Program-made: the position numbers and the translations under genes
Shown: piece by piece, positions 1 through 30,500 of the stretch
Numbering within the stretch: position 1 is the first letter of the stretch
Layout: the number at the start of each line of letters is the position of its first letter
Origin: a virus
Taxonomy: Duplodnaviria > Caudoviricetes
IMG/VR virus record: IMGVR_UViG_3300045411_000040
Coordinates: 1 to 30,500 of that record
Reading direction: 5' to 3' (one strand)
DNA length: 30,500 nt
The notes under the pieces: model-generated
Database searches by the model: none
Told to the model about the DNA's origin: nothing
Seen by the model: the letters and a program-made list of their open reading frames with translations, nothing else

Positions 1-1634
1 TTAATAATTTTTGGTTCATCATATTCACTGAGTAACTTCTTCAAATCACTATCGCCTGGCTTCGGTTTTCTCCTGGTATTCAATTCAAAACCATCATTGT
101 ATACTACAAAGAAATAGACATGCTTAAATTGTCCACCTTTCCTAAAATAGATGATATTGGTTTTTGTAGGTGTATAAGGCATAAACACCCCACGTGGCAA
201 GGAAATGACGGAGAACGTTTTTGCATTCTGCATTATCATTTCTCTAGTCTTGCCAATAACCCCACCATCATAAAGGAATGTTTCGGGGACAATCACTGCT
301 GCTCTGCCATCGGGTTTTAAAGCTCGCCAAATGTGCTGTATGCAAACCGAATCAGCATTCTTGGTGGGGATGTCATAATACCCCCCAAACTTAGTTTCTT
401 GTGAATATGGTATATTCGATAGGATTACGTTATACTTATCATTTACAGGATTTTGAAGGCTATCTATCTGGTCAATATTTGAATGCCCATCTTCAAATAA
501 AATCATGTTCATCCGAGCGATGCGTGCTGTTGATGTAAACTCTCGTCCAAATACTGTTCGTTCCCTTAATGTCTCTAAAACTGTCGGGTTTTTAATGTCA
601 ACTCGTAGAGATAAATATTTGAATGCCTCTAACAGAAAACCACCTGTCCCGCAGAATGGGTCGTAGATTGTTTCTCCATACATGGGTTTTACCAAATTGA
701 CCATTGTCCGCACAATATGCCGGGGTGTGAAATATTCACCCAAATCCTTGTTGCCATGAGTAACACTCTTAAGGAAATATTCAAAGGCATCACCCTTTAT
801 ATCTGTATCAGTAGCCAAGAAGTTTATTTGACCAATCGTTTTGACAATTTCCTGCAATGTCGACGAGTTGCGAATTGCTAATTGGGGGGAGAATATTTCA
901 CCATATTGTTCTGTTATTTTCGGCCAGACTGAATCATGCACAAAGGTATACAGTTCATCATTACTATTCTCATACTTCTCGCTGAAATAACTCCAACAAT
1001 ATTTCTCATCAATTTTTCTTGGTATGCCACGATGCTCATTCAGCCTTTCTGATTCATCAAGTAACTTAAGAAACAGGATTTCAGCAAAGGCTGAAAAACG
1101 CTCGTAGCCAAATCTTAAACCCTCTTCCCGCAATAGATTATTTGTGGCTTTGAAAATGGCTAGTAATTCATCACGTGTGTATTTAATGCCCTTAGGGGCT
1201 GACAGTAGTTCTGGGCCTTCTCTAATAAACCGCAATGCTAGAAATTGATCAATAAAATCTTGTATTTCTTCACCATCAATTTTTAGCGGTCTGTCTTGGA
1301 ATATATGCTTTGCTGTAACAAATGTATCATTGAATGCGAAGGCTAATGGGGCATTTAGTGGTTTCGCATAGCGTTCAACGGCTTGTTTCATTGCAGTATC
1401 AAGGTCTTCGCCTGGACGCTTAGCCTCAATAACGCCTAAAGGGTGTGTGGTATTTGTCTCATATAGAACATAGTCTGGCTTTTTACCACTAAATAATGCA
1501 TTCTGTTCATCTGTTCTGGCTTGTCCTTGTGTTACATCACATGTTGGGTCTTTCTCATTGAGATTCCAATGTAGATTCATCAAGCGGATGTTTATCTGGG
1601 TACGTGTGTGTTCCTCAAGTGGCGGACGAATCAT
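1..1634 (-). CDS. Fused restriction endonuclease (HsdR_N-like PD-(D/E)xK) plus N6-adenine methyltransferase (HsdM / type IIB-IIG-like); 3' end runs off the window
   Basis: Hand-translated from ATG at 1634 (G-rich SD GGGAGGGGGT upstream): MIRPPLEEHTRTQINIRL...KKPDYVLY...LGVIEAKRP, then GEYFTPRHIV, IYDPFCGTGGFL (motif I) and ILSNIPY (motif IV). The same frame is still open at base 1 (...DSDLKKLLSEYDEPKII). Absent from the ORF track because no stop lies in the window. Confidence 0.92.
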   Translation of the reverse strand, partial: MIRPPLEEHTRTQINIRLMNLHWNLNEKDPTCDVTQGQARTDEQNALFSGKKPDYVLYETNTTHPLGVIEAKRPGEDLDTAMKQAVERYAKPLNAPLAFAFNDTFVTAKHIFQDRPLKIDGEEIQDFIDQFLALRFIREGPELLSAPKGIKYTRDELLAIFKATNNLLREEGLRFGYERFSAFAEILFLKLLDESERLNEHRGIPRKIDEKYCWSYFSEKYENSNDELYTFVHDSVWPKITEQYGEIFSPQLAIRNSSTLQEIVKTIGQINFLATDTDIKGDAFEYFLKSVTHGNKDLGEYFTPRHIVRTMVNLVKPMYGETIYDPFCGTGGFLLEAFKYLSLRVDIKNPTVLETLRERTVFGREFTSTARIARMNMILFEDGHSNIDQIDSLQNPVNDKYNVILSNIPYSQETKFGGYYDIPTKNADSVCIQHIWRALKPDGRAAVIVPETFLYDGGVIGKTREMIMQNAKTFSVISLPRGVFMPYTPTKTNIIYFRKGGQFKHVYFFVVYNDGFELNTRRKPKPGDSDLKKLLSEYDEPKII

Positions 1635-1687
1635 AGAGACACCCCCTCCCTCCATGTCATTTGCTAGTGCTGTAGTGATATAATCTA

Positions 1688-2635
1688 TCATAGCACTTTT
1701 ACCTTATGTACGTGTAGTGAGGGGATAGTTGCCAAAGTGTTATAATCAGGGCAAAAGTCCCGCACTTCACAGAATCTTGTGCAGCGCCGCCCATCCCAGC
1801 GTTCCTCTTTATCGCAAATGGGGGGTAATCCCTGTTTCTCTAAAGCGGTTAAAAGTTTCTCTCGTTTAGCATGAAAGTAATCCCGTATCTCATCATCGGG
1901 TAATTTCTTTATGGGGATTGTGTAAAGTTTGTTTGTAATTCCCCGCTTTTCGGCAACCTCCAACCCTCCGTCTCGGATATAAATTCTTAACAATAAAACG
2001 TCTACGGGGAAGGTGGCATCTTGCCAGAACAGTCTATATCGGTTGAGTTGCAACTTCTCATCCTTTAGGTCTGCCATGTCGGGATTAAATCCCCAAATCG
2101 GTATCATTTTCGGGGTTCCAGCCTTTCCCCAATACCCAGAGGTTTTATAGACTTCCCCTTCGGGGTCTGGCTTCTTGCCCACCATGACAATCCCCAAAGC
2201 TCTGGCGGCGGCATAAGAACCCCAGAATTTATAATCTGACAGGACATGAATACCATCCTCGACTTCGTAATTGTCCGATAACCCTGTCATCTCCTCATCT
2301 TCTAAAAACTGTTCCAAAATACTGTGCTTCGTATCAGCACCTTCCAGTTTCTTGTGCCCCTTTGTCCCAGTGAACATAAAAACAAGGTCTTCGGGAGATA
2401 CAAAATAGTCCTGCGTTAGTCTTAAATAAGCTATCCGTGTCGGAAGGATTAACTGGGTCGTGGACGGCTTCCCTTTCCATTGCCTGACCTGTGCCATCGC
2501 CGACATTTGGGATAACGTCCCGCAGCGGCGGACATTAAAGCCATTAACCTGAATAGGCTGGCGGCATTTAGTCAGACATTCCTCATGCCTTATCTTTTCA
2601 CCATTAGGGCAGATAAAGCCTACTTGCATTCCCAA
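1688..2635 (-). CDS. Cas4/AddB-like PD-(D/E)xK exonuclease, solo phage type
   Basis: GTKGH, E..., GLSD, LSDYKF and QLNRY motifs. C-terminal Cys cluster C-x9-C-x3-C-x5-C. Confidence 0.8.
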   Translation of the reverse strand: MGMQVGFICPNGEKIRHEECLTKCRQPIQVNGFNVRRCGTLSQMSAMAQVRQWKGKPSTTQLILPTRIAYLRLTQDYFVSPEDLVFMFTGTKGHKKLEGADTKHSILEQFLEDEEMTGLSDNYEVEDGIHVLSDYKFWGSYAAARALGIVMVGKKPDPEGEVYKTSGYWGKAGTPKMIPIWGFNPDMADLKDEKLQLNRYRLFWQDATFPVDVLLLRIYIRDGGLEVAEKRGITNKLYTIPIKKLPDDEIRDYFHAKREKLLTALEKQGLPPICDKEERWDGRRCTRFCEVRDFCPDYNTLATIPSLHVHKVKVL

Positions 2636-3195
2636 TCCTCCCCATTCCAGACCTTGTTATGTTTCTCCATCATCACAAAGGCAAGCCAAAGTTGTTCCAT
2701 TGAACCAAAGACACCTATCGGAGTAACGGAATCCTTATACTCCCAATGTCTACGAATAAAAGCATCAAACCTTTCAAGTAGATGGTCTAAATCGCTCGTC
2801 CCCTTAACCATCCCCTGTAAATCGTCTTGGCGGGGCAGCCAAGTACATTTTTCAATTTCTTTCCACTCCTCATCTTCTACCCTACCATGATTTAGCCCAA
2901 ACTCAACCAACATTCTTGATTGGGGATAGGTTGAATCTGTCTTAATGTGATGTTCTTTGTCAATGCTATGGTTTATAAACGTAACTCCCCTAATTCCCTT
3001 GTTGGCTGCCACCCAACTGGGGTTCTCATCTTTATAATTATGTTTACTATATACGCTAGTATGGTCTGATTTGCATTTCCGCCTATAAAAAATGAAGTCG
3101 GGTATATAAGCCAAATCACCTTTTTGCGGCAGCCATATCCTTTGTATCTCAATTGCCTTCTCGCACATCTTGATATAGATTTCTGAAGTGTCCAT
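2620..3195 (-). CDS. Phage hypothetical protein
   Basis: 191-aa ORF overlapping both neighbours, with WLPRQDDLQ and SMEQLWLAFVM segments. Confidence 0.75.
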   Translation of the reverse strand: MDTSEIYIKMCEKAIEIQRIWLPQKGDLAYIPDFIFYRRKCKSDHTSVYSKHNYKDENPSWVAANKGIRGVTFINHSIDKEHHIKTDSTYPQSRMLVEFGLNHGRVEDEEWKEIEKCTWLPRQDDLQGMVKGTSDLDHLLERFDAFIRRHWEYKDSVTPIGVFGSMEQLWLAFVMMEKHNKVWNGEDWECK

Positions 3196-3479
3196 TATAG
3201 TATCCCCATTTTCCGCAGAAATTCTTCGGTTAAACTTGTTTTTACTCTAACTCCATAGTTGTACCCCGTCCACCACGCATCTTGCCTTATTTCCTCTATC
3301 CGTTTCTCATACCAAGAGGGAATTAAACCATACTTTAGTCTCCTCCATATGGTTATGCAAATTCTAACCACCACATTGAGAATAATCGGATAGCAAACAC
3401 CCTGCCCAGTAGCATGTTGCCAATAGGTTAACCCATACCATTTGGGCATCTTATCATACTCGTTGATTATGCGCTTCAT
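3195..3479 (-). CDS. Phage hypothetical protein
   Basis: 94-aa ORF with coupled start/stop overlaps on both sides. Confidence 0.7.
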   Translation of the reverse strand: MKRIINEYDKMPKWYGLTYWQHATGQGVCYPIILNVVVRICITIWRRLKYGLIPSWYEKRIEEIRQDAWWTGYNYGVRVKTSLTEEFLRKMGIL

Positions 3480-3961
3480 TTCCCTTCTTTATCAGCGTGT
3501 GTTGCCATTAGTGCCACGAGTAATTTGTCATAGGTGTCTGCCACGCACTTTACCGCCTCGGCTAATCCCATTTCGGGGTTCATGTAAAACTTGGTTAAAT
3601 CCACAGCTTGCATTAAACAACACCGCCTTGTCGTCCATACTTCAGCATCCCATGTGTTGCGCTGCACAGGCTTTTCACTCTTTTGCGGAGTTTCGCTAGA
3701 TGGTGAAACAGGACTGGGGGGTGAAATTATCTCCACTTGTTTGAGATTCCAGAACTGTCCCTCCTTTTCTAACTTCACCGAAAGGGTTAATTTCTTTTCA
3801 AAAGCCCATTGAATGCTCTTTTGCAAATCGGGGTCAAATATGCTCTGTTTTGATTCCTTTTGATTCTCGGTATCCACCAAGACGGCGGATAAGTATTCTT
3901 TAGACCCGTCTTTGGTGTTTAGCCAATCAGCACTTTTTACAGTTACTTCTCTTGTTATCAT
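3476..3961 (-). CDS. Putative ssDNA-binding (OB-fold-like) protein
   Basis: Beta-rich N-terminal ~80 aa, Pro/Ser linker, helical C-terminal domain. SD AGGAG. Lies near the exonuclease. Function is inference. Confidence 0.45.
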   Translation of the reverse strand: MITREVTVKSADWLNTKDGSKEYLSAVLVDTENQKESKQSIFDPDLQKSIQWAFEKKLTLSVKLEKEGQFWNLKQVEIISPPSPVSPSSETPQKSEKPVQRNTWDAEVWTTRRCCLMQAVDLTKFYMNPEMGLAEAVKCVADTYDKLLVALMATHADKEGK

Positions 3962-3970
3962 TTCTTACTC

Positions 3971-4165
3971 CTAAAACGGCAAGTCTTTGGATGGAAGGTG
4001 GTAGATGAAATGCCAAGTCATAATATTCTTGCCATCTATAAAAAATTCAACCCTATCTAGTTGTCCTTGAATATCAAGTTGCGGTAGATTCATCCACTTT
4101 AGAGCTTCTTGTGGGTCTTCCCCCTCAATCTGAATCTTGCCATGTTTTATGTAATCTATTATCAT
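3971..4165 (-). CDS. Small hypothetical protein (likely start MIIDYIKHG)
   Basis: ATGA overlap with the upstream stop at 4162-4165. The ORF track extends it to 4210. Confidence 0.55.
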   Translation of the reverse strand: MIIDYIKHGKIQIEGEDPQEALKWMNLPQLDIQGQLDRVEFFIDGKNIMTWHFIYHLPSKDLPF

Positions 4166-4449
4166 TTCAGTCCTATCTCCTCTCGACATTCTGCCCAACA
4201 TTGAGAGCACCTGCGTCGTTTACGGCGGGATTTATGAACAATCCCACCACCAATCTCAGCAGGAAATTCTATTTCATTATGTTCAGGATTATCACAATAT
4301 TCATCTCCCCATTTAATTGCAGCATCAACGCCTTCTTGCCAAGCCTCACCATCTCGTTTGAGCCGCTTGGCAGTTAGTTCGGAGAGATGCCCGTGTGTGG
4401 CAATGGCAAGTTCCTCAAACTTCTTGAAATATGGATTCTCATGTTTCAT
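4162..4449 (-). CDS. Hypothetical protein with possible Zn ligands
   Basis: 95 aa with C-x4-H and CxxC. Tightly packed in the operon. Confidence 0.65.
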   Translation of the reverse strand: MKHENPYFKKFEELAIATHGHLSELTAKRLKRDGEAWQEGVDAAIKWGDEYCDNPEHNEIEFPAEIGGGIVHKSRRKRRRCSQCWAECREEIGLK

Positions 4450-4450
4450 T

Positions 4451-4678
4451 TCAAACCCCTAACGGCTTGTGCCATTCTCCAACTGTTTGTTCGGCATCTT
4501 CTCTGCCAGCTTCATACCCAGCCTCATAGAGTTTATGGAGTTTATTCTTGACCTCGGCGAAGTTAATGGACTGAGGCAGGGTTGGTTTAGTATCAGCAAT
4601 CCTAGCTACTAGCCAGTAAAGCACCTCATCGGCGGGATGTAAATCCCTGATTCGGGATAAATTAAATCCTACGGTCAT
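4451..4678 (-). CDS. Small hypothetical protein
   Basis: 75 aa, SD GAGGTG upstream, YEAGYEAG repeat. Confidence 0.65.
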   Translation of the reverse strand: MTVGFNLSRIRDLHPADEVLYWLVARIADTKPTLPQSINFAEVKNKLHKLYEAGYEAGREDAEQTVGEWHKPLGV

Positions 4679-4692
4679 TATTCAACTCACCT

Positions 4693-4845
4693 CTAAATGT
4701 AATAAATTACAAGACAGGCTATTGCTAATATGGTTAGCCAAGACGATGCCCAAATAGTAATAAAATGGTTATCCATTATGCCTAGGATAAGCGATGCAAT
4801 TCCAATACCTAAGCCCATACATATTAAAGGGTAAAAATAGTCCAT
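4693..4845 (-). CDS. Small two-TM membrane protein (50 aa, not in ORF track)
   Basis: Hand translation MDYFYPLICMGLGIGIASLILGIMDNHFITIWASSWLTILAIACLVIYYI*. Fills the gap between neighbours. Confidence 0.6.
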   Translation of the reverse strand: MDYFYPLICMGLGIGIASLILGIMDNHFITIWASSWLTILAIACLVIYYI

Positions 4846-4851
4846 CTTTTC

Positions 4852-5034
4852 TCATCGCCTCCAAAATCGAAATTTGCGGGTGTATTTGCGTATTACTAAA
4901 TCGATAGCTTCCCGCAACAAATCCGATTTGCTTTTGTTTTCCCTTTTCGCTAATTCCTCAAACTCATTAAGTTTCTCAAAGGTAACGGCGGTGTTCAGAA
5001 AATGTTCGCTTCCGTGTTTGAAATTTCTTGACAT
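4852..5034 (-). CDS. Ribbon-helix-helix (CopG/Arc-like) DNA-binding protein
   Basis: NTAVTFEKLNEFEELAKRENKSKSDLLREAID fits the RHH pattern. SD AAGGAG. First gene after a promoter. Confidence 0.85.
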   Translation of the reverse strand: MSRNFKHGSEHFLNTAVTFEKLNEFEELAKRENKSKSDLLREAIDLVIRKYTRKFRFWRR

Positions 5035-5053
5035 TGTTCTAATCTCCTTATAT

Positions 5054-5115
5054 AGAATAACACCATTGTTTGATATTTGTCAATAGGTTTTCCGCTAATT
5101 TTACAAAAAATTTAT
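5054..5115 (-). promoter_or_regulatory. sigma70-like promoter for the RHH/early operon
   Basis: TTGACA (5083-5078), 18 nt, TATTCT (5059-5054) with an extended TG and upstream A/T tracts. Confidence 0.65.
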
Positions 5116-5133
5116 GGCGGCTTCTTTGCGTGG

Positions 5134-6219
5134 CTATTTGGGGGGTGAATCCCCGCTTAGTGGGGTGGGCAGAAAATTACGGTCTGTGTGTAGGTGATAT
5201 TCCCAAGTACGCCCGTATGTGTTATGAACCCCACAAGTTAATTGAACAGGGCTAGAAGCCCGCCCTATGACTTCCAATGCCCATTCATCACCCGTAACTA
5301 ATGGTGGGCACATTGTGTAGTCGGCTATCGAGTTAATGTGGTCTTTCCCCCCAACGTGCCAGTGCCCGTTATAGGCATAATGGAATCCGCCAACGTAGGC
5401 GTAATATTCTTGATACTTTCGGCGTAGAGCAAATAAAGGAACGCCCTGATTAGCCCTCACTTGGTCGCCATGAATCAAAAAGAAGCGAAACCCACGGATG
5501 GTAATCAGTTGGTAGAAATCGTCAGTTACGTGAATCTTAATGTTTCTCTGATTCTCCAGTTGTTTCTCTAGTGCTTTGTAGAGGAAATTATCCCAATTGG
5601 TTCTAGGAACTGCGGTCTTATCATATTTGCCATGATTCCCCCTCACACCATACCAATCTATCTGAGATACACCCTGAGACAATGAGATTAGAAATTCGCT
5701 TAGTATTGGTACAGCGTGGTCGTGTATTTGCCCAAAAGCCCCGACTTTACATTCCTCAATATGCCCGCCCTTGTAAATAGATTCGCCATGAACCATGTCA
5801 CCCAAGGCGAACACATGTGCATTTCTGATGGGGCGGTGAAGATTGATAATTGTTTCAGTGGAATCTAAAAGATAATCCATGCGGGCTTTGTAAATGGTGG
5901 GGTTGTAGGTTGTGGTTTCTCGCCCTACATGGTGGTCGGAAAGAATAATAACAATATCTTCTTCATCTCTTTGTTTTTTCATTGCCTTGAAGGGCTTGAT
6001 TTTCAAGTCGGGATAGGGGATATACTCTTTTGCTGATTCGGCTAGTGGTGGGATTATCCCACCATTCCGCTTTATACCCCGTTCACGCATCCGCTTTTCA
6101 TAGCTGGGCTTTTCCATGCCTAATTCCCCAGCTCTCTTTTCCCGCCATTCGGGGGTAGAGGATAGATATGCCTTAACTTCAGTATCCCAGTCTTTTGTCC
6201 CTAATTTTGGTATTGCCAT
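5134..6219 (-). CDS. Calcineurin-like metallophosphoesterase with N-terminal HTH-like segment
   Basis: All five motifs: SDHH, LGDMVHG, GNHG, IHGD, GHWH. Confidence 0.88.
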   Translation of the reverse strand: MAIPKLGTKDWDTEVKAYLSSTPEWREKRAGELGMEKPSYEKRMRERGIKRNGGIIPPLAESAKEYIPYPDLKIKPFKAMKKQRDEEDIVIILSDHHVGRETTTYNPTIYKARMDYLLDSTETIINLHRPIRNAHVFALGDMVHGESIYKGGHIEECKVGAFGQIHDHAVPILSEFLISLSQGVSQIDWYGVRGNHGKYDKTAVPRTNWDNFLYKALEKQLENQRNIKIHVTDDFYQLITIRGFRFFLIHGDQVRANQGVPLFALRRKYQEYYAYVGGFHYAYNGHWHVGGKDHINSIADYTMCPPLVTGDEWALEVIGRASSPVQLTCGVHNTYGRTWEYHLHTDRNFLPTPLSGDSPPK

Positions 6220-6272
6220 AATCCGTAACTCGAAGCTACTTTACCTCCTTTTTGCGTGGCGCTACACATTAT

Positions 6273-6890
6273 TTATATCTTTAGCTCCATAACTTCCTGA
6301 TAGCATCTTTTGGCTGCGATTTCACAATACTTTTCCTCAATTTCGATTCCAATAGAATATCGGTTTAATTTCTTGGCACAGTAACAGGTTGTGCCTGAGC
6401 CGAGAAAGGGGTCAAGAACTAAGTTGTTTTCACTTGTAAACTTTTCGATTAAAGCCAAAGATGGCTCAATTCCCTGTTGCCATTCATGGCTTATTTTTAC
6501 CCGCTTGCTTTTTATAACATCAGGACACCATCTGGTTTTATTCGCCTCACCGTTACTGAAGACAACAATGGGTCGCCAACGTGAGTGGGTATTTGTCTTA
6601 AAATATCTTAAATCACTACTGAGTTGTAATACGCAATAAATCCAAAAGTAATGCCATCTCCTGAATGAATAAATAATACTCGGTACAAAATTGCTGCCAC
6701 CATATATAGCAATAAAGCCGCCTTCTTTAATAACTTGAATAGTGCCAAGATAATCATAAAATTTCTTTGCAGACTTATTCCACGGCGGGTCGGTCAGCAC
6801 CAAGTCCACCTTAACATCCAACTGTGGCAATATCTCTTGGCAATCACCGTGATAAATTGTTACCCATTTATCCTGATAGTAGGGTTTCAC
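6273..6890 (-). CDS. Orphan DNA methyltransferase, N4-C/N6-A beta class
   Basis: Motif IV TDPPW precedes motif I LDPFLGSGTT, then GIEI. GTG start overlaps the upstream stop. Confidence 0.9.
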   Translation of the reverse strand: MKPYYQDKWVTIYHGDCQEILPQLDVKVDLVLTDPPWNKSAKKFYDYLGTIQVIKEGGFIAIYGGSNFVPSIIYSFRRWHYFWIYCVLQLSSDLRYFKTNTHSRWRPIVVFSNGEANKTRWCPDVIKSKRVKISHEWQQGIEPSLALIEKFTSENNLVLDPFLGSGTTCYCAKKLNRYSIGIEIEEKYCEIAAKRCYQEVMELKI

Positions 6891-7165
6891 CCCTTTATTC
6901 CATTTCGGTATCTCAGTAATAAAAAAAGAATCGCCGCATTCGTCAGCAAGTTAGCTGATTGTGCAGCGATAAACACAGGTGCTTGTATATAAATTGCGTG
7001 GTATAGATAACATGACAAAGCACAGAATAAGAACACATATGTCCATATCGAAACTTTAGTATGCTTATGTTTTAGGATGGAATATAGCTGGGGAATCGGA
7101 ACGCAGATACCTACCACAAGCCCCGCATATCCGACAATATACCCGAAGGTTAGATATTCTGGCAT
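6887..7165 (-). CDS. PQ-loop / SemiSWEET-like three-TM membrane protein
   Basis: 92 aa, three hydrophobic helices, IPQLYSILK PQ motif after TM1. Confidence 0.75.
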   Translation of the reverse strand: MPEYLTFGYIVGYAGLVVGICVPIPQLYSILKHKHTKVSIWTYVFLFCALSCYLYHAIYIQAPVFIAAQSANLLTNAAILFLLLRYRNGIKG

Positions 7166-7282
7166 GGTAATTTTTATGAAAATGATTATTGTCTATTATA
7201 CACCCCATGTCAAGTCTTGGCTATTCTTTAGCCGTCTTTCGGGCAGCGGTCTAGTTTTGTGGCTTTACTCATAAAAACCCCT

Positions 7283-7825
7283 TTATGCCTTCTCAGGATG
7301 ATTACATGACTTTGTGGGGCATTGTAGGGCTACTTGAGAATCCTTGTCTATAAGATAATTTAAGGATAACTCTCTAGGCTCATCTGCCCGATAAACTGTT
7401 TTGATTTTATAGTGCGGGTTTGTGCCAATAGCCCATATATCATTATTCTGTGGTTCTGCCTCGAAGGCGCCATTGGGTGTTAGAATAACTAGCCATGCGT
7501 GATAGCCTTCAGTAGTTTGTCCCCAGACCTCAAAACAGCCATTAGCCTGATATTTGATGAAGGCTTTATCACAAGCATGGTGAGCGAACTTATCGCAATC
7601 TATACCCCTTTCGGTTGCTGTGATGGGTTTATAAGCTGGCATCTCGGCATGTGCCTCTGTTATGATGTCTATCCAGATATTTTCATCAGGGAACCAGAAA
7701 TAATCATCCCTGAAACCAATGGTGCATGTTACGCCAGCAGCCTTGAATATATTGGCGACTTCAATAGCAGAAAGCACATGCCAAGTTATAGGCGTTTGAG
7801 GTTTAAAGTTAAACAATTTGCACAT
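7283..7825 (-). CDS. Papain/transglutaminase-like cysteine protease (MOA Agglutinin_C-like)
   Basis: DCDKFA...YHAW...EAEPQN Cys-His-Glu triad pattern. Confidence 0.65.
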   Translation of the reverse strand: MCKLFNFKPQTPITWHVLSAIEVANIFKAAGVTCTIGFRDDYFWFPDENIWIDIITEAHAEMPAYKPITATERGIDCDKFAHHACDKAFIKYQANGCFEVWGQTTEGYHAWLVILTPNGAFEAEPQNNDIWAIGTNPHYKIKTVYRADEPRELSLNYLIDKDSQVALQCPTKSCNHPEKA

Positions 7826-8394
7826 TACTTAAACACCCGTATTTTGCTTATTGTGAAGGGGATAGTCTCACAGAAATTGGGAGTGCAGATGATGGGATGC
7901 TTGCCAACTTCGAGGTCTTTGTATTCCCCGTCATTCTGTGGTTCGATATACATCATCTCGACCTCGCCATCCTGACAAATCTCAAAAGCTACGGCGGTAT
8001 GTCCGCCGCTGGGGTCTTCCGCAACGTTAATTACCACAAGCCAAGCGGGATAACCAGCCTGCCAAGCGTTATGAATTAGGTCGGCAGCGAAGCTATCACA
8101 TTGGTAATCTACAGTGTAGGGATTCTCGTTGGTCTTATCTGTCTCCAGAAAATCGAGTATTGTTTGACGTTCTGGATACAGAACACACAGGTCATAATCT
8201 ATCTGGCACTCTAGGGCATCCTTGAAACCCACTGTATAGCCGATATGATAACTTGTGTCTAAGGATTGCTCGTTTAGCTTGATAGCCCCATATCGCCCCT
8301 CGGTAAATCCCCTATCATAACAAGCCCAACCAATCAGGATACAGAAGATGAGTAGGGCAAGTATAATGGCGAAAAGGGTAATCGGTCTTTTCAT
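7825..8394 (-). CDS. Membrane-anchored or secreted papain/transglutaminase-like cysteine protease
   Basis: N-terminal hydrophobic helix, then QCDSFA...GHTAVAF...YIEPQND. Confidence 0.65.
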   Translation of the reverse strand: MKRPITLFAIILALLIFCILIGWACYDRGFTEGRYGAIKLNEQSLDTSYHIGYTVGFKDALECQIDYDLCVLYPERQTILDFLETDKTNENPYTVDYQCDSFAADLIHNAWQAGYPAWLVVINVAEDPSGGHTAVAFEICQDGEVEMMYIEPQNDGEYKDLEVGKHPIICTPNFCETIPFTISKIRVFK

Positions 8395-9120
8395 CTAATC
8401 GCCCCAAAACTCAGCGTATCTTCCGTTTAAGTATGCGCCTACGTTTTCCATCCAATCAAGGGCTACGCCGTAGTTCTGCCTACCCATGTAATCGGCTTTT
8501 TGTCTCAGGCTTGTCCATTTACAAGAAAGTGAAGTTTCACACGTAGTGCAACCCTTATCATCGTTCAAATGTTCGGCAGCATAGAGAACGGCATCCTTTT
8601 CCAGGAAGTCATCCAGCTCATTCTTTAAGCCCCAAATGGACGAGAAATAGCGATTGACAAGTTTTTTCAGGTATTCTCCCCATGCTGGGTCTTGCCAACT
8701 ATACCGTCTTGCTCCTCTGTTCCATGCGTGGTAAAACTTTGTAGCGGGGTTGTTGACCGAGTAGACACCTTCTACAGATGATTCGATTTCAGCATCAAAG
8801 GCTGTTTCATTAAAGGGTTCTTTGATTACTTTCTCCTCAACTATGTCTGCGGACACTGTAGTATTATCTACCGCAACCGCAGTATTTTTTACTACCTGCC
8901 CGCCGTTAACTTTTGGGGATTCATCCTTTTTGCTGGAGCCGTTGAAGTTAAAGTTCTTTACAGCTGTATAGCCAAACCAGAATAAGAGAACTCCACCAGC
9001 CAGAGCAAACATTTTGTCTTGGTCATAATTGGCAGATGCTAAACTGAATAGGATTATCACAGCTATTACGGTAATCATCGGTTGCATTAAGCCCTTTATG
9101 AAGTTAAGTATCTTATCCAT
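8395..9120 (-). CDS. Holin-like two-TM N-terminus fused to a soluble domain
   Basis: Two TM helices ending LLFWFG, lysis-cassette position, SD AGGAGG. Confidence 0.5.
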   Translation of the reverse strand: MDKILNFIKGLMQPMITVIAVIILFSLASANYDQDKMFALAGGVLLFWFGYTAVKNFNFNGSSKKDESPKVNGGQVVKNTAVAVDNTTVSADIVEEKVIKEPFNETAFDAEIESSVEGVYSVNNPATKFYHAWNRGARRYSWQDPAWGEYLKKLVNRYFSSIWGLKNELDDFLEKDAVLYAAEHLNDDKGCTTCETSLSCKWTSLRQKADYMGRQNYGVALDWMENVGAYLNGRYAEFWGD

Positions 9121-9145
9121 TTTTACCTCCTATTTATTCTATATC

Positions 9146-9371
9146 TTAACTGGTTTTCTCCAGATTGTTGCTGCTCATTTTGTTGAACTCATGCTCATTT
9201 TGTGTAGCGGTGCACAAATGTTCGGCACGTTGCCGATAAACACAGCCTTCGATAGTGCATTTCCATATAGACCAGACAGGATTACCCGCATCATCTCGCT
9301 TTGTTATAACTCTCTTTAGCGGGACTTTATGTATTTGGCAATAAAGTTGATATGGTACGAAAACTCTCCAT
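9146..9371 (-). pseudogene. Frameshifted small Cys/His protein
   Basis: Removing one T from the T4 run at 9360-9363 joins ATG 9371 to an open frame MESFVPYQLYCQIHKVPL...WKCTIEGC...*. Confidence 0.4.
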
Positions 9372-9380
9372 GATTTTAAC

Positions 9381-9590
9381 CTACTTCCCTAAACCCAAAA
9401 CTGGGGAAACATATCTGACAAATTCCTCTCGTTGCCCTGAGTTCCATAAATCACAGGCTTTTTGTGCCCATTCATTGCCCTCAATAGCGCAAGAGGCGCA
9501 GGCTTCAAGCGCCTGAAGCACATCGGGGTTCAGCCCCAGCGCCAGATGCCGCATCTTCTGTATTTCGTTTTCAGTAAACATTTGCTCCAT
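9381..9590 (-). CDS. Small hypothetical protein
   Basis: 69 aa with CASC. TAATG overlap with the upstream gene. Confidence 0.6.
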   Translation of the reverse strand: MEQMFTENEIQKMRHLALGLNPDVLQALEACASCAIEGNEWAQKACDLWNSGQREEFVRYVSPVLGLGK

Positions 9591-9781
9591 TAACTTAGAC
9601 CCCTGAAAAATAAGGCAACCAATCCAAGCAAAATAGCGGATACAAGACCTAAAATTATCTTAGTTCTCTCATCAAGGCGGCTAACCTTTTCATAAAGACA
9701 TTTCAAGTGATTGTCCTTGATGTCAAAAACCATACCCTTTAATTCTTGTATCTCATCATTTTGCGTTCTTTTCTTTGGCAT
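9590..9781 (-). CDS. XhlA-like coiled-coil plus C-terminal TM protein (holin-like)
   Basis: 63 aa, NHL-containing amphipathic helix then IILGLVSAILLGLVALFF. First gene after the tail genes. Confidence 0.55.
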   Translation of the reverse strand: MPKKRTQNDEIQELKGMVFDIKDNHLKCLYEKVSRLDERTKIILGLVSAILLGLVALFFRGLS

Positions 9782-9796
9782 TGGAATATCCCTTTC

Positions 9797-12649
9797 TTAA
9801 ACGTCAATTAAGTATAAAATTTGTTGAAATCGTTCCCAAACTCCCCCCGCTACATTATAGGTAAAATCATAACCCGATACTCGATAATTTCGGTCTATCC
9901 CACAAGTATCATCTTTAATACTATATACATCCCATTGTTCCAACCCACAATTAGGTGGGGTAACTATCGAACTTAATTTTTGTTCCCGTTTAATTTTGGT
10001 GAGTAATCCATCTGCTACACTTTGCATACTCTCAGTGATATTAGAAGCAGAAAGAATTTGAAATTGATAACCACCCAATGCAATTTGCGTATTATCGGTA
10101 GCATCGCCATATATCGGATTGCCATCATCATCTTTGCCGATTGCTGCTATAAAGTTAGGTCGTAGCCCTGTGCCATATTTGCCAGTTAAAATATAGTGAA
10201 TAGGCGCAGCAATCCGATAACCTCTATCTGCGGTGGAAGTCTGTGAAGTCGCCCCCGTCATACTAACCACGCATTTAAAGTACCGCCCATTGCCAGTACT
10301 GGGCGCACTTGTGTCATTAAAGGGGTCAGTTACAGCGCCACTTATATTTGAATAATCGGCATCTGAATCGGCAGCAGACCTCTGCCATTGATAAGTCAAT
10401 GTGGTAGTTCCTTTATATCCCGTGTCAGTTGAACTATCCGCACTATTGCCAGTATCATTAAAGGCAACTACCTTGTAAGTTCGGGAACTGCCATTAGAGG
10501 CTGATTCCCCACTTAGGCTTAATGTAACATAGCTATACGAAGTACCATCGGAAGCCGCAGCCGTACCAGGTGTGATTGTTGGTGCTGAGGCAGCAGTATC
10601 ATCATAAGTAGCCACATTCCCCAATGTATCAAGTAGATTACTACCTTCATAAACTTTATACCCCGTTGCGCCTGTGGCTTTAGTCCACGTTATAGTTACC
10701 TTATTGGAGTAAGTCCCGTCAGTGGCGGCTACGTTGGTTGGGGCAGCAGGCTTAGTTAAAAAGGTTACTTCTGCGCCTTCGCCTGTTCCAATGGCGCTTG
10801 TAGCATAAGCTATATAATATATCGTAGTCCCCGTAGGGAGGGAGGTTAGACTTAGGGTATATGTTCCAATCCCAAAGTCGCCATCTTCATAAACATCGTT
10901 GCCATAAACCCCAGTACTTGTTCCCCACTTAAAACCCCGTCTAGTACAATTCCCCCCACTCCTCAAGTCCACTATTTCGCCATTCCCCGTAGCGGTGGTA
11001 GCTTCTATACTGGTTGCGGCATCAGTATCCACATCGGGGGTAGCGATTCGATAACCCCTATCAGCAGTCGAGGTTTGCGGGGTTGCACCTGTCATGCTCA
11101 CTACACATTTGAAATATCTACCACTTCCATCGCTAGGTGCCCCAGTGTCGTTATAGGGGTCGGTAGTCCCGCCATCTATGGCTGAATAATCAGCATCGGA
11201 ATCAGCAGCAGACCTTTGCCATTGGTAAGTTAGGGTAGTAGTACCCCGATAGCCTCGGTTATAGGCGGATGTAGCTTGTTCCGCACCTTCCGCATCTAAA
11301 ACACATTTGTAATATCTACCCTCTCCATTAGAAGCAGTTTCCCCAGATAAACTTAAGGTTACATATGATTGAGAAGTACCATCGGAAGCCGCAGCTGTAC
11401 CAGCCGTAATAGTTGGTGCTGGGGCAGCCGTATCGTTATGAGTGGAAGATGTAGCCCCAACTATATTAGAGTAATCTGTATTGCTATCAGCTGCGCTTTT
11501 TTGCCACTGATAAGTTAAACTCCCCACGCCACGATAGCCTGCATTGGTAGAGCTATCGCTACTATTACCCGTGGCATTGAAGGCTACGACTTTATATGTC
11601 CTAGATGTACCATTATTGGTAGATGTTCCACTTAAAGATAGGGCGACATGGGAAGGCGAATCGCCATCAGTAGCCACTGTAGACCCAGCCGTAATAGTTG
11701 GTGCTGGGGCAGCCGTGTCATTATAAGTAGCCACATCGCCAAGAGTGTCAAGTAAATTGCTTCCTTCGTATACTTTATATCCAGTAGCGCCAGTTGATTT
11801 TGTCCATGTTATAGTTACCTTATCGGTATAAGTACCATCGCTCGCTGCCACGTTGGTTGGGGCAGCTGGTTTGGTTAAAAATGTTACCTCATCGCCATAA
11901 CCCCAATTGCCATTATCATTTTCGGCGCAAGCCCTAACATAATATGTAGTTCCTGAATTATAAGTACCAGCATCATAATCAAATGTTTCGGCGATAAAAG
12001 TCCCTACTTCAGTCCAATTATTCGCATATCCTGAAGATGCTGGAGCCACATTGCCTGGGTCGCCATGACTTGAAGTATCCCAAACAAAACCCCGTTCGGT
12101 AATATCGGTATCATTGATTGTCGTTACTTCGCCATTCAGTGTGGCGGTGGTAGCTTCAACGCTGGAAGCAGCGGCAGTATCTAGTATGGGGGCGGCTTCT
12201 TCAATACCCCAACCAGCCGTCAGGTCATAATAAAAATTATCTGTTGTTAGTCCCGTTGGGGGGTCATTAGCGGAAAAGGTAAAGGTTGCATATGTTGCCG
12301 TTTTATACCTATAGGCGTGAGCGGCTATACCATATTGTCCAACATTGGCATTATCGAAACAAATCCCCAGCCAATAGTCGGTACTTACTGTTATAGGGGT
12401 CGAGGTGAAAGTTAATGTATTTGCCCCGCTAGAGACAGCCTGTCCCGTTTCCATTGCGGTAATTAAAGCGCCTGGTGCGCCTGAGTTATCGGCGTATAGG
12501 GCACATTTAACATTCCCTGAAGCCCCTGCCACAAATTTAAACTCAGTCATATTGCCAGTAGCTACGGCTGTCCATTTAGTTAATCTAAAAAGACCCGCTA
12601 TCTCATTTGAGCCAGAGGAAGCATCACTACCGAGAAGTTTAATTGTCAT
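9797..12649 (-). CDS. Tail adhesin/fibre with repeated Ig/FN3-like domains and a C-terminal tail-hub-like domain
   Basis: 950 aa, Thr/Ala/Ser-rich, with repeats PAAPTNVAA..VTITWTK..GYKVY and YQWQ.SAADS. Confidence 0.8.
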   Translation of the reverse strand: MTIKLLGSDASSGSNEIAGLFRLTKWTAVATGNMTEFKFVAGASGNVKCALYADNSGAPGALITAMETGQAVSSGANTLTFTSTPITVSTDYWLGICFDNANVGQYGIAAHAYRYKTATYATFTFSANDPPTGLTTDNFYYDLTAGWGIEEAAPILDTAAASSVEATTATLNGEVTTINDTDITERGFVWDTSSHGDPGNVAPASSGYANNWTEVGTFIAETFDYDAGTYNSGTTYYVRACAENDNGNWGYGDEVTFLTKPAAPTNVAASDGTYTDKVTITWTKSTGATGYKVYEGSNLLDTLGDVATYNDTAAPAPTITAGSTVATDGDSPSHVALSLSGTSTNNGTSRTYKVVAFNATGNSSDSSTNAGYRGVGSLTYQWQKSAADSNTDYSNIVGATSSTHNDTAAPAPTITAGTAAASDGTSQSYVTLSLSGETASNGEGRYYKCVLDAEGAEQATSAYNRGYRGTTTLTYQWQRSAADSDADYSAIDGGTTDPYNDTGAPSDGSGRYFKCVVSMTGATPQTSTADRGYRIATPDVDTDAATSIEATTATGNGEIVDLRSGGNCTRRGFKWGTSTGVYGNDVYEDGDFGIGTYTLSLTSLPTGTTIYYIAYATSAIGTGEGAEVTFLTKPAAPTNVAATDGTYSNKVTITWTKATGATGYKVYEGSNLLDTLGNVATYDDTAASAPTITPGTAAASDGTSYSYVTLSLSGESASNGSSRTYKVVAFNDTGNSADSSTDTGYKGTTTLTYQWQRSAADSDADYSNISGAVTDPFNDTSAPSTGNGRYFKCVVSMTGATSQTSTADRGYRIAAPIHYILTGKYGTGLRPNFIAAIGKDDDGNPIYGDATDNTQIALGGYQFQILSASNITESMQSVADGLLTKIKREQKLSSIVTPPNCGLEQWDVYSIKDDTCGIDRNYRVSGYDFTYNVAGGVWERFQQILYLIDV
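10208..12170 (-). repeat. Intragenic tandem duplications in the adhesin gene
   Basis: Two large units (~12170-11043 and ~11040-10208). Exact 32-bp repeat at 11400-11431 / 11685-11716 and exact 23-bp repeat at 10539-10561 / 11373-11395. Confidence 0.85.
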
Positions 12650-12660
12650 TTGTTTCCTTT

Positions 12661-14559
12661 CTAAGATGTAAAGGCATAAGAATAGGTTGATTCATCGCTT
12701 GCTTGGGGATAACTAATCGTTGCATCCGCCCCGAAAAAGCGGATAACATCGGGGACATATTCAAACAACTGCTTCATAGCATCGCCAGCAGTCCCCCCAG
12801 GTCGAATATAAATCGCTGGGGTTAGTGAAGTTATAAGGCTACTTCGAGATTCATAGCTTAAAGTCCCACCGATTGCCTGAACTAAAAAATCCACCATTTC
12901 ATAGATGGTATATTGGTCATAGTGGACATTCCATTCAACAGTAGATGTAAAGATATATTTATCCAATTTTGCCCAAGCATTAACGCAGAGCAATGCTAAG
13001 CGGCTTATCCCCGCCTCTCGGAAAAATTGATAATTTTCCAAAAAATACCTTGCTGATTCCGAATATTCATCCCCACTTGCTGTATTATAGCCGATAAAAA
13101 CATTTATTCGGCTTCCAAGATTTAGAGGGGTTAAATCCCCCGTCCCAATAGTTGCATATTGCCCCGAACTATTATCGAGAATAAATAATTGACCCGATGC
13201 TTCCCCGTCCCTAACCTGCTCAGTAATACTTATAATATCCGCCTGATTGATGGTTATCTTATCCCCCGCACCAGTTCCTGCGCTCGGTACTTCCCAGAGA
13301 TAATGACTGGGCGCTCGCCAAACCTCGGAAGGTTGACAGGCATATATCCACGTATCATCGGCTGCCAGTGCCATGCCAAAGGTAGCAGTATTAGCCAATA
13401 CACGGGCATCAGCAAAAAGCCCTTCCTCAAAAGTCGTCCCTGGTTTCAGGAGATAAAAGTAACTATTCCCATCATGGAATAGCGCCATAATTACTCCTGA
13501 ATAACTTTTAACAATGAAAACTTGGGCACAAAGAATTGTGGTAGGGTGTGCGATTTGGTGGATATTCAAAGTTGGATTATGGGTTACATCGGCAAAGATT
13601 CTCGAAACGTGTTTAATTCTAGCCAAGCTCCTAGTAGCTTCATCTAATGAGGATTGGGTAACTTTACCTCCTGACAAGAATAATAATGGGGATACGGTTT
13701 CTGGCGAGGGTGTTCGCCACGATACGGTTTCTAAATTTATCGTTTCAGGTGTGATAATTTTGGTATCCGTAAAACTTATTTCCTCAATATAATCCCATAT
13801 GTTTGTAATATCATCAAAAATCACCGCGTAGATATAGGTAACTTCTGTTACCATAGTTAACACTATTATATTCCAATCGGTATCAAAATACATGGCTAAC
13901 CCACACCAAATATTGCCATCTTCGCCCACTCCAAACTCATACCAGTTTCCCCAACTTCCAGAAATCCGCTTTTTTATCGCCAGATAAAATCTCCCCCCCC
14001 ACCCCAGCATCCCATCAGCCACAAGGGCGCAATCACCATTGGGTTTATATGCCAATGAGATATATGTCCCCACCCGCCCAAAAGCGGGGGGGACATGGGC
14101 ATAGAGAGTATAGCTTCCCCAAATTCCTGTTTGTGTCCAACTTCCCCACGTTGCACCATTGTCTGTAGAGACTTTAATCCCCTTTTCGCAGACAATTAGC
14201 ATTTCGGTTGTGGCTGGATTAGAGGCTATAGCCACACAATTATAAGTTAATCCCGTTTCGAGAATTGTCCATGTAGAGTAATCTGATTCCGTGGTAGGTG
14301 TAGCGATTCTTTGATGATACAATTTATTATCTGTTCCGATATAAACTCTATTCAATGAACCATCGTTGCCTAGCGCTACACCATGTTGTGAATCAGTATA
14401 TTCAGTCCCGCCATCATGGAGTTTAAACATTTCCAGCCCTGTTATTGCTTCCCCACCCGTAGAAGACGGGTAGCCAAAAGTTTGAGCCTCTAATTTAACA
14501 AGTGGTGTGCCATCACAAAGTTTTTGCTTTTCTAGCAAAGTTTCTGTAAGTGAACGCAT
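12661..14559 (-). CDS. Tail protein (beta-propeller-like N-terminal part, hub-like C-terminal part)
   Basis: 632 aa with Asp-box STDNGATW, between the adaptor and the adhesin. Confidence 0.7.
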   Translation of the reverse strand: MRSLTETLLEKQKLCDGTPLVKLEAQTFGYPSSTGGEAITGLEMFKLHDGGTEYTDSQHGVALGNDGSLNRVYIGTDNKLYHQRIATPTTESDYSTWTILETGLTYNCVAIASNPATTEMLIVCEKGIKVSTDNGATWGSWTQTGIWGSYTLYAHVPPAFGRVGTYISLAYKPNGDCALVADGMLGWGGRFYLAIKKRISGSWGNWYEFGVGEDGNIWCGLAMYFDTDWNIIVLTMVTEVTYIYAVIFDDITNIWDYIEEISFTDTKIITPETINLETVSWRTPSPETVSPLLFLSGGKVTQSSLDEATRSLARIKHVSRIFADVTHNPTLNIHQIAHPTTILCAQVFIVKSYSGVIMALFHDGNSYFYLLKPGTTFEEGLFADARVLANTATFGMALAADDTWIYACQPSEVWRAPSHYLWEVPSAGTGAGDKITINQADIISITEQVRDGEASGQLFILDNSSGQYATIGTGDLTPLNLGSRINVFIGYNTASGDEYSESARYFLENYQFFREAGISRLALLCVNAWAKLDKYIFTSTVEWNVHYDQYTIYEMVDFLVQAIGGTLSYESRSSLITSLTPAIYIRPGGTAGDAMKQLFEYVPDVIRFFGADATISYPQASDESTYSYAFTS

Positions 14560-15801
14560 TTATCCCCTCGAACTTCTATATGTGATTCCATCAGCAATCC
14601 GACCCATTTTGCCGAGGGCAACTTGGTATTGTTGCCATTTCTTGTCTGCCCATGATTGATATGCCCGAACTAGATTATTAACATTGATTGCTTGCTCAGC
14701 GTGAGCTATATAGGCTTGCGCCTGGTTTGTGTAAGTTGCTCCACCCGATAATTCTTGTACGGCAAGTTGAAGGTAATCACTGTTGGTTTTAGCGCTATCA
14801 AGATATGACCTAGCTTTATCTAATCTCCCTGCCCCTTCTTGAACACGAGTCCTTGCCATTTCCACGTAATGCCCTGCCACATCTTCGCCAGGGTTAGGTT
14901 GGTTGACATAGGTTATAGCTGAGGTAATATGTGTTCCTATGGCATCAAGGGCGGTCTCGACATCTGCCAAAGTATTAGAATATGAAGTCAAATCAGCACC
15001 GAGATTAGTACGCCCTGTTGAAAGGTCTGATATGGCTTGGGTAATTCTGGCTGAGACATTGCCTATTGCTGTGGCGGCACTGGCTAGTTTGGATGTTATA
15101 TCCGTCATTTTAAGTTGTGCATAATTGGCAGCATATTCGGTAGCGGCATGAGCTACCACGCCCAGAATCATTGTAGCGTCATGCGAGGTAGGCAGGTCGG
15201 AAGTTGAGGAAACAGTATAATCCCCGCCGTAAATTATCCGAGCACAACTTAAATAATCACGATATTTAGTTAAGTTAATTGTATCCGCCGCAGTTGATTC
15301 TTCAAAGGGTTGGTCTAACGTTAAGGCAGTATTGCTTACCACCTTAGCTATACAGTAATATTTCGTGCCACTCGATTTACAAATTAAGTCGCCATCAGAT
15401 AACTCGCTCGCAAAAGCTGTACCCGACCCCGTAACGCTTCGGCTATTTATTGTGAATGTAACTGTCCCCGTAAGCGTTCCGCTGGTAATATCGGGGATTT
15501 CTTCAAGGTCGAGCATTATAGTTGAACCGAATGTGGTGAATCTACGATAAATAGGCTCGTAGGGGTCATTGCCGACAGGGTATTCCACCCTGATAATATC
15601 CCGCATGGTAAGAGGGCTTACATCAATGTCCTTAGTGTATTGAATGATAGCTAGATTGGCTCTTTTTAAAAGCGGTTCTTCATTAGCCATTTCCCGAAGA
15701 ACGTTATCGAGGATTGTCCCCAATTCATCATCAGTCCATGCGCTTGCTACAGGTTCTTTTAATGCCTGCCTCACGGCAGTTACTACGGCAGTTCTAATCA
15801 T
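14560..15801 (-). CDS. Head-tail adaptor-like protein with inserted beta domain and coiled-coil
   Basis: Start VRQALKEP..AWTDDEL is typical of adaptor/neck proteins. Position after the capsid cluster. Confidence 0.6.
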   Translation of the reverse strand: MIRTAVVTAVRQALKEPVASAWTDDELGTILDNVLREMANEEPLLKRANLAIIQYTKDIDVSPLTMRDIIRVEYPVGNDPYEPIYRRFTTFGSTIMLDLEEIPDITSGTLTGTVTFTINSRSVTGSGTAFASELSDGDLICKSSGTKYYCIAKVVSNTALTLDQPFEESTAADTINLTKYRDYLSCARIIYGGDYTVSSTSDLPTSHDATMILGVVAHAATEYAANYAQLKMTDITSKLASAATAIGNVSARITQAISDLSTGRTNLGADLTSYSNTLADVETALDAIGTHITSAITYVNQPNPGEDVAGHYVEMARTRVQEGAGRLDKARSYLDSAKTNSDYLQLAVQELSGGATYTNQAQAYIAHAEQAINVNNLVRAYQSWADKKWQQYQVALGKMGRIADGITYRSSRG

Positions 15802-15941
15802 TTGCCTTTCCTCTTTTTGATTTCTCCAGCATGGCTTTTGCCACTTTTGTCATAACAAACATGCATATATTTATCATCCTTTAACTTGATTGTCCTAACA
15901 CGCCCGCCTTCCCTAACGCACCTTTCAAAATCTGCTGGCAT
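15798..15941 (-). CDS. Small basic protein (47 aa, not in ORF track)
   Basis: MPADFERCVREGGRVRTIKLKDDKYMHVCYDKSGKSHAGEIKKRKGK*. SD GAGGAG, ATGA overlap with the next gene. Confidence 0.75.
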   Translation of the reverse strand: MPADFERCVREGGRVRTIKLKDDKYMHVCYDKSGKSHAGEIKKRKGK

Positions 15942-15957
15942 TTAAATCTCCTCAAAT

Positions 15958-16161
15958 TTATTCCACATACGGGTTATGCCACCTGCGGGGGTTATCATGC
16001 GTTAAGCCATCCAAACACCACGTATAGGTTGCATTAACTAGGGATATTATCTTTGGAGCAAGACGGTGGCACTGAGGACATGGCGCATTTTGCCTATCCT
16101 CGAAGGGTTGCCTATATTCAAACTTCCCGCAATCGGGACATTGATATTCATAGAGTGGCAT
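15958..16161 (-). CDS. FmdB-family zinc-ribbon protein
   Basis: MPLYEYQCPDCG...CPQC. Confidence 0.85.
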   Translation of the reverse strand: MPLYEYQCPDCGKFEYRQPFEDRQNAPCPQCHRLAPKIISLVNATYTWCLDGLTHDNPRRWHNPYVE

Positions 16162-16169
16162 TTAATCTC

Positions 16170-16499
16170 TTAACTTCCCGTAGGTTTAGTTATTTTTATA
16201 AATTGAATATCCCCGCATTTAGGGCATCGACAATCAAGGGCATTAAGTTGCATTGCATCATTCCCGCAATCAGGACACTTCATTAGCGAATCCCTTGAAA
16301 TAGATGGCTTCTTTTCCTCAATGTGTAGCGCTACGCTTTCAACGATTACGGGCTCAGATACAATCTCCTGTGTGGTCTCTATTTCTGAATCAAGGGATTG
16401 GGGAACAACTGCATCGAGATTTTTGGGATTTTGAGAACACATATTGATATGCCTGCCATCTATCCCTGCCTTCCCGCAAAATGGACAATCTTGTTTCAT
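16170..16499 (-). CDS. Zinc-finger protein
   Basis: CPFC..H..C at the N-terminus, CPDC...CPKC at the C-terminus. SD AAGGAG. Confidence 0.7.
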   Translation of the reverse strand: MKQDCPFCGKAGIDGRHINMCSQNPKNLDAVVPQSLDSEIETTQEIVSEPVIVESVALHIEEKKPSISRDSLMKCPDCGNDAMQLNALDCRCPKCGDIQFIKITKPTGS

Positions 16500-16508
16500 A
16501 ATTCTCCT

Positions 16509-16808
16509 TTACACATAGCCCACTGTAACGACACAACTAGTGGTAGATACATCGAGATAGATACCTGTGCCGAAGTAAATCGGTGGGTCAAATACGAAAT
16601 GTGCAATACTGTCGCCATTGAACTTAATGCCCCATTTATCCGTGCCGCTATTATTTGTACTATCGTTTAACTCAACCTCCAAGTCGGCTGTATCGCTAAC
16701 GCTAATCCAGAAAACTACACCTGGCGCACTTTTTATTGCCGTGTCTCCAGATACTTTACTCGTTTCACAACACGCCGTGTTTTCCCAGTTGTATTTAGGT
16801 ACTGCCAT
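16509..16808 (-). CDS. Small beta-rich virion protein
   Basis: 99 aa, SD GGAGG, structural cluster. Confidence 0.65.
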   Translation of the reverse strand: MAVPKYNWENTACCETSKVSGDTAIKSAPGVVFWISVSDTADLEVELNDSTNNSGTDKWGIKFNGDSIAHFVFDPPIYFGTGIYLDVSTTSCVVTVGYV

Positions 16809-16817
16809 ATTAACCTC

Positions 16818-17177
16818 CTATTCTAATTCCTCGACCTCAAGTTCAATCACTATTCCCTTTTTGACCTTGAGTTTTCTTATATAATGGGTCTGTGAATCAA
16901 ACTCCCCCGTTATGCCCTCATCATCGTCTGCGCTAACCACCCCTATAAAATTGACATCCCCAAAATCCCCGCTAAAATCCCCGCTAAAAACCACCTGTTC
17001 CCATGTAAGTGGGTCTAAATCTACAGCCTTATAAAAGGTATTATTGGAAGGTTTGAACCATAGGAATCCCAAATCAACTCCTGAAAAGCCGCTTAGGACA
17101 AGGGGTTCACCTTCGATAATTTCTACTTCTTGTTCTTCAGGCTGGGTTTCACTCACAATAACCTTACATCTAGCCAT
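16818..17177 (-). CDS. Acidic hypothetical protein, probably structural
   Basis: 119 aa, SD GAGGTG. Confidence 0.65.
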
Positions 17178-17186
17178 TTTATCACC

Positions 17187-17582
17187 TCATAATTTTTCCC
17201 CCAATGCTGCTAGGATTTGGGGTAAATCAAGGGCGAATAATTTCGCCCCAACGTCATTATTTTTCATCTGCTTAATAATCCAATCATATTCATTATCTTC
17301 CAGAATAAGTTTATCCTGGCAATTCAATTTATCTCGTATCTTAAGAGCTATCTGAATATTATCTATGGTCATCCTATCTCTAGGGTAGGAACGGATTAAA
17401 ATATTTATAACGTCAATTATCGTGGCATCTTTGACCACGGGTTCTTCTATGAGTTTCCCCGTCATGTCCCTAATGCCCCGCTTATTCTCCTCCATTATAG
17501 GTTCGCCCAAGTCATCATAAGCCACGCATTTAATGGGCTTGCCATAGAAATCGGGGATTATTTTTATACATATTTCCTTCAT
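17187..17582 (-). CDS. Hypothetical protein (possible fibre chaperone)
   Basis: 131 aa, SD AAGGAG, directly after the fibre-like gene. Confidence 0.6.
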   Translation of the reverse strand: MKEICIKIIPDFYGKPIKCVAYDDLGEPIMEENKRGIRDMTGKLIEEPVVKDATIIDVINILIRSYPRDRMTIDNIQIALKIRDKLNCQDKLILEDNEYDWIIKQMKNNDVGAKLFALDLPQILAALGEKL

Positions 17583-17593
17583 AAACTCCTTAA

Positions 17594-17627
17594 TGGCGGT
17601 TGATTAAGGCTCAACCGCCAAAGCCTT
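17594..17627 (-). other. Hairpin / possible H-type pseudoknot after the capsid-decoration genes
   Basis: Perfect 10-bp stem TGGCGGTTGA/TCAACCGCCA (17594-17603, 17611-17620). The loop is complementary to the flank at 17622-17627. Confidence 0.65.
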
Positions 17628-17631
17628 TAGT

Positions 17632-18543
17632 TTATGCGTCAGGTGCGTCTGAATAGGTTACAACATAACGTGCGTTACCATTGATAAGCACCTTAAAGTA
17701 ACCTGCTTCTGTGTCACCAGAGCCAGTATCGGTATCACTCCAAACACCACTACAGGTACTTTGGAGGTCAAGGATAGCACCCCAGTTGACATTACCACCA
17801 GCGGTATCAACTCTCAGGACACTCACGCCATTGGTGATTGTACCATGATAGTTATTGATACACCTAATGTGGTAGGACGAAGTAACAGTCCTAGAAGTTC
17901 CAGAGTCACTACCGAGGTTGATTTCCAAACCCTGAGATAGCGTTACCGTACCTGCGGAAGTACCTTCAAGGTCTATTGCTATTTTAACACCGCTGATAGT
18001 CCCAGCAGCGATAGCATCAAGAACTTTTGGTGTAACCTCAATACCCGTCAAGCTAGTAGTGCCAGTTGCCGCCAATGCTGATTTAAGTTGTACCATGATA
18101 ACATGACCGCTGGTAGCACTATATTCGACATTGGGTAATTTGAGATTACCGAAGGCATAAGTGGGATTGACAAAGGCTTGTTGTGTGGAATTCATTACAC
18201 CCACACATACGCCCTGGTCATTGGGACAAGTTGTCCCCTCGTATGCACCCGCCGTGTTGCTGGCAAAAACCCTATCACCTGCCGTAGCCGTACAGGAACT
18301 ACCGAAGTCTATAACGGCACAACGGTAACATTGGATTTCATTACCACTCGCCGTACATTTTTCGGCAGCTACAAGTTCTGGATAAACCTTTGGAGATGAA
18401 TTTGTGTCTGCTCGTTTCCAACCAGATGCGTAACCAATAAGGTCGCCTGCATTACAGGTATCCGTCAAGGTGATTTTGAGAGCGTGTTCAGGGAAACCTG
18501 CGATTATTACCCTCCCACCAGTTGTATTATCTGCAAAAGCCAT
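17632..18543 (-). CDS. Capsid decoration/cement protein with C-terminal fibre-like extension
   Basis: Follows the capsid gene. N-terminal AGDLIG...WKRAD pattern, beta-rich Gly/Thr C-terminal part. Confidence 0.6.
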   Translation of the reverse strand: MAFADNTTGGRVIIAGFPEHALKITLTDTCNAGDLIGYASGWKRADTNSSPKVYPELVAAEKCTASGNEIQCYRCAVIDFGSSCTATAGDRVFASNTAGAYEGTTCPNDQGVCVGVMNSTQQAFVNPTYAFGNLKLPNVEYSATSGHVIMVQLKSALAATGTTSLTGIEVTPKVLDAIAAGTISGVKIAIDLEGTSAGTVTLSQGLEINLGSDSGTSRTVTSSYHIRCINNYHGTITNGVSVLRVDTAGGNVNWGAILDLQSTCSGVWSDTDTGSGDTEAGYFKVLINGNARYVVTYSDAPDA

Positions 18544-18555
18544 TTCTTATACCTC

Positions 18556-19566
18556 CTATGATTGGTCTGAGCAACCAGTTAATACGGCTGCGCATTTCTT
18601 GCCGAGCATAACGACCGCACAGTCCCAAGCGAACCTGTTTCTGTATGCCCTTTTGGTTTCCAATTCGCCCAAGTCCTCATGTTCCATTGCCCCATTCTGA
18701 ATACCACACACGCCATAGTTCGGGTCGAACTTCAGCGCCAAAATCACTGAATTATCGGCGGAAGTGGACGAACGGGTAGCTGATTGGTTGATAGAAGCAA
18801 TAGTTAGAACACTGGAAGAATTGTCAATATGAGTATCCAGCATAAAATCATTGATTATAACTGGAATCTCATTGTATAGTGCGATGAATTTGCCAAATTC
18901 ATCTTGTCCTGTCCTTAATGGTGAAGTCGATGTGGTAGAAGCAATAGTATTGCCCAAATAACGCCTTATCCTTCTATCCATCATTAGAACATCTGGTTTG
19001 CCTGGTCGTACTGCGTCAATCGTCTCGTCCAATTTAGCACGAGATAAAACCGCATGGGTAGCATCATTGGCTATAACCTGGTCATTCTTCCCAGCAGCAC
19101 CATTAAGGTCAGCTGTAGTAAGAGCAGTAGTTTCATAGTTTGCAAGCCACTTCAAAATGCCCTTCAATTCCTTTGTCGAGGCAGTTGTGGTGGTTTGCCC
19201 GTAGATGAAAGCCCTATCGAACTCATGTGCCATAGCTTTCGCCTTGCCTTCAATATTAACGGCTCTTATATCGTTAATATCACCCTTTGTTTTAATGGCG
19301 AACTTGTCGGTGTCCACATCACCACCCAATGTGGTTAAGAGAACACCACCCTGCGCCCACACATTTGCACTTTCAGCCCACGTATCTCCAACGGTATACC
19401 AGTTCACCGCAGCCATTGAAGATTCGATATTAAAGTAGAAATAGTTGCCAACGTGTTCTTTAAAGGGCAATCGAGCCAATAAAGGGCTTTCTTTAACTAT
19501 AGTATCCAACACACCCCTAAGAACTTTGTCATTGGTGAGTGTGGAATACTGAGCTAAAGTATTCAA
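18556..19566 (-). CDS. Major capsid protein (HK97 fold)
   Basis: 336 aa with ESPLLARLPF, LGGDVDTDKF, FDRAFIYG and YNEIPV. TTG start with SD GGAGGT. Follows the scaffold. Confidence 0.88.
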   Translation of the reverse strand: MNTLAQYSTLTNDKVLRGVLDTIVKESPLLARLPFKEHVGNYFYFNIESSMAAVNWYTVGDTWAESANVWAQGGVLLTTLGGDVDTDKFAIKTKGDINDIRAVNIEGKAKAMAHEFDRAFIYGQTTTTASTKELKGILKWLANYETTALTTADLNGAAGKNDQVIANDATHAVLSRAKLDETIDAVRPGKPDVLMMDRRIRRYLGNTIASTTSTSPLRTGQDEFGKFIALYNEIPVIINDFMLDTHIDNSSSVLTIASINQSATRSSTSADNSVILALKFDPNYGVCGIQNGAMEHEDLGELETKRAYRNRFAWDCAVVMLGKKCAAVLTGCSDQS

Positions 19567-19579
19567 TTTTTACCTCCGT

Positions 19580-20278
19580 TTATTTTTTCTTTTGCGCCTC
19601 CGCTAAGCCTTCCCTAATCCAGTCATGGGGAGCATAATGCGACTTATCTGTAGCCCCCCCAGCACTTAACGGAGATGCGAGTGGGCGTTCGGCTGGTTCA
19701 GTTTTTTCAACATCCCCCGCTGTTTCTGCCTGTACCACCTGTTTGGTTTGATGGTCTAGGGCATACGCCTTCATATCTCGAACATCAGAAAACACCAAGA
19801 GTTCATTAAGTTCTATCCCATGCTTAGTCGCCAATTTTTGAGCCTCTTCTTCCAGTTCTTCCTTTTCGTAACCTTTCAATTTGCTCTCCAATCGCCTGTA
19901 TTCCTTGCCTTGCCTGACTTCAGATTCGGTTATAGTAGCTAATTTTCTTAGGTACTTATTAGCCGCCTCTTTGCCATCTTCGGGCAAGCCGTCCTCAATT
20001 TCGCCATGCAATTTAGCCACCATTTCCTTTAACACTTGGGTGTCTTCGACTTGCCCCTCGGCAGTAGCAAGTTCTACTTCCAATTCAGCAACTCTATCCT
20101 TTAGTGTTTGATTTTCAGTACGGAGACTACTTTGCATTTTGCTGTATTGAGTTTGGGTATACTTAAGTTCCTCTTTGCTTTCTGTCGGAGTTTTGGCTTT
20201 CTTGTCCTGAGTTTCGCTCGAAGGCTTTTCCTGCGAGTTTTCCTGAGAAGTTTGTCTGCCTAACTGCGATTCGTCCAT
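19580..20278 (-). CDS. Scaffolding protein
   Basis: Acidic coiled-coil immediately upstream of the capsid gene. ATG at 20278 has SD GGAGGT (track start 20290). Confidence 0.75.
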   Translation of the reverse strand: MDESQLGRQTSQENSQEKPSSETQDKKAKTPTESKEELKYTQTQYSKMQSSLRTENQTLKDRVAELEVELATAEGQVEDTQVLKEMVAKLHGEIEDGLPEDGKEAANKYLRKLATITESEVRQGKEYRRLESKLKGYEKEELEEEAQKLATKHGIELNELLVFSDVRDMKAYALDHQTKQVVQAETAGDVEKTEPAERPLASPLSAGGATDKSHYAPHDWIREGLAEAQKKK

Positions 20279-20481
20279 GTAAACCTCCAAATTTAATTTA
20301 TTCCCCTTGACAGGGGATGTATAATATAGGCATGATAATATTCAAAAACTCTCTAATGTTAATCGGTTATGCCCTATTGGGTACATTACTGGCTACGGGT
20401 ATTACATTGCTATATACCCATTGGTTATGTATATCCGTTTTTGCGGGGATAGCCGAGAGGTATTATTTGGGCTTTTGTAAA

Positions 20482-23400
20482 CTATTCAGCATCAGGTTTA
20501 CGCCCCGCCCTTTTCAATATCCGCAACTCCTCTTGTTTCGCTATCGCTCTTGCTTCTTGGATAGCATTATTAAGAACATCTGCGGACACCTTAGATTTAT
20601 TGCCAATCACAGAAATCATTTTCTTTTTAAGTATTTGCCCTGCCAATACCTGATAATTATAGAGTTCCTGCTCATTAAGTTTATATTTTTTCTTGCCATC
20701 TGTTATGGAATCGCCCACAAAACCAGGGCTAACACCAGCATCTGCCATCACTTTAGTAATTTTATCATCCTTTTCCGTAGAATAAGCATAGGGCATTAAT
20801 GCGGGGGTTTCTCTTGTTTGGGGTTCGCCAAATATATTTATTTTAGGATTTACTTTCTGAGATAATCCTGGTATGTTGGATTCTATTTGTTCCACAAAAG
20901 TTTGGGGGGCACGGACTGTAGTATCAACTGTTTGCGCCATCAATCTAGCCGTACTACTGCCAGGCATTAAATTGGCGAGCATCCTTTGAAAATACCCCTC
21001 ACCATATCTATCGGGTTCAACTAGCGCATTAAGTGTGTCTGATACGCCTGTCAAGAATGTCTGATTGGTTATATTCTGTAAAATACCGAAGGCAAACCCT
21101 TCTGCTAATTCATCCAGGTTTTTATCCTTATCGGCTAATGAATCCGCAATAACTGAGGCTTGCAAAAACATTTGATTAAATGGTTCTAACCGCTGATAAG
21201 ATATCCATTTATTGCCTATCTTTAATGAATACGGCTGTTTGCCAAGCCGATAAAACTCATCCCGTTCCCCAACAGTTCTGGGGGCAGCCCCAGTTATCAA
21301 CCCATCCCTTGCATAGATGGTTACTGCCAGTGCTACTATTGTCCCCATAGCCCAACGTGCCAATAAATCACTGGCTTCAGGATTCTTTTTAATTAAGTTA
21401 TTTATTAACTTGGGGTTAAATATTGCCATAGGCGACCTTTCAATCCCAAATTTAGCCAAGTTCACGGGGGTTTTAACAAAGGGAATAATAAGTTGAATTG
21501 GCTTTACCCCCTTGCCAATTTCAATGTCCCTTAACTTCATTATTGAATTAGCAAAATCAGATTGCGCCCTAAATAATCGGTATTCCGATATTTTGTTGGC
21601 GGATTTGATTAACTCCTCTGGCGAGTCATTTATAAGGACATTCAATCTTCCATAAAGGTTATTGCCCCTAAATCCCTCTTTACTAGCCATCCGATATGCC
21701 TCTGACCTTATGGCAGCAGATTTATTGATGGATTTAAATAATTCATCAAAAGCATACATCAGGTCTGTATTAAAGTTAATTACTCGTCCCAATTTCCCCT
21801 TAAAGGCTCTGGGTCTTGTCATTTCAGCTTTTAATGCAGTCCCTGATATTTGCCCCGATTTCATTACCTCAAGCCATGCCCTTACACCATCTGGTATACC
21901 CGTCCAAGCGCCCACCAAATCTTGAACTGCCTCACCCATAAATCGCTGTCTTGCCCTACCCCCCATTCTCGCCAGGGGAGCTTCCATCATTGCTGCCCCA
22001 AACTTTTCTACGGGAGATAAAATAGAGGCAATCGCATTACCACCAAAATTTACAACATTAGACTTAAGAGATATAAAAGAGTTATAAAGAACTTCAGTAA
22101 AATAATCACCCAAACGTGGCTTAGTAGATTGGCTAAATATCCCTACAGCATCATAACCAAATACCTTTTTAAAATATTCCCTCTCAAAAGGTCTTGGTAT
22201 GCGCCAATCTTCAACCAATGCCCTCATTGCCCTAGCCGCATTTGCCTTTTCCCAGACATCCAATTCGGAGGATTTATAAATCATACCTTCAAGAACTTTG
22301 GCATTTTCGGAGGTTATAACCATTTCCCTTTCGGTTAAACCTATATCGGTAAGGAGCCCCGCCCGTGCCTTGTTTTCCTCCGCTATGCGCTCTATCCCTT
22401 CAAACTCCTGTTGCGCCTTCTCCAGACGTGCTGTTTTCCTCGCAAGTTCTGCCTGCCGCTCCGCAGTTGTGGTTTCCCAAATCTCATCAAATTTTTTCGA
22501 TGTTGCAATTAAATTATCGACCGCCGCACGTTCCTCTGTATTAAATTGCTGTCGGATAATCATTTTAACATTAGAAAGAGATTTCTTTGTATTGCTGGTC
22601 AACGAATCAAAAGATGCCACCTTGCCTTTTTGTGCAGTTCCCCAAGCTGCCCTAACTGCCGCATTTATCTCAATTCCAACTAATCTCGCAAATTCCTCAA
22701 TTGTTTTTACCCCTGCTTCAATATGCACCCTTGCAAGTTCGACAAGGGCGGTATACAAATTCGCTTGCTTTTCAGCATTCTCTTTTAAATTGGCGGTTAT
22801 GCCAGTTTGCTTAAACGCATCCCACGCATCCTGTACGGCAGCCCTAGCTTGTTCTTTCTTAATATCGATTTCTGCCTTAATGGATTTTTCTATTATTTCT
22901 GCTCTCCCCTTACCCACAACGGCTGCGGGAGTTTCGGGCGGTTTGGCTTCAGGCGCAACAGAGCCACGCCTTTCAGCTTCCGTGGTAATCTGAGCTTGTC
23001 GTCTTTCCACAAATTCAGACTTCTCTAATCCACGCTGGACATCATCAGCCAGCCATTTCGCCGAATCTTCGGGCATATCAAGGCTTAAAGTCTTAATTAC
23101 CTGCTCTTGAGATTCCCCATTAAGAAACATCCTCTCAGCAACCAATCTTCGGCTTGCCCTGATTTCGGATGGTACATTTTCAAAAGAGGCGGGCATTTGT
23201 CCTGCCATCACCCGCTCGCCTTGTGCGGCGCTACGCACATAGGTCTTGCCTGTAAGGGGGTCATCATATCGTTCAGGTGAGCCAACATCAGGGATAGCAT
23301 CCCCCTCTTTTATTTCTCGGAAGGTAACTTTTCCCGTTTTAGCGAAAGTCCCATCTGCCTGTTTAACCATACCCGCTTCAAATGGCTCATTTGGCTTGGC

Positions 23401-25272
23401 AACTTTAGTAACGGGTACGGTAACTTCCTTCGGGGCTATCTGCCTTTGTAATGCCTTTATAACCCTAGCCTCGGCTTCAGCGATTATGGGTTCTGCCTTT
23501 ATCCCCAGCTTAGAGGCTTCTTTTCTGGCGAAAGTTAAGACTTCCTTTCTGGAAGTCCCAGTGATAAATTTAGCCGCTATTTCACCAGTAAGTCTTTCTG
23601 TGGGAGTAATAGCTTGGGCAGTCCCGCCGAATGGAATCCAATTTATAGGATTAGAAATATCAATAATTTCTTTTGCACCGAGAGTATATTCCTTCCCTGG
23701 GATTACCCCTGCCGTGGTCATTAAATTTGTCCAATCTGGCGGCTCCCATAATGTATAGGGTTCATCTCTGAAAAATGAACTAACTCCAAGTCTCCAAACA
23801 TCAGCCGCTAAGTCATATAAATTCAGGGCTTCTCGTATCTGTTGGGGAACTAATACTTGCGTGGCAAGCCATTTGCCGATATTTTTAACCCTTTCGGGCA
23901 TAGAACCCTCTAATAATTTAAAACGTTCTTCCCCCTGCTGTTTCTCTTTAGCCCAGTATTTCGTGAATGCATCCTCAAATTCTTGCCATTTCGTAGGCGG
24001 AGCGTTCCACGGATAGCCAGTTTCAGGTCTTATCCCAGTTTCTATTTCCTCTGTTGTAGCTGGGCGCATGGAAACCAATCTCCCGCCTTCCCCAATCTCA
24101 GCCCCAAGAGGCAAAATAGTTTGGAAATAAGCCGCTATATCATCATCGGTAATATCGGGGATTAGCTTTTTAAGCGCCATCCTAGAAGTTGGCGTATCCC
24201 CCATTCTACGCATAATGCGGTTAAAGGCTTCTGGGTCATTTGCCACCCCTTCACGGAAAGCCGTAATCCCACTATGGGGAATTGAATTGACAAAATCAGT
24301 AAATTCATCTGGATTATCCAATATTTCCCGTGAGGACAATATTTCACCTTTGGGAGTCTTAAATGTATTACTCGGCAATATTGTCCACCCCCTAACTTCA
24401 AAAGCCATGCCCATATTTGTCGCTATTGGAGTTATCTCTGATGGGATACTAGGTTGAAGTGATTTTGCATAATTCTCCCTAGCTTCCTGTAACCTAGTTT
24501 CTATTTCTTCGATAGTATATCTATCAAATCTATCCTGTTGCCAAGAGATTCTTTTTTTGTAAAGTTTAGCCATAGGGCTATCGGGTATATCGGGGTCTTC
24601 ACTTCTTAATTCCTCGTATTTCCGAAAATTAGATTGAAAGGTTTCATATCTATTTAGCTCTAATTGCCAGCGCTCTACTTCAAGTTTTTCGGGAGTATCC
24701 AATGCCTTTTCTTTGGCAATATCATCTTGAAGCCCCTGAAAATCTATTATACGAGTAGGGGTATTAGATTGCGCTGGATATTCCGAAACGGAAGGAAGAT
24801 ACCTTTGATTTCTTCCTGCAAAGCTAACCATATCCCTAAATTCCTCTGGTGATTTAGCCTTTGCTATTGTCCCATCGGGCATCCAAATTGAGAGGGGAAC
24901 ATTTGAATCAAACCAATCCTTCGGGATTAAGCCTGGCGACCCATATTGCCCTTCCTCTAGGGGTGTCCATGCCTTTAAGAAAAATTGCTCGTAGGGAATT
25001 CCATATTGATTATAGACATCCAGCGAACTGCCATATTGGGTTTTAATCCTCCTGGGTTCACTGGGCATAGAAAGGTCTGCGGGCTGTTGATAGTGCCATT
25101 GAGGACGGCTTTCTGATATTTCAGCCTTTGGTTCGGGCTTCGCCAACAATGCGGCACGCCTTTCTTCCTCCCTGCGCCGTTCCTCCCCCTTTTTGCGCTT
25201 TTCTTCCTCTGATTCCTCTGGGGTTATTCCCCACGGAAATTTAATTTCTTTACCCAACATTGAAATTGGCAT
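20482..25272 (-). CDS. Large internal virion / DNA-ejection protein, C-terminus LPD38-like
   Basis: 1596 aa, mostly helical, with PFVKTPVN and KQPYSLKIGNKWISYQRLEPF segments recalled from podovirus internal/large polyvalent proteins. Confidence 0.6.
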   Translation of the reverse strand: MPISMLGKEIKFPWGITPEESEEEKRKKGEERRREEERRAALLAKPEPKAEISESRPQWHYQQPADLSMPSEPRRIKTQYGSSLDVYNQYGIPYEQFFLKAWTPLEEGQYGSPGLIPKDWFDSNVPLSIWMPDGTIAKAKSPEEFRDMVSFAGRNQRYLPSVSEYPAQSNTPTRIIDFQGLQDDIAKEKALDTPEKLEVERWQLELNRYETFQSNFRKYEELRSEDPDIPDSPMAKLYKKRISWQQDRFDRYTIEEIETRLQEARENYAKSLQPSIPSEITPIATNMGMAFEVRGWTILPSNTFKTPKGEILSSREILDNPDEFTDFVNSIPHSGITAFREGVANDPEAFNRIMRRMGDTPTSRMALKKLIPDITDDDIAAYFQTILPLGAEIGEGGRLVSMRPATTEEIETGIRPETGYPWNAPPTKWQEFEDAFTKYWAKEKQQGEERFKLLEGSMPERVKNIGKWLATQVLVPQQIREALNLYDLAADVWRLGVSSFFRDEPYTLWEPPDWTNLMTTAGVIPGKEYTLGAKEIIDISNPINWIPFGGTAQAITPTERLTGEIAAKFITGTSRKEVLTFARKEASKLGIKAEPIIAEAEARVIKALQRQIAPKEVTVPVTKVAKPNEPFEAGMVKQADGTFAKTGKVTFREIKEGDAIPDVGSPERYDDPLTGKTYVRSAAQGERVMAGQMPASFENVPSEIRASRRLVAERMFLNGESQEQVIKTLSLDMPEDSAKWLADDVQRGLEKSEFVERRQAQITTEAERRGSVAPEAKPPETPAAVVGKGRAEIIEKSIKAEIDIKKEQARAAVQDAWDAFKQTGITANLKENAEKQANLYTALVELARVHIEAGVKTIEEFARLVGIEINAAVRAAWGTAQKGKVASFDSLTSNTKKSLSNVKMIIRQQFNTEERAAVDNLIATSKKFDEIWETTTAERQAELARKTARLEKAQQEFEGIERIAEENKARAGLLTDIGLTEREMVITSENAKVLEGMIYKSSELDVWEKANAARAMRALVEDWRIPRPFEREYFKKVFGYDAVGIFSQSTKPRLGDYFTEVLYNSFISLKSNVVNFGGNAIASILSPVEKFGAAMMEAPLARMGGRARQRFMGEAVQDLVGAWTGIPDGVRAWLEVMKSGQISGTALKAEMTRPRAFKGKLGRVINFNTDLMYAFDELFKSINKSAAIRSEAYRMASKEGFRGNNLYGRLNVLINDSPEELIKSANKISEYRLFRAQSDFANSIMKLRDIEIGKGVKPIQLIIPFVKTPVNLAKFGIERSPMAIFNPKLINNLIKKNPEASDLLARWAMGTIVALAVTIYARDGLITGAAPRTVGERDEFYRLGKQPYSLKIGNKWISYQRLEPFNQMFLQASVIADSLADKDKNLDELAEGFAFGILQNITNQTFLTGVSDTLNALVEPDRYGEGYFQRMLANLMPGSSTARLMAQTVDTTVRAPQTFVEQIESNIPGLSQKVNPKINIFGEPQTRETPALMPYAYSTEKDDKITKVMADAGVSPGFVGDSITDGKKKYKLNEQELYNYQVLAGQILKKKMISVIGNKSKVSADVLNNAIQEARAIAKQEELRILKRAGRKPDAE

Positions 25273-25273
25273 T

Positions 25274-25525
25274 TTATTTCATCGCCCTCTTGCGAAATGG
25301 ATAATTTCTAGCCAATGGCATTTCGGGCTGATTTATAGAAGTGGCTATATTCCCCATAGTCGGCTCGATTTCCTTTGGTGCTTTAGTAGCAGGCATAACA
25401 GGCGGCAAATTAACATTCTGCCGTGAAATCAAATCTAACAGATTGAGCAATTTAGATTCGCCCACGCCTTCGGGATTTATCATATTTTTTATATCCCTGA
25501 TAATATCCTTTTGTGATTTAGGCAT
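25274..25525 (-). CDS. Small hypothetical protein
   Basis: 83 aa coupled to the portal stop. Confidence 0.65.
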   Translation of the reverse strand: MPKSQKDIIRDIKNMINPEGVGESKLLNLLDLISRQNVNLPPVMPATKAPKEIEPTMGNIATSINQPEMPLARNYPFRKRAMK

Positions 25526-27284
25526 TTTGTTGCTCCGCTTGCGTTCTTTGACCTCGGCGCATAGCCGCCTGCCCCATTCTTTCTTCTTGCATACGGGCTA
25601 ATTTATTGGAATTAGGTTTAGAGGTCTCAATCTCAGTTTTCGGTTGCGAGGCGATATTGGGCGGTGATACAATCCCGCTCTCAGTCTGTTCTAATAATCT
25701 CCCCAATTCCCTTTTCCCGATTTCATACAATAAGTCGTTTATCTCGCCCTGCGCCGCATCTGCATTTTCCGCCCATGATAACATTGCCTTTGCTATTACA
25801 ATGGCGGGCATCATCTTTTCCAAAGCCTCTTGTTCCGCCTCACGCATTAAACCTTCAGGATTATCGACATGAAGGATATTGCGCCATGCCCAACTCTTAG
25901 GCAAACCATTATCCCTAACAAGCTCAGCAGCTAACTGGGCATTAGCTATATTTTCCTGTGGGCTCAATGAATCAAATCTAATATTTATAACAAACTTTTT
26001 CTCAAAAGCATCGAGTGATTTCTTAAAATCATCTTCGGCTATGGAGCTTTCCTCTGATATAGTAGTTTTATAAAATTTATTCCCCATTATCATACGCCGC
26101 CACATATTAACTATCTTGCGATATGCGATAGATTTATGCCTTCGGCTGGGGTTCACGATTTTGTTTCTATCGCTTTTCAGGTCAGCTATAGCAAGGGCTG
26201 ATTGCCTTTCCCCCGCCTGTCCGAAATTAACACTGGATAGTGTAGCTCTCTCATAGCGGGCAAAAAGTTCTCTAAATAATGCTATAGCAGTGGCGCTCAT
26301 ATCCTTTGTAGGTATAGGTACAAATTTCTGCCCCGCTTTCAAGGGAATGAGCATCCCGTAACCCCATATATTCACACCCCTCAAATTTGTGCCAGTAGCG
26401 TTTTCTAAAGCCATAGGGGTTTCAAATTGCTGTCTATTCAAGGTTGCCCATATCGAGGCGAACTCATTCATGTCTTTGATTGTTTGTCTAACGGGGGCAT
26501 AAATATCCTCGCCGTGATATTTAAGGTCAGTACTGGAATCACCAGAAGTTGTAATCTCATAAGGCACAAGTGGTCGAGGAACTACTTCAACGGGGCAAAA
26601 GCCAAAGTTATGTTCATAAGTATACAATGGTTCTCCAAAAGCCTGATTAAGGGCTGGCGCAAGGAAGATTTTATATGTATTTTCATCCCACCTGCAAACG
26701 ATGTCCACCACCTTTTGGGCGCCTTTTAGGGAGATTTTGTATTTTTCTTCGCATTGCGCTTTATCCATCCTGAGTAAATTGGCTGCCCATTTTTGACCCC
26801 TTGCTCCCCTATGCCAGTAAAGCCATCTGGTATCTAGGGGCATGGCTACGGGTAAATAAGTTTCCTTTTTGTCATCATAGTAAATCAATGGCAGGACACC
26901 AATCCAGCCTCGGAAGGATGATTGAAAATTAAAACAAGTATCCAGCGATTCAATTCCCTGTTCAAATAAAGAATCATCGTTAAGGTAAAGCCAGAATTTC
27001 AGCGTATCTTCCAATTTATTTTGTACTGAGGGGTCTACCCCAGTAATGTCGAGGGTTTGTTTATCTTCCGCTAGAATAGAAAGAACGGCATCCCCAAAAA
27101 CCCTGGGGTCATTAAGGATAATTTGCGATGTGTTGGGCATCTCTCCCCCAGTGCTATCGGCAAGAACTGTGTATTTTTCCAGCCGATAAGTTTGCATGGT
27201 TTCATCCATGCGTTGATGCAACTGGGCAAATAGATTCATCGCATTGGTATATTCTGTGCTGTTTAAATCGTTCAAATTCTCCAA
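25518..27284 (-). CDS. Portal protein
   Basis: 588 aa right after the terminase, with EHNFGFCPV motif. The true start may be TTG at 27275, overlapping the terL stop. Confidence 0.85.
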   Translation of the reverse strand: MENLNDLNSTEYTNAMNLFAQLHQRMDETMQTYRLEKYTVLADSTGGEMPNTSQIILNDPRVFGDAVLSILAEDKQTLDITGVDPSVQNKLEDTLKFWLYLNDDSLFEQGIESLDTCFNFQSSFRGWIGVLPLIYYDDKKETYLPVAMPLDTRWLYWHRGARGQKWAANLLRMDKAQCEEKYKISLKGAQKVVDIVCRWDENTYKIFLAPALNQAFGEPLYTYEHNFGFCPVEVVPRPLVPYEITTSGDSSTDLKYHGEDIYAPVRQTIKDMNEFASIWATLNRQQFETPMALENATGTNLRGVNIWGYGMLIPLKAGQKFVPIPTKDMSATAIALFRELFARYERATLSSVNFGQAGERQSALAIADLKSDRNKIVNPSRRHKSIAYRKIVNMWRRMIMGNKFYKTTISEESSIAEDDFKKSLDAFEKKFVINIRFDSLSPQENIANAQLAAELVRDNGLPKSWAWRNILHVDNPEGLMREAEQEALEKMMPAIVIAKAMLSWAENADAAQGEINDLLYEIGKRELGRLLEQTESGIVSPPNIASQPKTEIETSKPNSNKLARMQEERMGQAAMRRGQRTQAEQQNA

Positions 27285-28612
27285 ACCTCCAGATTAAGAG
27301 GGGTAGGCTGTACCGTATAGCCGACAGTATTTACTAAGTAATAAATCAACGCTTTGCAAGCGTGGTCGTTTTTATCTTTTGGCTTCAATGTATTCTCATC
27401 TCTAAGCCATAAACCGCCACCCTGAACGGGAGATTTACAGCCGCCCATTTCGCTTATAATCCCGTGGCATTTGTGATTAAAGACTAATTTGGGTTTATAT
27501 AGCGGTGGAGGCGAAAGTAAAAGTGAGCGCATGAGATTTATACCATCTTCAACGGGCACGGATTGACAGGCTAGGTAAATCCCAGCCTTTTCTTGCCATA
27601 CTGCAACTGGAGCCTCCATAGCTTGATGCTGTTTACCAGCAATGTCTATAGCCCCACTGATAACCTTACCCCACCATAATTTTTGTTTGCATATTTCGAT
27701 TATTTCCTCAGTCGTATAGCCCTGGAGATAAACCTCATCTATCACGGCTATTTGAGATTCTAATTTTTGTATAGCCAAAACAGCATGTGCGCCAGCATAG
27801 CCAGGGTCTACTGCAATCTCGACAGGGTTATCGGGATTAAATTCATATTCGCCGACATGAATCGGGACAGAAAATTCCGCCATTACCAGATTTGCAGGCT
27901 TGCAAGGAACCCCAGCGTATCTTTGCTTAAAGAAATCTGGTGGGTTCGAGGCTTCTAATTTTAAAATCTCCTCATCGTTACGCCCGCCTGGGAAGATTTT
28001 TATATTACTCCATGTGGGGAGTGAGAAGGATGCCCCATCATCTTCATTGGGGATTTGCCATTTGGTAAAAAAATCGTTATACCATCCAGAATAATCTTCA
28101 AATGTTCCCGTCATTATAAGGGATGCACGTTTTTCAGCGATTCTCCCCAAAAGCCATAAATAAATCTCGTATTCTAATTGTGCTGCCTCGCAGACAATTA
28201 TGAAATTTGGTGCCTGCCCACCCAGGGTCTTGGGGTCGGTGGCAGATTTAGTTTCGATATGGCAACCCGCCTCAGTATCAGCAGTTAAAGACCCCTCCCG
28301 ATTGGTAGAATAATCCCTTAGAAAACCGAGAGTTTGCAAGTCCTGAATTATATAATCCCACTCCGCCCCTCGTGGGGTAGCGTATGTCGGAGCAACAATC
28401 CAACCTAATTTATTACGTGGGTCGGCGGCTTTAAGAATAGCCTCCCTTGCCCCCGTGAGGGATTTTCCCGCTCGCCAGCCGCCAGCCACCAATTTTATTC
28501 TCGCCGAACTATCGTGTATCCTGGATTGCTCTGGGGTGGGGAAGTAATTCAACTCCTTGAATATTCTCTCCCGATAATGCCTGAGCGTCATCTTCCTTCC
28601 TACCGAGTTCAT
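27272..28612 (-). CDS. terL: Terminase large subunit
   Basis: PTPEQ, Walker A GWRAGKS, WIVAPTY, Walker B-like IIVCEAA, TGT, nuclease AVDPG. Alternative start ATG 28591. Confidence 0.93.
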   Translation of the reverse strand: MNSVGRKMTLRHYRERIFKELNYFPTPEQSRIHDSSARIKLVAGGWRAGKSLTGAREAILKAADPRNKLGWIVAPTYATPRGAEWDYIIQDLQTLGFLRDYSTNREGSLTADTEAGCHIETKSATDPKTLGGQAPNFIIVCEAAQLEYEIYLWLLGRIAEKRASLIMTGTFEDYSGWYNDFFTKWQIPNEDDGASFSLPTWSNIKIFPGGRNDEEILKLEASNPPDFFKQRYAGVPCKPANLVMAEFSVPIHVGEYEFNPDNPVEIAVDPGYAGAHAVLAIQKLESQIAVIDEVYLQGYTTEEIIEICKQKLWWGKVISGAIDIAGKQHQAMEAPVAVWQEKAGIYLACQSVPVEDGINLMRSLLLSPPPLYKPKLVFNHKCHGIISEMGGCKSPVQGGGLWLRDENTLKPKDKNDHACKALIYYLVNTVGYTVQPTPLNLEVWRI

Positions 28613-28997
28613 CTACTAAGTCTTTATACATCTGCCGCGCCTTTTCTTTTGCAGTAGTATGCACGAGTTCATAAGAAGCTTTAGGGTTATATTTCTCGCC
28701 GAGGTTGCCGTTAAGCCACATAGCGAGGGCTAAAAATTGATTCTTTTTCAATTCAAGTTGCCCCATAGCGGCTTGGTATAAAAGGCTCTCGGCGTTGTCA
28801 ACGCAAATCTCATGCGCCGCCTTAAACGCCTCGGCAAAATGGGGGTCTTTCATCCAGTTGCGAAATGTATTCAGGCTGGAAATCCCTATTTGTTGCAGGG
28901 CGTGTTGTTTCCCAAAACTTGTCTTATAAACTTCCAAAAACGCAGCCTTATTAGCCGCCGTTTCTTCAATAGTCCTTTTCCCCCGCCTACCCATCAC
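28509..28997 (-). CDS. terS: Terminase small subunit (HTH)
   Basis: KAAFLE..ALQQIGI..TFRNWMKDPHFAEAF..ESLLYQAA, directly upstream of terL. Confidence 0.8.
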   Translation of the reverse strand: MMGRRGKRTIEETAANKAAFLEVYKTSFGKQHALQQIGISSLNTFRNWMKDPHFAEAFKAAHEICVDNAESLLYQAAMGQLELKKNQFLALAMWLNGNLGEKYNPKASYELVHTTAKEKARQMYKDLVDELGRKEDDAQALSGENIQGVELLPHPRAIQDTR

Positions 28998-29160
28998 TAA
29001 ACCTCTTAAATTTCTTATTCGACCGAGCCAATTCCAATGGCATAGGTCTAACAGATAGGTCTAACAGGTCTAACACGGGCTGGTTCTTTAATGGCTTTGT
29101 AGCTCTCCGCTTTCTCATATATTCTCGCTGATAATCTGTTTTCGCTTTGCCTTTAAGCAT
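28987..29160 (-). CDS. Small basic helical protein (57 aa, not in ORF track)
   Basis: MLKGKAKTDYQREYMRKRRATKPLKNQPVLDLLDLSVRPMPLELARSNKKFKRFSDG*. SD GGGGAG, stop overlaps the terS start. Confidence 0.7.
   Translation of the reverse strand: MLKGKAKTDYQREYMRKRRATKPLKNQPVLDLLDLSVRPMPLELARSNKKFKRFSDG
29042..29075 (+). repeat. Three tandem AGGTCTAACA repeats
   Basis: ATAGGTCTAACA g ATAGGTCTAACA GGTCTAACA. Confidence 0.9.
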
Positions 29161-29374
29161 TATCTCCCCGAAAGCCTTTTGGGATTTTAAAATCTGGAGG
29201 GATAGGTATCTATATATAGCCTACCCGTGGGGGGCTCTCCCCCCTCCCGCGTGATGCGTGCCCGTTCCCTTTAAATTCCCCACTAAACCATCCCCCCCAC
29301 TCGTGCGGTGGGGTAGGGATGGGTGGGTACATTATATACAAATGGGTAATTGGGGTTTAGATTGAACGTAAACT

Positions 29375-29403
29375 GGTTCGCAGAATTGACCATTGTGCGA
29401 AGT
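29375..29403. other. Xer/dif-like tyrosine recombinase site candidate
   Basis: GGTTCGCAGAA-TTGACCA-TTGTGCGAAGT. The left arm matches the E. coli dif XerC arm GGTGCGCATAA at 9/11. Confidence 0.5.
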
Positions 29404-29498
29404 AATTAGGGCTAGGGGATTCTTTTTGTTGCAGCAATAACTGTCAAATATCCCCCTTTACGTCTTTAGGCGTAGGGCATATCCTGAATGGGGATATG

Positions 29499-29662
29499 CT
29501 ACGCAATATCAAGAGACTCTATAAACTCCATGACTTTTGGGGATAGAGGGGAAGCTTTAAAGCATTTTTCGATAAACTCTAATTCCTGGCTGAGTTCTGT
29601 AAAGAATTTCAATACCGGTACATACTCCCCGAGCCATCATCGTATCTAATTATTTTCCGCAT
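29499..29662 (-). pseudogene. Frameshifted small ORF
   Basis: Adding one G to the G4 run (29627-29630) gives MRKIIRYDDGSGEYVPVLKFFTELSQELEFIEKCFKASPLSPKVMEFIESLDIA*. A hairpin at 29470-29504 overlaps its stop. Confidence 0.35.
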
Positions 29663-29800
29663 AGGACTAAACCCCTGATTCTTTATGGTTTATTTCCTTA
29701 ATGGGTTCTACAGATACTATTCCCCGATTTTGAGGTCGCCCCGCTTTCAGTTTGGGTAGCGCTGCACAACTCTTGGGCGTATTGAAACTCAGCTGCATAG

Positions 29801-29830
29801 ATTCTAATATGCAATCCCTTATCCTGTCAA
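29801..29830 (-). promoter_or_regulatory. Leftward sigma70-like promoter
   Basis: TTGACA, 18 nt, TAGAAT. Confidence 0.6.
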
Positions 29831-29833
29831 ATC

Positions 29834-29897
29834 CTATAAAATTTTTGTGAAAAACCCGCCAAAACCCCTTGACAACCTTGCAACAATGTGTTATCAT
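29834..29897 (+). promoter_or_regulatory. Rightward early sigma70-like promoter
   Basis: TTGACA (29869-29874), 17 nt, TATCAT (29892-29897), extended TG, upstream A/T tracts. Confidence 0.75.
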
Positions 29898-29922
29898 GAG
29901 GGTGGAGGCTAAACGAAAGCAC

Positions 29923-30210
29923 CTTAACAACTGAATAGTGGGCGGGTAGGAAAGGAGATAGAGTAATGCCTATCGGATTTTGGGCGATAAGTCGGAATGA
30001 CTTAAAAGAACTTTGGGAAACCAAAAACGAGCTTTACCCAGCAGAGAAGGTTACCTATACCGAGCATGACCTTGATATGCTAGCTAAAAACTTACCCGAA
30101 TGCTTAGATGCTGTGGTCGATTTGGAGCTTGGGGTGCAGAGAGAGCACCGCAGAATACAAAATAGGAAACATTAAATAGGAGTTTACCCGCTCACTATTC
30201 AGGGGTTAAG
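29923..30210 (+). repeat. 26-bp imperfect inverted repeat (RNA stalk) flanking the first early ORF
   Basis: CTTAACaaCTGAATAGTGGGCGGGTA (29923-29948) pairs with TACCCGCTCACTATTCAGggGTTAAG (30185-30210). Confidence 0.85.
29966..30175 (+). CDS. Small early protein
   Basis: 69 aa, strong SD AGGAAAGGAG, first ORF after the promoter. Confidence 0.7.
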   Translation: MPIGFWAISRNDLKELWETKNELYPAEKVTYTEHDLDMLAKNLPECLDAVVDLELGVQREHRRIQNRKH

Positions 30211-30238
30211 AGATAAAATAAAAAAAGGAGAGACAAAA

Positions 30239-30373
30239 ATGTTTGAAGTAATAAGACACAGCAAGGCTACAAGTTTCCAGAGATGCGGTCACAAGCATCG
30301 TTCCAAGAAAGCTGCAGAGAGGTGCCTTAAAAAACATGGCAAAGATAAGGGCTGGAAGTTAAGTAATTACTAA
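30239..30373 (+). CDS. Small basic early protein with C-x-H-x-H...C motif (44 aa, not in ORF track)
   Basis: MFEVIRHSKATSFQRCGHKHRSKKAAERCLKKHGKDKGWKLSNY*. SD AAGGAG. Confidence 0.7.
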   Translation: MFEVIRHSKATSFQRCGHKHRSKKAAERCLKKHGKDKGWKLSNY

Positions 30374-30459
30374 GTGTAAGTAACACTGCTAAAGCCATAC
30401 ACCATTCTCCCCAAGGAAAGGAGGAAAGGAGTACAAACACTTAATAGGAGGTTAAGGAA

Positions 30460-30500
30460 ATGGAAAAAGATGGCTTTGAAAACTTTGAGTCTTACTATGG
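30460..30500 (+). CDS. Start of a further early ORF (partial)
   Basis: SD AGGAGG then MEKDGFENFESYY, running off the window. Confidence 0.5.
   Translation, partial: MEKDGFENFESYY

Follow-up and report, generated by a model that had tools for sequence, protein, structure and literature searches.

The mushroom lectins MOA and PSL1a carry a C-terminal papain-like protease domain (PF18021 Agglutinin_C and PF18022 Lectin_C_term; PDB 2iho and 3phz), and in the part of the literature that was available the family is described as one of fungal defence lectins. MOA is reported to be a Ca/Mn-dependent papain-like peptidase that uses Cys215, His257, and Glu274 and, as a characterised enzyme, cleaves ordinary peptides (available parts of PMC8244254 and PMC4764322). 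Both Pfam families were reclassified as papain-like in a work whose available part also describes wall hydrolases of papain fold as common (PMC10318531). Among other cysteine enzymes of the papain/transglutaminase superfamily, the pseudomurein endoisopeptidases PeiW and PeiP are used as lysins by methanogen viruses. LapG, a bacterial transglutaminase-like cysteine protease, cuts a surface protein; its gene is chromosomal, and the enzyme is regulated by LapD. The exit of tailed viruses from cells with a protein wall alone is an open question, and according to the available part of a 2024 review, archaeal viruses are not known to encode any hydrolase that degrades an S-layer (PMC10791045). The word agglutinin is absent from the main text of a 2025 lysin survey, as far as that text was available (PMC12596118), and our literature search, which mostly covered journals outside subscription, found no paper tying MOA-type domains to viral lysis.

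The DNA analysed here (the window), a virus record of 30.5 kb, has a podovirus-like organisation: its minus strand carries all of the terminase, SU10-type capsid, internal virion protein, and tail genes. The region was recovered in lake-water metagenomes. A near-identical sister assembly (G001; 42,011 bp, linear, 88% complete) continues the window at both ends. In another run, one of four examined, a single contig covers positions 6800-10000 with 10 single-base differences, 0 of which fall in A or B. The original prediction, made from the sequence, had placed a lysis system right after the last tail gene, consisting of an XhlA-like protein, a holin-like fusion, and two related cysteine proteases, A and B. 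This order was found in the window, where a 69-aa ORF and a startless frame had been overlooked (Table 1); it was not kept in two relatives of the locus (L002 and L005).

Table 1. Features between the last tail gene and protein B, with positions in the window
Feature	Position	Strand	Matches and variants
Last tail gene, 950 aa, fibronectin-like repeats	9797..12649	-	phrog_7440 tail, E 3e-6
63-aa ORF, single C-terminal hydrophobic segment; XhlA-like by shape alone	9590..9781	-	no family match
69-aa soluble ORF	9381..9590	-	no Pfam/PHROG match; 3/4 variants synonymous
Cys/His-rich open frame without standard start codon; possible small gene	9146..9388	-	4/6 variants synonymous
241-aa protein, two N-terminal hydrophobic segments and a soluble Cys-containing domain; candidate holin-like partner	8395..9120	-	
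Protein A, 189 aa; N-terminus predicted to be a membrane anchor or signal, then a linker modelled at low confidence and a protease domain of MOA type (C99, H132, E151)	7825..8394	-	
Protein B, 180 aa; predicted signal-less MOA-type protease (C77, H109, E124)	7283..7825	-	

The genes for the 241-aa protein, A, and B (the trio) are tightly coupled: the stop of the 241-aa gene abuts the start of A, and the stop of A overlaps the start of B. The motifs named in the original prediction were confirmed in both coupled proteins, as C99-D-S-F-A, H132, and E151-P-Q-N in A, which has an N-terminal hydrophobic segment, and as D76-C77-D-K-F-A, H109, and E124-P-Q-N in B, which is without one. The labels XhlA-like and holin-like are accurate for the shape of the 63-aa and 241-aa proteins, that is, their hydrophobic segments, but neither protein matched the holin/haemolysin models of Pfam, PHROG, or NCBIfam. 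The 63-aa gene was rejected as a fixed member of the cassette because it has no homologue at other MOA-type loci. The Cys-rich startless frame sits between the 63-aa and 241-aa genes. A modelled pairing of B and the soluble part of the 241-aa protein scored 0.02.

Used as single queries against Pfam, PHROG, NCBIfam, and PDB, A and B gave nothing useful, and a putidacin match (E 0.013, with a cut-off of 275 bits) was set aside as weak. A B-family profile built from 94 B relatives matched PSL1a with an E-value of 1e-15 and MOA with one of 1e-13; A reached MOA by sequence only at E 0.08. For the predicted model of B (pLDDT 86), the best 10 PDB matches in Foldseek were all MOA or PSL (E 2e-6 to 3e-4), followed by LapG (E 9e-3). 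The model of A (pLDDT 83) matched MOA at Z 9.5 (rmsd 2.3, 96 aligned) and PSL at Z 9.0; the next match was at Z 6.8, with LapG (Z 6.7), PeiP (Z 5.4), and PeiW (Z 5.2) further down. C77/H109/E124 of B and C99/H132/E151 of A align with Cys215/His257/Glu274 of MOA. The catalytic Cys and His are invariant in all 94 B-family rows and in all 19 rows of the A-family alignment, so the motifs are not due to chance, and the Glu is retained in 92/94 and 17/19 rows, respectively. The check for a papain-like triad by profile and by comparison of the predicted models thus found Cys-His-Glu and a MOA-like fold in both proteins. PeiW/PeiP-type enzymes, as originally proposed, were rejected in favour of the MOA/PSL type on account of the Z-scores and because A and B gave no Pfam match to Transglut_core or to pseudomurein-binding repeats. 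The cut-offs of PF18021 and PF18022 were reached by neither A nor B, which are therefore remote homologues and not Pfam members; some B relatives exceed the cut-off (for example P0058, 35.3 bits vs 26.8). Judged by profiles and predicted models, A and B both count as remote members of the MOA/PSL1a papain-like protease domain. Pfam gave no ricin-B lectin match in either protein. The protease domain occupies residues 1-148 of B, and the core of its predicted model likewise ends at about residue 148, followed by about 32 further low-confidence residues; no wall-binding domain was detected in B. The residues flanking the catalytic Cys, which we take to be ligand positions of the binuclear Ca/Mn site of MOA, are acidic in the B family (D76 in 92/94 rows, D/E78 in 94/94), but the next residue is K79, and A varies at these positions.

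A and B had been described as related, which is true by profile (HHalign probability 97.6, E=3e-12) and not by BLAST (E=0.035). Recent duplication was rejected, as their tree distance is greater than that of 91% of pairs among 60 sequences. A hydrophobic N-terminus was present in 14 of the 19 A-family rows and in one of the 94 B-family rows, in agreement with the original proposal of one exported and one signal-less type. Atlas neighbours of B belong mostly to viral clusters and those of A to Chloroflexota and archaeal clusters, in which the taxa rest on few members; two named A relatives are archaeal. Among viral proteins, both models best match the fold of one from Pyrobaculum filamentous virus 1, whose host has a protein wall. 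Close A relatives have lipobox-like ends (P0003, with a weak LPAM_1 match, and L002). In tblastn searches, A, B, P0058, and the L034 protein had no match in cultured phages, and B had none in plasmids. Overall, A falls in a family that is membrane-anchored and includes cellular proteins, and B in a signal-less, mostly viral one.

We examined the window and its relatives for wall hydrolases. Muralytic families were found neither among 30 window ORFs (Pfam) or 36 window ORFs (PHROG) nor among 26 further ORFs of the sister assembly (Pfam/PHROG), and 12 hydrolase families run on all six frames of that assembly gave no match. The original observation that no wall hydrolase is recognisable in the window therefore extends to the sister assembly at its 88% completeness. 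A genome with terminal repeats that is 100% complete and carries the same trio (G005) also had no match in the 12 families. Pfam likewise gave no further muralytic match for G003, G004, and G005, where 63 ORFs were scanned, chosen from the 151 listed across four genomes with two long virion ORFs added. We then compared 24 carrier records of 30-60 kb, a range that leaves out three carriers above 100 kb and all shorter ones, with 25 control records of 35-60 kb taken from the first 26 listed by three neutral 15-mer scans, using 10 Pfam hydrolase families and an E-value of 0.001 or better. A hydrolase match was present in 3/24 carriers, all three being muramidases, and in 13/25 controls (11 over the cut-off), among which SLT matches may be virion lysins. 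Among records at least 90% complete, the rates were 1/14 for carriers and 9/15 for controls, with p 0.005 (8 controls over the cut-off). Fisher p was 0.005 to 0.025, where several carriers are related to each other and come from poorly studied hosts, in which divergent endolysins escape detection more easily. These results support a scarcity of canonical wall hydrolases in MOA-bearing viruses. True endolysins, whose absence the original prediction relied on, were not detected in most carriers by this census but are present in the three with muramidases.

Homologues of the 241-aa protein were found at L005 (44%), L002 (34%), and L013 (21%), each adjoining a B gene. L002 and L005 have the 241-aa homologue together with A-type and B genes, but on the strand opposite to the tail genes. 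The order at L064 is B then A, and at L003, L013, and L042 a two-helix fusion gene stands beside B and no A gene is present. A is thus dispensable in relatives, and the conserved core consists of the membrane gene and B. A profile built on the soluble part of the 241-aa protein matched only its source loci and their duplicates, and not the neighbours at L003, L042, and L064. The trio lies among non-structural genes in L002, L005, and L013, and B directly follows tail genes in L010, L029, L035, L053, and L057; its post-tail position is not fixed. The latter five loci would suit a role of B in virion assembly or entry, by processing of tail or ejection proteins, and the mid-rank fold matches to protein glutaminase and N-acetyltransferases (Z 6.5-6.8), with weak Gln_amidase matches in 4/79 proteins, would suit an acyl transferase or deamidase that shares the fold without being proteolytic. 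Such roles are very unlikely in our estimation, since the closest sequence and fold matches are proteases and neither the association with membrane genes nor the depletion of hydrolases would be explained.

The association with membrane genes was examined across the family. Of the 52 viral loci returned by a motif scan, 44 were true family members. The neighbour set comprised 40 loci: the 50 with matches, less one weak 450-aa match and 9 loci that duplicate or nearly duplicate others. A neighbour was counted when a small or two-helix membrane gene, as defined by a plain hydropathy window, lay on the same strand within two genes; spurious ORFs were present in both sets compared. Such a neighbour was present at 26/40 MOA-type loci, compared with 22/141 soluble genes of the same loci and 31/152 in control contigs, which bears out the originally noted association with holin-like genes. 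For strict two-helix neighbours the numbers were 12/40, 6/141, and 3/152, respectively. The enrichment persisted (p 0.004 or lower) without the six loci of the clade, at 20/34 for any membrane neighbour and 7/34 for strict two-helix neighbours. Fourteen of the 40 loci were without a membrane-gene neighbour. Five neighbours matched holin/haemolysin models, mostly weakly: L042 (phrog_9987), L025 (phrog_297), L036 (phrog_937), L009 (Phage_holin_10), and L022, where a GTA holin lies three genes from the MOA-type gene. Among 279 neighbour ORFs of 38 loci, canonical muramidases were found in two loci (L016 and L061) and C92 amidase-like genes in L016 and L038. At L061 the MOA-type gene shares one cassette with a GH108 muramidase, as if each enzyme were for a different layer.

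The Dehalococcoides host of the original prediction was not established. A GTDB scan with the query A2 gave a single weak match, in a Puniceicoccales MAG (G002), and no close prophage; a PF18021 search of this MAG gave no match, nor did any control. The best matches of the capsid and IS1595 were below 60% identity and scattered. MCM was found in 0/25 and Hjc in 0/5 records, and the MCM test was unspecific, as its control matched all 14 genomes. Chloroflexota are suggested as the host of the window phage by one line of evidence, the Atlas taxa. In the available part of a study of Dehalococcoidia, orders 1-9 are described as retaining peptidoglycan genes, which orders 10-25 have lost (PMC10284905), and the Dehalococcoides gene DET1070 is annotated as 'endolysin, putative' in the available part of another (PMC5102406).

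The MOA-type family was carried by 5/301 genomes in the phylum of the Puniceicoccales MAG. Of these five copies, three are chromosomal, outside any phage. The other two belong to Mu-like prophages, where a regulator is followed by the MOA gene, a holin-like gene, small genes, the terminase, and the Mu portal. The slot between regulators and terminase is where Mu keeps its lysis genes. No muralytic Pfam match was found among the ORFs scanned in the two prophages. The lysis position expected by the original prediction is accordingly seen beside a holin-like gene in these prophages, while the post-tail position is lost in L002 and L005. All five genomes encode 3-4 Mur ligases and 2-3 PBP transpeptidases, and Subdivision 4 Verrucomicrobia are reported to have peptidoglycan (available part of PMC5303756). 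At the level of the family, the claim of hosts without peptidoglycan is thus partly contradicted. The Mu-like context in peptidoglycan-capable genomes strengthens a role in lysis and weakens the tie to peptidoglycan-less hosts.

Since the MOA gene is the sole lysin candidate seen in two prophages of walled hosts, these prophages fit peptidoglycan as the substrate, and peptidoglycan peptides are the main rival to a protein layer. B would then be an endolysin of a new family that cuts peptide stems or cross-links in a walled host, like CHAP, NlpC/P60, or PeiW-type enzymes. The frequency of papain-fold wall hydrolases is in keeping with this, and the neighbour and census results fit it equally well. 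We nevertheless regard it as rather unlikely, given the homologue in an archaeal filamentous virus, the A-type proteins in archaea, the true muramidases that co-occur in L016 and L061, the lack of a detected wall-binding domain, and the ordinary peptides cut by MOA. The three copies outside phages, together with the 14 loci that have no membrane neighbour, agree with an envelope-remodelling accessory, in which the trio would shed a receptor or adhesin for superinfection exclusion, as LapG might, or inactivate a host protein. In the fold ranking LapG comes next behind MOA/PSL, A-type proteins are cellular and have an anchor, with lipobox-like ends in close relatives, and the trio stands among non-structural genes in three loci. 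This account appears unlikely: it would leave complete genomes such as G005 without any lysin, and it explains neither the low hydrolase rate (1/14 vs 9/15) nor the pre-terminase slot in the two prophages.

Taken together, the trio is likely the lysis module of the window phage, and the placement of B in other viruses points to a lysin role. We consider it probable that B acts in lysis and represents a new lysin class. For the steps beyond gene anatomy and fold, we infer the following course. B would be made without a signal and would accumulate inactive in the cytoplasm, until the 241-aa two-helix protein forms a hole through which it could escape. Outside, B may be switched on by calcium, a step proposed because MOA needs Ca or Mn, and would cut peptide bonds of the envelope, most likely in a protein layer. 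A may be an accessory, separately acquired, membrane-tethered enzyme that acts on the same layer from outside, and the host would belong to the Chloroflexota and have an S-layer and at most a little peptidoglycan. Three points favour a protein layer as the substrate: members of the family are present in an archaeal virus, some stand beside true muramidases, and MOA cuts ordinary peptides. The full statement, in which B leaves via the two-helix protein and cleaves a host envelope layer made of protein, is offered tentatively, as nearly balanced and slightly on the doubtful side. It is weakened by the loci without a membrane neighbour, by the 241-aa protein having no holin HMM match, by the three copies outside phages, and by the trio facing the tail operon in L002 and L005. 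Its protein-wall part is the weaker one, as the host is unproven, all five MOA-bearing genomes are peptidoglycan-capable, and muramidases occur in 3/24 viruses.

As a candidate, B is small and soluble, consists of a single domain, and would use the known catalytic mechanism of MOA, and a protease family described from fungi is extended here to viruses, where automatic names say lectin. If its substrate were peptidoglycan, B would still represent an unlisted endolysin family, which would explain some phage genomes without an endolysin call. On a wider view, which we hold to be possible but doubtful, MOA-type proteases would form a widespread, unrecognised class of viral lysins for S-layers and protein envelopes; they would replace endolysins in viruses of peptidoglycan-less Chloroflexota and archaea, stand beside a muramidase in some phages of walled hosts, and act in the window as a pair of holin-released and membrane-tethered enzymes.

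Compared with known systems, A and B share with MOA and PSL1a the fold, the Cys-His-Glu triad, the D-C-D-x-F-A and E-P-Q motifs, and a conserved Gln at the position of Gln276. They differ as stand-alone viral genes without the ricin-B lectin domain and in having Tyr at MOA Trp208, and A is without acidic residues around the Cys. With PeiW and PeiP they share the superfamily and, on the reading of B as a lysin, the use of such an enzyme for viral lysis, but the similarity is at the superfamily level only (rmsd about 4), and the substrate of PeiW and PeiP is a glycan-peptide wall. LapG, a calcium-dependent periplasmic protease, has a related fold and, according to the available part of PMC4764322, Tyr at the oxyanion position; its identity to the window proteins is 12-17%, and it is not a lysis gene. 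Unlike holin-endolysin cassettes, the locus has no muralytic domain, a holin that is a candidate, and, in some members, a second, anchored protease; what it shares with them is a small membrane-protein gene adjoining a signal-less hydrolase.

We compared protein B, the signal-less member of the two predicted MOA-type cysteine proteases, with its close homologues, which stop approximately 32 residues earlier. Because the codon at the position where these homologues end is one base away from a stop codon, the sequence suggests that a stop loss lies behind the extension of B. Upstream of the trio (the two-helix membrane-protein gene and the two protease genes), a Cys/His-rich open frame possibly represents a gene that uses an uncommon start codon, since four of the six variants seen in other runs relative to the window were synonymous.

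A calcineurin-like phosphoesterase was present close to the trio in three phages, and the long insertion in the enzyme of L002 looks like an intein by eye. Homologues of the PQ-loop / SemiSWEET-like protein were searched for in the other loci, and none were found. At the end of G001, the near-identical sister assembly, the methylase subunit is followed by an IS1595 transposase. The window and G001 also differ in sequence at 30231-30425, among small plus-strand genes, where the window has approximately 195 bases and G001 approximately 390. In the phage portion beyond the window, one gene encodes a radical SAM enzyme and another a long hexapeptide-repeat protein.

Features of the window and of the compared loci
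Feature	Coordinates	Strand	Remark
B tail beyond homologue ends	window 7283-7381	-	comparison with close homologues
PQ-loop / SemiSWEET-like membrane protein	window 6887-7165	-	92 aa; directly 3' of B
Calcineurin-like phosphoesterase	window 5134-6219	-	near trio
Calcineurin-like phosphoesterase	L005:7638-8735		near trio
Calcineurin-like phosphoesterase	L002:3682-5709		675 aa; near trio
Cys/His-rich open frame	window 9146-9388	-	no ATG/GTG/TTG start
Type I restriction-modification methylase subunit	window 3-1691	-	817 aa
Same 817-aa subunit and IS1595 transposase	L007:144-2484		
Radical SAM enzyme and hexapeptide-repeat protein	L008:3303-4244; L008:7732-8673		
Mu-like prophages	L009:9665-16490; L335:1476-7427		
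Chromosomal MOA-type genes	L333:6416-7129; L334:6845-7291; L336:7069-7668		not in phages
DUF1353 genes	L053:7201-7686; L057:8748-9173		
Probable two-enzyme lysis cassette	L061:6479-8290		3' of tail genes

Among the bacterial genomes, the lysis slot of two Mu-like prophages of walled hosts is occupied by a MOA-type gene, and the scanned ORFs of these prophages included no recognised endolysin. Two of the three chromosomal MOA-type genes have signal-like N-termini. Near MOA-type genes in two further loci, DUF1353 genes were observed. In the viral locus L061, a MOA-type gene, a lipoprotein-like gene, a holin-like gene, and a GH108 muramidase gene form one run, which is probably a lysis cassette with two enzymes.
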